Translations under genes and position numbers: made by a program
Shown: in pieces, positions 1-64,000 of the stretch
Numbering within the stretch: the first letter of the stretch is position 1
Layout of the letters: each line of letters opens with the position of its first letter
NCBI GenBank assembly: GCA_965248435.1
Contig: OZ252100.1
Location: 4,640,001 to 4,704,000, forward strand
Reading direction: 5' to 3'
DNA length: 64,000 nt
Source of the DNA: Candidatus Latescibacterota bacterium
GTDB lineage: Bacteria; Latescibacterota; UBA2968; GCA-2709665
The notes under the pieces: model-generated
Seen by the model: the letters and a program-made list of their open reading frames with translations, nothing else
Databases searched by the model: none
Told to the model about the DNA's origin: nothing

Positions 1-2
1 AG

Positions 3-1343
3 CGACGAGGTCCCTGGGCCGGCCCCCAATTTCAATGGGGCCCAGAAACGAGAGTAGATAAAAGTCAGTACTACTTAAGATTCATTTATCGATTTGAACC
101 GAGTGAATCACTAAGCATTACCCCCAGAATTCATTTGGATGTCACCGATCATGATGCACTCAATGAAGATGTGGCAGCCGGTCGTACTCTATTGGGCAAT
201 ACATTCACCGAAAGCGGTTTCACCAGAGAAAGCTACAAAACTCTCAATATTGGCACAGAAATCCTGGCTGAATACTCCCATAATGAAAATACCTTCTTGT
301 TGGGCGGTTTTGGCTTTGAAAACACGAAAATGACCAACTTTGACCTACAGAGAAACTATCGAGTAATTGGCTTTATCCCCAGAGCGAATTTTGGGAATCA
401 CGACAACTTAACCTTTGAACAAAACAACCAAGATAGACAAATCTACGCCGTTTTTGGGCAAGCTGAATTTCAATGGAGAGCTTTGTCGTTTACTCTAGGA
501 ACCAGATTGGATCACTATAGTAGCTTCGGTAACAGCGTCAATCCACGATTGGGTCTGGTTTATCATGCCAGCGAAAAGCTGCGTATTAAAGCACTGTTTG
601 GCTCTGCCTTCAGAGCGCCAACCTTCAAAGAACTCTACGACAATACCCGAATTGGGGCTGAAGGAATCCGTGGAAATAATGACCTTAAGCCGGAAGAAAG
701 CCAGAGTTTTGAACTCGCACTTGAATATCAATCAAATTCGTATCTATTGAAACTAAATCTGTACGATACCCGTAATGGTAATGTGATAGGAAGCTTTGAT
801 CCCAGTGGAGGAGGCGCTAGAGCCACGACAGAAAATATCGGAGATATAGATATTAAAGGTGCAGAGGTCGAAGTCACTTTCCAATTGTCAGACTCCGGTC
901 AGATGTTTTTCAACCTGGCTCGTTACCGTTCGTATTTCAACTGGAGTTCTGGCAGCTTGTTCGACAATCAGAGACGTTTCCTTGCAGGAAGAGGCCAAAA
1001 CGAACTATTCAACCAACCAAGGACCCGGGCTAATCTTGGATTAACCTTGTCTGGCAACAACTGGAAACTTTTCGCAAGCCTTAACTATGGCGGCAAAGCG
1101 AGTAATAACAGTACGTCTCCCATTGCAAGCTTGCGGAATCTGGAAGTCGATGCATACGTGCATTTTAGTGCCAGTATTCGTTATCAGTTTAACTCTAAGC
1201 TTGGTATCAAATTTGCCGCCAACAATCTCGGTGATGAGAAAAATTCGGATCCGGAAGGTTTCGAACAAAGTGAAAATTTCGGCTTTAAGGGCATTTTGCA
1301 ACCTGATGAAAGCTATATGCTGACGCTCGATTACCGATTTTAG
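3..1343 (+). CDS. TonB-dependent receptor, C-terminal beta-barrel part (5'-truncated by window edge)
   Basis: Frame is open from position 3; barrel motifs (LGTRLDHYSSFG, FGSAFRAPTFKELY, DLKPEESQSFE) and C-terminal Y-R-F. Confidence 0.9.
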   Translation, partial: RRGPWAGPQFQWGPETRVDKSQYYLRFIYRFEPSESLSITPRIHLDVTDHDALNEDVAAGRTLLGNTFTESGFTRESYKTLNIGTEILAEYSHNENTFLLGGFGFENTKMTNFDLQRNYRVIGFIPRANFGNHDNLTFEQNNQDRQIYAVFGQAEFQWRALSFTLGTRLDHYSSFGNSVNPRLGLVYHASEKLRIKALFGSAFRAPTFKELYDNTRIGAEGIRGNNDLKPEESQSFELALEYQSNSYLLKLNLYDTRNGNVIGSFDPSGGGARATTENIGDIDIKGAEVEVTFQLSDSGQMFFNLARYRSYFNWSSGSLFDNQRRFLAGRGQNELFNQPRTRANLGLTLSGNNWKLFASLNYGGKASNNSTSPIASLRNLEVDAYVHFSASIRYQFNSKLGIKFAANNLGDEKNSDPEGFEQSENFGFKGILQPDESYMLTLDYRF

Positions 1344-1425
1344 CGACTAACTGAGCGGAGGAACCCTCCGGCTTTGCAGGGGTCATGACTAAACATAAAC
1401 GGCACAACAGAACGGAGAAGAGCTC

Positions 1426-2208
1426 GTGAATGCACCCTTTGTGAAAGTGTTACTGACCTTTGCTCTGAGTATAGCACTCGTTGCGTGTGACAATACTGTT
1501 AATAGACCTGAAACCTCCGACATTGTCATAGGCTTTACTAACGTTCCACTAGACGCTCAGAGAGATGTAATAAGAAACGAAGAAGCTGCTCTTGGTAACC
1601 TTATCACTGATGCGATGCTTGCCTATGTAGTAGGCCTGGGAGAGCCCATCGACGGCGTACTAATAAACGGTGGAGGCATTCGTTACAATATTCAACGGCA
1701 TCCAGACGGCATTTATCCCGCTGGAGAGTTAACCGAGGATGATATCAAAGAAATGCTCCCCTTTGGCAATACTGGATTTATTGTACAAATGACAGGCAGT
1801 GAATTGAAATCGACGTTAGAGCGGAGTGTTCATGCCCTACCTGTACTCGAAGGAAGCTTCGGCACCGGTGCATTTTTGCAAGTTTCCGCCAACTTCAGGA
1901 TTATCGTAGACCTTGATCAGGCTGCTCAGGTTCTAAATGAGCTCGATGCAGAAACCACTATAGCTTCTCCAGGTGGACGAATAGTTAGCGTTCTGATTAA
2001 TGGACAACAATTAAGCCCAGATGAGAGCTATCAGATTTTCCTGCCTTCCTTTATTGCCTCAGGGGAGGATGGTTACCTGGCTGTAGGCGCAATACCTGAT
2101 AACGACAAAAAAGATCTGGGTCTTGATCTTGCCGTTCCGCTCGCGAGCTATTTTCGCAGTCAAGAAATCGTGACGCCTATCATTGAAGGAAGAATCATCA
2201 TTAATTGA
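1426..2208 (+). CDS. 5'-nucleotidase C-terminal-domain lipoprotein
   Basis: Lipobox LVAC; motifs E-AALGNLITDAM, INGGGIR, EMLPFGN, FLQVS; no metallophosphoesterase domain. Confidence 0.85.
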   Translation: MNAPFVKVLLTFALSIALVACDNTVNRPETSDIVIGFTNVPLDAQRDVIRNEEAALGNLITDAMLAYVVGLGEPIDGVLINGGGIRYNIQRHPDGIYPAGELTEDDIKEMLPFGNTGFIVQMTGSELKSTLERSVHALPVLEGSFGTGAFLQVSANFRIIVDLDQAAQVLNELDAETTIASPGGRIVSVLINGQQLSPDESYQIFLPSFIASGEDGYLAVGAIPDNDKKDLGLDLAVPLASYFRSQEIVTPIIEGRIIIN

Positions 2209-2333
2209 TCCTGACACAGGAGACACAGTCATTGTGGATCGGCTCGAACAAACGGAATGGCCCGTTGAATTCTTGGATGTTTTTGGCTCGGGTCCAGATC
2301 TTGACGTCTTGCAATTGTGTGCTTCGTGACAGA

Positions 2334-2438
2334 CATCCAGCTCTGCCGGACACCCTCGATCAGCTTCCGGCACTGACGGATCAGATCGCAGCACTTGTGG
2401 ATACGGATAGGAAAAGTACTCCGGAGGAGATGGCATGA
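2334..2438 (+). pseudogene. 3' remnant of a hybrid histidine kinase gene
   Basis: LPDTLDQLPALTDQIAALVD aligns with the C-terminus of the next kinase (LPKTLEGFPNMIGEIQALVA); ATGA overlap with it. Confidence 0.55.
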
Positions 2439-4360
2439 GCGCAACGGACGGTGCACACATCCTGATTGTCGACGACACCCTGAAGAACATCCAGCTGCTG
2501 GGCACCATCCTCCGCGAACGCAATTACCAGATCAGTGTTGCCCAGAACGGCAAGCAGGCACTGCAGATCGCGGGGGGGGATGCCGCGTTGCCGGATCTGA
2601 TCCTTCTCGATGTGATGATGCCCGAGATGGACGGGTTCGAGACGTGTGAACGGCTGAAGGCCGACCCGAAGACGAGAGATATACCGGTTATTTTTCTGAC
2701 GGCCAGGGTGGAGTCGGACGACATCGTTCGCGGCTTCGAGCTCGGCGCGGTGGACTACGTCACGAAGCCGTTCAACCAAGTCGAGCTTCTTCGACGGGTG
2801 AGCACACACTTGGAGCTGAAAGCGGCACGGGAGGCGGCCATCGCCGCAAACCGGGCGAAGTCCGCCTTCCTGGCAAATATGTCACACGAGATCCGGACGC
2901 CAATGAACAGCATTCTCGGGTTTGCGGAAATCCTGAACAGCATTGTCGAGGATACCCAGGCCAGAGAATACCTCAATTCCATCCAGGCCAGCGGCAGAAC
3001 TCTGCTCACCCTAATCAACGACATCCTGGATCTTTCGAAGGTGGAAGCCGGGAAGCTTGACATGGAATACACGGCGGTGAACGTCCGCTCGGTGTTTTAC
3101 GATATGTCGCAGGTTTTCGCTCAGAAGGTCGATGAGATAGGTCTCGAATTCAGGTCCGACATCCATCCGGACCTGCCCGAAGCGCTGATGCTGGACGAAG
3201 TGCGCCTGCGGCAGTGCCTGATCAACCTCATCGGCAATGCGGTCAAGTTCACAGACGAGGGGCATATCACATTGTCGGTCCGGAGCGAGGCTTCAGAGTG
3301 CGTGAACCGGGTAGACCTGCACATTGTCGTGGAAGATACCGGCATCGGGATACCGGCAGATCAGATCGACAGGATTTTCGAGGCATTCGAGCAGACCGTC
3401 GGGCAGAGCTACACGAAGTATGGGGGAACGGGTCTTGGGCTGGGGATTGTGAAAGGGCTGGTGGAGATGATGAATGGGGAAATCATGGTGGAGAGCGAAG
3501 AAGGTGAGGGGAGCACCTTCCGGATCACGCTCAGGGAGGTGGCGCTGGCATCGGCAGATGATCTGGATACTGAGAAGGAAAGCGCGGTTGATACAGACTC
3601 CGTGAGCTTTGCTCCGGCCACGGTTCTGGTCACCGACGATGTGGCGGACAATCGCAACCTGGTGATAGGATATCTGCAGGGGTATGATCTGGCCGTGCTG
3701 GAGGCGGAGAACGGGGCAGAGGCCGTGCAAGCGGCGCGGAGGCATCGTCCGGATCTGGTGATTATGGATATTAAGATGCCGGTGATGGATGGGTTCAAGG
3801 CGACTCGGATACTGAAGGCGGATGCGGAGCTGCGAGCCATCCCGGTGATCGCAGTGACCGCATCGGGGATGGGGGAATCCAAGCAGCAGGTCAGTCAGGC
3901 GTTTGACGGTTACTTAATAAAGCCAGTTAGCAGAGGTGAGTTGATTGCCGCATTAGCGCAATTCCTGCACCACACCAAGGTTGAGTCGGATTCCGAGCCT
4001 GCGGAATCGCCAGTCACGGTGGACGCCGTGGACACGTGGTCGCCTGAATCTATGGATGCTGACACTGTGGCACGTCTACCAGGTCTGGTGGAAATTCTGG
4101 AAGGTGAGCAACAAGCCACCTGGGAAGGTCTGCGCGGCGCCCTGGTGATAGACAAGCTGGAAACGTTTGCGGATCGGATCCGAAAACTTGGTGAGGAATA
4201 CGGGTATCCTCCGCTGGCGTCGTGGGGAGAACGGCTGATGCAGCAGGCAGAGATGTTTGACCTTGATGGGCTGCCAAAGACGCTGGAGGGATTCCCGAAC
4301 ATGATCGGGGAGATCCAGGCGCTTGTGGCGGAAGGACGGGTGGCAGGGGATAGCACGTAG
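2435..4360 (+). CDS. Hybrid sensor histidine kinase (REC-HisKA-HATPase-REC-helical tail)
   Basis: LILLDVMMP REC; H-box MSHEIRTPMN; NLIGNAVKFT, DTGIG, GGTGLGL; second REC MDIKMP. Confidence 0.95.
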   Translation: MSATDGAHILIVDDTLKNIQLLGTILRERNYQISVAQNGKQALQIAGGDAALPDLILLDVMMPEMDGFETCERLKADPKTRDIPVIFLTARVESDDIVRGFELGAVDYVTKPFNQVELLRRVSTHLELKAAREAAIAANRAKSAFLANMSHEIRTPMNSILGFAEILNSIVEDTQAREYLNSIQASGRTLLTLINDILDLSKVEAGKLDMEYTAVNVRSVFYDMSQVFAQKVDEIGLEFRSDIHPDLPEALMLDEVRLRQCLINLIGNAVKFTDEGHITLSVRSEASECVNRVDLHIVVEDTGIGIPADQIDRIFEAFEQTVGQSYTKYGGTGLGLGIVKGLVEMMNGEIMVESEEGEGSTFRITLREVALASADDLDTEKESAVDTDSVSFAPATVLVTDDVADNRNLVIGYLQGYDLAVLEAENGAEAVQAARRHRPDLVIMDIKMPVMDGFKATRILKADAELRAIPVIAVTASGMGESKQQVSQAFDGYLIKPVSRGELIAALAQFLHHTKVESDSEPAESPVTVDAVDTWSPESMDADTVARLPGLVEILEGEQQATWEGLRGALVIDKLETFADRIRKLGEEYGYPPLASWGERLMQQAEMFDLDGLPKTLEGFPNMIGEIQALVAEGRVAGDST

Positions 4361-4454
4361 AAGGGCATTGAGCGGAGTCCACCAGGGCCGGTTGCGAAGG
4401 TTTGTGAACGTACGGAGGGAACTGATGAACGAGGTCTATCCAGGAGATGAAGCT

Positions 4455-5447
4455 ATGGAAGCACAAAACGCGGACCCACAGATTCTGATTGTGGACGACA
4501 CCCCCAAGAACCTCCAAGTGCTGGGAACAGTGCTGAAAAAGGAAGGTTACAGCATTATTGTTGCTCAAAACGGGCTGCAGGCTCTGGAAGCCACTGAGAA
4601 AGTGCCTCCGGACTTGATCCTGCTGGACGTGATGATGCCGGAACTGGACGGGTTCGAGACGTGCAAACGGCTCAAGGAGAACCCGGAAACCCGGGAGATT
4701 CCCGTCATCTTCCTGACGGCGAGAATCGAAACAGAAGACATCGTCAAAGGGTTCGATTTTGGGGCGGTGGATTACGTGACGAAGCCGTTCAATGCCACGG
4801 AACTGCTGGCTCGATGCAGAACGCATCTGACGCTGCGGAGGCTGCAACTGCACCTGGGGCAACTTGTGGACGAACGGACCCGGGAGCTGCAGCTGGCCGT
4901 GGCGGCATTGAGGGGACGCGATGCCCTCTTGAAGCACATGCTCTACCTGCACAAGCCGGAGGAGACGCTGGGCATGGCGGTGAAGCTGGCGCTAGAACTG
5001 TGCGGCTGCGAAACAGGAGCGCTGTACACGCTGGATACGGACGGACGCATGGTGCTGAGGACAGCCGTGGGGTTCCAGCAACCCGGCGTGCCGGTGGAAG
5101 ATCCGGGCAGCCTGGGGCTGGAGGGGGCCGACGAAGCGACGTTCACGGAAGCCATAGAGAACCTGAAGCCGTCGCTGACGCAAGATCCGAGTGCCGCTCG
5201 GAGAAGGTTCGACATCCACAGCTTCGGAGTGCTGCCGATATGCCGGGGAGAGGAACTTCTCGCCCTGCTGGAGTTGGGGCGGAATCGGCAGAACGCGCTG
5301 GTGGAAGCGGTCCAGCTGGAAGCGCTCGAGGAGTTTCTCCCCTACGTGGTCATGGCCGTCGTAGACTGCAGGCTGCAGGAAGAGGTGCCGGACTGGAGCG
5401 GGGACGTGGATGAGATTTTGAGGGAGACGGACGAGTGGACGGAGTGA
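4455..5447 (+). CDS. Response regulator with C-terminal GAF-like domain
   Basis: REC domain, coiled coil LVDERTREL, GAF-like segment; GGAG RBS before ATG 4455. Confidence 0.85.
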   Translation: MEAQNADPQILIVDDTPKNLQVLGTVLKKEGYSIIVAQNGLQALEATEKVPPDLILLDVMMPELDGFETCKRLKENPETREIPVIFLTARIETEDIVKGFDFGAVDYVTKPFNATELLARCRTHLTLRRLQLHLGQLVDERTRELQLAVAALRGRDALLKHMLYLHKPEETLGMAVKLALELCGCETGALYTLDTDGRMVLRTAVGFQQPGVPVEDPGSLGLEGADEATFTEAIENLKPSLTQDPSAARRRFDIHSFGVLPICRGEELLALLELGRNRQNALVEAVQLEALEEFLPYVVMAVVDCRLQEEVPDWSGDVDEILRETDEWTE

Positions 5448-5513
5448 ACGAGCAGGTGTGGGGGGCGCGGGTTCAGCGGAGGGAAAGCGGAATAGCACGA
5501 GGATACTGAGCAT

Positions 5514-8270
5514 ATGAGCAAGTCACAGAAAAGCGGCGACACCGCGGACGGTAGCGACCACGACGAGGCCCTGGAGAAGTTCCTGGAGCGTGCGTCGGAG
5601 GAGATGGAGGGGTCAGGGGGTGGAGAGGTCGACCTGAGACGGCTTCCAGGGGAGCCGGGACACCGGCGGCTGAAGGTGATGGTGTCGGAGGACCGGATGG
5701 AAGCGCATCTGGAGGCCGTGTTTCCTGACACCAGGCTTGAGGAAGCGGCAGAGGCGCTGAGGCGGGAAGGGATCGTGCAGGGTATTCAGGAAGAGGTGCT
5801 GAAGGGGGCGCTTGAGCTTGCGGACCGGTCGGGCCGGCTGCACCGGGACGTGCTTGCGGCGAAAGGCCGGCCGGCCGTTTACAGGAAGCGCAAGGAAGTC
5901 AGCTATCCTTTCCTGGAGGAATTGAGGGACCTGAAGACCGGGGAAACGCTGCACCTGGCTTCCGCCCCCTTTCGTGAGGTCGAGGGGGTGATGGATAGCC
6001 CGAACATCGAAATGGTTCGGGGATACGGACACCCTGTGGCGGCGGCGATTTCCGGGGAAGTGCTGATGCTGGTGCGGGGAGAGGAAGAGATCGAACCCGG
6101 CGTGGACGTGTTCGGCAAAGAGATCCGGGAAGTGGTGGAAGACGAGCAGTCCATGATGAAGGCCGGTGAGAGGGTGGACGAAGACGAGAGCGGAACGCTG
6201 ATGTCTTTGTCCTTCGGGTATATCTCGGTGAGAAGGAGCCGGCTATCGACGCTCTCCCCGATCTGGATTTCTCAGGACCGGATGGAAGCCTACTTCGTCA
6301 ATCCCCCCCAAATAGGGGAGCGCAAGTGTCCGAGTCCGGAAGCGATCCTGAAGCTGCTGGAGGAGCAGGGCGTCTGTTTTGGAATCGACCGGAAGGTGAT
6401 CGATGAGATGTGCCGGGACCTGCAGCGAGGGAACCTACGGGAGTCGTGCGTTCGGGTGGCTGCGGGGAAGCGCCCCAATCTGAATAAGGGAGAGGTCGGG
6501 TTTACATTCGAGCCCGTTCCCCCGGCCCGGTTCGAGGCCGTGGTGGATGCGTTTCGGGCCCTGAGCCTGGAGGACGTGCTGGCGTGCTCGACGGAGGTGC
6601 AGGCCGTACACGCAGGGCAAGTGCTTGCCGAGCAGGCCGAAGGCGGAGGGGGACCTGAGCCCGGAAAGGACCTGTTCGGCGAAACCGTGGCACCACCCGA
6701 GACCACGCGGGACCGGAACGTATTCAAGGCGGGGGTCAACGTGCGGCGCGAGGTAGGGGAAGGGCACGTGCGCTTCATATCGGAGATTTACGGCTACGCC
6801 GGTGTGTTGAAGGACCAGATCCGGGTGGCATCGCCCATCTGGTTATCTCGGGACCGGATGGCAGCCCACTTCGTGGCGCTGTCCCAGCCCGAATCGGACA
6901 AACGTCCGACGGAACTGGAGATAGAGGCGCTGCTGGATCGGGCGCAGGTGCGGCACGGGGTGGATCGTGATGCAATCGCCGAGCTCTGCACGGTAGACGC
7001 AGAAGAGGAGACGCAGGAGGCGCGTTCGGTTTTGCTCGCTCGGGGCATGGCCCCCGAACCGGGGCAGGATGGGGTTGTGGAACTGCTTTACAAGCAGATG
7101 CCGGATCCCGGCAAGCTCCTGGAGGGGGGCAGGATGGATTTCAGAGAACGGGACACGGTGCCCCAGGTGAGCGTCGGGCAGCTCCTGGCGCGACGCGCGT
7201 TTCCCACGCCCGGCAATCCGGGGATGGATGTGAGGGGACGGGAAGTACCGCCGCCAAAGACCAGTCGAGGGTTGCTCTACGCAGGCGCGAATGTAGTGGC
7301 TGAAGAAAAGACCGGGGATGGGGGCAAAGAACAGCTTTTCTATGCCACAGGAGGAGGCTGGCCGCGCGTGGTAAAGGACACCCTGGCGGTGATGCAGCGA
7401 TTCCGCCAGAATGGCGATGTGGACTACCAGGTCGGCAACATCAAAATGGAAGGGGATGTGGAGATCGAGGGAACGGTGAAATCGCGGTTCACGGTGGAGG
7501 CCACCGGTGATGTGCTGATCGACGGAGCCGTGGAGCGGGGTGCCAGGGTGGTTGCGGGCGGGAACTTGGTAGTGCAAAGGGGTATCATCGGGGCACGGGT
7601 GAAGGCAGGGGGCAATCTCTATGCGCTGTTCATCCAGGACTCGGAGGTGACGGTTGGGGGCGACCTGCTGGTGCGGAAGTACTGCCAGAATTCGGAGGTT
7701 CAGGTCCAAGGAAAAGCTACGATACAGGGCGACCAGGGCGGCCAGCGTCAGCTCTGTCTGTTGGGGGGCACGCTGCTGGCGGCTCAGGAGATCGATGCGG
7801 CGTCCATCGGATCTTCCTACGGACGGGATACACGCGCAGTTGTCGGGGTGGACCCGGAAGTAGAAGCCAGGTTGGAGAAGTACAGTAAGGGGCTTTCGTT
7901 CTGCGACATCCGGATGCAGCGGGCGATGCGGACGCTTGAATCGCAGATCGGACCGCTGGACAGGAAAGGTGCAGTCGTGGGCGCCATCCAGAACGCTCGG
8001 CCGGGACAACGGGAATTCATGCGGACACAGTTGAAGGAGATCAGCGGCAACCAGAAGCTCAAAGTGAGCCTGGAGCACCACCTGGAGGACTTGAGAATCC
8101 AGCGCGTGGCGGCGGCCGCTCGGGCGCAGATCCGGGTTTCAGAGACGGCGTTTCAGCGGACCAACCTGCAGATCGGGCGGGTGTATCAGGCGCTTGACGA
8201 GAACATCCAGGGGGGGGTCTTCCAGTTGGATGAGGAACGCGAAAGAATCGTGTACAGAGGCCCGGGTTGA
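5514..8270 (+). CDS. FapA (DUF342) family protein with repeated N-terminal modules
   Basis: Three S-x-DRM-x-A repeats; PGxDV-G motifs; beta-helix GDVDYQVGNIKMEGDVEIEGTV; C-terminal coiled coil. Confidence 0.85.
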   Translation: MSKSQKSGDTADGSDHDEALEKFLERASEEMEGSGGGEVDLRRLPGEPGHRRLKVMVSEDRMEAHLEAVFPDTRLEEAAEALRREGIVQGIQEEVLKGALELADRSGRLHRDVLAAKGRPAVYRKRKEVSYPFLEELRDLKTGETLHLASAPFREVEGVMDSPNIEMVRGYGHPVAAAISGEVLMLVRGEEEIEPGVDVFGKEIREVVEDEQSMMKAGERVDEDESGTLMSLSFGYISVRRSRLSTLSPIWISQDRMEAYFVNPPQIGERKCPSPEAILKLLEEQGVCFGIDRKVIDEMCRDLQRGNLRESCVRVAAGKRPNLNKGEVGFTFEPVPPARFEAVVDAFRALSLEDVLACSTEVQAVHAGQVLAEQAEGGGGPEPGKDLFGETVAPPETTRDRNVFKAGVNVRREVGEGHVRFISEIYGYAGVLKDQIRVASPIWLSRDRMAAHFVALSQPESDKRPTELEIEALLDRAQVRHGVDRDAIAELCTVDAEEETQEARSVLLARGMAPEPGQDGVVELLYKQMPDPGKLLEGGRMDFRERDTVPQVSVGQLLARRAFPTPGNPGMDVRGREVPPPKTSRGLLYAGANVVAEEKTGDGGKEQLFYATGGGWPRVVKDTLAVMQRFRQNGDVDYQVGNIKMEGDVEIEGTVKSRFTVEATGDVLIDGAVERGARVVAGGNLVVQRGIIGARVKAGGNLYALFIQDSEVTVGGDLLVRKYCQNSEVQVQGKATIQGDQGGQRQLCLLGGTLLAAQEIDAASIGSSYGRDTRAVVGVDPEVEARLEKYSKGLSFCDIRMQRAMRTLESQIGPLDRKGAVVGAIQNARPGQREFMRTQLKEISGNQKLKVSLEHHLEDLRIQRVAAAARAQIRVSETAFQRTNLQIGRVYQALDENIQGGVFQLDEERERIVYRGPG

Positions 8271-8290
8271 GAGGCAAGGAGGCCGGTGCT

Positions 8291-9430
8291 ATGGACGAGC
8301 TGAACAGAGGTCTGCTGATCCTCATCGTAGACGACACCCCCAGGAACCTCCAGGTGCTGGGAACTATGCTGAGAAAGGAAGGCTACAGCATTATTCTTGC
8401 TCAAAACGGGCTTCAGGCTCTGGAAGCCACTGAGAAAGCGCCTCCGGACCTGATCCTGCTGGACGTGATGATGCCGGAACTGGACGGGTTCGAGACGTGC
8501 AAACGGCTCAAGGAGAACCCGGCAACCCGGGAGATTCCCGTCATCTTCCTGACGGCGAGAATCGAAACAGAAGACATCGTCAAAGGGTTCGAACTGGGGG
8601 CGGTGGATTACGTGACCAAGCCGTTCAACGCCACGGAACTGCTGGTGAGGGTCGGTTCCCATCTGGCGCGAATCCTGTTGCAGCGGGCGCTTGCGGAGCG
8701 TATGGAGGAGATCGCACGGATGAAAAGGGAGCACGAAGCCTTCCTGCGCCACGAGCTTAAGAACCGAATTACGCCCATTCTAGGCTATTCAGAACAGCTC
8801 TCACAGTTGGGTGGGGACAAGCTGAGCGATTACGAGCAGGAATGGTTGGCCGCCATCTTTGAGGGTGCCAAGAACGTGGTAGGGCTTATCAACGCGATGA
8901 AGCAGTTGCAGGACTTCGAAGCGGGCAAGTTCCAGCTTAATAAACGCCGCATCGGGCTGGGGATGCTTGTCAAACAGGTCATCGCAGACCTGAAGACTGT
9001 GTATGGGAACCTGGTGGAGATCTGCTGCGAGGATAAGCTGACGAATGAATCTGTGGAGGCAGATGAGAACCTTCTGATCGGGGTGTTTCAGAATCTAGTC
9101 AAGAATGGTGTCGAACACATTATGGAACAGGAAGACGACACAGAACGACGGACGGACGTTCGGCTTTACAATGAGAACGGGTATGTCGTCGTGGAGGTCA
9201 ACAACGGCGGGGAACCCATCCCTGCCGAGAGATTGGGGTCGTTCTTTGAGAAGTTCAACACGGATAAGAAAGGGAAACACGGAACGGGGCTTGGGACAAC
9301 GTATGCCTATCTCGTGACCAGGGCCCACGTCGGCGAGATTTCGGTGACATCCAACGAAGCAGACGGCACCACGGTGACGGTAAGACTGCCACAGGCTCGC
9401 GGAGGAGAGGATGCAGGAGGCGCGATATGA
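8291..9430 (+). CDS. Hybrid response regulator/histidine kinase (REC-HisKA-HATPase)
   Basis: REC; H-box FLRHELKNRITPI; NLVKNG; GTGLGT. Confidence 0.9.
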   Translation: MDELNRGLLILIVDDTPRNLQVLGTMLRKEGYSIILAQNGLQALEATEKAPPDLILLDVMMPELDGFETCKRLKENPATREIPVIFLTARIETEDIVKGFELGAVDYVTKPFNATELLVRVGSHLARILLQRALAERMEEIARMKREHEAFLRHELKNRITPILGYSEQLSQLGGDKLSDYEQEWLAAIFEGAKNVVGLINAMKQLQDFEAGKFQLNKRRIGLGMLVKQVIADLKTVYGNLVEICCEDKLTNESVEADENLLIGVFQNLVKNGVEHIMEQEDDTERRTDVRLYNENGYVVVEVNNGGEPIPAERLGSFFEKFNTDKKGKHGTGLGTTYAYLVTRAHVGEISVTSNEADGTTVTVRLPQARGGEDAGGAI

Positions 9431-9519
9431 GGCGGAGCAGCAAAGACAGCGTTTCTTCCGCACGAGTGGGCGATTGATACAAACACTCGGCTTCCATCGC
9501 CAGCGTATCGTAATCGCAT

Positions 9520-9559
9520 AAGCAGGAGGTCACGGGTTCGAGTCCAGTATCGCCCACCA
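9520..9559 (+). tRNA. 3' half of a tRNA-Val-like gene (att-site remnant, not a complete tRNA)
   Basis: AAGCAGGAGGTCACGGGTTCGAGTCCAGTATCGCCCACCA has a T-arm and CCA; D arm and anticodon are missing. Confidence 0.7.
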
Positions 9560-9573
9560 GTCAATGAAATCAT

Positions 9574-9606
9574 GGCAAAGCTCTGTAATTAGGGCTTTGC
9601 CTTTTC
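9574..9606 (+). terminator. Hairpin with U-tract after the tRNA fragment
   Basis: GGCAAAGCTCT-gtaatt-AGGGCTTTGCC-TTTT. Confidence 0.55.
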
Positions 9607-9818
9607 TGTTGCGGGGGAATCAATCTGAAGGAAGCTTTGACTGGACAGACTGTCCTCCCAAAGTTCAGCTCTGGGTCTCCATAAAGTCTCCATCGAAATG
9701 TACAAACCGGTTGTATTGCATTTTCCTTGATTTAATTTCATTAAAGTCATATCCTTTTGGGCATCAGCGAGTTGTGGATAAACTTGTTGCAGCCCAATGA
9801 GTTACATAATCCTTCAGA

Positions 9819-9865
9819 GTGGATTTGTAATCCGTAGGTTGGGGGTTCGAGTCCCCTGGGCGGCT
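9819..9865 (+). tRNA. 3' part of a tRNA-Thr(UGU) gene (att-site remnant or pseudo-tRNA)
   Basis: GTGGA-TTTGTAA-TCCGT anticodon arm, GGGGG-TTCGAGT-CCCCT T arm, GGGCGGCT acceptor strand; no canonical D arm. Confidence 0.7.
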
Positions 9866-9949
9866 TTAAAACACGTGGATCGTGGATCGTCGCTCGTCGT
9901 TCGCAAGCAGAAGTCAGTTCACCGCTTGGACCTTGCCCGGGAGTGGGCT

Positions 9950-10919
9950 CAGACGGTTAAAGCGGATGCCCTTCGCGGCGAGATTCGCGGAAAGAAGAAG
10001 CTGGAGCCCATACCGTTTGGCACATTCGCTGATGAATACCTGAAGGTCTGGGGTCTTAAGCGGAAACCAAGCACTGTTGAACGAGAGAAGACCCGCATTG
10101 ATGGAATCCTAAAACCATATTTTGGACAGAAACCCATTCAAACCATTTCTCGCAAGGACATTGACCTCTATATTGCTAAACGGCTGAGCGGCGAATTTCG
10201 CATACGGCTCTCCGGAGGTATCTCCAAAGCTACCGCGAACAGAGAACTTTGTCGTTTGAAGAACATGCTTCAGAAAGCTGTCGAATGGGGATACCTACCG
10301 AGTAATCCAGCTGAAGGGGTCAAGCAGGAACCAGAGAAAGTTGAGGAAGCTGACTTTCTAAGTAGTAGCCAGCCTGTTGGAGGCCTGTGACGAAAATATT
10401 CAAGCCCTGGTGGTAGCAGCTGTTAATACAGGCATGAGATGGGGAGAGTTAATGGCGCTCGAATGGAGGGATATTGACTTTGAGCGGACGCTGATAACTG
10501 TGCGGGATTCCAAGAACAATGAGACACGTTATGTACGAATGAATACGGCTGTCAGCCAAACCCTGGAATCTCATCAGCGAAATCAGGCACAGAAGGCCGG
10601 CGGCATTGTTCCGATTGTCTTCGCAAACCCGGATACTGGCAAGCCCTATCGGGACATCCGCGGGCCTTTTTACAGAGCTCTGCGCAAGGCTGGAATTGCT
10701 CGACACTTTTCTTTTCACGGTCTTCGGCACACAGCCGCCAGTCATCTAGTCATGGCAGGTGTTGATCTCCGAGCAGTAGGGAAGATCCTTGGGCACAAGA
10801 CCGCACAGATTACCCTTCGATACGCCCATCTTGGTCATGACTATCTGAAGGGGGCAGTTGACAGGCTCGATTTCTCACCCGCAAGATTCGAAGCAAATCG
10901 TGCGGATAAAAGCCTATAA
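9950..10919 (+). pseudogene. Phage/ICE-type tyrosine integrase, N-terminally truncated and frameshifted near 10360
   Basis: SAM-like part (SKATANRELCRLKNMLQKAVEWG) and catalytic part (NTGMRWGEL, FHGLRHTAASHL, LGH, LRYAH) lie in different frames. Confidence 0.85.
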
Positions 10920-11267
10920 AGACTCCAGGGATTTTCGTTCGAAAGAATCAGGGCCTTCACTCTTTTGTGAAGGCCCTACTTGTATGTCCCTCTAAGCGGG
11001 TGGAAAGCATGACCTCATGAATGCCATTTATATTCAGGCTTTTCAGGTTATTTCGTCTAGTTTCATAAGCGTTTGTGCTGTATAGACAAAGGCCGAGGAC
11101 ATTTGTATATTGATTCGTGGTATTTCGGCCGGTTTTGGCTTGGCTTGTTAGAAAATTGTTAGAAAACCCCGTGCTGGTTCTATAGGTAGCATTCACGAAC
11201 AGGTTCAGATTATTTCCCTGTGGGGTGGATTCTGCGAAGTTCGTGATATACCCCGCTTCAGCCAATA

Positions 11268-11300
11268 TTGCGAACTGGTTCGCTAATGCAGTAGTTGAAC
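11268..11300 (+). other. attI-like recombination site
   Basis: Palindrome GCGAAC-TG-GTTCGC, then inverse core CGCTAAT, 6-nt spacer and GTTGAAC core at the start of the first cassette. Confidence 0.5.
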
Positions 11301-11451
11301 TAAACCGCTTCGCGGTGGCCTGCTGCAAGGCCTTTGCTCTTTGACAACCAGGATATGATACCGTGCAAGTCCGGAGCCACTTTGCAAATGGCTCTGTGCT
11401 TTGCATCCTCCTTCTGCTAACAACGTCCACCATCAGCAGAAGGAGAGAGCC

Positions 11452-12303
11452 ATGACCAAGCATCGGAAGCGAATGATCCGGGACATGCAGTTGAAAGGTT
11501 TAGATCCGGATACGCAGAAGGCGTACGTGAGCGGAGTGGCCGGGCTGTGTCGTTACTGCAAGACACCGCCCGACCGGCTCAGCGAAGAAGAGATCCGCGC
11601 CTATCTGCACTATCTGATCACTGAGCGGAAGCTGTCCCAAAGCTATGTCAACCAGGTATACAGCGGGCTGAAGTTTCTGTTCCAAACGACGTTGAAGCGT
11701 GACTGGGTCGAGTGGGGCATCCCTCGTGCGAAGAAGGCAAAGAAGCTCCCGGTGGTACTCTCCACAGAGGAAGTGCAGCGGCTGATCGACAGGACCAACA
11801 ACCTGAAACACCGTACGCTGCTGATGGTCATTTACTCTGGCGGGCTCAGACTGAGTGAGGCCATCGGGCTAAAGCTTTCCGATATCGACAGTGACCGGAT
11901 GCTGATCCGTGTGCGGGGCAAAGGCCAAAAAGAGCGAGAGACGCTTCTGGCCCAGGAGGCCTTAAAGGCACTCCGCGTCTATTGGCGCACCAACCCGTCT
12001 CGCGATTGGCTGTTCCCCGGCGAAAGACCGGACGCGCCGCTCCATGCTCGCACTGTCCAGAAAGTCTTCGAGCAGGCCTGCCGACGCGCGGAGATACAAA
12101 AGCGTGCGAGTGTCCACTCGCTGCGTCACAGCTTCGCCACGCATCTTCTGGACAACGGAGTCGACATCCGCTTCGTCCAACAACTGTTGGGTCACACGAG
12201 CATTCGAACCACCACCGTCTACCTCCACGTCACCACCCGGGACCTCACGCGTATCAGAAGCCCCCTGGACCTTTTGGGAGATGAAGACAAGCCGACTTCG
12301 TAG
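11452..12303 (+). CDS. Site-specific tyrosine recombinase (XerC/D- and IntI-related, intact)
   Basis: GLRLSE, GKGQKER, HSLRHSFATHLL, LLGH, TTVY; no obvious IntI-specific insertion. Confidence 0.95.
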   Translation: MTKHRKRMIRDMQLKGLDPDTQKAYVSGVAGLCRYCKTPPDRLSEEEIRAYLHYLITERKLSQSYVNQVYSGLKFLFQTTLKRDWVEWGIPRAKKAKKLPVVLSTEEVQRLIDRTNNLKHRTLLMVIYSGGLRLSEAIGLKLSDIDSDRMLIRVRGKGQKERETLLAQEALKALRVYWRTNPSRDWLFPGERPDAPLHARTVQKVFEQACRRAEIQKRASVHSLRHSFATHLLDNGVDIRFVQQLLGHTSIRTTTVYLHVTTRDLTRIRSPLDLLGDEDKPTS

Positions 12304-12315
12304 CGGAGGTCGGCC

Positions 12316-13500
12316 ATGTCACAGGCTCTCGAAGTCGCCGACATCTTCCGGGCCCACGGAGACAGCTATCAAGTAGAATACGGTGATCACATGCCGCTTC
12401 GGCAGAAGCGGGCCATGCGGGCTATCCAGATCTGCCGAACAGCTGCGCTGGGCGGACACGTGGAAGTGTGCGGACACTGCGGAGCGAAGCGGATCGCCTA
12501 CAACTCCTGCCGCAACCGGCACTGTACGAAGTGCCAGTTCCTGACGACCGAACGATGGATCGACGCTCGTAAAGAGGATCTCCTTCCGATCCCATACTTC
12601 CACGTCGTCTTCACGTTGCCCGAGCCCCTGCGGCCGCTTGCTCTGCGGAACCAGAAGCTGATCTACAACCTGGTGTTTAAAGCCGCATCGCAGAGTCTTC
12701 TGGAGCTGGCGCGGGAACGGAAGTATCTTGGAGCGCAGATCGGCTTTACCGCCGTGCTTCATACATGGTCTCAGACACTCATCGACCACCCGCATCTGCA
12801 CTGTATCGTAACTGGAGGTGGGCTGACCCACGACGGTCAGGAATGGAAGGCGGCGCGACGGGGCTTCTTTCTACCCGTAAAAGTTCTGTCCCGACTGTTC
12901 CGGGGGAAGTTCCTTGCGTTCCTGAAGGACGCGCACCAGGAAGGCCTTCTGGCGTTCCCGGGATTGAGTGCTCCACTGGAAGATGCGTTCTTCGATCTGC
13001 TTCGGGGTCTTTACCAGAGAGAATGGACCGTTTACGTCAAGCCGACTTTTGCGGATCCAGAACGCGTCGTGGCCTATCTGGGACGATACACACACCGGAT
13101 CGCCATCTCCAACCACCGGCTGGTCGCCTGTGAGGGCGACCGGGTCTCATTCCACTACCGGGACCGCCAGGACGGCAACCGACGGAAGCTGATGACCGTC
13201 GATGCCTACGAGTTCATCCGGCGGTTCCTGCTTCACATCCTGCCGGATGGCTTCGTGAAGATCCGGCACTACGGACTGCTCAGCAATCGGGGTCGCCGGA
13301 AAAAGCTCGCACGATGCCGTAGGCTCCTGGGCACTGTATGCACGACGGCTTCCGCAGCCACAAAGGCGACCTGGCAGGACCTTCTGCTCCGGGTAACAGG
13401 CATCGATCTTCAGGTCTGTGCGCAGTGCGGAGGCCCTATGCTCACAGTCGGAACCCTCGCGCCTCTGCGAGCGCCTCCGGCACATGTTGCCGTAGCTTGA
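12316..13500 (+). CDS. IS91-family rolling-circle (HUH, Y2) transposase with zinc-binding domain
   Basis: CRTAALGGH..C..C..YNSCRNRHCTKC; HUH motif HPHLH; YLGRYTHR; EFIRRFLLHILP-GFVKIRHYG. Confidence 0.95.
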   Translation: MSQALEVADIFRAHGDSYQVEYGDHMPLRQKRAMRAIQICRTAALGGHVEVCGHCGAKRIAYNSCRNRHCTKCQFLTTERWIDARKEDLLPIPYFHVVFTLPEPLRPLALRNQKLIYNLVFKAASQSLLELARERKYLGAQIGFTAVLHTWSQTLIDHPHLHCIVTGGGLTHDGQEWKAARRGFFLPVKVLSRLFRGKFLAFLKDAHQEGLLAFPGLSAPLEDAFFDLLRGLYQREWTVYVKPTFADPERVVAYLGRYTHRIAISNHRLVACEGDRVSFHYRDRQDGNRRKLMTVDAYEFIRRFLLHILPDGFVKIRHYGLLSNRGRRKKLARCRRLLGTVCTTASAATKATWQDLLLRVTGIDLQVCAQCGGPMLTVGTLAPLRAPPAHVAVA

Positions 13501-13705
13501 GCTCCTACACCATCCCTTGCCCGCAAGCCCAACCACCCAACACGGCAGTAGTCTGTCCACTCTTTGAGCTTGGTAGAGCGACTATGGGATCCTGCGACAT
13601 CGGCCCCTCCAAACAGCTTCAAATACGGTCCGATGACTGGGCCAGCCCAGCGGTCCTTACACAAGAATCACTCATCCAATCCCCATAGGCAGGTGAAGCG
13701 GCTTC

Positions 13706-13780
13706 GTTCAACACCGTGTATCCGGAATCCCGCTCCCATCCACGCTTCTCCGACTCCGGATACACGCTTAATCGTTATAC
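13706..13780 (+). repeat. attC-like site 1 (75 bp)
   Basis: GTTCAAC ... CGTGTATCCGGA/TCCGGATACACG stem ... GTTATAC. Confidence 0.75.
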
Positions 13781-13814
13781 GGCATTGGCCGGGGAATGAA
13801 TCCAGTAACCACCA

Positions 13815-14375
13815 ATGGCAGAGCAACCTAACCTAGAAACCGACAGACTTCTCCTTCGTCCATTTGTGGAGAAAGATGCGCCGAGAGTCCACAAACTCGC
13901 GGGCGATCGGGAGATCGCAGCCACCACTCTCAACATCCCACATCCATACGAAGCGGGAGACGCGGAGAAGTGGATCTCAACCCATAGGAAGGCCTTCGAT
14001 TCCGGAAATGAAGTGATCTTCGCGGTAACCCTCAAGTTAGATGGATTGCTCATTGGCGCGATCGGGCTTGTAATCAGCCGACCACATGACAGAGGGGAGA
14101 TGGGATACTGGATCGGCAAGGAATACTGGGGAAGCGGTTACTGCACAGAAGCTGCGAAGGCTGTTTTGCACTACGGTTTTGACGAACTCGGGTTGAACAA
14201 GATTCACGCGAGGCACATGGACACCAATCCGGCCTCTGGGCGAGTCCTAGAGAAGATCGGTATGGGCTACGAGGGGTGTTTGAAGCAACATTACAAGAAG
14301 TGGGATGCCTTCGGTGATTACCACGTTTACGGAATCCTGCGAGACGAATACCAACAGCAAAGAACAAAATCATAG
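13815..14375 (+). CDS. RimJ/RimL-type GNAT N-acetyltransferase, gene cassette
   Basis: LETDRLLLRPF, EMGYWIGKEYWGSGYCTEA, NPASGRVLEKIGM; lies between two attC-like sites. Confidence 0.92.
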   Translation: MAEQPNLETDRLLLRPFVEKDAPRVHKLAGDREIAATTLNIPHPYEAGDAEKWISTHRKAFDSGNEVIFAVTLKLDGLLIGAIGLVISRPHDRGEMGYWIGKEYWGSGYCTEAAKAVLHYGFDELGLNKIHARHMDTNPASGRVLEKIGMGYEGCLKQHYKKWDAFGDYHVYGILRDEYQQQRTKS

Positions 14376-14390
14376 AACCTGGCCAACGCC

Positions 14391-14534
14391 GTATAACACG
14401 CCGGGCTGCGGCTCCGGCGCATTCGCGCCTCCGCCTAACCTGCCTATCGCTGTCACGCCGCTTGCTTTATCAAAACCGTGGGGGGCAAGCGCCGCGCCAG
14501 CTTGGCAGGTTCGCAGCCCGCGAGACCGTTAAGC
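14391..14534 (+). repeat. attC-like site 2 (144 bp)
   Basis: GTATAAC ... CGGGCTGCG/CGCAGCCCG, AACCTGCC/GGCAGGTT and GCTTGC/GCAAGC stems ... GTTAAGC. Confidence 0.8.
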
Positions 14535-14737
14535 GCACATGTTGTTTTTTGTGTAATGGAAACTATAAGGGAGCAAATGCAGCCTCGAACCACACACAAA
14601 TCTGCATATTTCCTGTCTAACTGGACTAAGGGTATTCATTTAGCGTTGAAACCGTGTATGAGCGTGCCCGATTGAGCCTGTCGGATCACCAGTGGATGGA
14701 GCACTTCATTATCGCCTTCAAGTCTGAGTAAGATCCG

Positions 14738-15904
14738 ATGACTATAACACAAGCATCCGTTGAGGCGCTCACGCGTGGCCCAAAGTATCATTGGTTCGGC
14801 TACTACGATAAGTGCCAGTTCGACCCCACTGGCAGATACGTGCTTGGCATGGAAGTCGACTTTGAACACCGGTCGCCCACGACAGACGATGTCATTTCAA
14901 TCGGGATGATCGATCTGCAGGATGGCAATCGCTGGACCGACCTAGGTCATAGCTCGGCTTGGTGCTGGCAACAGGGCTGCATGCTGCAGTGGCTCCCCGG
15001 CTCCGACACACAGATTGTCTGGAACGATCGGCAGGATGATCGCTTTATCTGCCACGTACTCGACATACGTTCCAGTGAGAAGAAGACGATCCCTTCCCCC
15101 ATCTATACCGTTGCCCCCGACGGCACAACCGCCTTCGCCACGGATTTCAGTCGCAATAACGACACGCGGCCCGGTTATGGCTATCCGGGCATCCCCGACC
15201 CCAACGGGGACTGCCTCGCACCGGACAACTCGGGCATCTGGCGAGTGGACCTCGAGAGCGGAAAAAACGAACTGATTCTCACCATCGCCGACGTCGTGGC
15301 ACTCCCCTACCCGCACGGAGACCTGACCAGGGCAAAGCACTGGTTCAACCACCTGCTGGTCAGTCCCGACGCCTCACGCCTCGAGTTCTTGCATCGATGG
15401 CAAGAGGAGGGCACGCCGAGCCGTCGAACCCGAATGCTGACGTGTGCGCCCGACGGAAGTGATGTGCGCGTCGTGGATGACTGCGGCGTGACATCACATT
15501 TTATATGGCACGATGCTGAGCACATTCTGGCGTGGTCCCAGGCACATTCCTCCCGCGGGAATTTCTGTCTGTTCAACGAGCGTACGGGCAGCTACGAGCC
15601 CATTGGCAGTGACCTGATGACGCGGGATGGTCACGTCAATTGCCTGCCGCAAGCCGAGTGGCTCGTGAACGACACCTATCCGAACGAAGACAGAGTGCGA
15701 AGCCTGTACCTATATCACCTACCAAGTGCTCTACGAATTGACATAGGAGGATTCTTTACGCCCCCGGAATACGACGGCAAGTGGCGTTGTGACCTCCATC
15801 CAAGACTGAGTCCCGACGGCTACAAAGTGATCGTTGACTCTGCGCACGGAGGGAATGGCAGGCAGATGTACCTGATGGATATTGGCGATATCATCGCGCA
15901 TTGA
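14738..15904 (+). CDS. TolB-like beta-propeller protein (oligogalacturonate lyase-like)
   Basis: HWFGYYD, AWCWQQG, HWFNH, RCDLHPR motifs. Confidence 0.7.
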   Translation: MTITQASVEALTRGPKYHWFGYYDKCQFDPTGRYVLGMEVDFEHRSPTTDDVISIGMIDLQDGNRWTDLGHSSAWCWQQGCMLQWLPGSDTQIVWNDRQDDRFICHVLDIRSSEKKTIPSPIYTVAPDGTTAFATDFSRNNDTRPGYGYPGIPDPNGDCLAPDNSGIWRVDLESGKNELILTIADVVALPYPHGDLTRAKHWFNHLLVSPDASRLEFLHRWQEEGTPSRRTRMLTCAPDGSDVRVVDDCGVTSHFIWHDAEHILAWSQAHSSRGNFCLFNERTGSYEPIGSDLMTRDGHVNCLPQAEWLVNDTYPNEDRVRSLYLYHLPSALRIDIGGFFTPPEYDGKWRCDLHPRLSPDGYKVIVDSAHGGNGRQMYLMDIGDIIAH

Positions 15905-15926
15905 TCGTGAGCGTGTGGAAGAGGAG

Positions 15927-16053
15927 ATGATGATGGACGTCTATGGCCGACTGGGAGTCAGGAAGACTAATCAATACGTGCGGCTATGCCACGGATCTGG
16001 GTGGCTCGCTCATGTCGCCGGAGGTCCTCGAGGCGATGGCCGAGGCGTCTCGG
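15927..16053 (+). pseudogene. N-terminal fragment of a SelA/DgaE-like PLP enzyme
   Basis: MDVYGRLGVR / LINTCGYATDLGGSLMSPEVLEAMAEASR split by a frameshift, then truncated. Confidence 0.7.
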
Positions 16054-16157
16054 TCGAACAAGAAAAATCCGATTTCTGATGGCCACCCAGTAATAAAGCA
16101 TAATCGGAAATGTGCCTCAAAGTCATGCCAGAAAACATATGGATTGAAGGAGCGACA

Positions 16158-16532
16158 ATGAGTAACAAGCTAGGTGACAACCTGATCCTGCCGGCCAAGG
16201 ACGCGGTCGTGCAGGCGTTTGATTGGGGTCAGTTGAGTTGGTTCGCGAACGCGGAAATTGGCAACACACAGGCCATGACTGTGGGGCAATGCATCCTGAA
16301 ATCAGGCTGTGAAAACCCACGACATAGCCACCCCAACTGCGAGGAGATTTTGCTGGTCGTTCAGGGAACGATCATGCATTCTTTGGCAGATGAAGAATTC
16401 GAGATGGGGCCTGGCGATACGATCGTTATCCCGCCCAACCTCATTCATAACGCCCGCAATGTGGGGTCCACGGATGCGGTTTTGACCATTGTCTTCTCGT
16501 CGGCACAGCGCCAGACAGTGGGAGAATTCTAA
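16158..16532 (+). CDS. Cupin domain protein
   Basis: HSHPNCEE...PGD...IPPNLIHNARN. Confidence 0.9.
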   Translation: MSNKLGDNLILPAKDAVVQAFDWGQLSWFANAEIGNTQAMTVGQCILKSGCENPRHSHPNCEEILLVVQGTIMHSLADEEFEMGPGDTIVIPPNLIHNARNVGSTDAVLTIVFSSAQRQTVGEF

Positions 16533-16568
16533 TTCAAAAGGGGTCTTTGGAATCTCATTGGGCACCGA

Positions 16569-16628
16569 GTGAAACGTGAAGCGTGAAACGTGATGTAGCA
16601 AATCACGAATCACCTTTCACGCTTCACG
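16569..16628. repeat. Inverted heptamer tandem repeat
   Basis: GTGAAAC/GTGAAGC units followed by complementary TCACG units. Confidence 0.7.
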
Positions 16629-16686
16629 GTATGTGCATCCCCGATTCCTTTCGAGCCCGCAAATCAGACCTAAAAAGAGGAAAACC

Positions 16687-17904
16687 ATGTCAAAAACTGT
16701 CGTCTTGATCGGTGCGCTGGACACAAAAGGACAGGAATTTGCCCTCATCAAACAATTGATTGAAGCTACCGGACTCCAGACGCTGACCGTGGACTTCGGG
16801 GTGATGGGCGAGCCGGCCTTTGAGCCGGACGTGAAACGGGATGCGGTGGCAGCGGCCGGCGGCGGCGATCTGACTCATCTGGCCTCTGGTGACCACAAGG
16901 ATGAAGCGATGCAGACGATGGCTACTGGATTGGCTGTCGTGGTACGCCGGCTGTATGACGAGGGCAAGCTGGACGGGATCATCGGCATGGGCGGCACGGG
17001 TGGCACCTCGATTGCTACCACGGGCATGCGCACGCTGCCGGTCGGTGCGCCCAAGGTCATGGTCTCGACGGTCGGCAGCGGCGATGTGAGCGCCTACGCC
17101 GGTACGAAAGACATCACGTTCATGCCCTCCATCGTGGATGTGGCCGGCATCAACAGCATCAGCCGCGTCATTTACACCAATGCGGCCGGCGCCATCGCCG
17201 GCATGGTCCAGGCCGAAGCGCCGGCCTCCGACGACCAGAAGCCGCTGATCACCGCCTCCATGTTTGGTAACACCACCACCAGCGTGGATCAGGCGCGCAG
17301 CGTCATGGAAGCGCGTGGATACGAGGTGCTGGTCTTCCACGCCACCGGCGTTGGTGGCCGCACGATGGAAAGTTTGATTAGCGATGGTTACATCGTCGGG
17401 TCGCTAGACATCACCACCACCGAATTGGCCGATCATGTTTGCGGTGGTGTCTTTAGCGCCGGCCCAGAGCGTTGTATGGCCGCGTCACTGGCCGGCATTC
17501 CAGCGGTGATCGTGCCCGGCTGTGTCGACATGGCAAATTTTGATGGCATAGAGACCGTGCCAGACAAGTACAAAGACCGGACGCTTTATGAATGGAATCC
17601 CAACGTGACCCTGTTGCGCACCAATGTCGAAGAAAACCGTGTGATGGGCCAGCTGATTGCCGCAGCTGCCAATGCCGCCACGGCCCCGGTCGCGATTGTG
17701 CTCCCGCTCAAGGGCGTCTCCATGTTGGACAGTCCCGGCGGCCAATTTTGCGATCCAGCTGCGGATCAGGCCTGCTTCGATGCTATCAAGCAGAATCTGC
17801 GCAGTGGCATCCCCGTATACGAGCTGGATCACAATATCAACGACCCTGAGTTTTCCGACAAGGTCGCCAACACGCTGTTGGAGATGTTAAGGAATGAGAA
17901 TTAA
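16687..17904 (+). CDS. Tm-1-like ATP-binding domain protein (UPF0261)
   Basis: IGALDTKGQE, GGTGGT, PKVMVST, SIVDVAGIN, SMFGNTT, VFHATGVGG. Confidence 0.92.
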   Translation: MSKTVVLIGALDTKGQEFALIKQLIEATGLQTLTVDFGVMGEPAFEPDVKRDAVAAAGGGDLTHLASGDHKDEAMQTMATGLAVVVRRLYDEGKLDGIIGMGGTGGTSIATTGMRTLPVGAPKVMVSTVGSGDVSAYAGTKDITFMPSIVDVAGINSISRVIYTNAAGAIAGMVQAEAPASDDQKPLITASMFGNTTTSVDQARSVMEARGYEVLVFHATGVGGRTMESLISDGYIVGSLDITTTELADHVCGGVFSAGPERCMAASLAGIPAVIVPGCVDMANFDGIETVPDKYKDRTLYEWNPNVTLLRTNVEENRVMGQLIAAAANAATAPVAIVLPLKGVSMLDSPGGQFCDPAADQACFDAIKQNLRSGIPVYELDHNINDPEFSDKVANTLLEMLRNEN

Positions 17905-18033
17905 ACAACAGACCCAAATGGATTAAGAGAGATTGGAGATTGGCGATTTAGGCTAATCTCCAATCTCTGATCTCCTGACCACGAACGAGTAGGTTGTTAG
18001 TTCTTGGCACTAAACCAATAAGCAGGAGGCAGA

Positions 18034-18864
18034 ATGTCAATTGCACGCGCAGAAATTCTGAAACGGCTCCACGCTCAGGTTGCAGCGGGCAAGCCGATTG
18101 TCGGTTGCGGGGCCGGCACGGGCATCTCGGCCAAGCTGGCAGAGGCCGGCGGCGCCGACCTGATCATCATCTACAATTCCGGGCGCTACCGCATGGCTGG
18201 ACGCGGCTCGTTGGCCGGCATGATGCCCTATGGCGACGCCAACGGGATCGTCGTCGAGATGGCCTCCGAGGTGCTGCCGGTCGTCAAAGACGTGCCTGTC
18301 TTGGCGGGCGTCTGCGGGACCGATCCCTTCCGCCTGATGCCGATTTTTCTCAAGCAGGTAAAGGAAATCGGCTTTTCGGGCGTACAAAACTTCCCGACGG
18401 TCGGCTTGATTGACGGCACATTTCGGGACAACCTGGAGGGCACGGGCATGGGCTACGACAAAGAGGTGGAGGCTATCCGCCTGGCCCACGAGATCGATCT
18501 CTTTACGTCGCCCTACGTCTTTAATCCGGATGAAGCCACAGCGATGGCCCAGGCTGGGGCTGATGTGTTGGTGGCCCATGTGGGGCTAACCACCGCCGGC
18601 ACGATTGGCGCGGCTGTCGCGTTTACCCTCGATGAGGCGATTGAGCGGGCCATGGAAATGGCCGAGGCCGGACGCCGGATACGTCAGGATATTTTGGTCA
18701 TTTGTCACGGCGGGCCCTTTGATGAGCCGGAGAACGTGGGCCAGGCGTTGGCCCGCATGCCCGGTATTGCCGGCTTCTTTGGCGCATCAAGCATTGAACG
18801 GCTGCCCACTGAACGGGCCATCATTGGTCAGGTGACGGCCTTCAAAGCGCTCAAGTTGGGTTAG
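18034..18864 (+). CDS. Phosphoenolpyruvate hydrolase-like TIM-barrel protein
   Basis: [48 protein letters not shown]. Confidence 0.93.
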
Positions 18865-18901
18865 CAAGAGATACGACTCAATAATCGGAGAGGTTAGAAC
18901 G

Positions 18902-19864
18902 ATGACGAATATTGGTATAGAATTTCCAGCGCTGGGTGAAATGGGATTCCTTGACCTGCCTGAGCCGCCTGATCCTGGACCAACAGAGATACTGATTCTC
19001 ACGCACTATTCTGGTGTGGTGAACGGCACCGAGCGGCATGCACTGATGGCTGATTTTGGTAAGGGTTACCCAAGCCGGCCTGGATATCAGCATGTAGGCG
19101 TCATCGAAGCCGTGGGGAGTAAGGTGAACACATTTGCCGAGGGCGATATCGTCTTCCTCGGCAATCACGGGGGGCATCGGGGCTGGCACATCGCCGATGT
19201 GGCAGCCACCAATGAGAGACAACGACTCTGCATTAAACTGTCGGATGATGTTGAGCACGAATTTTGCGCGCTCTTTGGTGCTGCCGGCGTTGGTATGCAG
19301 CACTCCCGACGTATCCGTGTCGCCCCCGCGATGAATGTGTGGGTCGCCGGCCTAGGACTCGTTGGTCAGTCCGTGGCTCAAGCATCCCGAGCTTTGGGCG
19401 CGCGTGTCACGGTGACAGATATTAACCCGCAGCGGCTTGAGGTCGCCAAAGAACTCGGTGCACATCAGGTGATAAACATCTCCGAGAAATCCGGGATCGA
19501 GTTGCTTGTGCAGGGTGGGCCTTATGACCGCATTATTGACGCTTGCGGTGCCTGCCAGTTATTCGATGATATCCGAGAGAACGAACTCCTTGCACTTCAC
19601 GGCACCATCGGCGCATTGGCTGGCCGGCATGAGACGATATTCCACCAGACGATGCTTCACGCATTGAGGGCATCAATCGAAGGGTCATCTCACTTCACGG
19701 TTGAAGATCTGCGTATGGTGCGGCATTTTCTTCATCTAGGTACGATCCAGATCGAGCCTCTGGTGACCCATCGCGTCCCGATAACCGAAGCACCGCGTAT
19801 TTACGAAACCATGCGGGATAAGCCGGCGGATCTGCTTGGTGTGATATTCAACTGGCAGTCTTGA
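18902..19864 (+). CDS. MDR-family (alcohol dehydrogenase-like) oxidoreductase
   Basis: GTE...PGY motif; Rossmann GLGLVG. Confidence 0.85.
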   Translation: MTNIGIEFPALGEMGFLDLPEPPDPGPTEILILTHYSGVVNGTERHALMADFGKGYPSRPGYQHVGVIEAVGSKVNTFAEGDIVFLGNHGGHRGWHIADVAATNERQRLCIKLSDDVEHEFCALFGAAGVGMQHSRRIRVAPAMNVWVAGLGLVGQSVAQASRALGARVTVTDINPQRLEVAKELGAHQVINISEKSGIELLVQGGPYDRIIDACGACQLFDDIRENELLALHGTIGALAGRHETIFHQTMLHALRASIEGSSHFTVEDLRMVRHFLHLGTIQIEPLVTHRVPITEAPRIYETMRDKPADLLGVIFNWQS

Positions 19865-20150
19865 TAAGAAGCTACAGCTGGCGACTTGTGCACGGGGATC
19901 AGCCACATGCCCCGCGTCGCGTTGCTTATTCCCGCTGATTCGGCGACCGTGATCGGAATTTGGTAGTTGCGATACAGATGGATTACGAGCTTGTATTCCT
20001 TTGTATTGTATTTGCGATTATCTTGTCTGCGGTTCACGACGTGGATTCTGCTCCGTGGTCTCCCAGCTATCGGGAAGCTGATAACATGGAATTAACGGCG
20101 ACGACAAGAGTGAATCAAGGCTCCAACCCCTTTAAGAGAAGGAATTGAAC

Positions 20151-21086
20151 ATGAGCGCAACGTCAAAACGATACGAATTCAAGATGGGGATGTACCTGGG
20201 CGAGCTGCAGCAGCCCTTCGAGCAGTCGCTCGGCACCGCCCGCGACATCGGCGCCAAATACCTTTGGTGCGGCAATTACTCCCAAAACCAGATGATGTGC
20301 GAGCTTCCGGACAAAGATCTCGACAAGGCGGTGGAGCAGGTGGCCGCCCACAACCTCGAGATCTTTCTGCTCGATGGCGGGGGGCTGTTGAAGGGCGTGC
20401 ATCTGGCCGAGCTGCAACCGGGCAAGATGCTGGAGCACGAGAAGTTCAAACAGGAGCTCGATACTCTTGAGCGCTCGATGGAGGTCTCCTCGCGGTTAGG
20501 GGTGGGCGCGGTATCGTGCTCCAGCTTCGCCTGGCCAGCGGAGTACACGGCGGGCAAACCGACCTGGCCGATGCGCTGGGCGACGCGCGGCGGGATCATC
20601 TCCGATGGCGATATGGAGAAGCTGGTGGAGGCGCTTTCGATGGTCGCCGATCTGGCCGAAAAATACGACATCGACGTTGCCTTCCTCATGATGCAGTGGA
20701 ACTTCGGAAATACCAGCAGGAACTTCCGGCGTATAGCCGAGGCGGTGGGTTCGCGCCGCTTCAAAGCGCTCTGGTGTCCGGCGGACGCCCTCAATTGCGG
20801 CGAGGCGGACAATGCCACTGCGGGGTTCGAGAATCTGCGACCGTACCTCCACGGGGTGCATGGCAAGGATATGCACACGATCAACGGCGAGAAGCTCGAG
20901 TTCGAGTACCTGCCGATTGGAGAAGGGGACGTGGATTATCCGACAATTCTGAGGAACCTGCGGGACAACAACTGCGATGTGGTGCTGTCGATCGCGACCC
21001 ACTTCTCGCCACCCAGCGGTTCGAAGATCGAGGCGATGGAGACGAACTACACCAACATTCGTCGGCTGATCAGCGAGTTGGACTAG
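20151..21086 (+). CDS. Sugar phosphate isomerase/epimerase (TIM barrel)
   Basis: HGVHGKD, IGEGDVDY motifs. Confidence 0.8.
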   Translation: MSATSKRYEFKMGMYLGELQQPFEQSLGTARDIGAKYLWCGNYSQNQMMCELPDKDLDKAVEQVAAHNLEIFLLDGGGLLKGVHLAELQPGKMLEHEKFKQELDTLERSMEVSSRLGVGAVSCSSFAWPAEYTAGKPTWPMRWATRGGIISDGDMEKLVEALSMVADLAEKYDIDVAFLMMQWNFGNTSRNFRRIAEAVGSRRFKALWCPADALNCGEADNATAGFENLRPYLHGVHGKDMHTINGEKLEFEYLPIGEGDVDYPTILRNLRDNNCDVVLSIATHFSPPSGSKIEAMETNYTNIRRLISELD

Positions 21087-21094
21087 GTCAACGT

Positions 21095-21365
21095 GAACGA
21101 ATTGCGAAGTTCCATGGTGTCCCCCTCAGATGTAGACAAACCCCACTGTGGCGGGAATGCTACTCCAAGACAAAAGCGGTGCCATCTTCCTTCGAAATCT
21201 CCCACTTTTGGTTGGTCCCGCCATGACAATCCCATTGGTGGACAGTGCCGCCGTTTGCCTGGCTGGCAACCGCAACGTCCAGGCATTTGCCGCTGTGGAC
21301 TCCCTTGACCTGGTAATTCGGCCCGTCGGATACCAGTTCCCAATCTTGGTTGGTCCATCTGTGAC
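21095..21365 (-). pseudogene. Ricin-B (RICIN) lectin domain fragment
   Basis: NQDW...HSGKCLDV...QWDCHGGTNQKW; in-frame stop at 21160 followed by a further repeat SRHSGVCL. Confidence 0.75.
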
Positions 21366-21395
21366 GCACCGCGATGTTCACGCAGGGGTAACGAG

Positions 21396-22760
21396 ATGTC
21401 TCCAGATGACGAGGCGACACGGTCCCTCCCGAGGGACCTGGGCGATGGGCTGATCCTAAGACAGGCCACCGCTGAGGATACTGAGGCTGCCGCGGAGTTT
21501 CAGTCTCAGGTCCACCTTCCACACACGTTCGCTGAGTCATTCAGAATCTGGACCAGGGACCTGATGAGCGGCGCCCTTCCAAGATTCCAGCCAGGCGACT
21601 TTACCCTGGTGGAGGACACGAGCACCGGGGCCATCGTGTCGATGCTGAACCTGATCCCACAAACATGGTCCTACGGCGGCATTGAAGTAGGCGTAGGCCG
21701 TATCGAGCTTGTGTCCACACATCCCGGCTACCGAAGACGCGGGCTAGTGCGGGCTCAGATGGACGCCGTCCATGAGATGAGTGCGAGGCGTGGCGAGAAG
21801 ATGCAGGTGATCTCCGGCATACCCTGGTACTATCGCCAGTTCGGCTACGACACGGCGCTGGAGCTCGAGGCAGGGTACTCGTGCCCCGTCTCCAATGGGC
21901 CCGCGCCTCACGATGCCCTCCGGGAGCCTTACACGGTAAGTCCCGCGACCGAGGGCGACCTACCATTCATAGCTCGCCTCTACGACGAGGCGATGGGGCG
22001 CTACCTGGTCTCCTGCGTGCGCGACGAGAGGCTGTGGAGGTACGAGCTCAACGGGAGGAGCGAGAACACCTATGGCGAGCTGGAGATGTGCGTAGTGAAG
22101 GCCGCGACCGGTGAATCGATGGGACTCCTTGTACACTTCCAGGGGCTCTGGGATGGTGAACTCCGCGCTCTTCTCTACGAGCTAAAGGGCGCCGCGTCCT
22201 GGCTCGAGGTGACTCCCAGCGTCGTGGGGTATCTCCAGAGGATGGGCGAGACGTACGCCGCGCGAGAGAAGCGGAGTGCGTTTCGTAACGTGGCGTTCGA
22301 GCTGGGTACAGAGCACCCGGTGTATCAGGTCGTGAACGGCAGGTCGCCTCGCTTGAAGAGGATGCGTGCGTGGTACGTCCGGGTGCCCGACATCGCCGGC
22401 TTCTTAGGGCATGTCAGACCAGTTCTGGAATGTCGGATGGCGGATTCGGCGGTGGCGGGTTACACCGGCAGGCTTACGATAGGCTTCGTCGACTACGGCG
22501 TGGACCTTTCGTTCGACAGCGGACGCCTGGCACAGGTTGAGCGATTAGCCAGACCGCGAAAGGGCGATAGCTGGCTGAGCTCTGGGACGTGCGACGCACT
22601 CTTGCCTGGGCTGATCTTCTTGCAGCTGCTCTTCGGGTTCCGCTCCGCGGATGAGCTCGAGTACGCCTTTCCCGACTGCGATATCGGGTCCCCAAAGACG
22701 CGCGGGTTACTTAACGTAGTATTCCCCAAACTGCCGTCGCATATATGGGGTATCTGGTGA
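21396..22760 (+). CDS. Eis-like GNAT acetyltransferase
   Basis: GRIELVSTHPGYRRRGL, GIPWYYRQFGY. Confidence 0.85.
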   Translation: MSPDDEATRSLPRDLGDGLILRQATAEDTEAAAEFQSQVHLPHTFAESFRIWTRDLMSGALPRFQPGDFTLVEDTSTGAIVSMLNLIPQTWSYGGIEVGVGRIELVSTHPGYRRRGLVRAQMDAVHEMSARRGEKMQVISGIPWYYRQFGYDTALELEAGYSCPVSNGPAPHDALREPYTVSPATEGDLPFIARLYDEAMGRYLVSCVRDERLWRYELNGRSENTYGELEMCVVKAATGESMGLLVHFQGLWDGELRALLYELKGAASWLEVTPSVVGYLQRMGETYAAREKRSAFRNVAFELGTEHPVYQVVNGRSPRLKRMRAWYVRVPDIAGFLGHVRPVLECRMADSAVAGYTGRLTIGFVDYGVDLSFDSGRLAQVERLARPRKGDSWLSSGTCDALLPGLIFLQLLFGFRSADELEYAFPDCDIGSPKTRGLLNVVFPKLPSHIWGIW

Positions 22761-23025
22761 CGTCTCCAACGCGTGAATCGTGGTTCGTGGATAGTAAAAC
22801 CGGTGGAATAGAGCGCGAAGGTAAAGGGCCGGATCCGGCTCTTCTTATTTTGGTGAAAGGTTTTCGTGCTACTGGCCTAGCTTTTTGCGGAGCTTAGTCG
22901 CCAGACCATCCACGAACGACGAGTCGGTCGTGTCCCCCAGGACACGACCTGAGACGAACGACGGAATGGCGGCTTTTTCTTTTTTCATTTGCCGACCGCC
23001 GGCATCCATCTGAGAGGCCTCTGCA

Positions 23026-23934
23026 ATGCCACGATTCGATCACATGAAGGGCCTGTTCGGGCTGCTTCCGACGCCGTATACCGACGACCTCGAAATCCAC
23101 ACGCGGGACCTCCGCGCTGCCGCGGACTTCTGCTGCAGGACCGGGCAGCACGGTATCGTGTGGCCCGTGATGGTGGGCGAGTTCTACTTCCTGGGTGAGG
23201 AGGAACGCATCCGCAATCTCAACGAGGTGCTCGAAGAGGTGGACAGTCGGTTGCCCTTCGTGTTCGGATGTTCGGGAATCTCCGTGCCGCAGGCTGTCGT
23301 CTTCGCGCGCGCCGCGCAGGCGGCCCAACCCGATGCCATCATCGCCATGGCGCCTGCCCAAACGAATGCCGACGTGGCCATCGACATGTATCACCGGCTG
23401 GCCGATGCCTTCGACGGTCCGATCATGGTCCAGAATGCTGACGCCTACAGCCCGCTCACCGGTGAACAGATCAACAGGCTCGTAGACGACATTCCGCAGA
23501 TCCAGTATATCAAGGAGGAACGCCAGCCGTACCCGAGGCACGTCAGCGAAGTTGTCAACCTCGTCGGGGACAAGATCAAGACCGTCTTTGGCGGAGCGGC
23601 GGGCATGTTCATCCCGGACGAGCTGCGAAGGGGAGCTAACGGCTGCATGCCGGCGTGCGATCTCGGCGATGTCCTGGCGCAGGTCTTCGAGCTCTGGTGG
23701 GAGGACAGGGAGGATGAGGCCAGAGACCTGCATCGCCGCATGCTGCCCCTCATCAACCTGAAATCGCACGCCTTCATGCGATACATGCTCAAGCGGCGGG
23801 GGGTCTTCACCTCGTTGGCCGAACGTTCACCTTCGGGCGTGATGGACATCGGCGAGGAGGAGAAACGCGAAATATCCATCCTCCTGAAGGCCATCGAGGC
23901 CGAGATCAGGTCGTTCCCCTTCGGCCCAGAATAG
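23026..23934 (+). CDS. Dihydrodipicolinate synthase family protein
   Basis: LPTPY, GEF..L..EER, IMVQN, YIKEE. Confidence 0.88.
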   Translation: MPRFDHMKGLFGLLPTPYTDDLEIHTRDLRAAADFCCRTGQHGIVWPVMVGEFYFLGEEERIRNLNEVLEEVDSRLPFVFGCSGISVPQAVVFARAAQAAQPDAIIAMAPAQTNADVAIDMYHRLADAFDGPIMVQNADAYSPLTGEQINRLVDDIPQIQYIKEERQPYPRHVSEVVNLVGDKIKTVFGGAAGMFIPDELRRGANGCMPACDLGDVLAQVFELWWEDREDEARDLHRRMLPLINLKSHAFMRYMLKRRGVFTSLAERSPSGVMDIGEEEKREISILLKAIEAEIRSFPFGPE

Positions 23935-24174
23935 GTCGCCTGCAGATGAACTTTACTTCGCTCGAGGAATATTAGTGAAGGCGAAAATGCCTTGAAGAAG
24001 GCGACACCGTATTGTAGGGCCGAGGTCGATGGGATCGACCTTTCGCAGCCGGTCGTATCTTTCGTCGTTCGAAAGGCAACCTCACCGCAGAGCCGCAGAG
24101 TTCGCAGAGAAAATCCAATGAATGGAAAATGTAGCGCCGAGGTAAGACGCGAGGTCTTCACGCGATTACAGGGG

Positions 24175-24209
24175 TTGACTTGCCTGTATAAACTGCCTAT
24201 ATTGCAGGC
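24175..24209 (+). promoter_or_regulatory. Sigma70 promoter with TGCCTG inverted repeat (probable TA operator)
   Basis: TTGACT-17-TATATT, 6 nt before ATG; TGCCTG...CAGGCA. Confidence 0.65.
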
Positions 24210-24467
24210 ATGAAAAAGAGGCAAATACAATACACCCTCAGAAAGGTCCCGCCACAGGTCGATCAGAAAATCAGGGAGCGGGCACACGACCAGCGTCGTA
24301 GTCTGAACGAGGTCGCACTTGAAGCGCTTGAGCGCGGATTGGGACTCACTGCGAGGCCGGTACGCCATCACGACCTGGACGACCTGGCTGGCACCTGGGT
24401 AGACGATCCGGAATTCGACCGGGCCGTCGAGGACATGGATCAGATCGATCCGGAACTCTGGAAGTGA
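24210..24467 (+). CDS. Ribbon-helix-helix (FitA/VapB-like) antitoxin
   Basis: QYTLRKVP...RAHDQRRSLNEVALEAL; acidic tail; GTGA overlap with the PIN gene. Confidence 0.85.
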   Translation: MKKRQIQYTLRKVPPQVDQKIRERAHDQRRSLNEVALEALERGLGLTARPVRHHDLDDLAGTWVDDPEFDRAVEDMDQIDPELWK

Positions 24468-24856
24468 ACCTCGCCATCGACACGAATCGTTATCGCGACT
24501 TTTGCGACAACGACCCGGTGGCGCTCGATTGCCTTCAGACGGCGGACCACATCACCCTGCCTTTTGTCTCGGTTGCGGAACTCCGGGCCGGATTCCTGTG
24601 CGGTACAAGAGCTCGAGAGAACGAGCAGGTTTTGACGCGGTTTTTGAATCGACCCCGTGTCTCCGGCCTCTTTCCTTCCGAGCGTACCGTTCGCCACTAC
24701 GCTCAACTTTTTTACCAGCTGCGCCAGCAGGGTACGCCCATCCCCACAAACGACATCTGGGTCGCTGCACTTGTGCTGGAAAATGACCTCGTGCTTTTTT
24801 CGCGGGATCGTCACTTCGATCATCTGCCTCAACTTTCGAGAGTGTCCGGTGTTTAG
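24464..24856 (+). CDS. vapC: VapC-family PIN toxin
   Basis: IDTN, AELRAG, PIPTNDIWVAA, SRDRHF. Confidence 0.93.
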   Translation: MNLAIDTNRYRDFCDNDPVALDCLQTADHITLPFVSVAELRAGFLCGTRARENEQVLTRFLNRPRVSGLFPSERTVRHYAQLFYQLRQQGTPIPTNDIWVAALVLENDLVLFSRDRHFDHLPQLSRVSGV

Positions 24857-24865
24857 GATCAAATA

Positions 24866-25591
24866 TTGCTGACAACACAGATGATCCTGTATGCAAGCGG
24901 TGTCATGTGGGTGGCCGCGAGCCTTCAGGGCGTGACCGGCTTCGGGTTCATGCTCCTTGCGATCCCCGGGCTGATCCTGTGGCTACCGGCACAGGTGGTA
25001 GTGCCGGCGTTGATCCTGGTATGGATCCCCCTCGGCACCGTGCAGGTCCTGCATCTTCGGAAGGATGTCGACTGGAAACTGCTGAGCCACCTCGTGCTGA
25101 GCGCAGTCGCTGGCCTTCCATTGGGGGCGGTCATCCTCCTGGAGACAGACAGGCTGTGGATGCAGCGTGGTATCGGCGCGATGATGGTGGTGATGGCATT
25201 ACTTCTGTTTGTGAATCCCGGGTCGCCTTTTCAACGTCGCCGGCTTGTGAGGACCGTTGCTGGCCTCATCTCCGGTGTGCTCGCGGCCAGTACTTCGGCT
25301 GCCGGCCCACCCGTAGCTTTTCTGGGGTTGAAACAGCGCTGGGAGACAAGCCTCTTCCGGGCGACGCTGCCGGCCTATTTCGTGGCGATCTCCTTGTGCT
25401 GCCTTCCGCTCCACTGGGAGATGGACCTGCTCGGTCGGCAAAGCGTTGAAGTCGCAGTGTCCGGTCTGCCCGGCGTGGCCGTCGGTTATCTGACAGGCAT
25501 TTGGCTCAAAGGACGAGTGCGTGGGGAAGGGTTTCGGTGGGTGGTTTTGGCCATGGTGATGGGAGGGGGGCTCGCTGCGGTGATCCTCTAG
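24866..25591 (+). CDS. TauE/SafE (TSUP) family transporter
   Basis: QGVTGFGF, AGPP, multiple TM helices. Confidence 0.88.
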   Translation: MLTTQMILYASGVMWVAASLQGVTGFGFMLLAIPGLILWLPAQVVVPALILVWIPLGTVQVLHLRKDVDWKLLSHLVLSAVAGLPLGAVILLETDRLWMQRGIGAMMVVMALLLFVNPGSPFQRRRLVRTVAGLISGVLAASTSAAGPPVAFLGLKQRWETSLFRATLPAYFVAISLCCLPLHWEMDLLGRQSVEVAVSGLPGVAVGYLTGIWLKGRVRGEGFRWVVLAMVMGGGLAAVIL

Positions 25592-25790
25592 GGACGCGAG
25601 CCCGTGGATCGCAAAAAAAGTGGGTGACGGTTGGATCACTTCATTCTACTTGTGCAAAAGTGCCATTCTTGGTATCTTTAACTCGAAGAAAGGCTACATA
25701 GCAGGCGTATATGAGCCACTCGGTTATGCAAAGGGCTGTCGCCGAGTATGTTACGAACATGCGATGTCCGATGCCCTTTTAGGGATCGAA

Positions 25791-25988
25791 ATGAATCAGA
25801 ACTACAAACAGCCAAGTCGCAAAGAGGCCGAGCTGGCAGAGCGGAGGAAGCGAGGCAGGCTGATTACCCGGGCACGCAAGGGTGACGACAAGGCTCTGTC
25901 CGAACTGCGGAAGAAGCACAGCGTTACGAAGGTCTGGACGGACAAAGAGATCAAAGGGTACACCGATAACGGGTCGGAACAGGACTGA
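25791..25988 (+). CDS. Small basic hypothetical protein
   Basis: 65-aa ORF followed by a hairpin. Confidence 0.5.
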   Translation: MNQNYKQPSRKEAELAERRKRGRLITRARKGDDKALSELRKKHSVTKVWTDKEIKGYTDNGSEQD

Positions 25989-26016
25989 AGATCAGCTGAA
26001 CTATGAAGACAGGAGC

Positions 26017-26046
26017 AATAGGGGCACGGCACACCGTGCCCCTATT
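26017..26046. repeat. REP-like palindrome / possible bidirectional terminator
   Basis: AATAGGGGCACGG-caca-CCGTGCCCCTATT between convergent genes. Confidence 0.6.
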
Positions 26047-26201
26047 TGCGTGTATGGACCATATCGGATTAAGGAAAAGAGCAGTGACGGTACCAAGCGC
26101 ACCCTTTAGAGTACCAATAGTGGCCGCCGCAGCCACACTTCTTCTTTGTTTACTTGATACCTGATCTCGTTCCTGTGAAACGTATCTCGTCGAAAGCGGG
26201 C

Positions 26202-27314
26202 TCAGGTCACCACGTATCGCGCGACCGCTTCACGGTCGAGTTCCACCCCCAGACCGGGCTTTTCGGGTGGGCGGACACCGCCGTCGCTCAAAAGCCACGG
26301 TTCGCCCATGATCAGGTCATCTGTCATCCAGTCGATCAGGGTTTGTGAAGGTCGTTCGAGGTCGGGGAAGGCCATTCCGAGGTGGCACATGGCGGCCCAG
26401 GAGATGCCCAGCTCCCACATAGAGCGCAGCCAGCAAGCCCGGCCCTGAGCGCTCACGGCCTTCATCAAATCGATGGTTCCCTGTATGCCGCCGGGCAGAT
26501 CGATGTCGGGGACGACGGCATCGATCTGGGGGTAGGGTTTTAGAGCGTCGAGATTGATGCAGTGGGTTGAGACAGGAACGTCGAACTCGGCGCGCAGTTG
26601 AGCCAGATCGGCCAGATCGGCCACAGGCTCCTCGATGTTGGCGAGACCCGCTTTCGCCACGCCGTCGAGCAAGCGTCTTGCTCCGTCCAGACTGAATCCC
26701 ATGTTGGCGTCGGCTGCGAGCGCGACGTCCGGACCCAGGGCATCGCGCAGGGCGCAGATGGTCGAAATATCGCAGTCCACAGAATGGCGTCCAACTTTGA
26801 ACTCGAACAGTGACGCGCCGGTTTCAGCAATGGATCGGGAGGCGATTTCGGCCATGATATCCGGCACCTCGGCCTCGGTGTGACCTTCATCGGGATCGAC
26901 GGTGTATGCGTAGGCTCCGAATGGGGCCCGCTCACGCACGGGGCCGCCGAGCAAGCGGAACAGGGGCAGATCGGCCTGCTTGCCGAGGAGATCCCAAAGC
27001 GCCAGTTCTATACCGGAAAATGCGCTTTGATCGAGCAGATGTTCGGGATGGCCGTAGTCCAGGTGGATTTGCAGGCAAAGGGCACGTGCCCTTTGCCGCT
27101 CCTCGACGGGCAGTCCGATCAGGGCGGGCGCAAAACGCTCATTTATGATGGCCGCGGCCCATACACCGCGCGTCTCTCCAAGACCGATCAGGCCTGTGTC
27201 GGTAGTGATCTCGACGATCGTACGTGATGCGTGGGTGGCCTTTCTAATAGACATCGTGCCAGTTCGCGTCCCCGGTACGCTCACCGGCGTGGCCTGGATC
27301 GACTCGATTTTCAT
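26202..27314 (-). CDS. Mandelate racemase/muconate lactonizing (enolase superfamily) enzyme
   Basis: GLIGLGE, IELALWDLLGK, DAN, IEEP, PGLGVELD. Confidence 0.9.
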   Translation of the reverse strand: MKIESIQATPVSVPGTRTGTMSIRKATHASRTIVEITTDTGLIGLGETRGVWAAAIINERFAPALIGLPVEERQRARALCLQIHLDYGHPEHLLDQSAFSGIELALWDLLGKQADLPLFRLLGGPVRERAPFGAYAYTVDPDEGHTEAEVPDIMAEIASRSIAETGASLFEFKVGRHSVDCDISTICALRDALGPDVALAADANMGFSLDGARRLLDGVAKAGLANIEEPVADLADLAQLRAEFDVPVSTHCINLDALKPYPQIDAVVPDIDLPGGIQGTIDLMKAVSAQGRACWLRSMWELGISWAAMCHLGMAFPDLERPSQTLIDWMTDDLIMGEPWLLSDGGVRPPEKPGLGVELDREAVARYVVT

Positions 27315-27461
27315 TCCTGAGTCCTTTCGCGATCCTGTTTTGAACGCCTGAATCGATCGCCGAAGGAAGACCCTGTTGCGCGGGAACAGATTCGCGCAAC
27401 AGGAGCTGTCCGATAAGCCACATCATTTATGAAGTGATTGGATTGGGGCGATCCTTGCGAT

Positions 27462-28517
27462 CTACAGACTCTCCAGAAAGCCCCACAGCTCGTCGAATCG
27501 TTCGCCGACGATCGGTTTGTGCCGGAGGATAGAGTCGGTGTCCCTTTCGGCCATAAACTGAGGCGTGAACTCCAGCCCCTTCTTCAGTTCCTCGCGAGAC
27601 AGGCCCATTTCCGATGGGCGAATCCGGACCTTGCATTTCTTCATTCGATCAGTGAGTTTCTCCAGTCCGATTCCTGCCTGCCAGGCGATCATTACCGCGC
27701 CCAGGGCGACTAGTTCTCCGTGTATCCATGCGCGATCGTTGATCTGCTCCAGGGCCAGCCAGAAGGGGTGATCTCCGCTCTTGACCTGCAGCTTCTGACT
27801 GTCGCGCTGCTGCAGCGAGGTCATGATGTGCTTGACGCTGTCCGCGGTCAGTTCCCCCTGTGTGTCGAGCGTCGGAACAAACCCGTTGACCAGCCCATCG
27901 TAGTATGTCTCCAAACCGGCGATCGTGGACGCGTCGACCGGTTCTCCGGTGCCCTGCTGTACCTTCCATTCCGCTTCGATGATCCCGGCGCCGGTGCAAA
28001 GGATGTCGCCGATCCCGGCGGTGTTGAAGTAATAGGGCGCGGCCAGCACTGTCTCATAGTCGATCAGGACGTGGTCGCAGTCGACCCAACACCAGTCGTC
28101 CACATCACCGATGAGTTTCCGACCATCCCATTTGGCGACCTGACCCCGCACGATTGCCCCGGTGGAGACGATGGTTGGTACGAGGATCAGAGGCAGGCCT
28201 TTGTGGATCGCGGCGTATTTCGAGTTATCGAGTGCCCGGCCGCCTCCCAGACCGACGACGAGCTCGATGTCGTCGGGCAATTGCTCAGCCAGGTCTCGCT
28301 GGTGCTGCGAATCCAGCCAGTCGGCGTAGACCACGCCCTCGGGATCCCGGGCGAGCGCCGGACGTGCTGTCTTTATCGCACTGGCAGTGGTGACGATGCC
28401 GTAGCGAGGCCAACCCTCGCTTTCACGCTTCAGCAATTCGCTTCCGAACCGGATTTCTATTTCAGTACCTGGTTTTGCGCGGGAGCCCTGATCCCAACCG
28501 CGAGCTGATAGCGCCAT
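27462..28517 (-). CDS. Glycerol-1-phosphate dehydrogenase-like / iron-containing ADH family
   Basis: GLGGGRALDNSK, VPTIVST, AGIGD, HGELVALG. Confidence 0.85.
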   Translation of the reverse strand: MALSARGWDQGSRAKPGTEIEIRFGSELLKRESEGWPRYGIVTTASAIKTARPALARDPEGVVYADWLDSQHQRDLAEQLPDDIELVVGLGGGRALDNSKYAAIHKGLPLILVPTIVSTGAIVRGQVAKWDGRKLIGDVDDWCWVDCDHVLIDYETVLAAPYYFNTAGIGDILCTGAGIIEAEWKVQQGTGEPVDASTIAGLETYYDGLVNGFVPTLDTQGELTADSVKHIMTSLQQRDSQKLQVKSGDHPFWLALEQINDRAWIHGELVALGAVMIAWQAGIGLEKLTDRMKKCKVRIRPSEMGLSREELKKGLEFTPQFMAERDTDSILRHKPIVGERFDELWGFLESL

Positions 28518-28545
28518 GTTAGCCCTCCCAAAGAAAAGTTATCTA

Positions 28546-28678
28546 GGACCGCGGACCACGGCCGTGACGTAGAAAGAAGCTATCCGTGACCGCAGACGAC
28601 GGACCACAGACGGCCAAAAAACATTAGATATCACGCTATTCATCCTGCGGTCTGCGGTCCGCTGTCTGTCGTCTGCCT
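28546..28678. repeat. Heptamer (GACCGCA/GACGACG-type) inverted tandem repeat
   Basis: Shares 24/25 nt in inverted orientation with 58381-58405. Confidence 0.7.
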
Positions 28679-28890
28679 TGAGGCGGTCTGCCTCCGCAAT
28701 ATGGGCAGAAGCACATCCGGAGACAAGAAGAGATCAGTGGCGCCCACGTTCTAACATGTGTCGATTCTCCATTCCTGGCCGGCTGGTAATCGAACTTTGT
28801 CTTTGAAGCAGATTGCGTATTTTTTAGGTGTTGGATAAAGGACGGATCATACCGCTTTTGCCAGAGAGGTCCTCTTTCGTGTCGAACAGG

Positions 28891-31800
28891 ATGCTCAGAA
28901 AATTGCTCTTTATCTCGGTGATCGGCCTGCCGAGCGCCACAGCCGCGGACACGCTGGGAGATATGGCCGACATCCAGACGGTGGCAGACTGGCTGATCGA
29001 CCAGCAGTACACCGATTCTGCTCACCCTGGCTACGGTGCTATCAAGATCCACCACGATCCTGGCCATATCGATACGGTGGCAGCCCAGAGCTACTGGCAC
29101 GTCGTGCCCTACTTCTCGAACCTGGCTGTGACCGGGCTGCTTCAGTCTCCGGTTTCTGACAAGCTGGAGGTGGCTGAGCGGTGGATCGACTGGTATTTAG
29201 ACCACCTCGACCCGAGTAGTACGCCTTCCGGCGTCGTCCTGGACCACTGGTACCTCAGCGACGGATCGGGAGAGACGACCTGTCCCACGGGGATCGATTC
29301 GCTCTTGTGCGACTATGACGACGCATCGGACAGCTACGCGGCAACCTTTCTCGGCGCGGCGCGCGTCTATTACGAGGAAGGCGGAAACACCGCCTTCCTG
29401 AATGCCGCTGGCAACAAAGAGAAGTTCGAGACGATCGCAGATCTGATTCTGGCTCTCCAAGAACCGGATGGGCTGACCTGGGCTAAGGATTCGTATCACG
29501 TCAAGTTCTTGATGGACAACAGCGAGGTCTACTGGGGGCTCAAATCGATGGCGGTGTTGGAGGCGGAGGTGTTCGGAGACCCTACTGCGGCCAAGACCTA
29601 CGATGTGGCGGCCGATTCGGTGCGGAGCGCTATTTTACAACTGCTCTACAATCCGGACAGCTCGCGCTACCGCACGGCAAAACTGAATGACGATAGCTTT
29701 CAGGAGGCCAATCTGGATGTCTGGTATCCTGGCCGAACCGACACGACCGGCTTTACCCTGCATCTGGTCTGGCCCCACCTCTTTGGGATTGAACCGGCCG
29801 GCTCTGCGAGGACGCTCTCACAGATGGCAGAATTGAACGCAAGCTGGGATGGATCACCCAACCCGGACTGGACGAGCGCGTTCGTAAAACCTCCACCGGA
29901 CGAATTCCCGTTTCACTCTGTCGGGCACGCCTCCTTGCTTGCGGGGGACGAGACTCGAGCGGTGAGTCACGCCGATTTTGTGAAAAGCGAGAAGTTCCCG
30001 ATTGTGGGTGACGACTTTGCGTGGCCCTTCACGGTCTACGATGCGGGCTGGCTTTTGCGGACCTGGAGTGCCTCACGTGAGCTTTCCCTGTCATCCAATG
30101 CGATCGATTTTGGAGATGTCGAGGTGGGACAGTCCGTCCAGCAGACGATCCAGATCAAGAATACGAACTTCCGGCTGTTTACCGTCTCTGGAGTATCCGA
30201 TGACTCAGATCAGTTCAGTTTTTCGCCCACGGTGCCCCCAGACCTCACCCTCTATGCCGGGGACAGCGCGGCGGCGACCGTGACTTTTGCACCGACCCTG
30301 GGAGGAGACAAGGAAGGGACGATCACGATCACACACGATGCGGAAGGTGGGACGACTCAGATTTTTCTTTTCGGCTCCGGGATCGATACAACGCCGCCCG
30401 CTGCTCCAACAGGTCTGACTGCCATACTGGGCAATCACCAGGTAGATCTGTCGTGGACGGTCAACACCGAACTGGACTACTCATACACGACCGTCTACCG
30501 GAGCGAGACCGAGTCGGCACTTGGGGACTCGGTGGCGAGGGTGGAAAAGCCGGATTCGACGTTCTCGGATACCGGCCTGGTCGCAGGGACCTACACCTAT
30601 CGGCTCAAGGCGGTGGACGGTACTGGCAATCCGAGCGAGGCGTCCAGCGAGCTGTCGGTCACGCTCGCTCAGGGCTACAGCCAGTCGACACAGTCCCTGT
30701 CATTTGGAGAGGTGGATGTCGCTTCATCGACGACTTTGACGTTCACCGTTTCCAACACAGGTCAGACCGATCTGACCGTATCGGATATGATGGTGGACGG
30801 GTCGGACGGAACGCATTTCACGGCGGGCCCGACCTCCTTTTCGATCCCTTCGGGTGGAGATTCGCAGGATGTGACCGTAACATTTACTCCGAGCGGATCG
30901 GGAGCCATCTCTGCCGTCCTTTCTGTCGTCCACGATGCAGAGGGAAGTCCTGCCGAGGTGTCGTTGAGCGGGACGGGCGTTCAGGCGGTGATCGAAGTCA
31001 CCCCAGCGCCGCTGGCGTTCGGAACGGTTGGGATAGGAGAAACGCTGGAACTGGACCTGTCCATCTCGAACGCGGGAAACAAGACGCTGCTCATCAACAC
31101 GGTCGCCATCGCGGGAACGGACGCCTCCGAGTTCCCCCTGGTCACCGTCCACGCGATCCCCTTTCTAGCCGTTCCGGCAAACGCGCACGGGTCGATTACC
31201 GTGCCGTTTGTGCCTGCGACGTTCGGGGCGAAGTCGGCGGTGCTGACCCTGACGCACAACCACACGCCGACCGGAACGACGACGGAGGTTTCCCTCACCG
31301 GAGAAGGGGCTGTGGTTACCAGCGTCCCTGAGATCACGTTCCTCCCATCGGTTCTGGATCTTGGGGATGGAGTAGGACCGGGAGATTCGGTGGAAGCGAC
31401 GCTGGTCGTTTCGAACCCTGGCGATCGGACCCTGGTTGTCTCAGGGGTCGGTTCCGTTTTTGGGGGTGAGTCGGTGGCTACAGTTACGCCCGACGCGTTC
31501 GAACTGGCGCCGGGAGACAGCATATCGCTCCTCGTTCGGTTCAGTCCGCACGCCCCGGGTGCGTATGCCGACGCGCTGATTTTCGAGACGAACATCGAGC
31601 TTGAGGATCCATCCGTTCCAAGGCCGACCGTTTCGCTCAGTGGGCTGGTGAACGGGCCGGACATTCAGGTGGTGCCTCAGCGTCTCACATTCGAGAGCCA
31701 GGGGATCGGCCTCCCTGACACGCAGCAGGTGGGGATTTCGAACGTTGGCAACGACACGCTGCGGATCGCCGGATTGACGCTGAGCGATTCGGTCCGCTTT

Positions 31801-33522
31801 CGCGCAAGTGCCGACACGTTGATTCTGCCCGAAGGCGAGACGCGCGAGTTGAACGTGGTCTACACGCCGGACAGCACCCGGGCGCGTGTGGAAACGCTGG
31901 AAATCGAGAGCGATGATTTTACCGAGGGGTTGCTCGTCGTCACTCTGGAGGCACTTGAGGTCCCAAAAGACATCGGTGCCGCCCGCTTGAGCCTGGACCG
32001 GGCAGATTCGCTTGGGGATCCACAACCAGGGGATACGATCTCGGTGACGCTGGTGCTGAAGCCGAACGGGGATGTCTTAGCAGGGGTGGACGTCTTTTTC
32101 GGTTTTGACACCGCGCGCCTGGCGCCCGTATCGCCCGATTCTCCGTTCGTGGCTGCGGGCCACACAGAGGGGGGATCGTTTCTTGTGAATCGGGTCCTGG
32201 AGGATACTGCGGACAGCAGTCGGACCGTGGTCTTCTTCTCCGTCTTTCTACAGGCCAACATCACGGCAGAGGGGGCACTCGCCCGGCTCGACCTCGTGGT
32301 TCTGGATCTTCCCGGCGGGCAGACCGTTCTGCGCTCGCTGAACGAACTGCCGCTTCGCAACAGTCAATACATCACAGCATCGCTGGGAACATTTACGCTT
32401 CCTGCAGAGAACCATCTGGAGCTCACGGGCAACGCGCCTCCGGTGGTGAGGCCGTTTGCGACACAGATGACTCCGGAGGATACCCCGGCGACCGTCGTGC
32501 TCGGGGGGATGGCCTCGGACAGAGAATCGCCGGACACAGCACTTGCCTGGACCTTCTTCGATCCGGACAGTTTGATCCAGACTGTTCCGCTCACACAAGA
32601 TCCCGGGGTCATCGTCTTTTTCCCGCCTGAGGATGGCAACGGCGTCTACCTGGTGACCGCGGTGGTGAGCGATCCGGAGGGGGCCAGCGACACGACGGTG
32701 GTCGTGTTGGAAGTGACACCGGCCAACGATCCTCCCGATATGCCGGTGTATGAGACGCCGGCCGACGGTGCTGCAGACCTGACGGCACCGATCACCTTCC
32801 GGTGGCAGCTGCACGATCGGGATCGGGATGACACCCTGACGGCCGATTTGCTCGTCGGTATCGATGCGAACGATTTCTCGATTCAGCGGGCCGATCTGAC
32901 AGCGAATTCTGACACCGTGACGGTCCCAGCCGAAAACACGACCTATTTCTGGCAGGTCGTGGCGCGGGATGCAGCGGGCGCGGAGACGAAAGGTCCGGTC
33001 TGGGAATTCACGACCACACCCGATCTTACCCCGCCGGAGGTCGAGTTCGTCGAACTGTCGGGTGAGCCCACCGACTTCTCCGCTTTGATCGTTTGGCGCG
33101 TGAGCGAGTTCGTTACTGCATTGGTGAGGTACGGTCTCGCGTCCGGGTTTTCGGACTCGGCTGGCGTAGAAACTCTTGAGTTGGAGGGGTTTGAGAAGGA
33201 AGGTCAGGCCATACTGACCGGTTTAGGACCAGGAACCGAGTATGCCTACCAGATGGTGTTCGCGGATGGGAGCGGCAATGAAGCGTTGAGTGACGTCCAG
33301 CTATTCATAACGGTCGCGAGACCAGTAGAGGATGAGGGCGATCTGGACGGAGACCGACAGGTGACGTTTTTCGACTTCGTGCAGTTCGGTGTGGCGTTCA
33401 ACAGCAAACGGGGAGAGGAAAGATTTGACGAGAGCGCCGACCTGAACGGTGACGGGGAAGTCGGCTTTCTGGACTTCATCATTCTTGCGGCGAGATTCGG
33501 GAATGACTACAGAGGTACATAG
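28891..33522 (+). CDS. Large secreted modular protein: helical glycosidase-like domain, choice-of-anchor D Ig repeats, FN3, cohesin-like, cadherin-like and EF-hand/dockerin-like tail
   Basis: Signal peptide; repeated FG-V...SNTG/SNAG...L-V; DTTPPAAPTGL; DLDGDRQVTFFDF...DLNGDGEVGFLDF; start could be GTG 28879. Confidence 0.8.
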   Translation: MLRKLLFISVIGLPSATAADTLGDMADIQTVADWLIDQQYTDSAHPGYGAIKIHHDPGHIDTVAAQSYWHVVPYFSNLAVTGLLQSPVSDKLEVAERWIDWYLDHLDPSSTPSGVVLDHWYLSDGSGETTCPTGIDSLLCDYDDASDSYAATFLGAARVYYEEGGNTAFLNAAGNKEKFETIADLILALQEPDGLTWAKDSYHVKFLMDNSEVYWGLKSMAVLEAEVFGDPTAAKTYDVAADSVRSAILQLLYNPDSSRYRTAKLNDDSFQEANLDVWYPGRTDTTGFTLHLVWPHLFGIEPAGSARTLSQMAELNASWDGSPNPDWTSAFVKPPPDEFPFHSVGHASLLAGDETRAVSHADFVKSEKFPIVGDDFAWPFTVYDAGWLLRTWSASRELSLSSNAIDFGDVEVGQSVQQTIQIKNTNFRLFTVSGVSDDSDQFSFSPTVPPDLTLYAGDSAAATVTFAPTLGGDKEGTITITHDAEGGTTQIFLFGSGIDTTPPAAPTGLTAILGNHQVDLSWTVNTELDYSYTTVYRSETESALGDSVARVEKPDSTFSDTGLVAGTYTYRLKAVDGTGNPSEASSELSVTLAQGYSQSTQSLSFGEVDVASSTTLTFTVSNTGQTDLTVSDMMVDGSDGTHFTAGPTSFSIPSGGDSQDVTVTFTPSGSGAISAVLSVVHDAEGSPAEVSLSGTGVQAVIEVTPAPLAFGTVGIGETLELDLSISNAGNKTLLINTVAIAGTDASEFPLVTVHAIPFLAVPANAHGSITVPFVPATFGAKSAVLTLTHNHTPTGTTTEVSLTGEGAVVTSVPEITFLPSVLDLGDGVGPGDSVEATLVVSNPGDRTLVVSGVGSVFGGESVATVTPDAFELAPGDSISLLVRFSPHAPGAYADALIFETNIELEDPSVPRPTVSLSGLVNGPDIQVVPQRLTFESQGIGLPDTQQVGISNVGNDTLRIAGLTLSDSVRFRASADTLILPEGETRELNVVYTPDSTRARVETLEIESDDFTEGLLVVTLEALEVPKDIGAARLSLDRADSLGDPQPGDTISVTLVLKPNGDVLAGVDVFFGFDTARLAPVSPDSPFVAAGHTEGGSFLVNRVLEDTADSSRTVVFFSVFLQANITAEGALARLDLVVLDLPGGQTVLRSLNELPLRNSQYITASLGTFTLPAENHLELTGNAPPVVRPFATQMTPEDTPATVVLGGMASDRESPDTALAWTFFDPDSLIQTVPLTQDPGVIVFFPPEDGNGVYLVTAVVSDPEGASDTTVVVLEVTPANDPPDMPVYETPADGAADLTAPITFRWQLHDRDRDDTLTADLLVGIDANDFSIQRADLTANSDTVTVPAENTTYFWQVVARDAAGAETKGPVWEFTTTPDLTPPEVEFVELSGEPTDFSALIVWRVSEFVTALVRYGLASGFSDSAGVETLELEGFEKEGQAILTGLGPGTEYAYQMVFADGSGNEALSDVQLFITVARPVEDEGDLDGDRQVTFFDFVQFGVAFNSKRGEERFDESADLNGDGEVGFLDFIILAARFGNDYRGT

Positions 33523-33548
33523 GTACGTGAATCGTGAGGACCGGGTAT

Positions 33549-33760
33549 CGGGAGAGCAAAACACGGGTACCGGGAGAGCAAAATACGGGGACCGTAAGTC
33601 AATTGCGGATTGCGGATTTGGGATTGCGGATTGAGAGGCAGAGGCCTGCATAGGAAGTTCCGCGATTTCTGGAGTATTGCAGTAATGGAGTGATGGAGTA
33701 TTGCAAACCTGTCTTTCCATTACTCCATTACTCCATTATTCCAACACCCCACTACTCCAG
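33549..33760. repeat. Cluster of short tandem repeats (21-mer, heptamer and octamer)
   Basis: CGGGAGAGCAAAA x2; TTGCGGA runs; TGGAGTA(A/T) with complementary TACTCCAT runs. Confidence 0.75.
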
Positions 33761-33798
33761 CAGTCGCGCCTTTTCCTCGTACCCACGAACAACGGCCT

Positions 33799-34164
33799 TC
33801 AACCTCCTGAAACTTTCGCATTGTAGCCCTCCTTCCGTAGCAGTTCAACAACCGTCTCCCGGTGGTCGCCCTGAATTTCGATCACGCCTTCCTTAACCGT
33901 ACCGCCACTTCCGCACTTCTGCTTGAGCCGTTTCGCGAGCTCCCTGAGTCCTTCCTTGTCGAGTGATACCCCGGAGATCACGGTTACCGCTTTTCCCCTG
34001 CGTCCCTTCGTTTCCCTCCTGACGACCACTGTCCCGCCCGCATTAGGAATCGCCTTTTTCTTCCCGCACTCACACGCTGCAACCGGTTTGCCACAGGTGG
34101 GGCACATCTTGCCGTGCGCTGTAGAGTAGACGAGATCGCTTTGGTTGTCTTTTCTTTCGGCCAT
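33799..34164 (-). CDS. yciH: Translation initiation factor SUI1 family
   Basis: LVYST, ETKGRRGKAVTVI, LKQKCGSGGTVK, IEIQGD. Confidence 0.93.
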   Translation of the reverse strand: MAERKDNQSDLVYSTAHGKMCPTCGKPVAACECGKKKAIPNAGGTVVVRRETKGRRGKAVTVISGVSLDKEGLRELAKRLKQKCGSGGTVKEGVIEIQGDHRETVVELLRKEGYNAKVSGG

Positions 34165-34194
34165 TTGAAAATTCCTGTCGGCTGACAACTGGAA

Positions 34195-35517
34195 TCAGGA
34201 AAGGAACTTAAGATAACGTTCCTTCATCGTATCAAGGTCGCGGACGATAGCGGCTCTCTCTGAAGACATCCTATTCAGGTAATATCTTCGTCTTCGCGGC
34301 AGCACCAAGCCCTGCCATAGAGGCCATTGCTGCAGGATATGCTCGTCGAAGAGGAGGGTGATGAGGCCGCTGAGCGGCCACGTGATCGCATAAAGGAAGG
34401 CAGTGCGGAAGTCCCTGAGCAGATATGCCGTTCCCCCCAGGACCAGGTAATAGAGCAGGAAAACGAATACGCCTGCCACAATCTTGACGGTTCCGATCGT
34501 TTCAGGTTCGTCCCTGTAGGGCCGGACGAAGAGCCGCGGGAGGTAGTAGGGCAGGGCGTTGTGGATGAACCCGTAAAGCACCACCGGTAGGAAAATGAGC
34601 GCGAGAAGCAGATGTCCGATCGGCGGGGTTGACTCCGGTGGGGCACCGATTCGGAGGCGACGGAGTTTACGGTGATGTGCGCGCAGGCTCCTGGCAAAGG
34701 TCTGGACAACCTCGGGATCCGAGTCGGCAAAGTGTTGAACCGCACGGATGATCTCCTGCCTGGCCCGGAGTCCATTGCTGAGGTCAGCCGAGTCGGGGAG
34801 TTCAGCGGCCAGGTTTTCGGTGTAAATCTCGGACAGATCCCGGATGACCGTTTCCAGGTCGGGATCGTCGATGTGGAGGGTCAGGCCAGCGAGGCGCTCG
34901 TGGATGAGCGCGGTCAATTCTCGCTCCGCGGCATTACGGTCTTTGAGGTACGCTACTAAAAAGCCGCGTACTTCGATTGCCTCGCCGAAATGGACGGATA
35001 CGTCACTCCGGAAGAGTCCGGGGTCTGAATAGGTCAGGCCGACCGGGATGATATTAACTCCCCGAGGGGTATCGGATTCCGCTTCGCTCCTGAGCGCGAT
35101 CCGTGCGGCCCCCGGCTTCAGTTCCTTCACCCTGAGTTCCGCGTGGCTGAGGCCTTCGGGGAACAGCGCAAGAGAACGCCCTTCCCTGAGGGTGTTGCAG
35201 GCGGCGCTCAGCATGGCTCGATTGCTGGAGATCCTAGAGCCTTCATCTCGCTTTCGTGCGACGGCAATCACGCCGAGTTGGCCCAAAAACCAGGCAAAAA
35301 AGCGGCGTTTGAACAGCGCAGATTTCCCGAGGAAACGGGGTGTGATGCCAGGAGCGTATCTTCCGAGAACAAGGGTATCGAGCATCTCGTTGGGATGGTT
35401 GGCCACAAAGACGAGTGGTCGATCCACTGGTACCCGGTCGTGGCCTCTGACGTCTATTCTGCGGAAGAAGATCCAAAGGGCGAGCATCACGATGGGGCGA
35501 AGAATGTGTAGCAGCAT
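34195..35517 (-). CDS. Lysophospholipid acyltransferase family protein
   Basis: NHPNEMLD, LFPEG, IPVGL. Confidence 0.9.
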   Translation of the reverse strand: MLLHILRPIVMLALWIFFRRIDVRGHDRVPVDRPLVFVANHPNEMLDTLVLGRYAPGITPRFLGKSALFKRRFFAWFLGQLGVIAVARKRDEGSRISSNRAMLSAACNTLREGRSLALFPEGLSHAELRVKELKPGAARIALRSEAESDTPRGVNIIPVGLTYSDPGLFRSDVSVHFGEAIEVRGFLVAYLKDRNAAERELTALIHERLAGLTLHIDDPDLETVIRDLSEIYTENLAAELPDSADLSNGLRARQEIIRAVQHFADSDPEVVQTFARSLRAHHRKLRRLRIGAPPESTPPIGHLLLALIFLPVVLYGFIHNALPYYLPRLFVRPYRDEPETIGTVKIVAGVFVFLLYYLVLGGTAYLLRDFRTAFLYAITWPLSGLITLLFDEHILQQWPLWQGLVLPRRRRYYLNRMSSERAAIVRDLDTMKERYLKFLS

Positions 35518-35534
35518 GGTTTTCCCGAACACAC

Positions 35535-36767
35535 CTATTCGACAAAAGATTTCCGACCTCTGACGCGCTGTAGCAACAGGAGACCGACCAGGAAGAATAC
35601 GGCGACCGACAGGATTGCGGCCCGCTGGTTGAACGCGTGTGAGATCTCACCGAAGACAATCGGGCCGATTACGGAAGATGACTTTCCACAGAACGCATAG
35701 AAACCGAACATCTCGGCCTCTTTTCCTTCCGGTATCAACCCTGACATAAACGCGCGACTGGCCGCCTGTACGGTGCCGAGTCCCGTACCGGCCAACACAG
35801 CGATCACGAAGAACAGGGTTTTGGATTCGACGAAGTAGGCCATGATGACAATCGCGGTCCACAAGGTGAGGGTCAGTGTAAGGACCTTCTTCGGACCCCA
35901 GATATCGGTCGGTCGGGCCAACGCAAGTGAGCCGACCAATGCCGATAACTGGACCACGAGGAAGAGATAGATCAATTCCGGCTGGGAAAAGCCCAGGGTT
36001 GTGGCGGCGAAGATCGCCGCGAAGTAGATCGTCGTATTCACTCCGTCGATGTAGACAAAGAAGGCAACAAGAAAACGGCGCATCTCGCGTAACCCCCAGA
36101 CATCACCCACAAGACGTCTGAATCCGGTGATTCCTTCGATCGCGGCCTGCAGAAGGGTCCGGTCTCCGCGTTTGTCTGCGGGGAGACTGAAGAAAGTGGG
36201 CAGCGAAAAGAGTGCGAAGAAGCCGGCAACGGAAAGCCAGGTGAGATCGAATCGCCCACTGGTGGCGAGGGGAAGGGCGATGAGCAGGCCGACGGCCGAG
36301 CCGGCATAGCCGACACCGAAACCGATTCCTGAAACGAAGCCCTGGCGCTCGGGGGGCGCGATGTCTGGCAGATATGCATTGTAATAGACCAGCCCACCCT
36401 CGAACCCGATGTTGGCAACCAGGGCGAGCACCCACGCCAACATAATCATGCCCGGCTGGATCGTTGTGAAAAGAGCCACACTTACCACACAGATGGCAGT
36501 GTAGAGAAGAAGCATCTTCTTCCGGATTCCCGCGCGATCGGCAACTGAGCCAAGCACCGGCGACGAAAGCGCCACGAACAGCATCGAGACCGAGAGGACA
36601 CGCCCCCACCACAAATCGCCGAGCCCGGTTTCGTTGCCGACGATCTGTGTGGTGAAATAGACACTGAACACCGTAGCCGTGATGACTGCAGGATAGACGG
36701 AGTTGGCAAAGTCGTAGAGGGCCCATCCAGCTATTGTTCTCCTGTCGTTTTTCAAGGTCGTCTCCAC
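35535..36767 (-). CDS. MFS transporter (UMF1/Atg22-like)
   Basis: WALYDFANS, YNAYLPDIA, GVGYAG, QAASRA, EMFGFY. Confidence 0.92.
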   Translation of the reverse strand: METTLKNDRRTIAGWALYDFANSVYPAVITATVFSVYFTTQIVGNETGLGDLWWGRVLSVSMLFVALSSPVLGSVADRAGIRKKMLLLYTAICVVSVALFTTIQPGMIMLAWVLALVANIGFEGGLVYYNAYLPDIAPPERQGFVSGIGFGVGYAGSAVGLLIALPLATSGRFDLTWLSVAGFFALFSLPTFFSLPADKRGDRTLLQAAIEGITGFRRLVGDVWGLREMRRFLVAFFVYIDGVNTTIYFAAIFAATTLGFSQPELIYLFLVVQLSALVGSLALARPTDIWGPKKVLTLTLTLWTAIVIMAYFVESKTLFFVIAVLAGTGLGTVQAASRAFMSGLIPEGKEAEMFGFYAFCGKSSSVIGPIVFGEISHAFNQRAAILSVAVFFLVGLLLLQRVRGRKSFVE

Positions 36768-36866
36768 GTTTATCCCCTAGTCTCGTCCAGCGAAGTTGAG
36801 GTGTTTTTTGCCCAATGCGTAGCTATTCAATCTATGAATCAACGGCTCTTTGATTGACTGCATTGT

Positions 36867-37946
36867 CTATGAGTTGCATAACTGTGCCAGGATCTTTGAA
36901 ACCAAGGAAACGTCGTTCAGTAGATCACCATGCTTTCGTGCCGTTTTATGGATCACATACGGCACACCTTTAGGCGGTAGCGCGCTTGCCAAAGGCACAC
37001 GACCGTCCCCGGGTTCTCTCCGACCTTCCCTAAAATTCCATCCTCTTACTGCACGTTGACCGCCTTTGACAACAACTGAGGGCGTTTGGTGAGTGTCACC
37101 CGCCAGCACAGCAAATGGGGGATACTCAAACGAATCTTCCTCGCTGCAGACCTGGGACCTGAACTCCTGCGCGCGCGCAAGTGCGTTGCGGAGGTGAACT
37201 CGCTGCGCGTCGCTGACATCAGCCCTTTCGAGTGTCGCGAAAATTCCGAGCTTGCGACGCTCCCAGTCCTCTGCCGAGTACCAATCATGTGGAATGGGTT
37301 TGCCTTGTTGGTCCCAAAGAGCCGATTCGTACTCATCCATAGGGAAGAAGCAGTACAGCGACACGAACGTAAACAGGACTTGTGGGCTCAGGATTCGTCT
37401 GTTCAGTCCCGTGGACATGCCCGCATGCATATCTTCCAGGAAGCTAATCATGGGTCCGAATGGGACACCCGCGAAGAGCGCACTGTGAACCAGGTCTGGA
37501 CGACGCTTGAGGCCCACGAAGCTGATAAGGCCACCCATGCTGTGGCCCACAATCTGGATCTTCGCACCTTCGTGCTGCCGACTTACTGTTTCCAGAAACT
37601 CAACGAACCTGTGGGTATTCTCTAGGTTATCTCGACGCCAGTCGTATAGGAAAGGATGAAAGGACCGTCCAGATGCCATCGCCCAATTCAGAAAAGGGGC
37701 GTAGATGTCTTTTGTTAGCACGTTTCTGAGCGGTGCTATTGGCGCAAGTTCATCACGCTGCTGGACATCGCTTTCCCAATGTAGCGGCAAGCTCAAGTCG
37801 CGAGTCGTGAGTCCCAGCGCCTGCAACCAGGTCAACCAGAAACACCGACCTTTGGGGTCGGATAGGCTGCTCCCCTTGATCCCGTGGACAAAGACCAAAG
37901 GGGGAAATCCCTCGCAAGGCGAAGTGGATTCTTGATCGAAAGGCAT
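36867..37946 (-). CDS. Alpha/beta hydrolase (LCAT/lipase-like)
   Basis: FVHGIKGS, YDWR, GHSMGG, GDGRVP, H-LL. Confidence 0.88.
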   Translation of the reverse strand: MPFDQESTSPCEGFPPLVFVHGIKGSSLSDPKGRCFWLTWLQALGLTTRDLSLPLHWESDVQQRDELAPIAPLRNVLTKDIYAPFLNWAMASGRSFHPFLYDWRRDNLENTHRFVEFLETVSRQHEGAKIQIVGHSMGGLISFVGLKRRPDLVHSALFAGVPFGPMISFLEDMHAGMSTGLNRRILSPQVLFTFVSLYCFFPMDEYESALWDQQGKPIPHDWYSAEDWERRKLGIFATLERADVSDAQRVHLRNALARAQEFRSQVCSEEDSFEYPPFAVLAGDTHQTPSVVVKGGQRAVRGWNFREGRREPGDGRVPLASALPPKGVPYVIHKTARKHGDLLNDVSLVSKILAQLCNS

Positions 37947-38031
37947 GCGAAGACCCTTGGATAGACCAGGAGGCCTCTACGGGTGATGGCGCAATATCGG
38001 TACTTCTGTATTGACGATCGTCGTAAAACGT

Positions 38032-38361
38032 TCACCACACGTCTATGAAGAACTCGTTAAATCCAGTGTCACACGCTTCTTGGGTCTCGAAAAACCTGTC
38101 GGGAGCCACGGAGTCCGGTTCCCACACCGTGCTACATTCGTTTAGAAGAACCTCTGAATTTAATATTTCCTCGGAGTGCGAATAGGAGTGAGTTCGAAAG
38201 GCTCTCAGAGGGGTTTCCGACGCTTGACGTCTATGCTTCACGTCCCGGAACCTAACGACTGTATCATATAGCACTCCTACAGCGACAACAATAGCAATGA
38301 GGGTTATCATGACCACCCCGCCAAGCAGAAACCAGAAGAATGGAGCACTCTGATCGATCAT
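38032..38361 (-). CDS. Hypothetical membrane-anchored protein
   Basis: GAGG RBS; N-terminal TM helix; co-oriented within operon. Confidence 0.45.
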   Translation of the reverse strand: MIDQSAPFFWFLLGGVVMITLIAIVVAVGVLYDTVVRFRDVKHRRQASETPLRAFRTHSYSHSEEILNSEVLLNECSTVWEPDSVAPDRFFETQEACDTGFNEFFIDVW

Positions 38362-38405
38362 AGCTTGACCTCGATGGGGCCGTTGCCCTGGCGGGACGCG
38401 TCCGG

Positions 38406-39631
38406 CTACTGTTGGAACATACTGGTGTTTCGTGTCACATGCTCCGCGATCGTCCGAAACACTGCGATGGATTCGAGTTCCTTTTCATCACCATCTTCAT
38501 TGTAGCGCGGGTACGCAGAGCTCTTGGCGATCACGACTCTGTGCCTGGGGTGAACGTATATGAACTGATTGTAGATGCCGATCGCCAAAAAATCACCGTC
38601 TTGTGGAATCCACCATTGATAACCATATCCGAGCACCGAATCGGAGGCTGGGTTATCACCCGGCTGCAAGTGAGGTGCGCCCGGCGTCACGGATGCCTGG
38701 ACCCATTCAGCCGGGATGATCTGTTCTCCGTTCCAAACACCCTTGTTCATGAATAGCATACCTAAACGGGCATAGTCTCTGAGTACGCAATTCAGGCCCC
38801 CGAAGGCGAGCTCCATTCCTCTGCCATCGACCAACCAGGAAGCATCCGCCTCCATTCCTATCTTCTGCCAAATCTTTGTCTCCAGATAGGATGAAACCGT
38901 TTGCCCGGTCGTCTCTCGAAGCACCATCCCCAGAACCTGTGTATCCATGCTTACGTATTGGTTATACGTTCCCGGTGTGCGCTCCCGCTTCAGGGATGAA
39001 ACGAATTCGTCCAGCGACGTGTTCAGGGCAATCGCCCGTCCCATCCGGTTAATATCAGAGAAAAAGTCTGCGTAGTCCTCGTCGAACCGGACGCCCGACG
39101 ACATCTGGAGGGCATCCTTTATCGACACACCATCATACCCCGTGTCCCTCAGAAGCGGAACGTAATCGGTTACGGGCTGTTCAATGCTGGCTATCCACCC
39201 TTCATTGACCGCAATGCCAACCAGAGCCGATACGAATGACTTCGCGAGTGACCAGGAAATTGTCTTGGAAGTTTCGGTATTGCCCCGATCATACTTCTCG
39301 AAAACGATTTTGCCATCCCTGAGCACGACCAGTCCGGTGGTCCAGGTTTCATCGAGAAATTCAGCTAGGGACCTGATCTCTCCTTTGTATTCGTAGGTCA
39401 ATGGCAAATCAGTCAACTCACGTTCGAACCTGTGTACAACCCGACCTCTACGAATCGGCACCGCGTCAAACATCGCCTCCATCGAGCGAAAGTTGGCCAC
39501 GACTTTATCCGGCTCAACAGAGTAATCACGTTGTAAGTCCGAACGATTCTCTTATGAAAGAGACCGAAGAGAATGATCACCGGAACCAGAAGAATCAGAC
39601 CGACTTTCAGAATCCGGTAGAGATAACGCAT
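38406..39631 (-). pseudogene. Beta-lactamase-like serine hydrolase with a 1-bp frameshift near 39516
   Basis: SWSLAKS, YVSMDT, AIGIYNQ; membrane-anchor N-terminus (ATG 39631) rejoins if one T is restored (ITLF-EPDKVVANF). Confidence 0.8.
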
Positions 39632-39678
39632 GGTCTTTTCCTGAAGTGTGTTACAAACGGTCCGGCCTCTGGTGTGAA

Positions 39679-41163
39679 TCAAGAGGGTCCCGGTCGCGTT
39701 AAAGACGAAGAGTTGTAAATGAGCTGGATATAGAATCTAATGATTTCTTCGTAGTTGTGAACTGAGATGCGCTCGTCGCGGCCGTGGATCCTTTTAAGGT
39801 CCTTCCGCTCGAACCGAATCGGGAGGAATCGAAAGATGTTGGGTGTCAGCCCTGCGAAGTGTTTGGAGTCCGTGGATCCAATGAACAGAGAGGGTGCAAC
39901 AAGGACGTCAGGAAAGACCTGATGGATCGTCCGCTGAAAAATCTTGAAATTTGATGATTCGATGTTAGACGTCGCCGATGGCTCAATTCCGGTGTATTCC
40001 AGAATGCGAATCTTCACTGTTGAATCGGCGATTGTCCGGCGAGTGTGTTGAACGACTCGTCCGATGCTATTCTCAGGAAGGATCCGAAAGTTTACAACTG
40101 CCCGCGCGGTTTTGGGCAACACATTTTCCTTCACACCCGAAGAGAAGATCGTCGCCGCCATTGTGGTCTGGATGAGGGCGTTGGTCCCGGGTGAAGCAGC
40201 AAGTTGACGCTCGAGAAGCCCATCAAAGCACCAGAGGTTCGCCAATATCATCCGCTTGATGAATGGCATCTGCGGCGCCAGATGCTCGAACATCTGCTGG
40301 ACAGGTCTCGTGATTCTCGATCTGAACGGATTGCTTTCAAGATTGTGTAGGGCGGTGCTGAGGATGCTGATGGCGGTTTGCTTTGGAGGCATCGACGAAT
40401 GCCCTCCCTCGGTTTCGACTGCCAACTCCAGGCTTACGTATCCTTTCTCCGCGATGCCCACGAGTGCAACCGGCCTGGTAACACCCGGCAGGATCCCGTG
40501 AGTAATCGCGAGGCCTTCGTCGAGCACATACTCCAGTTCTACGTCCCTTGAATCTAAGAGTTCAGCGATCCGAGCGGCGCCTTCCCCTCCCCCAGTCTCC
40601 TCATCGTGGCCAAAGGCCAGGTAAATCGTGTGGCTGGGCTGGAAGTCTTTTTGTAACAGCGTTTCAACGGCTTCGAGGAGGCCCAGAACGCCGACCTTCA
40701 TATCCAGGCTGCCGCGGCCCCAGATGTAGCTCCCAGCAATGTGTCCCTCGAAGGGCGGATGTGTCCAACGAGTTTCCTTTGCGGCCTCGATCGGAACGAT
40801 ATCCGTGTGGGCATACAGAAGAATAGGGTTTTCTTCTGGCTCGCTTCCCGCCCAGGTGTAAAGAAGGCTTAGGTCTCCGATCACTTCCTTCGTCAGACTG
40901 GCGTGAACCAGCGGAAAGCTGTGTTCGAGGTACCGATACAGATTCAGGAACTCCTCACGATGAAAAATCTTCGAATCCTGGAATGAGATCGTCTTGAACT
41001 GGAGTGCGCGCGACAAACGCCTGGACATTTCGTCTCGATCGAGTGCGGCCTCGATAGGGGGATCACTTGGAAGCTGACTCGATGGAAAAACAATTGTTCT
41101 GATCAAAATCAGCGCGAGCAATACGGCCAGTCCGGAAACGATGACAAATAGCAGTAGTTTCAT
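39679..41163 (-). CDS. M20 peptidase (PM20D1/carboxypeptidase S-like)
   Basis: AHTDIVP, GRGSLDMK, GHDEE, DEG, GGHSSMPP, IHGRDE. Confidence 0.93.
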   Translation of the reverse strand: MKLLLFVIVSGLAVLLALILIRTIVFPSSQLPSDPPIEAALDRDEMSRRLSRALQFKTISFQDSKIFHREEFLNLYRYLEHSFPLVHASLTKEVIGDLSLLYTWAGSEPEENPILLYAHTDIVPIEAAKETRWTHPPFEGHIAGSYIWGRGSLDMKVGVLGLLEAVETLLQKDFQPSHTIYLAFGHDEETGGGEGAARIAELLDSRDVELEYVLDEGLAITHGILPGVTRPVALVGIAEKGYVSLELAVETEGGHSSMPPKQTAISILSTALHNLESNPFRSRITRPVQQMFEHLAPQMPFIKRMILANLWCFDGLLERQLAASPGTNALIQTTMAATIFSSGVKENVLPKTARAVVNFRILPENSIGRVVQHTRRTIADSTVKIRILEYTGIEPSATSNIESSNFKIFQRTIHQVFPDVLVAPSLFIGSTDSKHFAGLTPNIFRFLPIRFERKDLKRIHGRDERISVHNYEEIIRFYIQLIYNSSSLTRPGPS

Positions 41164-41186
41164 CGATCCACCCTCCTAGCTCAGGA

Positions 41187-41202
41187 ACTTAACACCGTTA
41201 AC
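41187..41202. promoter_or_regulatory. Putative TetR operator (internal site)
   Basis: TTAAC-ACC-GTTAA matches TTAAC-GAT-GTTAA upstream of the TetR gene. Confidence 0.5.
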
Positions 41203-41233
41203 CGTCTGAGAAAAAAATGATAAATTTCAAATC

Positions 41234-42421
41234 TCAATCAATACCAACAGCACGCCGTTTAAGTACTCCAATAACGCGGCGGATTGGTTTGTATGATTTA
41301 ACGGTCAGCGTTTCGAGATCAGAGGGGTATTGTGTCAGGAGTTCGTAACCGTCCCTGGTAACAAGAACGGTGTCGGAGTGACGCAAGCCACCAACTCCCG
41401 GCAGATAAATACCTGGCTCGATGCTGATAAGCATGTTCTCCTCCAAAACGTCATCACTGCCTTCCGCCACCCACGGACCCTCGTGATTTCCCAGCCCGAA
41501 TCCGTGACCGGTTCTGTGCAGCAGACAATCACCATACCCCTTTTCGCGAAGAAACTCGTTGGCAACAGCGTCAACCTCGGCACATCTGACGCCGTGTCGC
41601 AGGAGTGCAAACGCTCGACATCGAGCTTCTTGCATAGCGGCGAACCCGTCTTTCACATCGCCTTCAGGAGGGGAGAGAAAATAGGTTCGCTCGCATTCGG
41701 CGGCATAGCCATTTACTCGCAACAAAGCCAGCGCGATGTGAGGGCCGTCTCTCAGTCGGTCACCTATGGATGGTACTCCGTGGGGTTGCGCACTCAAAGG
41801 GGCGGGCCAGGCACCGACCAAGACGTTCGTTGTAAGAACGTCATAGTTGGTCTCTTTCAAAATCTGCATCTGAACTGGACGACTCTGTGAAAACAGTTCC
41901 AATTCGGAAACGCCGTAGTACGACGCTTCGATCACCTTTTCCACTCCCAGATCAGCATAACGTGCTGCCTTGCGCACCATCTCGATCTCATCTGGAGACT
42001 TGATCAGTCGCTGCCGCTCAACGAGAGGTAGAACTTGAGGCTTCTGGTTTGTGAGATGACTAAAGATTTCCTGGGACAGGCTTGGTTCAACGCCCAGATG
42101 CGATGCGCTGCCGACGATTTCAAGGAGTCGATCTGGCCAACCTTGGCCGATTGGTGATGGATAGTCCCAGTAGCTGTGCACCTCGCTGATATTTGGAGCG
42201 TCCTTGAGATGATCCTTTTCAAGCGCGGGCACCAGAAGTGTTGCGGCTGCGCGTGGCCGGACTGCGATGAAAAATGGCCTCTCAAATGGTCGATAGGAAA
42301 CACCTGTCAGGTAATAAATGCTCTCTTCGCTCGAGACCAGAAATGTGTCAAGGCCGTGTTCCGCAACTTTGTCCTGGAGATGTCGCATCCGGATCGAATA
42401 TTCTTGTGCGGATATACTCAT
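41234..42421 (-). CDS. Xaa-Pro peptidase family (M24/creatinase-like)
   Basis: IKSPDEI, HRTGHGFGLGNHE, SIEPGIY, RHSDTV. Confidence 0.92.
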   Translation of the reverse strand: MSISAQEYSIRMRHLQDKVAEHGLDTFLVSSEESIYYLTGVSYRPFERPFFIAVRPRAAATLLVPALEKDHLKDAPNISEVHSYWDYPSPIGQGWPDRLLEIVGSASHLGVEPSLSQEIFSHLTNQKPQVLPLVERQRLIKSPDEIEMVRKAARYADLGVEKVIEASYYGVSELELFSQSRPVQMQILKETNYDVLTTNVLVGAWPAPLSAQPHGVPSIGDRLRDGPHIALALLRVNGYAAECERTYFLSPPEGDVKDGFAAMQEARCRAFALLRHGVRCAEVDAVANEFLREKGYGDCLLHRTGHGFGLGNHEGPWVAEGSDDVLEENMLISIEPGIYLPGVGGLRHSDTVLVTRDGYELLTQYPSDLETLTVKSYKPIRRVIGVLKRRAVGID

Positions 42422-42457
42422 TTCTTCACCCCTACTCACTGCGAGGACTCGAAATCC

Positions 42458-43063
42458 CTAAACCCTGAACCCGTCGATCATTGTATCGATCACCTGGGTG
42501 ATCAGTCCGTCTTTTTCAACCCACGGAAAATCAGGATAAGTGATGAGAAGCGACGTCACGCCGTGAACGGCAGACCAGATTGCCTGGCTGGCGGTTTCGA
42601 CATCAACCTGCCGGAATCTTTTCTGCCGAATGCATTCTTTGACTACCGCGTGCAGGTAGTTGAACATTCTCTTGGCTGCCGATCCTTCCGGCAGGCCCAG
42701 ACCGGTCTGATGATGCGGACCGACAATGAACGTCAGTTTATAGTCCTCGGGATATCCAAGCCCGAAGTCTGCGTAGGCTCGGGAGCATTTTCGCAGAGTT
42801 TCGACGGGATCGCTCAGATCTTCAAATAGTGTCTGCAGCGTGTCGAGCATGTTAAGCTGAGTCTTTTCGCAAACAGAATGCAAGAGCGCAGCCTTGTCCT
42901 CGAAATAGAGGTAGATCGTCGTTGGGGAGTAGTCGATCTTCTCGGCAATCTTGCGCATCGATACGTTCTCATAACCCTCGCTCACGAACAGCTCCCGAGC
43001 GGCATCTACGATCCGCTGCCGCAATTCCACCTTTTCCCTTTCCCTGCGCTCCTGAACACTCAT
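42458..43063 (-). CDS. TetR/AcrR family regulator
   Basis: VSMRKIAEKIDYSPTTIYLYF; W--VHG C-terminal motif. Confidence 0.93.
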   Translation of the reverse strand: MSVQERREREKVELRQRIVDAARELFVSEGYENVSMRKIAEKIDYSPTTIYLYFEDKAALLHSVCEKTQLNMLDTLQTLFEDLSDPVETLRKCSRAYADFGLGYPEDYKLTFIVGPHHQTGLGLPEGSAAKRMFNYLHAVVKECIRQKRFRQVDVETASQAIWSAVHGVTSLLITYPDFPWVEKDGLITQVIDTMIDGFRV

Positions 43064-43077
43064 CACGAACCTCACTG

Positions 43078-43137
43078 AATTACGATGTAAATTAACTTAA
43101 CGATGTTAAGTATACATTGATTCGTCCCCTATGTCAA
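43078..43137 (-). promoter_or_regulatory. Sigma70 promoter with overlapping palindromic operators
   Basis: Minus strand TTGACA-17-TATACT; ACTTAAC-GAT-GTTAAGT (43095-43111) and TTAC-GAT-GTAA (43080-43090). Confidence 0.8.
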
Positions 43138-43212
43138 GTATTTTTCCTTTTCTGAATGGACGGTCCTAAGTGGTAGTATCTATAAGAAGTAACAGGATAA
43201 TGGCCTGAGCAT

Positions 43213-44736
43213 CTAAACACCCAGCAGCGGCATCGCGATCGCATACATCAGCGCGGTGATGAGCAAGATACCGATCAGGTTCAGCCAGATACCTGCCTTG
43301 CACATCTGCGGAATCGAGATATGGCCGGAACCGAAGACGATTGCATTGGGCGGGGTGGCCACTGGCAGCATAAATGCGCAGCTAGCCGCGATGGCGGCCG
43401 GGACGATGAGCAGGTAAGGGTGGATATCCAGGCCCGGAGCGATGGAGAACAGGATGGGGACCAGGGTCGCGGTGGTGGCGGTGTTGCTCGTGAGCTCGGT
43501 GAGGAAGATCATCAGGGTCGTGACGAGTAGGACGAGGAGGACTGTTGGCAGCCCCGCTAGTGTGCCTACTTGGCTGCCCAGGAACTCACCCACGCCGTTG
43601 GCCTTGATCGCAGCGGCCAGGCTCAACCCCCCGCCGAACAGGACGAGCAGGCCCCAGGGGAGCTTGACCGCGGTCTCCCAGTTCATGACAAAGACGCGTT
43701 TCTTGATGTCGATGGGGATCACGAACAGGGCCAGTGCCGCGATGATCGCGATGCCCGTGTCTGTGAGCCCTGAGAAGGGTTTCACACTGCCCCATTCGAG
43801 TGGCGTGAGGATCGGACGGGAAATCCACGCAAGGGCGGCAAGCACGGAGACGGCCAGAGTGGCCCATTCTCCCGACTTCATGGGTCCGAGCGCTCGATGG
43901 GCATCGCGCGTGACCGCAGAACCGCCCTCGATCGGTTTATTACCGATCGGATAGATCACGTGGGTCATCAGGAGCCAGACGAGGGGCAGGAACAATGCCA
44001 CGAGCGGCAGGCCGATCTGCATCCATGCCGCGAAGCTGATCTCGCGGCCGAGGTGGCTCTTGACGAAGGAGGCCAGAAAGAGGTTGGGCGGCGTTCCGAT
44101 GAGCGTTCCGATGCCGCCGATCGAGGCGGCGTAGGCGATGCCCAGGAGCAGACAGACCGCGAAGTTGGTACGCTCTCGATCGGGCGGGGCGTTCACGTCC
44201 GCTGTTTCCTCGGGGAGGACGAGGTGGATCACACTCAGCGCGATGGGCAGCATCATGACCGTGGTCGCGGTGTTTGAGACCCACATGCTGAGGATCGCCG
44301 TGACCCCCATAAACCCGCCGATCATGCGTCGCGGCTGCGTTCCAACGACCCCGAGCGCCATCAGCGCGATCCGCTTGTGCAGATCCCAACGCTGCATGGC
44401 GAGGGCGATGATGAAGCCGCCCATGAAGAGGAAGATGAGTTCGTGGCCGTAGGGCGCGGCGGCCTCGTGGATCGTGACGGCGCCGGTGGCGGGGAGCAGG
44501 GCGAGGGGCAGAAGAGCGGTGGCGTAGACGGGGATCGCTTCGGTCATCCACCAGAGGGCCATCCAGACGGCCGTCGCCGCGGTGACACGGCCCGCGTAGG
44601 AGAAGAAGACGGCCTGGCCCTGGCTGTCTGGATAGCTTGCGGGGAGCAGCAGGTAGGTCAACACGGCCAGTAGTGGACCGGCGAAGAGGCCGGTCCACTG
44701 GATGGCAGATCGAGTGAGCCAGTCAGGCACTTTCAT
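43213..44736 (-). CDS. DASS/SLC13 sodium-coupled anion symporter
   Basis: WWMTEAIP, SMWVSNTAT, GTPPN, ELTSNTAT, FMLPVATPPNA. Confidence 0.95.
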   Translation of the reverse strand: MKVPDWLTRSAIQWTGLFAGPLLAVLTYLLLPASYPDSQGQAVFFSYAGRVTAATAVWMALWWMTEAIPVYATALLPLALLPATGAVTIHEAAAPYGHELIFLFMGGFIIALAMQRWDLHKRIALMALGVVGTQPRRMIGGFMGVTAILSMWVSNTATTVMMLPIALSVIHLVLPEETADVNAPPDRERTNFAVCLLLGIAYAASIGGIGTLIGTPPNLFLASFVKSHLGREISFAAWMQIGLPLVALFLPLVWLLMTHVIYPIGNKPIEGGSAVTRDAHRALGPMKSGEWATLAVSVLAALAWISRPILTPLEWGSVKPFSGLTDTGIAIIAALALFVIPIDIKKRVFVMNWETAVKLPWGLLVLFGGGLSLAAAIKANGVGEFLGSQVGTLAGLPTVLLVLLVTTLMIFLTELTSNTATTATLVPILFSIAPGLDIHPYLLIVPAAIAASCAFMLPVATPPNAIVFGSGHISIPQMCKAGIWLNLIGILLITALMYAIAMPLLGV

Positions 44737-44863
44737 AAGGCTTAGTACTTGTGCGCAAACGCCCCGATGTCAAGGTCCTTTTTATACTTCAACGTTTTTG
44801 CGTGGACATTCGGTTCGTTTATGCCCTATTTTTCATGTGGCTTACGCATTGAAGAAACGGAAT

Positions 44864-45781
44864 ATGCGGTGTTATCGGGGTGCGATGGTTCCCTTCGTTT
44901 GCGGGCTTCTGACGGCCTTGCTTCTGTTCCCCTTTGCCTCGATACGACAAGTGCAGGCCTCAGGGCCAGATCCCGCGCGCGTCGTGAGTCGACAGACTCT
45001 CCTGGAGGCGATGCGTCGGAGCAAGGGCTACGATCCGACGGCGACGACGAACGGGGCCAGGTTTCAGGCCGAGGTATTGCTGCATCTTGTCCGGGAGGCG
45101 AAGACACAGAATCGAGAGGGCGCCCGCCTGTTCTTGGGACACGAGGACTGGTTCCGGGCGTTTCTGGAGGTGACCGGCCGGACCGAGAAAACCGCGCCAC
45201 AATACGCGCTGCTTGCTCATCGGCACGGTCAGGACACCGAGATCGACAGTCGAAGAGATCGCGTGATCCGAAATGTGAAGCAAGGTCCACGACCCGACCT
45301 AGCAGTAAACGTGGCGATCTGGTGGCCGAAAAAGAAGGGTGGGACGAATAGATATTCTTACGTGGATACCCTGTCGACACCTCACCTGAACGTGACGAAT
45401 GGTCGTGTCATTACCTATCGGCTGCTCGATTTCGGCGATATGATCGTCTACGACAGAGTGGAAGGACTCACGGGTCGTCCCACGTCCGGAATCCTGGGGT
45501 TTGTCTTCCGGATTATCGGGGAGGGTCGCGTAGTGCAGTCGCGGATGGCGATCTCGGACGATGGGCTGCAGGTCTCGCGGGCGAAAGCGAAGAAGGCGTT
45601 TATCGGGGTCACGACGACGGTGACAGTATACCCGGACGGTCGCACCGCCAAGGACGTTCCAACTGACCGTCTGGATTTGCTTGCTCTGGAAGCACGCCTC
45701 AAGCAGCCTCTGAAGATAGACTACTTTCACGTGGATCCGCCCAGTGGTGATCCAGAATCCGTGAAAAGGTGGACCGAGTAA
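44864..45781 (+). CDS. Hypothetical exported protein
   Basis: Signal-peptide-like N-terminus; 4 bp upstream of the lipid kinase gene. Confidence 0.7.
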   Translation: MRCYRGAMVPFVCGLLTALLLFPFASIRQVQASGPDPARVVSRQTLLEAMRRSKGYDPTATTNGARFQAEVLLHLVREAKTQNREGARLFLGHEDWFRAFLEVTGRTEKTAPQYALLAHRHGQDTEIDSRRDRVIRNVKQGPRPDLAVNVAIWWPKKKGGTNRYSYVDTLSTPHLNVTNGRVITYRLLDFGDMIVYDRVEGLTGRPTSGILGFVFRIIGEGRVVQSRMAISDDGLQVSRAKAKKAFIGVTTTVTVYPDGRTAKDVPTDRLDLLALEARLKQPLKIDYFHVDPPSGDPESVKRWTE

Positions 45782-45785
45782 AGGT

Positions 45786-46679
45786 ATGCCAGCCCAATTT
45801 TCGAACCTGCGCTTCATCGTGAATCCTCAAGCAGGCACTCAGCGTGGTGACATGGAGGCCGCCATCCGGAGGCTGCTCAGCCGAACTGGGGTCGGGTTCG
45901 ACATTTGCCATAGTGAATACCAGGGTCACGGGACGGAACTTGCGCGGGAGGCGGCCAACGAGGGAGCTGACCTCGTCGTCGCCGTGGGCGGAGACGGGAC
46001 GATCAACGAGGTCGGGAGAGGTCTTTTGGGCCTGGACACACCTCTCGGAATCATCCCGCTTGGTTCGGGAAACGCCCTGGCTTCGGGGTTGGGGATTCCG
46101 ATCCATCCGGCCCGAGCCTGCAGGGGGCTTCTTCGGGCAGAGGTCCGGGCGATCGATGTCGGGAAGATGGGCGAGGCCGTTTTTTTTTCGACGGCTGGGG
46201 CGGGAGTAGATGCAGAGGTATGCTGGCGGTTCAATCGGCGATCGGGACGCCGCGGCTTCCTGACTTACGCGGTTCTTTCGCTTGCCGCTTTCAAGGCCTA
46301 CAAGTCGGAGGAAGTTCGCGTTACTCTGGATGAGGGGAGAGAGCTCAGGGTACGCCCGACGGTCCTGACAGTAGCCAACTCGTCCCAGTTCGGAAATGGC
46401 GCGGTGATTGCCCCAAGGGCGCGGCCCGATGACGGGCTGCTGGACCTCTGTATCGTGGAGGACATCGGGCTGCCGCGAACGCTCTGGCACATGCGTCGGC
46501 TGTTTACCGGGACGATCGAGGACACGCCTGGCGCGCAGTATTTTCAGACCCGAGGGCTTCGAATCGAGCGAGGCAAGCCCGGAAGATTCCAGGTGGATGG
46601 CGAGTCGATGACGGGCGATGCAACGCTGGAGGTGACCGTGATGCCGAAGGCGATTCAGATTGCCATTCCTAAGCAGTAA
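45786..46679 (+). CDS. Diacylglycerol kinase family lipid kinase (YegS/BmrU-like)
   Basis: IVNPQAG, GGDGTINEV, PLGSGNALA, DDGLLD, QVDGE. Confidence 0.93.
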   Translation: MPAQFSNLRFIVNPQAGTQRGDMEAAIRRLLSRTGVGFDICHSEYQGHGTELAREAANEGADLVVAVGGDGTINEVGRGLLGLDTPLGIIPLGSGNALASGLGIPIHPARACRGLLRAEVRAIDVGKMGEAVFFSTAGAGVDAEVCWRFNRRSGRRGFLTYAVLSLAAFKAYKSEEVRVTLDEGRELRVRPTVLTVANSSQFGNGAVIAPRARPDDGLLDLCIVEDIGLPRTLWHMRRLFTGTIEDTPGAQYFQTRGLRIERGKPGRFQVDGESMTGDATLEVTVMPKAIQIAIPKQ

Positions 46680-46952
46680 TAACGTGCTGAAACCATTGTT
46701 CCTTATTCAGTTTCTGTCCGTTGTCGCCCTCTTGGGTAAGCGCGCACGAATCGACCTGCCCCAGTTCCAATGGTTGCCGATTCGAGTCGAGGGCTGAGTA
46801 GATCTCAACATTTCTCATTGTGGAGACATAATGATGCAAGACGGGGCACCAGGAACAAGCCGTGAACCCACAGGAGCTTCAAGAGTGTCGGTGCAAACGG
46901 AGGTCGAACGCTATAAAACGGAGCTGGAGCAGTTTCTGGAGGAGCGCGCACC

Positions 46953-47624
46953 ATGACGATCTTGATCGCCGATGATGACCGACTCGCACTCGAGGGACTT
47001 CAAAGCACCTTGGGCAAATGGGGGCACGAGGTTGTTGCCTGCACTGACGGTGACGAGGCCTGGAACATACTCAGCCATGAAGACGCTCCGAAACTGGCCA
47101 TCCTCGACTGGATGATGCCGGGATTGGAGGGCGTGGAAGTCTGCAGGAAAGTGCGCGAACTCGATCGCCCCCTGCAGACCTACTTGCTCCTTCTGACGGT
47201 TAAGGGAAGCGAGGAAGATATCGTGTCCGGCCTGGAGGCGGGCGCGGACGACTATGTGGTGAAGCCCTTCCGCCCAGATGAACTGTGGGCCCGCGTGAGG
47301 GCCGGTATCCGGTTTATTGAACTCCAGGAAAAGCTACTGGACGCGGAACGGGTCAGAGTCCTTGCAGAGACGGCAGGAGCGGCGGCCCACATGATCAATC
47401 AGCCACTCACTGTGATTATTGGAGTTGCCGATCTCCTGCTGATGAAGAAACTGGATGAATCCGTGAATATACAAATTGACTCCATACGCAAAGCGGGTAC
47501 GGAGATCAGCGAAATTGTAGCACAGATGAAGTCTGCTGAGCAGTATGTTACCACGCCCTATGTTAATGGCATCAACATTGTAGAGTTTGATGCATCGAAG
47601 AAGGAAGAAGGAAATGATGAATAG
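46953..47624 (+). CDS. Response regulator with degenerate HisKA-like tail
   Basis: LAILDWMMP, GADDYVVKPF, AAHMINQPLTVI; no ATPase domain. Confidence 0.9.
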   Translation: MTILIADDDRLALEGLQSTLGKWGHEVVACTDGDEAWNILSHEDAPKLAILDWMMPGLEGVEVCRKVRELDRPLQTYLLLLTVKGSEEDIVSGLEAGADDYVVKPFRPDELWARVRAGIRFIELQEKLLDAERVRVLAETAGAAAHMINQPLTVIIGVADLLLMKKLDESVNIQIDSIRKAGTEISEIVAQMKSAEQYVTTPYVNGINIVEFDASKKEEGNDE

Positions 47625-47769
47625 GAGGAATAGAAAAAAAGTGGAGTAGGGCACAAAAGCGCCCGGGCGCGCCGAAGTGTTCGATCACCGTTTCGCCCGT
47701 CGGCGTCGGCCGAGGGGCATTCTCCAACGGCACGCGATTGATGATAGAGACCAACTCTTCAGCGCAACG

Positions 47770-47809
47770 AAAAAGGAGTCAGGAAAACAAAGCTTCCTGA
47801 CTCCTTTTT
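47770..47809. terminator. 16-bp inverted repeat between convergent genes
   Basis: AAAAAGGAGTCAGGAA-N8-TTCCTGACTCCTTTTT. Confidence 0.65.
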
Positions 47810-47861
47810 CTAAATATGAGGCTGTCCTCAAAGATGCTCTAACCTCTTACTGTCCTGATCG

Positions 47862-48608
47862 TCAGTTTGGTGGTTCAGGCCCAATCTCTCTCATTCCGTT
47901 GCTCCCGTTCCCATTCCCGTTCCCGTTCTTGTGAAGGTGCAGGATCATCGCCTGATGCGACAGAAAGACGAAGGGCTCCACATCCACGATCTGACACGAG
48001 ATGTCCGAGAACTCCGAGAGGGTATCTTCAACTTCTTGGACGGAGTACAACCGGTAGTGCACACCGAACACACGATACATGAGGCGGATGAAGAGCCCCA
48101 TGTTGGTCGTTGTGGGCACGGAATAGATCGCCCGGTCCGCGTTTGAGGTCGAGAAGACCTTGAGCATGCTGGCCAGCCTGACGTGTTCCGAAACACCGAT
48201 CGCGACGATCACTTCGTAGCCGTTCTTCAACGTGAAGTTGTTGATGTCGGCTCTCTGGATCGTGACGTTCTGAACATCGGATAATTTTTTCCCCAGCTTT
48301 CTAAGCATAGCGGGAGAGAAGTCGGTCGCGATCACCTTTCGGGAGATCGAGCACAGGTGTTTCGTGTAGAATCCCGTGCCGGACCCGAGCTCGAGTACGC
48401 AATCGGACGGCCGGATTGCGGTGTGGGCGGCTTTTCGTACGGTTCGTGCTTCCCTGAACCGTTTGGTGGGTGCGGAAGAGAGGACCAGGTCCCACACCTT
48501 TGCGAGATTGTCATAAAACTTCCGGGTTGGCGTTTGCTCTAGCAAGGAGGTTTCTCCTGGTTTGAGATTCTGAACAGCTACATACGACTCGACCCATCGG
48601 GTGCTCAA
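47862..48608 (-). CDS. Class I SAM-dependent methyltransferase
   Basis: VLELGSGTG, ATDFSPAML; C-terminal NG repeat; start uncertain. Confidence 0.82.
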   Translation of the reverse strand: MSTRWVESYVAVQNLKPGETSLLEQTPTRKFYDNLAKVWDLVLSSAPTKRFREARTVRKAAHTAIRPSDCVLELGSGTGFYTKHLCSISRKVIATDFSPAMLRKLGKKLSDVQNVTIQRADINNFTLKNGYEVIVAIGVSEHVRLASMLKVFSTSNADRAIYSVPTTTNMGLFIRLMYRVFGVHYRLYSVQEVEDTLSEFSDISCQIVDVEPFVFLSHQAMILHLHKNGNGNGNGSNGMREIGPEPPN

Positions 48609-48860
48609 TTAAGAATACTAATATACATAGAGGAAAAAGGAAAACAAAAATGCTTTCCGTAGGAGAGGCCTTGGGCCCAGGAGCTCCGCGAGGATGTCCA
48701 CGATTCGACGGCTTGCCCACTCCTTCATTACGAACCGTCCGTCGCGATGGTAGAACGAGAACTCCTCCGTACCGGAACAGGCTGTGGCCCGATTGGAGGC
48801 AAGCCCTGGACGGACTCGGCAAGTCGATTTCTCTACAAGACCGTTGTGTTTTATCGGTTT

Positions 48861-48894
48861 AGACCAATTTTCCAGACGTCTGGAAAATTGGTCT
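48861..48894. repeat. Perfect 34-bp palindrome with no spacer
   Basis: AGACCAATTTTCCAGAC|GTCTGGAAAATTGGTCT. Confidence 0.85.
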
Positions 48895-48971
48895 GGAGCC
48901 ACAACTTCGCCCTTTTGAGGCTGCCGATGGACGCTGAGCGCGAGGCTGGGGAAGAGGCGGTTTCGAATCTC

Positions 48972-50360
48972 CTAATTTCCTGCAGCCGCGGTGGCTGTCT
49001 CGGCATCCCGAAGCCGACACATGCGCTCTCCCTTCAGGCACATCCACCTTGTCAGGATCAGCCCGACGACCCCGCCCAGGATATCGGCGGCCGCCAGGCC
49101 GGAAAGGAGTCCGGTGATCGCGTGGAGATGCGCACCCACGACCGAGAATGGGATGGTGAAGACGAACATGTGAGCCAGCGTCTGAACTGACGCCATCACA
49201 GGCTTTCCGATGGCGTTCAACGTCTCTTCGGTCACACTCAGAATACCCACCGTGGCATAGCCGAACGGTATAATCCACAGGTATCGCACGATCTCCCGGA
49301 TGACATCGGCGTCATTGCTGAACAGGCTCGCGATCGGCTCTGCCGTGAACTGCAGGACCCCGAGGGCGAGCACGCCCCAGGAGGCGGCAAAGATGTATCC
49401 GTACTTGCGTGCTCGGGCGACACGGTCGAACTGCTCCGCCCCCCAGTTCTGTCCGACGAACGGAACGAGCCCGGAACAGAGCGCGAACACCGGGATGAGC
49501 GCAAACACGCTGATTCGAGATCCTGCGCCCCATGCTCCAACCGCGCCTGGACCGTAGCTGGCGATCAGGCGGGTCACCACCCCAAGGGCGACGGGCTGGA
49601 GCAGGTTCGTGATCGTGGCGGGCACCGCGATCACCCCCACGGACTTCCACGAACGCCAGACGTCGCGCAGGCTGGGCGTGGCAAAGTCAAGCATGCGGTG
49701 TCGATAATGCAGGATCAGGAGCGAGGCCACCATCGTCCCGGCTCGGGAGATGACGGTCGCGATCGCCGCCCCCTGGAGTTCCAAACGGGGGAATCCGAAC
49801 CATCCGAAGATGAGAATCGGGTCCAGGATGAGATTGGTCCCCGTGGCGCCGATCATGATCAGCGCAGGTACTTTGGTATCACCTCCGGCGCGGATGGCGG
49901 CGTTGGCGACCATCGGGATGACGAGAAAGACGATCCCGGGGTACCAGATCATCATGTATTGCCGGATGAGGGGGATGACGTCCGGTGTCGCGCCCAGGAG
50001 GGTAAAGAGGGGCGTGATCGTGAACATCCCGGCACCGGCGAACAGGAGCACCGTAAGGAATGAGAGCACCAGGCTGTCGGAAGAGATACGCCGCACGGTC
50101 GAGGTTTCTCCGCGACCGATCGCGCGGGAGACGACGGAGGTCGTCCCTGTGCCCAGCCCCATCGCGACTCCGAAGAGGACCATCACGACCGGGAAGGTGA
50201 AGCTCATGGCAGCGAGCTCTCTCGTTCCCAATTGGGATACGAAGTATGTATCGGACAGGTTGAACCCGACGACAGAAAGGATCCCGCCCACCATCGGAAA
50301 GGAGAGGCCGAAGAGGGTGCGGAGTACGGGGCCCTGGGTCAGCTTGGCCGGGATTTCCAT
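48972..50360 (-). CDS. MATE family efflux transporter
   Basis: LTQGPV, DTYFVSQLG, NLILDPILIFG, GAAIAT, GQNWGA. Confidence 0.93.
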   Translation of the reverse strand: MEIPAKLTQGPVLRTLFGLSFPMVGGILSVVGFNLSDTYFVSQLGTRELAAMSFTFPVVMVLFGVAMGLGTGTTSVVSRAIGRGETSTVRRISSDSLVLSFLTVLLFAGAGMFTITPLFTLLGATPDVIPLIRQYMMIWYPGIVFLVIPMVANAAIRAGGDTKVPALIMIGATGTNLILDPILIFGWFGFPRLELQGAAIATVISRAGTMVASLLILHYRHRMLDFATPSLRDVWRSWKSVGVIAVPATITNLLQPVALGVVTRLIASYGPGAVGAWGAGSRISVFALIPVFALCSGLVPFVGQNWGAEQFDRVARARKYGYIFAASWGVLALGVLQFTAEPIASLFSNDADVIREIVRYLWIIPFGYATVGILSVTEETLNAIGKPVMASVQTLAHMFVFTIPFSVVGAHLHAITGLLSGLAAADILGGVVGLILTRWMCLKGERMCRLRDAETATAAAGN

Positions 50361-50400
50361 GTTCGAAAGTCTTTCCTATAGAAAACAGGGTGGATCAGAT

Positions 50401-51027
50401 TTAGCTGAGCGGGGGCAGACACCTGCTCTGTGTAAGAAATTCTGCTAGACCGTCGAACGATTCGTACAAGAAGGTATTGATTTTCTGGAGGTTAGCGGCT
50501 TCTATGTTTTCAGGCTTATCATCGATGAACAGGATCTGGTTTGCAGGGGTCTTCATCGATTCGAGAGCATGCTCGTAGATCTCAGGATTTGGTTTGATCA
50601 TTCCCAGCTCACAAGACAAAAAGGCAAAGTCGAACCGATCGAGCCAGGTGCAATGGTTTCGCAGGTGTTCCACTTTATCCCACGGGACGTTGGACAGGAT
50701 CGCGATTTGAATACCGGCTTCGCGGACTCTGGTGATCCAGTCGATGATTCGGTGATCCGTGTCCGACCAGCTGAGCGTGTCCTCTCGCGTAAGTTCATCG
50801 AGTAGATCTTCATCCGGCGTCGTGGAGCCGTGCGCGAATACGCGCCTCCAGTATCCCGGTCCGTCGATCTGTCCGAGATCGTAGATCGGTCTGTAGGCCT
50901 CGTATGCTCGATCGAAGTCTTCTTTCGGAAGCCCGGTCAACGTGCGAACTTTATCCAACCGCTGTTCGTTTTGAGGGCTGATGACGTTGCCAATATCGAG
51001 AACGACGGAACGAATATCTAGAGACAT
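50401..51027 (-). CDS. HAD family phosphatase
   Basis: DIGNV, ILSN, KPNPEIY, FIDD. Confidence 0.9.
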   Translation of the reverse strand: MSLDIRSVVLDIGNVISPQNEQRLDKVRTLTGLPKEDFDRAYEAYRPIYDLGQIDGPGYWRRVFAHGSTTPDEDLLDELTREDTLSWSDTDHRIIDWITRVREAGIQIAILSNVPWDKVEHLRNHCTWLDRFDFAFLSCELGMIKPNPEIYEHALESMKTPANQILFIDDKPENIEAANLQKINTFLYESFDGLAEFLTQSRCLPPLS

Positions 51028-51090
51028 ATATAGATGAAATGGGAAGGTAGAAGGGATAGAAGGAGAGGGTCGCCAGTGTAAGCTCATTCT

Positions 51091-51231
51091 TTACATATCA
51101 GATTCGTTGATCCGCAACAGGACCTGGGCGATCGCGGGGGCCATGTCCACCGTGTTGACCCTTCCGCCTGTCGATCCCCTGTAGGCCACATTGAAGTCGC
51201 CGATGATGCCGATTCGTATGCTTTCCGACAT
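51091..51231 (-). pseudogene. Short chimeric ORF starting like a CTP-synthase-type glutamine amidotransferase
   Basis: MSESIRIGIIGDFN then unrelated sequence; 46 aa; RBS provided by the upstream gene end. Confidence 0.45.
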
Positions 51232-51235
51232 ATCG

Positions 51236-51955
51236 TTATTCCTTCAGGATCTCAGAGATGTTGTTGATGATCCTATCAGGGCGAACGTGAGACGCTTCCG
51301 GCAATCCCTTGCCCACAAAGTCCACCCAGATCGCGAAAATCCCCAGCCGCTGAGGGGCTTCTACGTCCCATTCCAGGTTGTCTCCGACAAACCAGGTGTC
51401 TTCCGGCGCCGCCTCGAGCTGCCGGAGCGCGTGAAGGTAGACGCGTTCGTCCGGCTTGCCGACACCAAACTCACCTTCCACGAGAATATATTGAAAGTAG
51501 TCCTCCAACCCGAATCTGTCAATTTTCCGCCTTTGGCCATCTGATGCGCCGTTCGTAATCAACGCAAGACGAATCCCCTCACTCTGCAGCGTTCCCAGCG
51601 TTTCAATGGCCCCGGGAAACGGTCGGACCGTCTCTTCGCGTTCGGAGGCGTAGGTGTCCGCAATTTCGTTCGCCAGAGTCGGGTCGTCGATTTTCAAATG
51701 ACGGAAGGACTCAGCGACAATCTCGCGCCTCGCGGTGACCAGGTCCAAGCGTCCCCTGCGATGACGCTCCCGATCCTGCCAGAACCAGGACCGCGCTTCG
51801 CGGATAGCGGAGAAAAGCTGATCTGGTGTGAGTCCCTCGACACGGGACGAAAATCTTGTGCAGATGATTCGCCAGGGTTCATCTGCGCTGCCAGATAACG
51901 CCAGGATCGTATCATCCAGGTCGAACAGTATCGCTTTTGGCAGGTCGGTTCGCAT
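51236..51955 (-). CDS. HAD family hydrolase (YjjG-like)
   Basis: FDLDDT, LITNG, GKPD, VGDNLEWD. Confidence 0.92.
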   Translation of the reverse strand: MRTDLPKAILFDLDDTILALSGSADEPWRIICTRFSSRVEGLTPDQLFSAIREARSWFWQDRERHRRGRLDLVTARREIVAESFRHLKIDDPTLANEIADTYASEREETVRPFPGAIETLGTLQSEGIRLALITNGASDGQRRKIDRFGLEDYFQYILVEGEFGVGKPDERVYLHALRQLEAAPEDTWFVGDNLEWDVEAPQRLGIFAIWVDFVGKGLPEASHVRPDRIINNISEILKE

Positions 51956-51993
51956 CTGAAAGTGTCGAATCTCGGTCTAGCTCTCCGCCTCCA

Positions 51994-53271
51994 TCAGCTC
52001 GGAACTGACATACCGGAAAGCATGTCATCGCTTATTTCGCGACCCACAACGAACTGCTTCCGATCTGCGTACCAGAACGTGCGTTGTCCGTCCCGTTCGG
52101 TGAGGCTGGAGTACATGGCCATCATCGTGAGCGCGGTGACACCTGCCCTGACTCGCTGTGAGTCGAACAAAAGGTTCGGCTGGCTGAACCAGATGGGCTG
52201 GTGGGCGTCGGGCCGAAACTCGCCGACCGCCATCCAGACGGGACGCCTGGCCTCCATATCCCAGGGTCCGGTGTCACCCTGGTCGTGGCCATCCCGATTG
52301 TGATAGAAGAGCAGGTAGCGTCCATCCTGAAGGCGATAGATCGGGTCGGGTGACTTGGTGTGCAGCACCTCGTCGCCTCCGTCCTGATAGCGCAGCACTT
52401 CGGGTTCGCGCCAGCTGTGTCCGTCGTCTTCGGAGACGGTGTACCAGATCCGACCCGTAACCGTGCGCATGTTCATCCACAGCCGGCCGTCGGGAAGCAG
52501 CGCGATGGCCGGTTCCTCTGCCAGGCTGTATCCGCGCGACGCGTCGGGCTCGATCCCGCACGACACGCGGATCGTCCCCTCCTCATCCGGCAGCCAGGTG
52601 ATCTCCAGGTCCTGCGCGTCCGGGCCGTCATCCAGGTTGTCGAATCGCATCAATTCACACTGCGTATCCAGATGACTTCGGTTCCCTCCTAACGGCCTTG
52701 GGTGGGTCATCAGACTGCTCCACCGACTGAAGCCAACGATCGCGCGGTCCTTCGCATCGCGAATCGGCTGCTGCCAGATGATGCACAGCGGGGAAACCTT
52801 TGGGTCCGGGTGGTCGTAGGCCGTGCGTCTGAACGGGATCTCGACACCTGTGTTGACCCAGGTCAAACCATCGTCGTCCGACACCGAGACGTGGAGCGGT
52901 CCCTGCCAATGCCCCAGGTCGCCGATGCCCGGGTGTTGATTGTAAAGGCAGTAGATGCGACCGCTGCGACTGACCAGCGGAAAGCCCAATCCAGGGCAGA
53001 GCTTGGGACCTGACGGTTCGGCGATCGGGAGGCAGGGCGACCAACTGCGACCCCCGTCCGCGCTTCGCGAATAGACCACGCGGAGGTCCGGGGAACCTTC
53101 GTAACTGGCCTGCGTCCAGATGCACATCGTATCACCGCCCGGTGTGGTGAACACGTGGATGTGGTCGGCGTACTCGTCCCGCTGGCCGGGGGACTTCGGC
53201 AGGTAGATGACGTAGTCGGGCTGCGTGCGCCGCCAGTCGTCCGTGTAGCAATCGTGATTCGAGGGATTCAT
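51994..53271 (-). CDS. Sialidase-like/BNR (Asp-box) protein
   Basis: Asp boxes SADGGRSW, SDDDGLTW, SEDDGHSW. Confidence 0.85.
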   Translation of the reverse strand: MNPSNHDCYTDDWRRTQPDYVIYLPKSPGQRDEYADHIHVFTTPGGDTMCIWTQASYEGSPDLRVVYSRSADGGRSWSPCLPIAEPSGPKLCPGLGFPLVSRSGRIYCLYNQHPGIGDLGHWQGPLHVSVSDDDGLTWVNTGVEIPFRRTAYDHPDPKVSPLCIIWQQPIRDAKDRAIVGFSRWSSLMTHPRPLGGNRSHLDTQCELMRFDNLDDGPDAQDLEITWLPDEEGTIRVSCGIEPDASRGYSLAEEPAIALLPDGRLWMNMRTVTGRIWYTVSEDDGHSWREPEVLRYQDGGDEVLHTKSPDPIYRLQDGRYLLFYHNRDGHDQGDTGPWDMEARRPVWMAVGEFRPDAHQPIWFSQPNLLFDSQRVRAGVTALTMMAMYSSLTERDGQRTFWYADRKQFVVGREISDDMLSGMSVPS

Positions 53272-53441
53272 GAGAGCTGTGACCTCACGCCACGGGTGGA
53301 GCACTTCTCCCGCGGGCAATTACGAAATCGCAGGGAACGCAGGAGGAGCGAGGACCGTCTAACAAATATGGATGAGGATTTCATCTCGTTCTGCGTGTGG
53401 CAATTTACATCGCATAGGAACGGAAACCAAGGAGATACAGG

Positions 53442-53888
53442 ATGAGATGCAAAACAGTACTCGTGAGCTTGATCGCGGGCGTGCTTCTCTTCGGGCTTAT
53501 CTCTGCCGAGGCGCAGCGGGGAAGAGGAAGAGGCGGATTTCCCGGCCGGGGTGGTGGAGATTTTCAGAAGATGCGCACTCAGGCCGAGGCCGTCCGGGCA
53601 TTCCCCGTCGAGATGCTTTGGGCAGGGCTTTCGTTCGGCCTCGACCTCCCCGACAGCCAGCTCGTGCACATCAAGCCGGTGATCGCCGATGCGTGGGCCA
53701 AGCGAAACGGCGTGCTCAAAATCGCGAAGAAGGATGACAGTTGGGAAAGGGCCAGAGAGGTGCTGGAGGAGCTGAAAGAGGATGTGGACGAGAAGCTGGA
53801 GGTCCTTTTGACCAAGGAACAGCAGAAAATGCTGAAAAATTCGATGAAACGCGGTGACTTCAGCTCCGGATTCGGCACGCGCCGATAG
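53442..53888 (+). CDS. Exported helical protein (Spy/CpxP-like)
   Basis: Signal peptide; LLTKEQ motif. Confidence 0.6.
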   Translation: MRCKTVLVSLIAGVLLFGLISAEAQRGRGRGGFPGRGGGDFQKMRTQAEAVRAFPVEMLWAGLSFGLDLPDSQLVHIKPVIADAWAKRNGVLKIAKKDDSWERAREVLEELKEDVDEKLEVLLTKEQQKMLKNSMKRGDFSSGFGTRR

Positions 53889-53969
53889 GGCCGAGGTCGG
53901 AGTGTTCAGATTCTCTACGGGGGACTCCTCCGGGTGTCTCCCTGGCTTGGGAAGGGGAAAGGAGGTGCG

Positions 53970-56378
53970 ATGAAGCAGAGGTTATTGTTTTTGCATCTGG
54001 TGTGTTTCGCGGTTTTCACAGCCAACCTCGAAGCGGAAGTGCGCCCCGGCTCGATCCGGGGTTATGTGAAAGACCATTCGAACGGGGAGACCCTGCCCAG
54101 CGCCAGCGTCGTTCTGGACAGCTCGACTGTCGGAACGACCACGGACCAGGCGGGGTATTTTGTTCTCAGCAATCTCACACCTGGGCCGCACGGCATTGCG
54201 GTCAGTTACGTCGGGTATGAAACCAGACGAATCAAGGTAGAGGTTAAGGAGGGCCAGACATCCAAGTATGACGTAGAATTGAACCCGGTTACCCTACAAG
54301 GCGATGAAGTCGTCGCCGAGGGATACCTGTCGCCGACCGAGATTACCTCTGTGGGCAGTTTCGGCATCCGGGTGACAGAACTCGCCCATATTCCAACCGT
54401 GGGTCAGCCAGATCTCCTGCGGGGGATACAGCTTCTTCCAGGTGTGCAGGCCGCGAGCGACAACTCCGCCGGCCTCTACGTTCGGGGGGGCACGCCTGGA
54501 CAAAATCTGATCCTCCTGGACGGCGTCGTGGTCTACAACCCCAATCATCTCTTCGGGTTCTTCAGCACATTCAACCCCGACGCCCTGAAGAACGTCCTGC
54601 TTCTGAAGGGGACGTTTCCCGCACGATACGGAGACAGGCTTTCGAGCGTTCTGGATGTCACCAACCTGGACGGCAACCGCAAATCGTTCACAGCGCGGAC
54701 TTCTATGGACATGATCAGCGCCGGTCTGACCGCAGAGGGCCCGCTGGGCGACCGCGGCTCTTGGATGGTTTCGGGACGCCGAACCTACCAGGAGCTGATC
54801 AACTCACCTCTCTTCAACCACATCGTGGATGACCTGTTCAGCACAAGGACCGGGACGATCACGGCTGCACCCCGTGGAGGGGTTGGTGGTGGGCAGGGAG
54901 TCGGTCCCGGAGGCGGGCGGAGGTTCGGCGGGACCCGATTCAACTTTAGTGACGTCACCAGCAACTTCGACCAGGGGTATAAATTCTACGATACTAATTT
55001 CAAGATCAATCTGGACCCGACGGCTTTAGACAAGGTTTCACTCAGCGGCTATCTGGGGCAGGACAAACTCGATTTGACGCTTCCCTCGTTCCGCGATACC
55101 GAACGCCAGCAGCTTATGGATTGGGGCAACCAGGTCGGGAGCGTGAGGTGGCTTCACCTTTTCACGGATAAGCTCCTGGGCAATGTCCAGCTTTCCGTGA
55201 GTCGGTACACCTCCAACTTCGAGGTGGCCGGAAGCCAGGACGCAACTCGGGGGAGGGGTTTCGGTCTGAACCGCAACAACAGGATGCTGGACTTGACCTT
55301 CAAGACCGACGTGGATTACCACGCAGCTTCCGATCACAGAACTCGGATGGGGGTGCAGGTCACCCGATATGATGCTTCTTACCAGCAGGGCTTTCAAGAC
55401 ACGACCCGGTCAGAGATCAACAATGTGTCCGCATACGGGACAGGCTATTTGGAACACACCTGGCAGACCGGCAGGCTGGAATTCACGCCTGGTGTGCGTT
55501 TGAGCCATTTCGGGAGCGGGAGCTACACCGGTCTCTCCCCCAGAGTGTCGGGCCACTTTTTCGTGAACGACAGACTCAGGCTCAAGGCGGGATGGGGGAT
55601 TTACCATCAGTTCATCAACCTCATCTCCGTAGAAGGGTTTTCCTTCACGACGGACATGTGGCTTCCTGTGGACGAAACCCTGGATCCCGGCAGGGCGGTT
55701 CATAACGCATTCGGGGCTATCTTCACAGCCGAAGACTGGGAGGTCGATACGGAGGTCTATTACAAGGACCTGGAGAACCTGGTCGAATTCCAGTCACAGG
55801 TCCGCCTGGACGAAAGCACGCCCCTCTCTGACCTCTTCCTGCAGGGCACGGGAAGGTCTTACGGCGGCGAACTGCTTATCCGGAAGACGAGTGGAAGCAC
55901 AAAGGGTTGGATCGGCTATACCCTGGGTTGGACACGCCAGACCTTTCCCGACCTCAACGACGGAAAATCGTTTCCGCCCAAGTACGACCGGCGGCACGAC
56001 ATCTCGTTCGTCGCGAATCGCCAGTTACCTGGAAGCTGGAACGTGAATGTCAACTGGGTCTACGGCACGGGACAGGCCTACACCATTCCCGAGTCCCGGT
56101 ACGAGGTCGTCCAGCCCGGCGGCCAGTCGATCTCTTATGTACACGTGTCCGAAAAGAATGCCTACCGGCTCCCCGCATATCATCGTATGGACCTGGGAAT
56201 CACGAAGGATTTTCGATTCGGCGGCGTAGAGAGCCAGTTCGTCATCAGCGTCTTCAACCTGTATAATCGACGAAACATCTGGTACCGCACATACGACGTC
56301 TCGGAAGAGGAGGTCGTGTTTCAGGATGTTCTCCTTCAGCCGATTTTGCCCAGCATTGGATTCAAATTGAAACTGTGA
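53970..56378 (+). CDS. TonB-dependent receptor with carboxypeptidase-regulatory-like N-domain
   Basis: GETLPSASV, GLYVRGG-PGQNLILLDG, YNPNHLFGFFS, RLPAYHRMDL. Confidence 0.93.
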   Translation: MKQRLLFLHLVCFAVFTANLEAEVRPGSIRGYVKDHSNGETLPSASVVLDSSTVGTTTDQAGYFVLSNLTPGPHGIAVSYVGYETRRIKVEVKEGQTSKYDVELNPVTLQGDEVVAEGYLSPTEITSVGSFGIRVTELAHIPTVGQPDLLRGIQLLPGVQAASDNSAGLYVRGGTPGQNLILLDGVVVYNPNHLFGFFSTFNPDALKNVLLLKGTFPARYGDRLSSVLDVTNLDGNRKSFTARTSMDMISAGLTAEGPLGDRGSWMVSGRRTYQELINSPLFNHIVDDLFSTRTGTITAAPRGGVGGGQGVGPGGGRRFGGTRFNFSDVTSNFDQGYKFYDTNFKINLDPTALDKVSLSGYLGQDKLDLTLPSFRDTERQQLMDWGNQVGSVRWLHLFTDKLLGNVQLSVSRYTSNFEVAGSQDATRGRGFGLNRNNRMLDLTFKTDVDYHAASDHRTRMGVQVTRYDASYQQGFQDTTRSEINNVSAYGTGYLEHTWQTGRLEFTPGVRLSHFGSGSYTGLSPRVSGHFFVNDRLRLKAGWGIYHQFINLISVEGFSFTTDMWLPVDETLDPGRAVHNAFGAIFTAEDWEVDTEVYYKDLENLVEFQSQVRLDESTPLSDLFLQGTGRSYGGELLIRKTSGSTKGWIGYTLGWTRQTFPDLNDGKSFPPKYDRRHDISFVANRQLPGSWNVNVNWVYGTGQAYTIPESRYEVVQPGGQSISYVHVSEKNAYRLPAYHRMDLGITKDFRFGGVESQFVISVFNLYNRRNIWYRTYDVSEEEVVFQDVLLQPILPSIGFKLKL

Positions 56379-56389
56379 GGTGAAGAACG

Positions 56390-57253
56390 ATGCCGATGAT
56401 TAGAACATGTTTCTTGATCTCCATCGCCGTTGTCTGGTCTGTCGTTATGTCAGGCTGCAGCACCAGCCCGACAGATTCCGTCGTCGATTTCGAGTCCACC
56501 CTTTACGTGGAAGGTTTCCTGCAAGCTGGGAAGCCGGTCGACAGCATCTTTGTTTCAACGACCGCTCCGCTCTATGAAATCTACGACCGGGAACAGAATG
56601 CCGTCCCAGCCGCGAACGTTACGATTCGCGTGGATGGTGAAACGGTCTTGCTGCAGCCGGTCGCCGGGAGTCCGGGCTACTACCACCAGCCGACCCTGAG
56701 CGTGGTATCCGGAAAGACCTACCGGCTTGTCGTGAGCGTGGAAGACGGTGTGGCAGAGGCTGAAACGACCGTTCCGATCGCGCCTGCGATTATCCCGGAG
56801 GCTACCGATCTGACGTTCAACGGGACGCCGTTCAGTGCCACCTGGAGTGGTCCGACCGAGGGTGGATATGTTACGACGAGGAAAGCGGTGTCCCCGGGAG
56901 AGCGCATTCCTATCGAGGCCCTGTTTGGTGGAAGGGGTGGTCCGTTCGGGGGGGGCTTTGGCGGGGGAGAAATCGACACGACCGGATTCGGCGCGCTACG
57001 GGACAGCCTTGCACTGGCCGGACAATGGCAGTACGTCCAGACAGAGAGCGCTACTCTGAACTGGCAGCAGTTTTCCTTCTACGGTACGTATTCCTTCGAG
57101 GTCTTCGCGATCGACGAAAACTATGCCGATTACCTCGTCTCCAGCAGGCAGGACCCCCAGTTCCTGGACGAGCCGAGGTTTCACGTAGAGGGTGGGATCG
57201 GAATCTTTGGGTCCATGGCGGGCTCGCCGGTGACCTTCACCGTCAATCCGTAG
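56390..57253 (+). CDS. DUF4249-like lipoprotein
   Basis: Lipobox MSGC; YVEGFL; VEGGIGIFGS. Confidence 0.8.
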   Translation: MPMIRTCFLISIAVVWSVVMSGCSTSPTDSVVDFESTLYVEGFLQAGKPVDSIFVSTTAPLYEIYDREQNAVPAANVTIRVDGETVLLQPVAGSPGYYHQPTLSVVSGKTYRLVVSVEDGVAEAETTVPIAPAIIPEATDLTFNGTPFSATWSGPTEGGYVTTRKAVSPGERIPIEALFGGRGGPFGGGFGGGEIDTTGFGALRDSLALAGQWQYVQTESATLNWQQFSFYGTYSFEVFAIDENYADYLVSSRQDPQFLDEPRFHVEGGIGIFGSMAGSPVTFTVNP

Positions 57254-57291
57254 GTCCGATCTCGAAGTGCGGATGGCCGAATCGAAGCAAA

Positions 57292-57327
57292 GAATCCCCA
57301 CCGGATCGATCGTCCGGTGGGGATTCG
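57292..57327 (+). terminator. Hairpin terminator
   Basis: GAATCCCCACCGGA ... TCCGGTGGGGATTC. Confidence 0.65.
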
Positions 57328-57459
57328 CGTTTGGATGCGCAAATGATTCTAGATAGTCAAGGGCGCGAACGCGGCTTGTAGATAAGCCTCTTTGTCCGCT
57401 TCGAGTTGGTGATTGATTTGCTGGTCAGATCGAACTATCGTTCGAGATGGGAACTTCAT

Positions 57460-57843
57460 ATGCTGAGGATCTACACCATCCAGATATCCGTCGCACGGAC
57501 CCTTAAGCTGTTCGAGGATCCGCGTTTTCTGGATGCGACGGTCAAATCGGGAGACAAGACGTTCGCGCCGACCTGGAAGATGGTGATGTCCCACAAAGAG
57601 GGTGAGCTGGGTCCGGACGCGTATACCGAGCAATATTACGAGATGATGCTGAAGAGCTACCGGGAGAAGCGGGGGAGGTGGGACGAACTGCTGGCGATGA
57701 ACGAGGTCATTCTGGCGTGCTACTGCGGGGAGGGCAGCTTCTGCCACCGGTACCTGCTCAAAGATATCCTGGTGAAGTTGGGCGCCGAATATGTCCGCGA
57801 GATAAGATCGGATGCGCCTGTAGACGGCTCGCGATCCGAATAG
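57460..57843 (+). CDS. DUF488-related protein
   Basis: FAPTW, Y...Y, LACYC...FCHR motif. Confidence 0.65.
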   Translation: MLRIYTIQISVARTLKLFEDPRFLDATVKSGDKTFAPTWKMVMSHKEGELGPDAYTEQYYEMMLKSYREKRGRWDELLAMNEVILACYCGEGSFCHRYLLKDILVKLGAEYVREIRSDAPVDGSRSE

Positions 57844-57857
57844 TGCTCGTAGTTCGC

Positions 57858-58355
57858 CTAGCCAACCCGTTGGTATTTCGTAGCCAGATTAGAGATGATT
57901 TGCTGAGCGCTGTCCTGGTCCAGCATGGGTGCCTTTTCCAGAAATCGATCGCGCGCCTTTTCGAGCACCTGCCCCCATTCTAAATCATCCGACTTTTCTA
58001 CGGCTGTGAACAGGATGTTGTCAGCCAGTCTCTCAAGCTCACGCGAGTCGACCTGGTTTCCCCTCACGGGGAAAGTAAACCCGGGTTCGTGATCGAAGGG
58101 GATTTCACGCTTTCCGAGCACGTGCAGCAGCGTGCGGGCTGAAGCCGCGATGTCGAAGAGATGGGCCTCGAGAATCTCGACGTCCTTCTCTTCTTCTCGG
58201 ACGCGTATTGCCTTTTCCCGGACCTTCTTACTCATGATGTAGAGGACCTCGCTTATCTGAAGCGCTGCACGTTTCGCCAGGCGCTGGTAAACGCTGAGAA
58301 TAAGCAGGGCGATGACTGAAGCGAAAAGGACCGCAACTGGCACAGAGATGAACAT
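57858..58355 (-). CDS. Hypothetical membrane-anchored protein
   Basis: GAGGAGG RBS; N-terminal TM helix. Confidence 0.65.
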   Translation of the reverse strand: MFISVPVAVLFASVIALLILSVYQRLAKRAALQISEVLYIMSKKVREKAIRVREEEKDVEILEAHLFDIAASARTLLHVLGKREIPFDHEPGFTFPVRGNQVDSRELERLADNILFTAVEKSDDLEWGQVLEKARDRFLEKAPMLDQDSAQQIISNLATKYQRVG

Positions 58356-58375
58356 GAGATGCACCTCCTCAAAAA

Positions 58376-58454
58376 CAGACGGCGGACGACAGACAGCGGA
58401 CCGCAAGACGAACGGCGCCTAGTTTGGCGGTCCGTGGTCCGCGGTCTGTGGTCG
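58376..58454. repeat. Heptamer inverted tandem repeat (same family as 28546-28678)
   Basis: GACGGCG GACGACA GACAGCG GACCGCA ... CGGTCCG TGGTCCG CGGTCTG. Confidence 0.7.
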
Positions 58455-58516
58455 TACGTAGCCGCCTGTGCAAACAGAAAAAGGAGAGAGTTGCCTCTCT
58501 CCTTCACTCGCCAGAC

Positions 58517-58729
58517 TTAGATCCTCTGACCTCTGGTCAAATCTCCGTTTTTAAGTCGAAGGGCCACGCTTACCATAATGGCAACATACAACAGCGCAAA
58601 GCCCAGCAAAACACCCCAAAGGGTGGATGTCGAGACGAGTATCAGTCCGAGGCCCACGATGGCGACAACGCTCGCCCCCCTCAGGGCCAGAGATATACTG
58701 CACTTCCAGTCCACTTTTGCCCCCGACAC
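58517..58729 (-). CDS. Small two-TM hypothetical protein
   Basis: Two hydrophobic segments. Confidence 0.4.
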   Translation of the reverse strand: MSGAKVDWKCSISLALRGASVVAIVGLGLILVSTSTLWGVLLGFALLYVAIMVSVALRLKNGDLTRGQRI

Positions 58730-58873
58730 AAAAATGAATGATGTGACACGTGCTATATATTAAAGGTAAAAGAGAAGGGGATGGACGTGGCCTCCGTCAC
58801 GTTGGAAGTGTGATATAGATCACATAAGAATAAGTCCAAGATTCTTGCGGAGTTGCGATAGAGGAGGGATTAG

Positions 58874-59371
58874 ATGCGAACACTTTATTTGATTCGCCAC
58901 GCAAAATCCAGTTGGAAAGATCCAGGTCTGGATGATTTCGACAGGCCGCTCAACAAACGGGGAGAGAATGACGCCCCGGTCATGGGAAAGCGGCTTGCCG
59001 AACAGGGGATCCGTCCAGGCCTGATGATCACAAGCCCGGCAAAGCGGGCGACCACGACCGCAAGGAGGATTGCGAAAGAGGTGGGATACTCTGAAAAGAA
59101 GATAGAAGAGAATGAAGCGATCTACGGTGGAGGAGTGCGGCAACTTCTGGAGGTGATTCAGGAGATAGACGATTCGAACGATCAGGCGATACTGTTCGGC
59201 CACAACCCGGGATTGACTTCCCTGGCGTTGGAACTATCGGATGCCGAGATCGATAACATTCCGACCTGCGGGATTTTCTGTATCCGGTTCGCGGTCGCCT
59301 CGTGGAAGGAGGTAGATAGCGGCAGAGGAGAAGTCGTTTTTTTTGATTACCCGAAAAAGGAAGCGTCTTAA
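58874..59371 (+). CDS. sixA: SixA-like histidine phosphatase
   Basis: RHAKS, DFDRPL, SPAKRA, GHNPG. Confidence 0.9.
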   Translation: MRTLYLIRHAKSSWKDPGLDDFDRPLNKRGENDAPVMGKRLAEQGIRPGLMITSPAKRATTTARRIAKEVGYSEKKIEENEAIYGGGVRQLLEVIQEIDDSNDQAILFGHNPGLTSLALELSDAEIDNIPTCGIFCIRFAVASWKEVDSGRGEVVFFDYPKKEAS

Positions 59372-59485
59372 AAAATTGCGGATTGTGGATTTTCGATTGC
59401 GGAGAGGTAATCACCGCGCAGGCGCAGAGGTCGCGGACGACATGGTTTAACGCTGCGGATACGAAATACGAGATACGATTTCTTA

Positions 59486-60910
59486 TCAGTTGGGGATGCG
59501 CATCGGGACGAAAAAGGTCCGGCGGCCTCTCCGAATGAGTAGCAGGGCGTTGTCGCCTGCCTTCAATTGGCTCATCACATCCTCATACGCCGTCATGTCC
59601 TGTACGGGCCGGCGATTGATTTCCATAATGAGATCATACCGACGAATACCCCTATTGTAAGCCGCTGATCCCCGTTTCACATTCGTGACGACCACGCCGC
59701 TGCCTTCCGGATAACCGAGTCGGCGTGCCAGTTCGCTATCCAGCTCCTGAACGTCCCAACCCAGGGCCTCTTCCTGCCGGGAAACTTCTGCGACGGGTTC
59801 TTCCGCTTCCAATTCTCCCAGCTTGACTCGCATAGTCTTTTGACGGCCCTCGCGACGGATCTTCAGTTTCACCTCGGTACCCGGTGTCTCCTGGGAGATT
59901 CGATTTCGGAGCTCGTAAGCACTGTTCACGGCGTTGCCGTTCACGGCAAGAATCACGTCGCCCCGCTCCAGCCCACCACGGTCCGCAGCGCTGCCTTCCT
60001 GGACACCGGCAACCAAAACGCCTTTGTTGGCCTCGAGGCTCATAGCTTCCGCCATTTCCTGCGTCACATCCTGGATGGACACGCCCAGGAAGCCCCTCTT
60101 TACCTCACCGCCCGAGATGAGTTGGTCCATGATGTTGCGCGCCATGTTCACGGGGATGGCGAACCCGATGCCCTGGTATCCGCCGCTGCGGGTAACGATG
60201 GCCGTGTTGATGCCGACGAGCTCCCCTCTGAGGTTGACCAAGGCGCCGCCGCTGTTTCCGGGATTGATCGCGGCATCGGTCTGAATGAAGTCCTCATAGT
60301 CCGCCAGACCGACCTCCCCCCGTCCTTTGGCACTTACGATGCCGTACGTGACGGTATGCTGAAGCCCGAACGGATTTCCAATGGCGAGTACCCATTGACC
60401 GACTTTAAGCTGGTCAGAGTTACCCATGGCAACGGTCGGCAGATCCTTTCCCTCTACTTTGAGGACGGCGACGTCTGTTTGCTTGTCCGTTCCAATGACC
60501 TCTGCCTCGAATGACCGCTTATCACCGAGTTCAACGCGGATCTTATCCGCGTCCTGGATGACGTGATTGTTGGTCAGGATGTAGCCGTCCCCAGATATGA
60601 TCACGCCGGATCCCAGGCCCTGCTGCCGTTGTTCGCCCCGCTGCTGAGGTACCTGGAAGAAACGCCTGAAAAATGGATCCCTGAACGGGGTCCCGGCGTA
60701 GGGGTCGCGCGCCTTAACGACCCGCTCGCTGAAGATGGTGACAACGCCCGGGCGGGCTTCGGCCGCCACCGCCGCGAAGGCATCGCTGAACTGCTCGAGC
60801 TGATTCAGCGTTTCCTGGGTCTCCAGGGGAATCGCAGCATCGGCGAGAGGGGTGTTCCACGAAGCGTAAAGGCAGAACAGGAGTATCCAAAGGTTACGGT
60901 AGGCCCACAC
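59486..60910 (-). CDS. degP: Do/DegQ (HtrA) periplasmic serine protease with two PDZ domains
   Basis: TNNHV, DVAV, QTDAAINPGNSGG; AAGGAG RBS before GTG 60910. Confidence 0.93.
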   Translation of the reverse strand: MWAYRNLWILLFCLYASWNTPLADAAIPLETQETLNQLEQFSDAFAAVAAEARPGVVTIFSERVVKARDPYAGTPFRDPFFRRFFQVPQQRGEQRQQGLGSGVIISGDGYILTNNHVIQDADKIRVELGDKRSFEAEVIGTDKQTDVAVLKVEGKDLPTVAMGNSDQLKVGQWVLAIGNPFGLQHTVTYGIVSAKGRGEVGLADYEDFIQTDAAINPGNSGGALVNLRGELVGINTAIVTRSGGYQGIGFAIPVNMARNIMDQLISGGEVKRGFLGVSIQDVTQEMAEAMSLEANKGVLVAGVQEGSAADRGGLERGDVILAVNGNAVNSAYELRNRISQETPGTEVKLKIRREGRQKTMRVKLGELEAEEPVAEVSRQEEALGWDVQELDSELARRLGYPEGSGVVVTNVKRGSAAYNRGIRRYDLIMEINRRPVQDMTAYEDVMSQLKAGDNALLLIRRGRRTFFVPMRIPN

Positions 60911-61278
60911 GGTGAAGCTCCTTTCTTTACAGCGTATTAGAGCGATGCAGCCAGAATATTTCGAGGTGGTGATCCGGCCCGGCTTCATTCGGAATACATA
61001 GTATAAGATCAACATGGCCGACAGAAGTTCCAATCTGCGCAGACAGTCCAAACCAAAACTATTATAACTTATGAATAAACAATATGATATATCTTATCTC
61101 CGGACTAACCTGTTTTGAGGGCCAGCGGTCTCGCCCACCTAAGGGTCTGCGGTGGTGGACCGTGTGGCCGAGGTTAGAATGCGTCATCTCGAAAAAGGGG
61201 CTCGCGACCCTTCAAAAAAGGGACCCCGGATTGAGATTTTCCTTGTTATGAGGCCAGGAATTTGTAAATTGAACCCCG

Positions 61279-61305
61279 TTAGCACTCTAGATCATCGAGT
61301 GCTAA
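61279..61305 (+). promoter_or_regulatory. CIRCE element (HrcA operator)
   Basis: Exact TTAGCACTC-N9-GAGTGCTAA upstream of groES. Confidence 0.97.
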
Positions 61306-61378
61306 TCCATCCGATGATTGCACTTCTTGTGCCTTCAACCCCATCAGAATACCTAACCCCAATCGCAGGAGGAGGAAG

Positions 61379-61690
61379 ATGGCAAAGAAAAAGTCCACCA
61401 AACAGCAGGTAAAGCCTCTGGCCGACCGGTTGCTGGTCAGACGGCTCGAAGAAGAGGAAGTGGCCAAGGGAGGCATCATTATCCCGGACACAGCGAAGGA
61501 AAAACCTCAGCAGGCTAAGATCATTGCCGTGGGGCCCGGAAAGCGTAGCGATTCCGGAGATCTGATCAAACCTGAAGTGAAGCCGGGTCAGAAGATCCTC
61601 CTGGGGAAATACTCCGGCACCGAAGTGGAGATCGAAGGCGAGGAGTACGTGATCTTGAGAGAGGAAGACGTGCTGGGTATTCTGGAATAG
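61379..61690 (+). CDS. groES: Co-chaperonin GroES
   Basis: KPLADR, GGIIIPDTAKEKPQ, AVGPG. Confidence 0.98.
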   Translation: MAKKKSTKQQVKPLADRLLVRRLEEEEVAKGGIIIPDTAKEKPQQAKIIAVGPGKRSDSGDLIKPEVKPGQKILLGKYSGTEVEIEGEEYVILREEDVLGILE

Positions 61691-63343
<1,653 letters not shown>

Positions 63344-63372
63344 ACTTCAGGCGGGTAATCAACGCCAGAAAG

Positions 63373-63405
63373 AAGGCCGACTGCAATGCGCAGTCGGCCT
63401 TTTTA
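63373..63405 (+). terminator. Rho-independent terminator of groESL
   Basis: AAGGCCGACTGC-aatgc-GCAGTCGGCCTT-TTT. Confidence 0.85.
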
Positions 63406-63474
63406 TGTCCGGCACCGTGTAGAGTGAGGCCGTCTTTCGTGGATCGTGAAATCCCCCCTGCCCCCCTTTACAAA

Positions 63475-63896
63475 GGCTCTTCACCGAATCTAGGGGAGGG
63501 CAAGAGGAAAAAGTGGCTATCTCTCGTTGCTCCCTAATCTGTTCGCCCCACCCCAGAACCCCAAGCCTCCGGCGGTCTACTTTTCTTGTCTCGCCACAAG
63601 AAAAGTAGACAAAAGAAGGGCGCCGCTCAAACGCCGCGGGGGCTCGGCCGCGGCACCTCACCCTCAGTGGAAAGGACGGTGGCGGCAATCAGGGCGGGAC
63701 TCCTGCCCCGCTTGACGTCCACGATGGGACCGGCCCAGAGGGCCTAACCGCGTGGGAGGTGAAAGAACGAGGTTGCAAGGGAGTCGCACACCGCGGCCCT
63801 GATCACTTTGCATTTCGAGAGTCCCAGGGCCGCCGGCAGGTCAGCGAGTTCTACAATAGAGCATACTACCATAACCCCAACATTTGGCGAAGAACC
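63475..63896. mobile_element. Non-autonomous MITE with ISL3-like ends
   Basis: TIRs GGCTCTTCACCGAATCTAGGGG / CCCCAACATTTGGCGAAGAACC (17/22); 8-bp target duplication TTTACAAA; no transposase. Confidence 0.75.
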
Positions 63897-63954
63897 TTTA
63901 CAAAGGGGGGACGTTACTCTGGGTGAAAGGGTTTTCCGTTCAGAGGACTGATTC

Positions 63955-63989
63955 TTCCCCCTTTGAAAAAGGGGGACTGAGGGGGATTT
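63955..63989. repeat. REP-like CCCCCTTT-N-AAAGGGGG palindrome
   Basis: TCCCCCTTTGAAAAAGGGGGACTGAGGGGGATTT, an inverted relative of the copy starting at 63449. Confidence 0.7.
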
Positions 63990-64000
63990 GCTTTTCGAGA

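What the first reader, a model, noticed from the sequence alone, without database searches (positions are those of the whole stretch)
11268..14534. Integron-like cassette array without IntI, whose first cassette encodes a tyrosine recombinase plus a rolling-circle HUH transposase
Seen: attI-like site (CGCTAAT-N6-G|TTGAAC), unit 1 (recombinase + IS91-type Y2 transposase), a 75-bp hairpin (GTTCAAC...G|TTATAC), unit 2 (a GNAT gene with only ~35 bp of leader), then a 144-bp hairpin (GTATAAC...G|TTAAGC). Each unit follows the integron cassette rule: the RYYYAAC-like box at its 3' end is the exact reverse complement of the GTTRRRY-like box at its 5' end (GTTGAAC/GTTCAAC; GTTATAC/GTATAAC). Known: IntI recombines folded single-stranded attC, and IS91-family HUH enzymes generate ssDNA. 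Inference: this is a self-carrying cassette system in which the HUH enzyme supplies ssDNA and the partner recombinase inserts the element, and perhaps passenger cassettes, at attI/attC-like sites. The alternative is a selfish element parasitising such arrays.
Basis: partly seen in the sequence, partly recalled or inferred. Interest (0 to 1): 0.92.

Follow-up and report, generated by a model that had tools for sequence, protein, structure and literature searches.

The report
Selfish integron cassette carrying its own recombinase
A 2.5-kb mobile element built like an integron gene cassette, but carrying its own integron-like recombinase and a rolling-circle transposase, sits at the entry site of six cassette arrays in a genome that has no integron integrase.

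Summary
Window 11295-13774 is a 2,480-bp unit (tyrosine recombinase "Rec" plus an IS91-family Y2 transposase). It occurs six times in the genome, always bounded G|TT...G|TT, and always at a conserved ~150-bp attI-like site. Two such sites are empty.

The next unit (GNAT gene, 13775-14528) is a canonical cassette. Its 144-bp attC belongs to a family of about 60 sites in arrays, and 20 of 25 adjacent site pairs obey the cassette rule.

The genome has no IntI. It holds only a truncated remnant of a related integrase that lacks the IntI insertion ("SA-Int"). In relatives, SA-Int sits directly upstream of homologous attI sites and attC arrays. In a tree, Rec is sister to SA-Int and both are sister to IntI.

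One relative has a canonical IntI with the same element at its attI. The gene pair itself is already annotated as the ISAzo26 type of IS91.

Best reading: a cassette-mimicking IS that homes to attI through its own recombinase, with the transposase supplying single-stranded circles. This mechanism is inferred, not shown. Insertion by the transposase alone remains a serious rival. Novelty: new variant of a known kind. Interest 0.8.

The parts
11147..11294 (+). attI-like site of about 150 bp. It holds the palindrome GCGAAC-TG-GTTCGC (11270-11283) and ends TAATGCAGTAG, with the crossover after G 11294.
   Evidence: A profile built from the six upstream flanks finds 6 occupied and 5 further sites in the genome. 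Two of the five are complete and empty. The region does not fold as one hairpin (z -1.2 to -1.8). Homologous regions follow SA-Int genes in relatives.
11295..13774 (+). Cassette-like mobile unit, 2,480 bp from TT to G: Rec, Y2 transposase and its own attC-like end.
   Evidence: Six copies, all exactly 2,480 bp, in two lineages of three (99.7-99.9% within, about 98% between). Public-run contigs break at 11293 and 13777.
11295..11332 (+). 5' end. TTGAACTAAACCGCTTC is complementary to 13695-13711. Two small palindromes follow: ACCGC-TTC-GCGGT and GGCCT..AGGCC.
   Evidence: pair I4; stem 11317-11332. The 5' end is conserved in homologues from other genomes.
11452..12303 (+). Rec, a 283-aa tyrosine recombinase related to IntI and Xer, lacking the IntI-specific insertion.
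   Evidence: Pfam PF13495 + PF00589. NCBIfam scores against cut-offs: XerA 219/220, IntI 195.5/265, XerC 189, XerD 184. The insertion is absent and the R, K, HxxR, H, Y positions align. Sister to SA-Int, and both sister to IntI. Closest solved structure by sequence is VchIntIA, 2a3v.
12316..13500 (+). IS91-family Y2 (HUH) transposase, 394 aa, with an N-terminal zinc-binding domain.
   Evidence: Pfam PF14319 + PF04986. NCBIfam transpos_IS91 scores 452.7 bits against a cut-off of 125. All six genomic copies have open frames without stops.
13678..13689 (+). Conserved motif AATCCCCATAGG just before the 3' inverted repeat. Candidate cis site for the transposase (inference).
   Evidence: The motif CCCCATAG is present in homologues from Planctomycetota, Eremiobacterota, Acidobacteriota and Aromatoleum. 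Clostridium has CTCCATAG and Sinorhizobium AATCCATAG.
13695..13780 (+). attC-like end. Extended R'' is GAAGCGGCTTCGTTCAAC (13695-13712). Stem arms lie at 13715-13729 and 13752-13766, the spacer CTTAATC at 13767-13773, and R' G|TTATAC at 13774-13780.
   Evidence: The joined circle form folds as outer stem, asymmetric internal loop and inner stem. The bottom strand gives -28.9 kcal/mol (z -6.4) and the top -23.6. The spacing resembles the genome's canonical attCs, AAC-ACG... and ...(C)GAGAAC-GTT.
13775..14528 (+). Canonical gene cassette encoding a GNAT acetyltransferase (ORF 13815-14375).
   Evidence: Pfam PF13302, E 8.4e-38. A 97% identical copy lies in another array, C1 1442588-1443351. Its start GTTATACGGC is the exact complement of its R''.
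14391..14534 (+). Canonical attC (R'' GTATAAC ... R' G|TTAAGC), a member of a genome-wide family.
   Evidence: The bottom strand folds at -48.4 kcal/mol, z -4.29, with 0 of 200 shuffles as good. The family profile places 60 of 60 5' ends with AAC in register and 33 of 35 3' ends with GTT.
9797..10919 (+). Context only: a broken phage-type integrase in two frames (9797-10390 and 10377-10919). It is not of the IntI/Rec kind.
   Evidence: Pfam PF14659 and PF00589. It scores 33-40 bits against the IntI profile. Its downstream stretch 10904-11260 is 95% identical to the DNA beside an intact 370-aa paralogue at C1 4625151-4625493.

Best explanation
Window 11295-13774 is an insertion-sequence-like element organised as an integron-type gene cassette. 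It carries its own integron-related tyrosine recombinase (Rec), an IS91-family rolling-circle transposase (Y2), and a 3' end that completes an attC-like folded site with the 5' end once the element is circular.

Shown:
- The element homes to the G|TT crossover of attI-type sites that head attC cassette arrays.
- In this lineage such arrays normally sit behind an integrase that lacks the IntI insertion (SA-Int).

Inferred:
- The Y2 enzyme copies the element out as a single-stranded circle.
- The circle junction folds.
- Rec recombines the folded junction with double-stranded attI, as IntI does with attC x attI.
- Replication then fixes the new copy, so the element multiplies rather than merely moves.

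Possible but untested: Rec also acts in trans on the host's ordinary cassettes.
For: 1. Six copies, each 2,480 bp, with both ORFs open, in two lineages of three at 99.7-99.9% identity.
2. All six lie at the same point of a conserved ~150-bp site, and two complete sites are empty. One empty site continues with the same cassette start that follows copy A.
3. None of the six lies at any of the roughly 60 attC sites, which offer the same hairpin-spacer-GTT geometry. A preference for attI is what integron-type integration gives.
4. Five of six copies are followed by a cassette whose R'' complements its start at 9 or more of 10 bases. The arrays obey the cassette rule in 20 of 25 adjacent pairs.
5. 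The genome has no IntI over the cut-off (0 of 23 matches). Its only SA-Int is an 83-residue C-terminal piece. The six Rec genes are therefore the only intact members of the IntI/SA-Int/Rec group.
6. Tree: the Rec clade (99/99) is sister to SA-Int (93/79). Together (92/81) they are sister to IntI (100/99). All are split from 3 Xer rows by 100/100.
7. SA-Int genes in relatives are followed after 121-268 bp by G|TT. In 5 of 8 loci a first cassette follows whose attC R'' complements that start.
8. The circle junction folds like the reconstituted GNAT attC, with the bottom strand more stable.
9. The stem sequence TGTATNCGGAA and the 5' end TTGAACNAAACCGC are conserved between homologues with about 40-60% protein identity. 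This suggests recognition by the element's own proteins.
10. IS91 makes single-stranded circles and inserts the bottom-strand circle (PMC13181058, Introduction read).
Against: - No circle, excision product or new insertion was observed. The public runs are held only as contigs.
- In relative G002 the homologous element sits at the attI of a canonical IntI (465 bits). A host integrase could therefore do the insertion.
- The junction pattern, a short core at the left flank repeated at the element's right end, is also the classical IS91 pattern: a target tetranucleotide plus the same tetranucleotide at terIS (PMC13181058).
- Related elements have cores GATT (Sinorhizobium plasmid, 3 copies) and CGAA (two Pirellulales MAG copies), with no integron setting apparent in their immediate flanks. 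GTT is thus not a family constant.
- The element's hairpin has no clear extrahelical bases.
- The 3-base ambiguity at both junctions cannot separate G|TT from GTT|.
- SA-Int may have been lost only recently.
Confidence: 0.55

Rival explanations
1. Transposase-only mechanism. The element is an ordinary IS91-family IS of the ISAzo26 type. Its Y2 enzyme nicks after GTT at a left origin end and after GTT beside the right subterminal palindrome, then inserts a single-stranded circle next to GTT in the target. Rec is an accessory, for example a regulator, a resolvase or a termination factor, much as Orf121 is for IS91.
For: - The core appears at the left flank and at the right end in all three subfamilies examined: GTT here, GATT and CGAA. 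This matches the IS91 rule of a target tetranucleotide plus the same tetranucleotide at terIS, without target duplication (PMC13181058, Introduction).
- The right end has a single subterminal palindrome next to the junction, and the left end has two small palindromes. That paper describes terIS and oriIS this way.
- The transposase scores 453 bits against the IS91 model.
- The motif AATCCCCATAG is conserved.
Against: - A three- or four-base target cannot explain six of six insertions into one ~150-bp site family.
- It also cannot explain the avoidance of about 60 attC sites with the same hairpin-spacer-GTT geometry.
- Rec is intact in all six copies and in homologues across phyla.
- Rec belongs to the sister group of IntI and of the attI-linked SA-Int.
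Confidence: 0.22
2. Host-integrase mechanism. The unit is a passive integron cassette that happens to carry an IS-derived gene pair. It is excised and inserted by the resident integrase (SA-Int or IntI). Its six copies in this genome date from before SA-Int was lost.
For: - The element sits at the attI of a canonical IntI in G002, and a remnant of it sits at an SA-Int attI there.
- It obeys the cassette rule like ordinary cassettes.
- A truncated SA-Int remains in this genome.
- IntI recognises attC by structure, so a foreign hairpin could serve.
Against: - Conservative cassette movement does not by itself give six copies in two recently expanded lineages.
- No intact IntI or SA-Int is present.
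- Relatives of the element occur on 458 of 72,556 plasmid records and in phyla where no integron context was seen. The pair is therefore mobile on its own.
- The stem and end sequences are conserved, unlike ordinary attCs.
Confidence: 0.15
3. Chance resemblance: the boxes and hairpins are coincidental and there is no cassette system.
For: Short boxes such as GTTRRRY are common.
Against: Exact 2,480-bp copies, empty sites, 18-20-nt complementarities, and 20 of 25 rule-obeying pairs against 10% in controls.
Confidence: 0.01

Closest known systems
ISAzo26-type members of the IS91 family (tyrosine recombinase gene directly upstream of the Y2 transposase gene)
   Same: - Same gene pair and order. 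RefSeq annotates 'tyrosine-type recombinase/integrase' followed by 'IS91-like element ISAzo26 family transposase' on Aromatoleum aromaticum EbN1 plasmid 2. Its recombinase is 47.5% identical to Rec.
- Same end architecture: 5' G TTGGACTAAACCGC, a complementary 3' box ending GTCCAAC, and then a hairpin.
   Different: - The window's subfamily has GTT as its core and sits at integron attI sites.
- A Sinorhizobium plasmid relative has core GATT, with no integron setting apparent in the flanks shown.
- No paper describing the mechanism or target of this group was found. That ISfinder lists such elements is my recollection, not a tool result.
Integron gene cassettes and attC x attI recombination by IntI
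   Same: - G|TT boundaries.
- The start of the unit is complementary to the R'' box of its own 3' site.
- First position after attI.
- Two-stem folded site with the bottom strand more stable.
- The neighbouring GNAT cassette and about 60 attCs are canonical.
   Different: - The unit encodes its own recombinase and a transposase, is 2.5 kb long, and is multi-copy.
- Its hairpin lacks evident extrahelical bases.
- Rec lacks the IntI-specific insertion that the integron papers call essential (PMC9024848 and PMC8138268, passages read).
CALINs (clusters of attC sites lacking an integron integrase; Cury et al. 2016, PMC4889954, passages read)
   Same: The genome's arrays would be scored as CALINs: attC clusters with no protein matching the IntI-specific profile.
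   Different: - Here the arrays keep a recognisable attI.
- In relatives, an adjacent co-oriented integrase of a sister family is present.
- Cury et al. report 50 non-IntI recombinases near attC sites, of which 21 were scattered in the tyrosine-recombinase tree. Their supplementary figure could not be opened, so I cannot tell whether SA-Int is among them.
IS1111-attC group (IS110 family) and group IIC-attC introns: mobile elements that target attC sites (recalled; group II introns also in PMC7923331, abstract)
   Same: A selfish element specialised on integron recombination sites. An IS110-family element lies right after attC R' boxes in three of this genome's arrays.
   Different: Those elements insert inside attC by other chemistries and do not mimic a cassette. 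This one occupies a cassette slot at attI and has an attC-like end of its own.

Membership tests
Integron integrase IntI | Scores above the curated cut-off of the IntI profile (TIGR02249, 265 bits) | tested here: not met
   Rec scores 195.5 bits in two stretches, profile positions 7-176 and 237-314. A true IntI from relative G002 scores 465.
Integron integrase IntI | IntI-specific insertion in the catalytic domain | tested here: not met
   In the alignment with four IntIs, about 41 columns are empty in Rec and in SA-Int.
Integron integrase IntI | Tyrosine-recombinase catalytic residues (R, K, HxxR, H/W, Y) | tested here: met
   All positions align with those of IntI and Xer. PF00589 E 3.8e-45.
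Integron integrase IntI | Falls within the IntI clade | tested here: not met
   The IntI clade (100/99) excludes Rec. Rec plus SA-Int form the sister group (92/81) (45 rows used, 2 truncated rows dropped before building).
Integron gene cassette | Bounded by G|TT crossovers, with the 5' TTxxxx complementary to the R'' box of its own 3' site | tested here: met
   GTTGAAC / GTTCAAC, extended to 18 nt at 89%. Six copies plus empty sites fix the boundaries to within 3 bases.
Integron gene cassette | Inserted at attI or between attC sites of an array | tested here: met
   Six of six copies lie at attI-like sites, and five of six are followed by a rule-obeying cassette. In G002, copies lie at an IntI attI, and one lies after a hairpin-like site.
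Canonical attC site | R''/R' and L''/L' pairing with an unpaired central spacer, bottom strand folding better | tested here: met
   The circle junction folds as outer stem, internal loop and 15-bp inner stem. Bottom strand -28.9, top -23.6 kcal/mol.
Canonical attC site | Extrahelical bases in the L box | tested here: inconclusive
   The inner stem is nearly perfect, with only a 1x1 mismatch at its base. The genome's ordinary attCs show a bulged base after ACG.
Canonical attC site | Recombined by an integrase as folded single-stranded DNA | not testable with these tools
   Needs a recombination assay.
IS91 family | Y2 HUH transposase with N-terminal zinc-binding domain | tested here: met
   PF04986 + PF14319. 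NF033538 scores 452.7 bits against a cut-off of 125.
IS91 family | No target duplication; a short target sequence at one end is repeated at the other end of the IS | tested here: met
   Only GTT is shared by the left flank and the right end, and empty sites hold one GTT. Relatives show GATT and CGAA. The rule is taken from PMC13181058 (Introduction read).
IS91 family | Low target specificity (tetranucleotide only) | tested here: not met
   All six copies lie in one ~150-bp site family.
IS91 family | Single-stranded circular intermediate | not testable with these tools
   Only contigs of public runs were available.

The most novel reading that the evidence does not exclude
The cassette-borne Rec is the working integrase of this genome's roughly 60-cassette arrays. 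That would make this an integron whose integrase is itself a mobile, self-replicating cassette.

More broadly, recombinases that lack the IntI insertion (Rec and SA-Int) would carry out attI x attC recombination on folded single strands. If so, the IntI insertion is not required for integron function, and many 'integrase-less' attC clusters (CALINs) are in fact serviced.
Probability: 0.25. Interest if true: 0.92.

Novelty: new variant of a known kind. Interest (0 to 1): 0.8.

Why it matters
Integron biology holds that only IntI, through its special insertion, can recombine folded attC sites. It also holds that attC clusters without IntI are orphaned. Two things here challenge that view:
- an IS that copies the cassette format and brings its own IntI-related recombinase;
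- a sister integrase family that sits where intI should be, in front of attI and canonical attC arrays.

If either enzyme works on these sites, several consequences follow:
- The requirement for the IntI insertion would need revising.
- It would give a source of activity for CALINs.
- It would link rolling-circle transposition, which produces single-stranded DNA, to single-strand site-specific recombination.
- It would give the widespread but unstudied ISAzo26-type elements a mechanism. Relatives of Rec occur on 458 of 72,556 plasmid records.

All of this can be tested directly with existing integron and IS91 assays.

Tried and rejected
- **tRNA scan of the window.** None found, so no tRNA-linked island boundary could be named.
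- **Rfam scan of 9000-16000.** Only one sub-threshold snoRNA-like hit, treated as chance.
- **Promoter and terminator scan.** Two promoter-like sites against 1.9 expected. This says nothing about a cassette promoter.
- **attI-like site as a second class of attC.** Rejected. It does not fold end to end (z -1.2 to -1.8), and SA-Int is not itself inside a cassette (0 convincing matches in 8 loci, plus two 9-of-10 matches about 1 kb upstream taken as chance).
- **Genome's attC and attI profiles against relatives' loci.** No hits in L009-L087. The attI profile found nothing in the SA-Int loci. The homology of those regions is therefore by eye and by the junction test.
- **Recent cassette movement as evidence for trans-activity of Rec.** The two longest high-identity duplicates between arrays (99.2% and 99.4%) turned out to be IS110- and IS30-family elements. 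Two shorter duplicates within arrays (99.7-99.8%) and the GNAT cassette (97%) are weak evidence either way.
- **Public runs.** No RNA holder is listed, and all four runs laid are contigs. No circle and no empty form of this locus were seen, so this says nothing either way.
- **An unplaced joint in two of those runs.** It links the element's right end directly to the TAACACG start of an attC like the one after copy E. It is absent from the assembly and unexplained.
- **Literature searches.** They returned no paper describing a recombinase+IS91 unit at attI, or attC arrays behind an integrase that lacks the IntI insertion. 'ISAzo26' occurs in no held paper.

Full report
**What is in the window.**
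- ORF 11452-12303 is a tyrosine recombinase, here called Rec (PF13495 + PF00589).
- ORF 12316-13500 is a Y2 transposase with the IS91 zinc-binding domain.
- ORF 13815-14375 is a GNAT acetyltransferase.

Three inverted-repeat pairs stand out:
- 11294-11311 with 13695-13712 (18 nt, 89%);
- 13715-13729 with 13752-13766 (15 nt, 93%);
- 13774-13793 with 14378-14397 (20 nt, 90%).

The 144-bp site folds best as the bottom strand (-48.4 kcal/mol, z -4.29).

**The unit is a six-copy element with exact ends.** The window lies at C1 4640001-4704000 of a genome of 5.67 Mb in two contigs. BLAST of 10900-14700 against that genome finds five more copies. Aligning copies with their flanks shows identity starting at (A)G TTGAAC and ending at AATCG TTA. 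Measured from TT to G, all six copies are exactly 2,480 bp. They fall into two lineages of three: 99.68-99.92% identity within a lineage and 97.8-98.1% between them. All six Rec frames and all six Y2 frames are open. Contigs of public runs break at 11293 and 13777, as expected for a repeat with these ends.

**All copies sit in one kind of site, and empty sites exist.** The 150 bp upstream of each copy are similar but diverged. A profile built from them finds the six occupied sites and five others. Two of the five are complete and unoccupied:
- ...GCGAATGCAGAAG|TTAACAG at C1 4954226 (minus strand);
- ...GAATGCCGTAG|TTAAGTGCAATGCCGGTGCC at C1 5004370.

The second continues with nearly the same bases that follow copy A. 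The element has therefore been inserted at G|TT. A three-base ambiguity remains, because G precedes and TT follows both junctions. The site does not fold as one hairpin. It holds the palindrome GCGAAC-TG-GTTCGC a few bases before the crossover.

**The surrounding arrays are true integron-type arrays.** An iterated profile from the 144-bp site gives 86 hit rows, in clusters spaced 0.5-2 kb apart at seven regions of the chromosome. All 60 of 60 5' ends have AAC in register, and 33 of 35 3' ends have GTT. Sites read R''-ACG-stem ... stem-(C)GAGAAC-GTTRRRY. For 25 adjacent R'-to-R'' pairs, 20 match at 6 or more of 7 bases beyond GTT, against 10% of random pairings. The five failures have long spacings. 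After the element, a cassette with a matching R'' and a canonical attC follows in five of six copies and at one of the two empty sites. The GNAT cassette recurs at 97% identity in another array.

**The element's own 3' end is attC-like.** It reads GTTCAAC, two bases, a 15-bp stem with a 22-nt loop, seven bases, then G|TT. This spacing is close to that of the ordinary attCs. When the circle junction is built in a script, it folds as outer stem, asymmetric internal loop and inner stem. The bottom strand gives -28.9 kcal/mol (z -6.4) and the top -23.6. The reconstituted GNAT attC behaves the same way (-66.3 and -55.2). It shows no clear extrahelical base.

**No IntI here, but a sister integrase in relatives.** None of 23 matches to the IntI profile in this genome reaches the cut-off. 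The best matches are the Rec copies, split around the IntI-specific region. Rec scores 219 against the XerA model (cut-off 220), 195.5 against IntI (cut-off 265), 189 against XerC and 184 against XerD. Its closest solved structure by sequence is VchIntIA.

Among 53 genomes of the same order, two have an IntI over the cut-off. Among 151 genomes of the phylum, 15 do.

In relative G002 a 465-bit IntI is followed, in the same orientation, by about 190 bp and then TAATAG|TTGAACAAAACCGC. This is a homologue of the element: Rec 55% and Y2 61% identical, with its own GTTCAAC-hairpin-G|TTATCT end. A VapBC-like cassette follows. G002 has three identical copies with three different right flanks. One of them lies after a hairpin-like site rather than an attI.

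Thirteen other Rec relatives in the order have no Y2 beside them. Seven of those thirteen loci (L109, L110, L111, L113, L115, L117, L118) are SA-Int genes or remnants followed, after 121-268 bp resembling this genome's attI-like site, by G|TTA. Full-length ones are about 330-400 aa and carry an N-terminal extension. In an eighth locus (L116) the G|TT is followed by a remnant of the element. In 5 of these 8 loci the first cassette ends in an attC whose R'' complements its start. The genome's attC profile hits downstream in three of them.

The piece upstream of the empty site at 4954226 is 70% identical to residues 288-370 of SA-Int. The native integrase of this array type is therefore truncated here.

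**Tree and alignment.** The tree has 45 rows; two truncated rows were dropped. IntI forms a clade (100/99). The Rec clade (99/99) is sister to SA-Int (93/79). Together (92/81) they are sister to IntI. All are separated from three Xer rows by 100/100. The root is at the midpoint only. Rec and SA-Int lack the roughly 41-column IntI insertion and keep the catalytic residues.

**What is already known.** The gene pair is annotated in RefSeq as a recombinase followed by an 'IS91-like element ISAzo26 family transposase'. Relatives of Rec occur on 458 of 72,556 plasmid records. In the protein collection, 7,312 of the 8,000 candidates scored reach E <= 1e-20, and most of the 120 listed lie on 1-5-kb contigs. 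The ISAzo26 copy has the same end design. Three copies on a Sinorhizobium plasmid share GATT at the left flank and at the right end. Two Pirellulales MAG copies share CGAA.

This 'core at both junctions' pattern is also the classical IS91 rule. IS91 is reported to insert a bottom-strand single-stranded circle (PMC13181058; passages and Introduction read). Integron papers state that the IntI insertion is what allows recombination of folded single strands (PMC9024848, PMC8138268; passages read). Cury et al. found only scattered non-IntI recombinases near attC sites (PMC4889954; passages read).

**Weighing the explanations.**
- Structure, copy number, target and phylogeny are shown.
- Which enzyme makes the joints is inferred.
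- Rec is favoured for four reasons: the target is a long specific site and not a tetranucleotide; attC sites with the same local geometry are avoided; no other integrase of this group is intact in the genome; and Rec is the sister of the integrases that sit at such sites.
- The IS91-only reading and the host-integrase reading remain open. Each has a clear test.

**Verdict.** The feature is a new variant of known kinds: an ISAzo26-type IS91 element in the format of an integron cassette, targeting attI. As a by-product, the work shows arrays headed by an integrase that lacks the IntI insertion.

Noticed in passing
G000 C1 2066278-2067551, 1444276-1445549, 3860663-3861922 (locus L132): An IS110-family transposase element (363-aa ORF) lies directly after attC R' boxes (GTTAGATACTCTC...) in three arrays, at 98-99.2% identity. 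It resembles the attC-targeting IS1111-attC group; that group name is recalled, not from a tool.
   Followed up: partly
G000 C1 951662-952716 and 2073846-2074894 (locus L133): An IS30-family-like transposase element (327-aa ORF, family judged by eye) is duplicated at 99.4% between two cassette arrays. One copy lies just upstream of the attI-like site of copy E.
   Followed up: partly
window 9797-10919 and 10904-11260: A phage-type integrase broken into two frames lies upstream of the attI-like site. The 357 bp downstream of it recur at 95% identity beside an intact 370-aa paralogue (C1 4624447-4625493), where the attI-like site is cut short. tRNA-like reading-frame remnants lie further upstream, but ARAGORN finds no tRNA.
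   Followed up: partly
window 13777 joined to 14394 (runs X1, X2): Contigs of two runs join the element's right end directly to the TAACACG start of an attC whose loop matches the attC after copy E. Depth is about one third to two thirds of single copy. The joint is absent from the assembly. It may be a strain variant or a cassette-less form.
   Followed up: partly
loci L111, L114, L116, L117 and proteins P0121-P0240: SA-Int proteins carry a conserved N-terminal extension of about 100 aa (motif like PG..GR.LV.F.Y.P..V..IK.IPGR.W.P..K.W.VP). They are widespread in Chloroflexota, Bacillota, Gemmatimonadota and others. NCBI names some of them 'site-specific tyrosine recombinase/integron integrase'. 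Whether those are also linked to attC arrays was not examined.
   Followed up: no
loci L110, L111, L115, L117 just after the attI G|TT: The first 60-80 bases after attI share a motif (CCCAACCACCCCACCC ... GCGCACAAAAA) in several relatives. It could be a conserved leader or a first mini-cassette.
   Followed up: no
locus L092 13231 onward (G002): The cassette after the element in the canonical integron of G002 encodes a VapB/VapC-like antitoxin-toxin pair (judged by eye). Such pairs are usual in chromosomal integrons.
   Followed up: no
locus L116 9458 onward and L108 (G002): At one SA-Int attI, only the 5' leader of an element homologue remains, interrupted by an IS3-like insertion. A second homologue, with Rec 52% identical, is cut by the same IS.
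   Followed up: partly
locus L112 (G001, same genus): A Rec/SA-Int-like gene (47% identical to Rec) lies among attC sites of the opposite orientation. It may be an integrase gene caught inside an array.
   Followed up: no

Follow-up and report, generated by a model that had tools for sequence, protein, structure and literature searches.

Genes and mobile units at the locus

The window, a 64,000-nt stretch of a Candidatus Latescibacterota genome (contig OZ252100.1, here C1), contains an attI-like module followed on the same strand by a recombinase/transposase unit and by a cassette encoding a GNAT N-acetyltransferase (Table 1). A second copy of the GNAT cassette, 97% identical over 765 aligned positions, resides in another array among other neighbors, and a metagenome contig from run X1 represents the precise empty site: it joins 11293 to 14528 and omits 3234 nt, with 3 bases ambiguous and a shorter side of 168 nt. 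A weak joint, 13777-14394, in run X10 (shorter side 20 nt) and the uncovered parts of the stretch in runs X14, X15, and X1 were not counted as evidence. Boxes of the integron type, R'' ending in AAC and R' starting with GTT, with the crossover at G/TT, were found at the copy boundaries of both units and at the empty-site joint. The integron R' consensus includes an RRRY part; R' here reads GTTANNN, so that the RRRY part is not strictly kept.

Table 1. Features of the window discussed in the text (positions in the window; a slash marks the crossover)
Feature	Position	Strand	Basis
attI-like module, ~135 nt, ending at crossover G/TT	11160..11293	+	nhmmer match C1:4651160-4651296
ISAzo26-like IS91-family unit, 6 copies in the genome	11294..13777	+	Copy identity starts G/TTGAAC, ends ...AATCG/TTA
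Left inverted repeat of IS unit: GTTGAAC + 13 nt	11294..11313	+	Homologous repeat in ISAzo26 (L145 2863-2884)
IntI/Xer-like tyrosine recombinase, 283 aa, without IntI-specific insert	11452..12303	+	Pfam PF13495 + PF00589
IS91-family Y2 (HUH) transposase	12316..13500	+	Pfam Y2_Tnp (PF04986) + Zn_Tnp_IS91 (PF14319)
Right, subterminal inverted repeat of IS unit: outer stem arm + R''-like GTTCAAC	13693..13712	+	ISAzo26 counterpart L145 5337-5358
attC-like site of IS unit, 75 bp; R'' 13706-13712, R' 13774-13780	13706..13780	+	Sequence and folds
GNAT cassette	13774-14534	+	True mobile cassette
GNAT cassette start: R' GTTATAC + 13-nt outer arm	13774..13793	+	Repeat search; second copy (97% identity) begins here
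GNAT ORF, cassette cargo: N-acetyltransferase (Acetyltransf_3, RimJ/RimL-like)	13815..14375	+	Pfam PF13302, E = 8.4e-38
Outer arm + R'' (GTATAAC, 14391-14397) of the GNAT cassette's own attC	14378..14397	+	Repeat search
GNAT cassette attC, ~143-144 nt (R'' to R'); R' GTTAAGC 14528-14534; crossover G14528/T	14391..14534	+	Repeat family, empty-site joint

The recombinase/transposase "cassette" of the preliminary description is an ISAzo26-type IS91-family element: a tyrosine recombinase gene is located directly upstream of the transposase gene, and the end sequences are shared with ISAzo26. The transposase (452.7 bits against NF033538, cutoff 125) is of the Y2/HUH type with an N-terminal zinc-binding domain. 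Comparison of the six genomic copies leaves the crossover ambiguous within GTT(A), and unitigs from run X10 break at 11293 and 13773/13777. IS91-family elements insert beside a tetranucleotide of the GTTC/CTTG type at their right end, without target duplication. All six copies abut GTTA without direct repeats and are inserted precisely where an attI-like module meets the first cassette, that is, at one special type of site that is far more specific than a tetranucleotide. The attC-like site of the unit includes an 11-bp perfect hairpin (arms 13716-13726 and 13755-13765), and the TTATAC of its R' is part of the GNAT cassette. The joined ends of the unit form the same kind of site as the attCs of the cassettes; once the unit is circular, its left repeat would act as an R'-like box plus an outer stem arm.

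Inverted repeats at the ends of both units

The repeat search showed that the ends of the GNAT unit (13774-13793 and 14378-14397) are complementary at 18 of 20 positions, and those of the recombinase/transposase unit (11294-11311 and 13695-13712) at 16 of 18. The 16/17 complementary core previously claimed for the GNAT repeat is correct, its single mismatch being an A against a G at position 11, and our own count reproduced the 17/20 complementarity reported for 11294-11313 and 13693-13712. By simple binomial arithmetic, the number of unanchored repeats within 3 kb that chance would yield in an 11-kb stretch is ~0.05 for 18/20 and ~0.7 for 16/18 complementarity, so that the repeat of the IS unit, taken on its own, might be fortuitous. 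In both units, the left arm begins exactly at the G/TT unit boundary and the right arm finishes exactly at the R'' box opening a hairpin site; with the boundaries defined from the multicopy comparison and the empty-site contig, the assignment of the repeats to the cassette ends is well supported. The GNAT repeats are both outside the ORF, with its start codon at 13815 and stop codon at 14373-14375. Chance as the source of the repeats is ruled out by this positioning together with the recurrence and covariation described below.

Each cassette start pairs with its own attC

The attC family to which the GNAT site belongs has 52-53 paired copies in the arrays of this genome, and on contig C1 strand-consistent sites ~0.5-2 kb apart form seven clusters, i.e., co-oriented arrays. 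Beyond the R box, 24 of the 50 candidate cassettes match at 9 or more of 13 positions, compared with 1.5% of 2444 non-own pairings. The main counts were restricted to the 32 of these 50 cassettes with a 7/7 complementary R box (the 18 with fewer than seven matches were dropped). In these 32, start and own attC pair over ~9-12 bp beyond the 7-bp R box. The cassette start, G/TTANNN followed by ~9-12 nt, is the reverse complement of the ~9-12 nt followed by NNNTAAC that open the cassette's own attC.

Across positions 8-16, with the exception of position 11, the match frequency was 0.69-0.94 for own partners and 0.24-0.47 for non-own partners (n = 32). Two positions behave differently. At position 8, the match was 0.94 for own and non-own partners alike, with G in 30 of 32 cassette starts. 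Position 11, 4 bp outside the R box, was never a Watson-Crick pair (0/32): it is A in 31 of 32 starts and G in 29 of 32 reverse-complemented ends, so that the top strand has an A.C mismatch here, whereas the bottom strand reads as a T.G wobble. A second irregular pair often adjoins it, resulting in an irregularity at positions 10-11. Positions 12-19 covary without sequence conservation, and the match decays from position 16 in this genome and from ~15 in relatives; the stem length is not fixed. The same pattern was seen in six related genomes (27 unique 7/7 cassettes of 55, with 28 pairs dropped for fewer than seven R-box matches), with a shorter outer extension, to position ~15-16 only, and again no match at position 11 (0/27; 0/59 for this genome and relatives together). 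The notion that structure rather than sequence is conserved therefore stands for most of the stem, given the covariation of own compared with non-own partners, but not for the G at position 8 or for the nearly fixed A and G at position 11. Nor does the recombinase/transposase unit provide a second case of structure conserved without sequence, as its repeats are conserved in sequence across phyla, up to a copy on a betaproteobacterial plasmid.

Folding places the additional pairing in the excised circle. Own ends pair at 8.57 of 13 positions compared with 4.50 of 13 for pairing with the next cassette (n = 28), and the mean bottom-strand fold energy was -48.3 kcal/mol in the simulated circle junctions vs -38.1 kcal/mol in the array, with the circle more stable in 27 of 28 cases; the extra stem is worth about -10 kcal/mol. 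The bottom strand was also more stable than the top strand in 27 of 28. The folds, examined for their stems and spacers, showed an R stem, a spacer of 5 nt vs 8 nt, and an L stem. Excision as a circle brings the cassette ends together and extends the R stem to ~16-19 bp, compared with 9-11 bp in classical sites; while the cassette is in the array, its outer arm faces the start of the next cassette and is unpaired. The lengthening by ~10-13 bp suggested earlier is hence borne out, for the circle only.

As a control, 80 loci around canonical IntI and 4 class 1 plasmid loci were scanned with a generic attC scanner, an orientation-blind tool that found 10 of the 18 sites known from a test array and missed several class 1 attCs. 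The relaxed scan yielded 32 unique 7/7 cassettes in 20 loci, a sample rather than a census, with ~4 of the 36 7/7 pairs (32 without duplicates) expected by chance. Their mean extension was 4.66/13 vs 8.38/13 here (Mann-Whitney p = 4.5e-8), with the match at background from position 12 on. The strict scan yielded 26 cassettes in 11 loci with a mean extension of 5.38. Pairs dropped for fewer than seven R-box matches numbered 1080 of 1116 in the relaxed scan and 264 of 290 in the strict one. Cassettes beside canonical IntI, class 1 included, thus extend only 1-4 bp beyond the R box: the long stem is present in the related cassettes and absent next to canonical IntI. Together with the 9-11 consecutive complementary nucleotides that Bouvier 2009 (PMC2727003) gives in total for classical cassettes, this extension revises the earlier statement that such cassettes need only the 7-bp cores.

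A recombinase without the IntI-specific insert and an attI-like module

No match to TIGR02249 above the 265-bit cutoff for canonical IntI was detected in the whole genome (97.5% complete), so that it lacks the IntI integrase with an additional domain that is part of a complete integron. The best TIGR02249 matches in the genome are the six IS recombinases. The one in the window scored 195.5 bits, split into pieces of 104 and 93 bits with model positions 177-236 skipped between them, and 219 bits against NCBIfam NF040815 (cutoff 220); the IntI-specific insert is missing from it (alignment A2). Because the genome encodes no canonical IntI, the enzyme acting on these sites is probably a different one. 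The phage-type integrase at 9797-10919 was rejected as the integrase of the array: it is split, scores poorly as IntI, and has a paralog (C1:4624057-4625166) with no array. A tRNA-linked island was likewise dismissed, with zero tRNA genes in the window.

In relatives, a candidate recombinase heads such arrays with the attI-like module directly behind it, and a paralog of this recombinase rides in the IS of the present genome. The module is loosely conserved upstream of all six IS copies; these six matches are by construction, the module model having been built from the six IS flanks of this genome and one flank from relative G003. Independent matches were found in this genome (G000, 4954349-4954224) and in the relatives G003b (17047-16911), G018, G020 (two), and G002c. 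At array heads, the module comes right behind an I2-less recombinase gene or what remains of one, and its end coincides with the G/TT of the first cassette. The recombinase-to-module gap is 15 nt in four places (two in G003, one in G018, and G020 7161) and at most 64 nt in three others (G020 33573, G002, and G000 4954 kb), where the module match starts inside the model. Recombinase gene and cassettes have the same orientation, with the module behind the gene; from this arrangement, we infer that the module functions as attI.

Among 41 related genomes, 17 hold the attC family and two hold canonical IntI, neither of them with a family attC: G004, a member of the same family, and G036, from the same order. 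The IntI locus of G004 was discarded as a source of related cassettes: a search of five 20-kb regions surrounding its two IntI matches yielded nothing with the two end models, a single weak full-model match (E = 0.012), and no clear repeat array. In the genome analyzed here, the platform recombinase is represented by a remnant only (4954 kb); G002 and G020 have arrays with recombinase fragments only, and G021 has an array with no recombinase above the XerC/D-like level (~1e-27), which implies that arrays can persist without the enzyme. In G001, a recombinase homolog is encoded on the opposite strand inside an array gap. A search of the literature, covering main texts, found no account of long outer attC stems, of Latescibacterota integrons, or of ISAzo26.

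A long-stem cassette system and alternative explanations

The repeats form the outermost section of the hairpin at which a lineage-specific, integron-type cassette system recombines. We consider it probable that this long-stem system is worked by an IntI/Xer-like tyrosine recombinase lacking the IntI-specific insert, which would be the enzyme that moves these cassettes. The insert is what lets IntI read extrahelical bases. An enzyme lacking it would depend on a longer arm, similar to a duplex and bearing the conserved G at position 8 and the wobble at position 11. This arrangement would be comparable to the action of XerCD at the folded CTX-phage site, and the remaining outer base pairs could simply favor folding of the circle and hence insertion over excision.

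Alternatively, these could be ordinary integron cassettes left behind as CALINs, mobilized by a canonical IntI acting in trans or in the past, with the long stem a lineage habit that stabilizes the hairpin and is not read by a protein. CALINs occur commonly where a genome has no IntI (Cury 2016, PMC4889954), the relatives G004 and G036 encode canonical IntI, another cell or an unsampled replicon could have supplied one, and the outer positions 12-19 indeed carry no sequence conservation. We nevertheless regard this explanation as unlikely: both IntI-bearing relatives lack the family attC, cassettes beside canonical IntI lack the long stem, positions 8 and 11 are conserved beyond the needs of stability, and a dedicated recombinase with an attI-like module is found at array heads.

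It is more doubtful still that the outer stem is a separate second binding site, as the preliminary description proposed, whether for an accessory factor or for a further recombinase subunit. A single arm of a tyrosine recombinase is 11-13 bp long, which the total stem of ~16-19 bp from the cleavage site exceeds, and positions 10-11 show an irregularity; however, the conserved positions 8 and 11 fit inside one Xer-sized arm of 10-11 bp from the cleavage site, there is covariation but no sequence signal past position 12, and the stem length varies. Least credible, and in our view very improbable, is that the pairing acts in RNA, as a stem bracketing the cassette ORF for transcript processing or insulation, or is a scar of cassette making. 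Although both arms are noncoding and flank the ORF, the coding (top) strand carries an A.C mismatch at the invariant position, which is a wobble in the bottom strand only, and it is the bottom strand that folds more stably; the arms reach exactly up to the crossover, with the same geometry in the IS unit, and a scar would not hold one position non-Watson-Crick in 59 cassettes.

A broader extension of the recombinase-driven long-stem system is tentatively entertained here as a possibility, which we hold to be somewhat doubtful. Long-stemmed attC arrays served by an I2-less IntI/Xer-like recombinase, related to that of ISAzo26-type elements and having either never acquired the domain or lost it, might constitute a second kind of integron, and ISAzo26-type IS91 elements would then be self-encoding cassettes. 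Under this scenario, a single-stranded copy of the IS made by rolling-circle replication would fold so that its joined ends take the form of an attC-like site, to be inserted by the recombinase at hairpin-G/TT targets. Should this hold, it would account for at least part of the CALINs found in genomes that lack IntI and would offer a living example of the Xer-like pre-integron state speculated on in Escudero 2016 (PMC4792948). Should the long stem only tune folding, it would still be a natural experiment on how circle-specific pairing could bias insertion over excision.

Integron recombination has so far been understood through one type of enzyme, IntI with the I2 domain, and one type of site, with R stems of 7-11 bp. 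Half of the CALINs are in genomes without IntI (Cury 2016, PMC4889954), and their buildup and movement in such genomes become testable with three defined parts, namely, the recombinase, the module, and attCs that carry or lack the outer arm. ISAzo26-type IS91 elements have an unexplained recombinase, which would gain a concrete job, and the finding bears on the origin of integrons from Xer-like enzymes.

Comparison with known systems

The closest counterpart of the IS unit is ISAzo26 on plasmid 2 of Aromatoleum aromaticum EbN1, where the recombinase, 47.5% identical to that in the window, is annotated beside an "IS91-like element ISAzo26 family transposase." The two elements share the gene order (recombinase, then Y2 transposase), the left repeat GTTGRACTAAACCGC, the subterminal right repeat, and a long hairpin after it. 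They differ in location: the six copies here occupy integron-like attI/cassette junctions and abut GTTA, whereas the EbN1 copy, the end of which is a reading of the sequence rather than a defined boundary, follows a 32-bp palindrome. For attC-associated IS91-like elements (ISCR28; PMC12772301), attC-like sites have been reported at the end of, or right after, an IS91-like gene, without details ("data not shown"); ISCR elements, unlike the unit here, have no recombinase.

As in CALINs, attC arrays occur here with no IntI nearby and none in the genome. In contrast to CALINs, the arrays of relatives are headed by another tyrosine recombinase together with a conserved module, so that the arrays here may not be orphans. 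The action of XerCD on folded single-stranded CTX phage DNA (Escudero 2016, PMC4792948) offers an analogy, and only that: a tyrosine recombinase lacking an I2-like domain works there on a folded strand with a stem mimicking duplex DNA, but the sites described here keep an attC-like inner structure and form arrays.

The classical integron attC is matched in the R'' and R' boxes ending in AAC and starting with GTT, the G/TT crossover, the favored bottom strand, the imperfect hairpin (inner L stem, asymmetric spacer), the co-oriented arrays, and the complementarity of the cassette start to its own R''. The differences are an R stem of 16-19 bp rather than 9-11 bp, the invariant wobble 4 bp outside the R box, a genome without an IntI bearing the specific insert, and a recombinase gene oriented like the cassettes, with the attI-like module behind it.

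Gene order and mobile cassettes

Features of the window around the two repeat-flanked units (window positions)
Feature	Position	Remarks
Phage-type integrase, split	9797-10390 and 10377-10919	First in the local gene order
Tyrosine recombinase	11452-12303	Follows the split integrase
IS91-family Y2 transposase	12316-13500	Follows the tyrosine recombinase
GNAT acetyltransferase	13815-14375	Follows the Y2 transposase
IS-unit repeat	11294-11311 and 13695-13712	16/18 complementary
GNAT repeat	13774-13793 and 14378-14397	18/20 complementary
GNAT attC	14391-14534	Hairpin site; opens GTATAAC, closes GTTAAGC
388-aa ORF	14738-15904	Immediately after the last attC; matches neither Pfam nor NCBIfam
Local hairpin	16575-16628	19/20 complementary
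Local hairpin	17928-17974	16/17 complementary

The preliminary description of this locus reported extended inverted repeats at the ends of the GNAT cassette and of the unit encoding a recombinase and an IS91-family transposase (hereafter, IS unit), and a repeat search recovered both. The window corresponds to C1:4640001-4704000 of the source genome. Chance was excluded as the origin of these outward repeats. The two local hairpins, which are strong and lie amid ordinary-looking genes (cupin, UPF0261), are probably terminators and do not resemble attC sites. The split integrase consists of two overlapping ORFs, probably due to a frameshift; its 93%-identical paralogue at C1:4624057-4625493 includes about 340 nt of downstream sequence, and the two copies part at window position 11261, which is 33 nt upstream of the IS unit.

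The GNAT unit (13774-14537) is a mobile cassette: a second copy is present at C1:1443350-1442588 of the source genome (97% identity over 765 aligned positions), with different neighbors on both sides and identity that begins and ends at GTT. The GNAT attC belongs to a repeat family with 76 matches in this genome by iterated nhmmer and 53 paired sites identified with separate models of the two ends; paired sites come in a short (~85 bp) and a long (~140 bp) form. Strand-consistent clusters on C1 at ~0.96-0.99, 1.44, 2.06-2.09, 3.85-3.87, 4.95, 5.34, and 5.55 Mb represent cassette arrays of the integron type. Another multi-copy cassette, starting with GTTAGAT and further identical bases, is found behind three different attCs in three arrays (C1:1445524, 2067526, and 3860687).

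The attC stem extends beyond the R box

Candidate cassettes were defined as an R' box followed by the next R'' box with no R' between them (n = 50 in the source genome), and the opening of the next attC (13 nt plus NNNNAAC) was reverse-complemented and compared with each cassette start (GTTNNNN plus 13 nt). The 7-bp R box matched at 7/7 in 32 of the 50 candidates. Identity to the own partner in this set was 0.94, 0.91, and 0.69 at positions 8-10 (counted from the cassette start), 0.81-0.84 at positions 12-14, and 0.78 and 0.69 at positions 15-16, falling to background by about position 20; non-own partners showed 0.24-0.47 identity except at position 8, a conserved G. The own mean over 13 positions was 8.4 (7.5 for all 50 candidates), and the non-own mean was 4.42 over 2444 pairings, 1.5% of which reach 9. 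Thus, the pairing covaries cassette by cassette.

Position 11 matched in none of the 32 cassettes, with A in 31/32 starts and G in 29/32 reverse-complemented ends; this pair is an A.C mismatch on the top strand and a T.G wobble on the bottom strand. The single mismatch previously noticed in the GNAT repeat is exactly position 11, and the IS-unit repeat shows the same A/G difference. An unpaired position 10 is also common (A vs T in about one-third).

In the array, the arm before R'' lies opposite the beginning of the following cassette, which it matches at the background level of 4.50/13, vs 8.57/13 for the start of its own cassette (n = 28 for both). DNA folding with 20 nt of flank gave a mean bottom-strand energy of -38.1 kcal/mol in the array context and -48.3 kcal/mol in the simulated circle; the circle fold was the more stable one in 27 of 28 cassettes, and so was the bottom strand compared with the top (27/28). 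The long stem is contiguous in single folds of both window units, where the simulated GNAT circle was one G short. The extra stem is accordingly predicted to exist only in the circle; a longer stem in the excised circle had been proposed from the two repeats.

Relatives and classical integron cassettes

By BLAST, 17 genomes in a related set of 41 carry the attC family, the source genome among them. Across the phylum, 43 of 168 genomes contain the 3' motif of the family (reversed control pattern, 0 matches), the source genome being the richest (49 matches). The arrays of six relatives contributed 27 unique 7/7 cassettes among 55 candidates. Positions 8-15 matched at 0.59-1.00 (mean 6.7/13), and position 11 again never matched (0/27; A in 26/27 starts; ends reading G 20 times, C 5 times, and T twice). 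Hence, related cassettes share both the extension and the position-11 rule.

Control cassettes were drawn from 80 loci surrounding canonical IntI genes across many phyla (alignment A1) and from plasmids with class 1 integrons (four regions); consecutive sites with R boxes matching 7/7 were retained. The structural finder used was simple and weak, detecting 10 of the 18 sites known in one array; with it, the strict scan yielded 26 cassettes from 11 loci (mean outer match 5.38/13) and the relaxed scan 32 unique cassettes from 20 loci (4.66/13; 36 pairs before duplicate removal, ~4 of them expected by chance). Matching in the relaxed set was 0.84 at position 8, dropped to ~0.45-0.50 over positions 9-11, and was at background level from position 12 onward; the set differed from the source genome (Mann-Whitney p = 4.5e-8). 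This agrees with Bouvier et al. 2009 (PMC2727003), where most cassettes self-pair beyond 7 nt, for a total of 9-11 nt. Classical cassettes therefore have a short extension of their own, contrary to the initial view that they need only 7-bp cores, and do not equal the family studied here.

The IS unit

Judged by sequence, the IS unit is an ISAzo26-type IS91-family element. Its transposase scores 452.7 bits on NF033538, and its recombinase is 47.5% identical to the one beside the "IS91-like element ISAzo26 family transposase" of Aromatoleum aromaticum EbN1 plasmid 2, an element of the same architecture. The EbN1 repeat (GTTGGACTAAACCGC... at 2863-2884 vs 5337-5358) is nearly that of the IS unit, and a hairpin with 25-bp arms (5359-5441) follows the right repeat. 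These repeats are thus conserved in sequence across phyla and provide no independent case of structure without sequence; the earlier proposal that structure rather than sequence is conserved mostly holds for the covarying attC family. The EbN1 copy lies directly after a perfect 32-bp palindrome (plasmid record L145, 2832-2863), and targeting of the 3' foot of hairpins by elements of this kind is suggested.

Six copies of the IS unit (97-100% identity, from G|TTGAAC to ...AATCG|TTA) are present in the source genome. Their geometry is cassette-like: the left arm lies at the first base, and an R''-like GTTCAAC forms the end of the right arm and opens a 75-bp hairpin site, which the crossover GTT closes. 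All six are preceded by a loosely conserved, attI-like module of ~135 nt and followed by a family cassette start. In a contig from an independent seawater-metagenome run (X1), window position 11293 is followed at once by 14528 (3 bases ambiguous), giving an empty module and then the sequence found behind the GNAT attC, so that the IS unit and GNAT cassette together form a precise 3234-bp insertion at G|TT. The 388-aa ORF directly follows the module in this contig. All six copies share a single, rare type of insertion site. Such specificity greatly exceeds that of an IS91-style tetranucleotide target and points to site-specific recombination.

In one relative (G004), an ISAzo26-like recombinase and an IS91 transposase lie 386 nt downstream of a canonical IntI; a second copy has only the C-terminal part of IntI (C1:2493564-2496269 and 2158606-2160954). 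Read-through mobilization of upstream DNA by the IS91-type element could account for these copies.

Candidate recombinase for the arrays

The integron-integrase model had no match over the cut-off in the source genome (97.5% complete, two contigs); its best matches were the six IS recombinases, each in two pieces with model positions 177-236 skipped. The IS recombinase and its homologues in G001 and G003 are without the IntI-specific insertions (alignment A2, with two canonical IntI proteins). Among the 41 relatives, canonical IntI was limited to two, G004 and G036, and no attC of the family was seen in either. In G003, the module lies 15 nt behind a homologue (51% identity) and extends to the G|TT at which the first cassette of an array starts. 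We found this order again, with either the recombinase or a C-terminal remnant of it, at one further place in G003, twice in G020, and once each in G018 and G002; the source genome has it at 4954 kb, ahead of the 4.95-Mb array. Some of these places are probably orthologous copies and hence not independent. Homologous ORFs of ~340 aa precede the module upstream of IS copies c3 and c2 (C1:3848650-3849680 and 1449815-1450830); at these two array heads they take the place that the recombinase gene has in relatives.

Given the lack of IntI in the source genome and this gene order at array heads, we propose that a recombinase without the IntI-specific I2 domain serves the arrays. In this scheme its attI would be the module, and on the side of the sites the matching adaptation would be the lengthened, duplex-like R arm that carries the fixed wobble. 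Counting against this are G021, which has arrays and no recombinase homologue above the XerC/D level, G002 and G020, with recombinase fragments only, and G001, where the gene is on the opposite strand.

Alternative explanations and known systems

The arrays might instead be relics of canonical integrons, attC arrays without IntI (CALINs), in which the stem is merely stabilizing. We consider this explanation improbable. Half of CALINs reside in genomes without IntI, according to Cury 2016 (PMC4889954). The putative second binding site outside the R box, proposed in the preliminary description, is not needed: one Xer-type arm covers about 10-11 bp from the cleavage site, a span that already includes the conserved positions 8 and 11. 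An RNA-level role of the outer pairing is disfavored because of the strand asymmetry.

A tentative reading, which we consider less likely than not, is that an I2-less recombinase of the IS91-linked type runs a second kind of integron here. Our literature search returned no description of such long outer attC stems, of integrons in Latescibacterota, or of ISAzo26; attC sites at the ends of ISCR28 are mentioned as data not shown in PMC12772301. Compared with that of classical cassettes, the R stem of the attC family described here is roughly doubled. XerCD, described by Escudero 2016 (PMC4792948) as lacking I2-like domains and as using a folded phage site that mimics duplex DNA, would be an analogue of the proposed I2-less recombinase.
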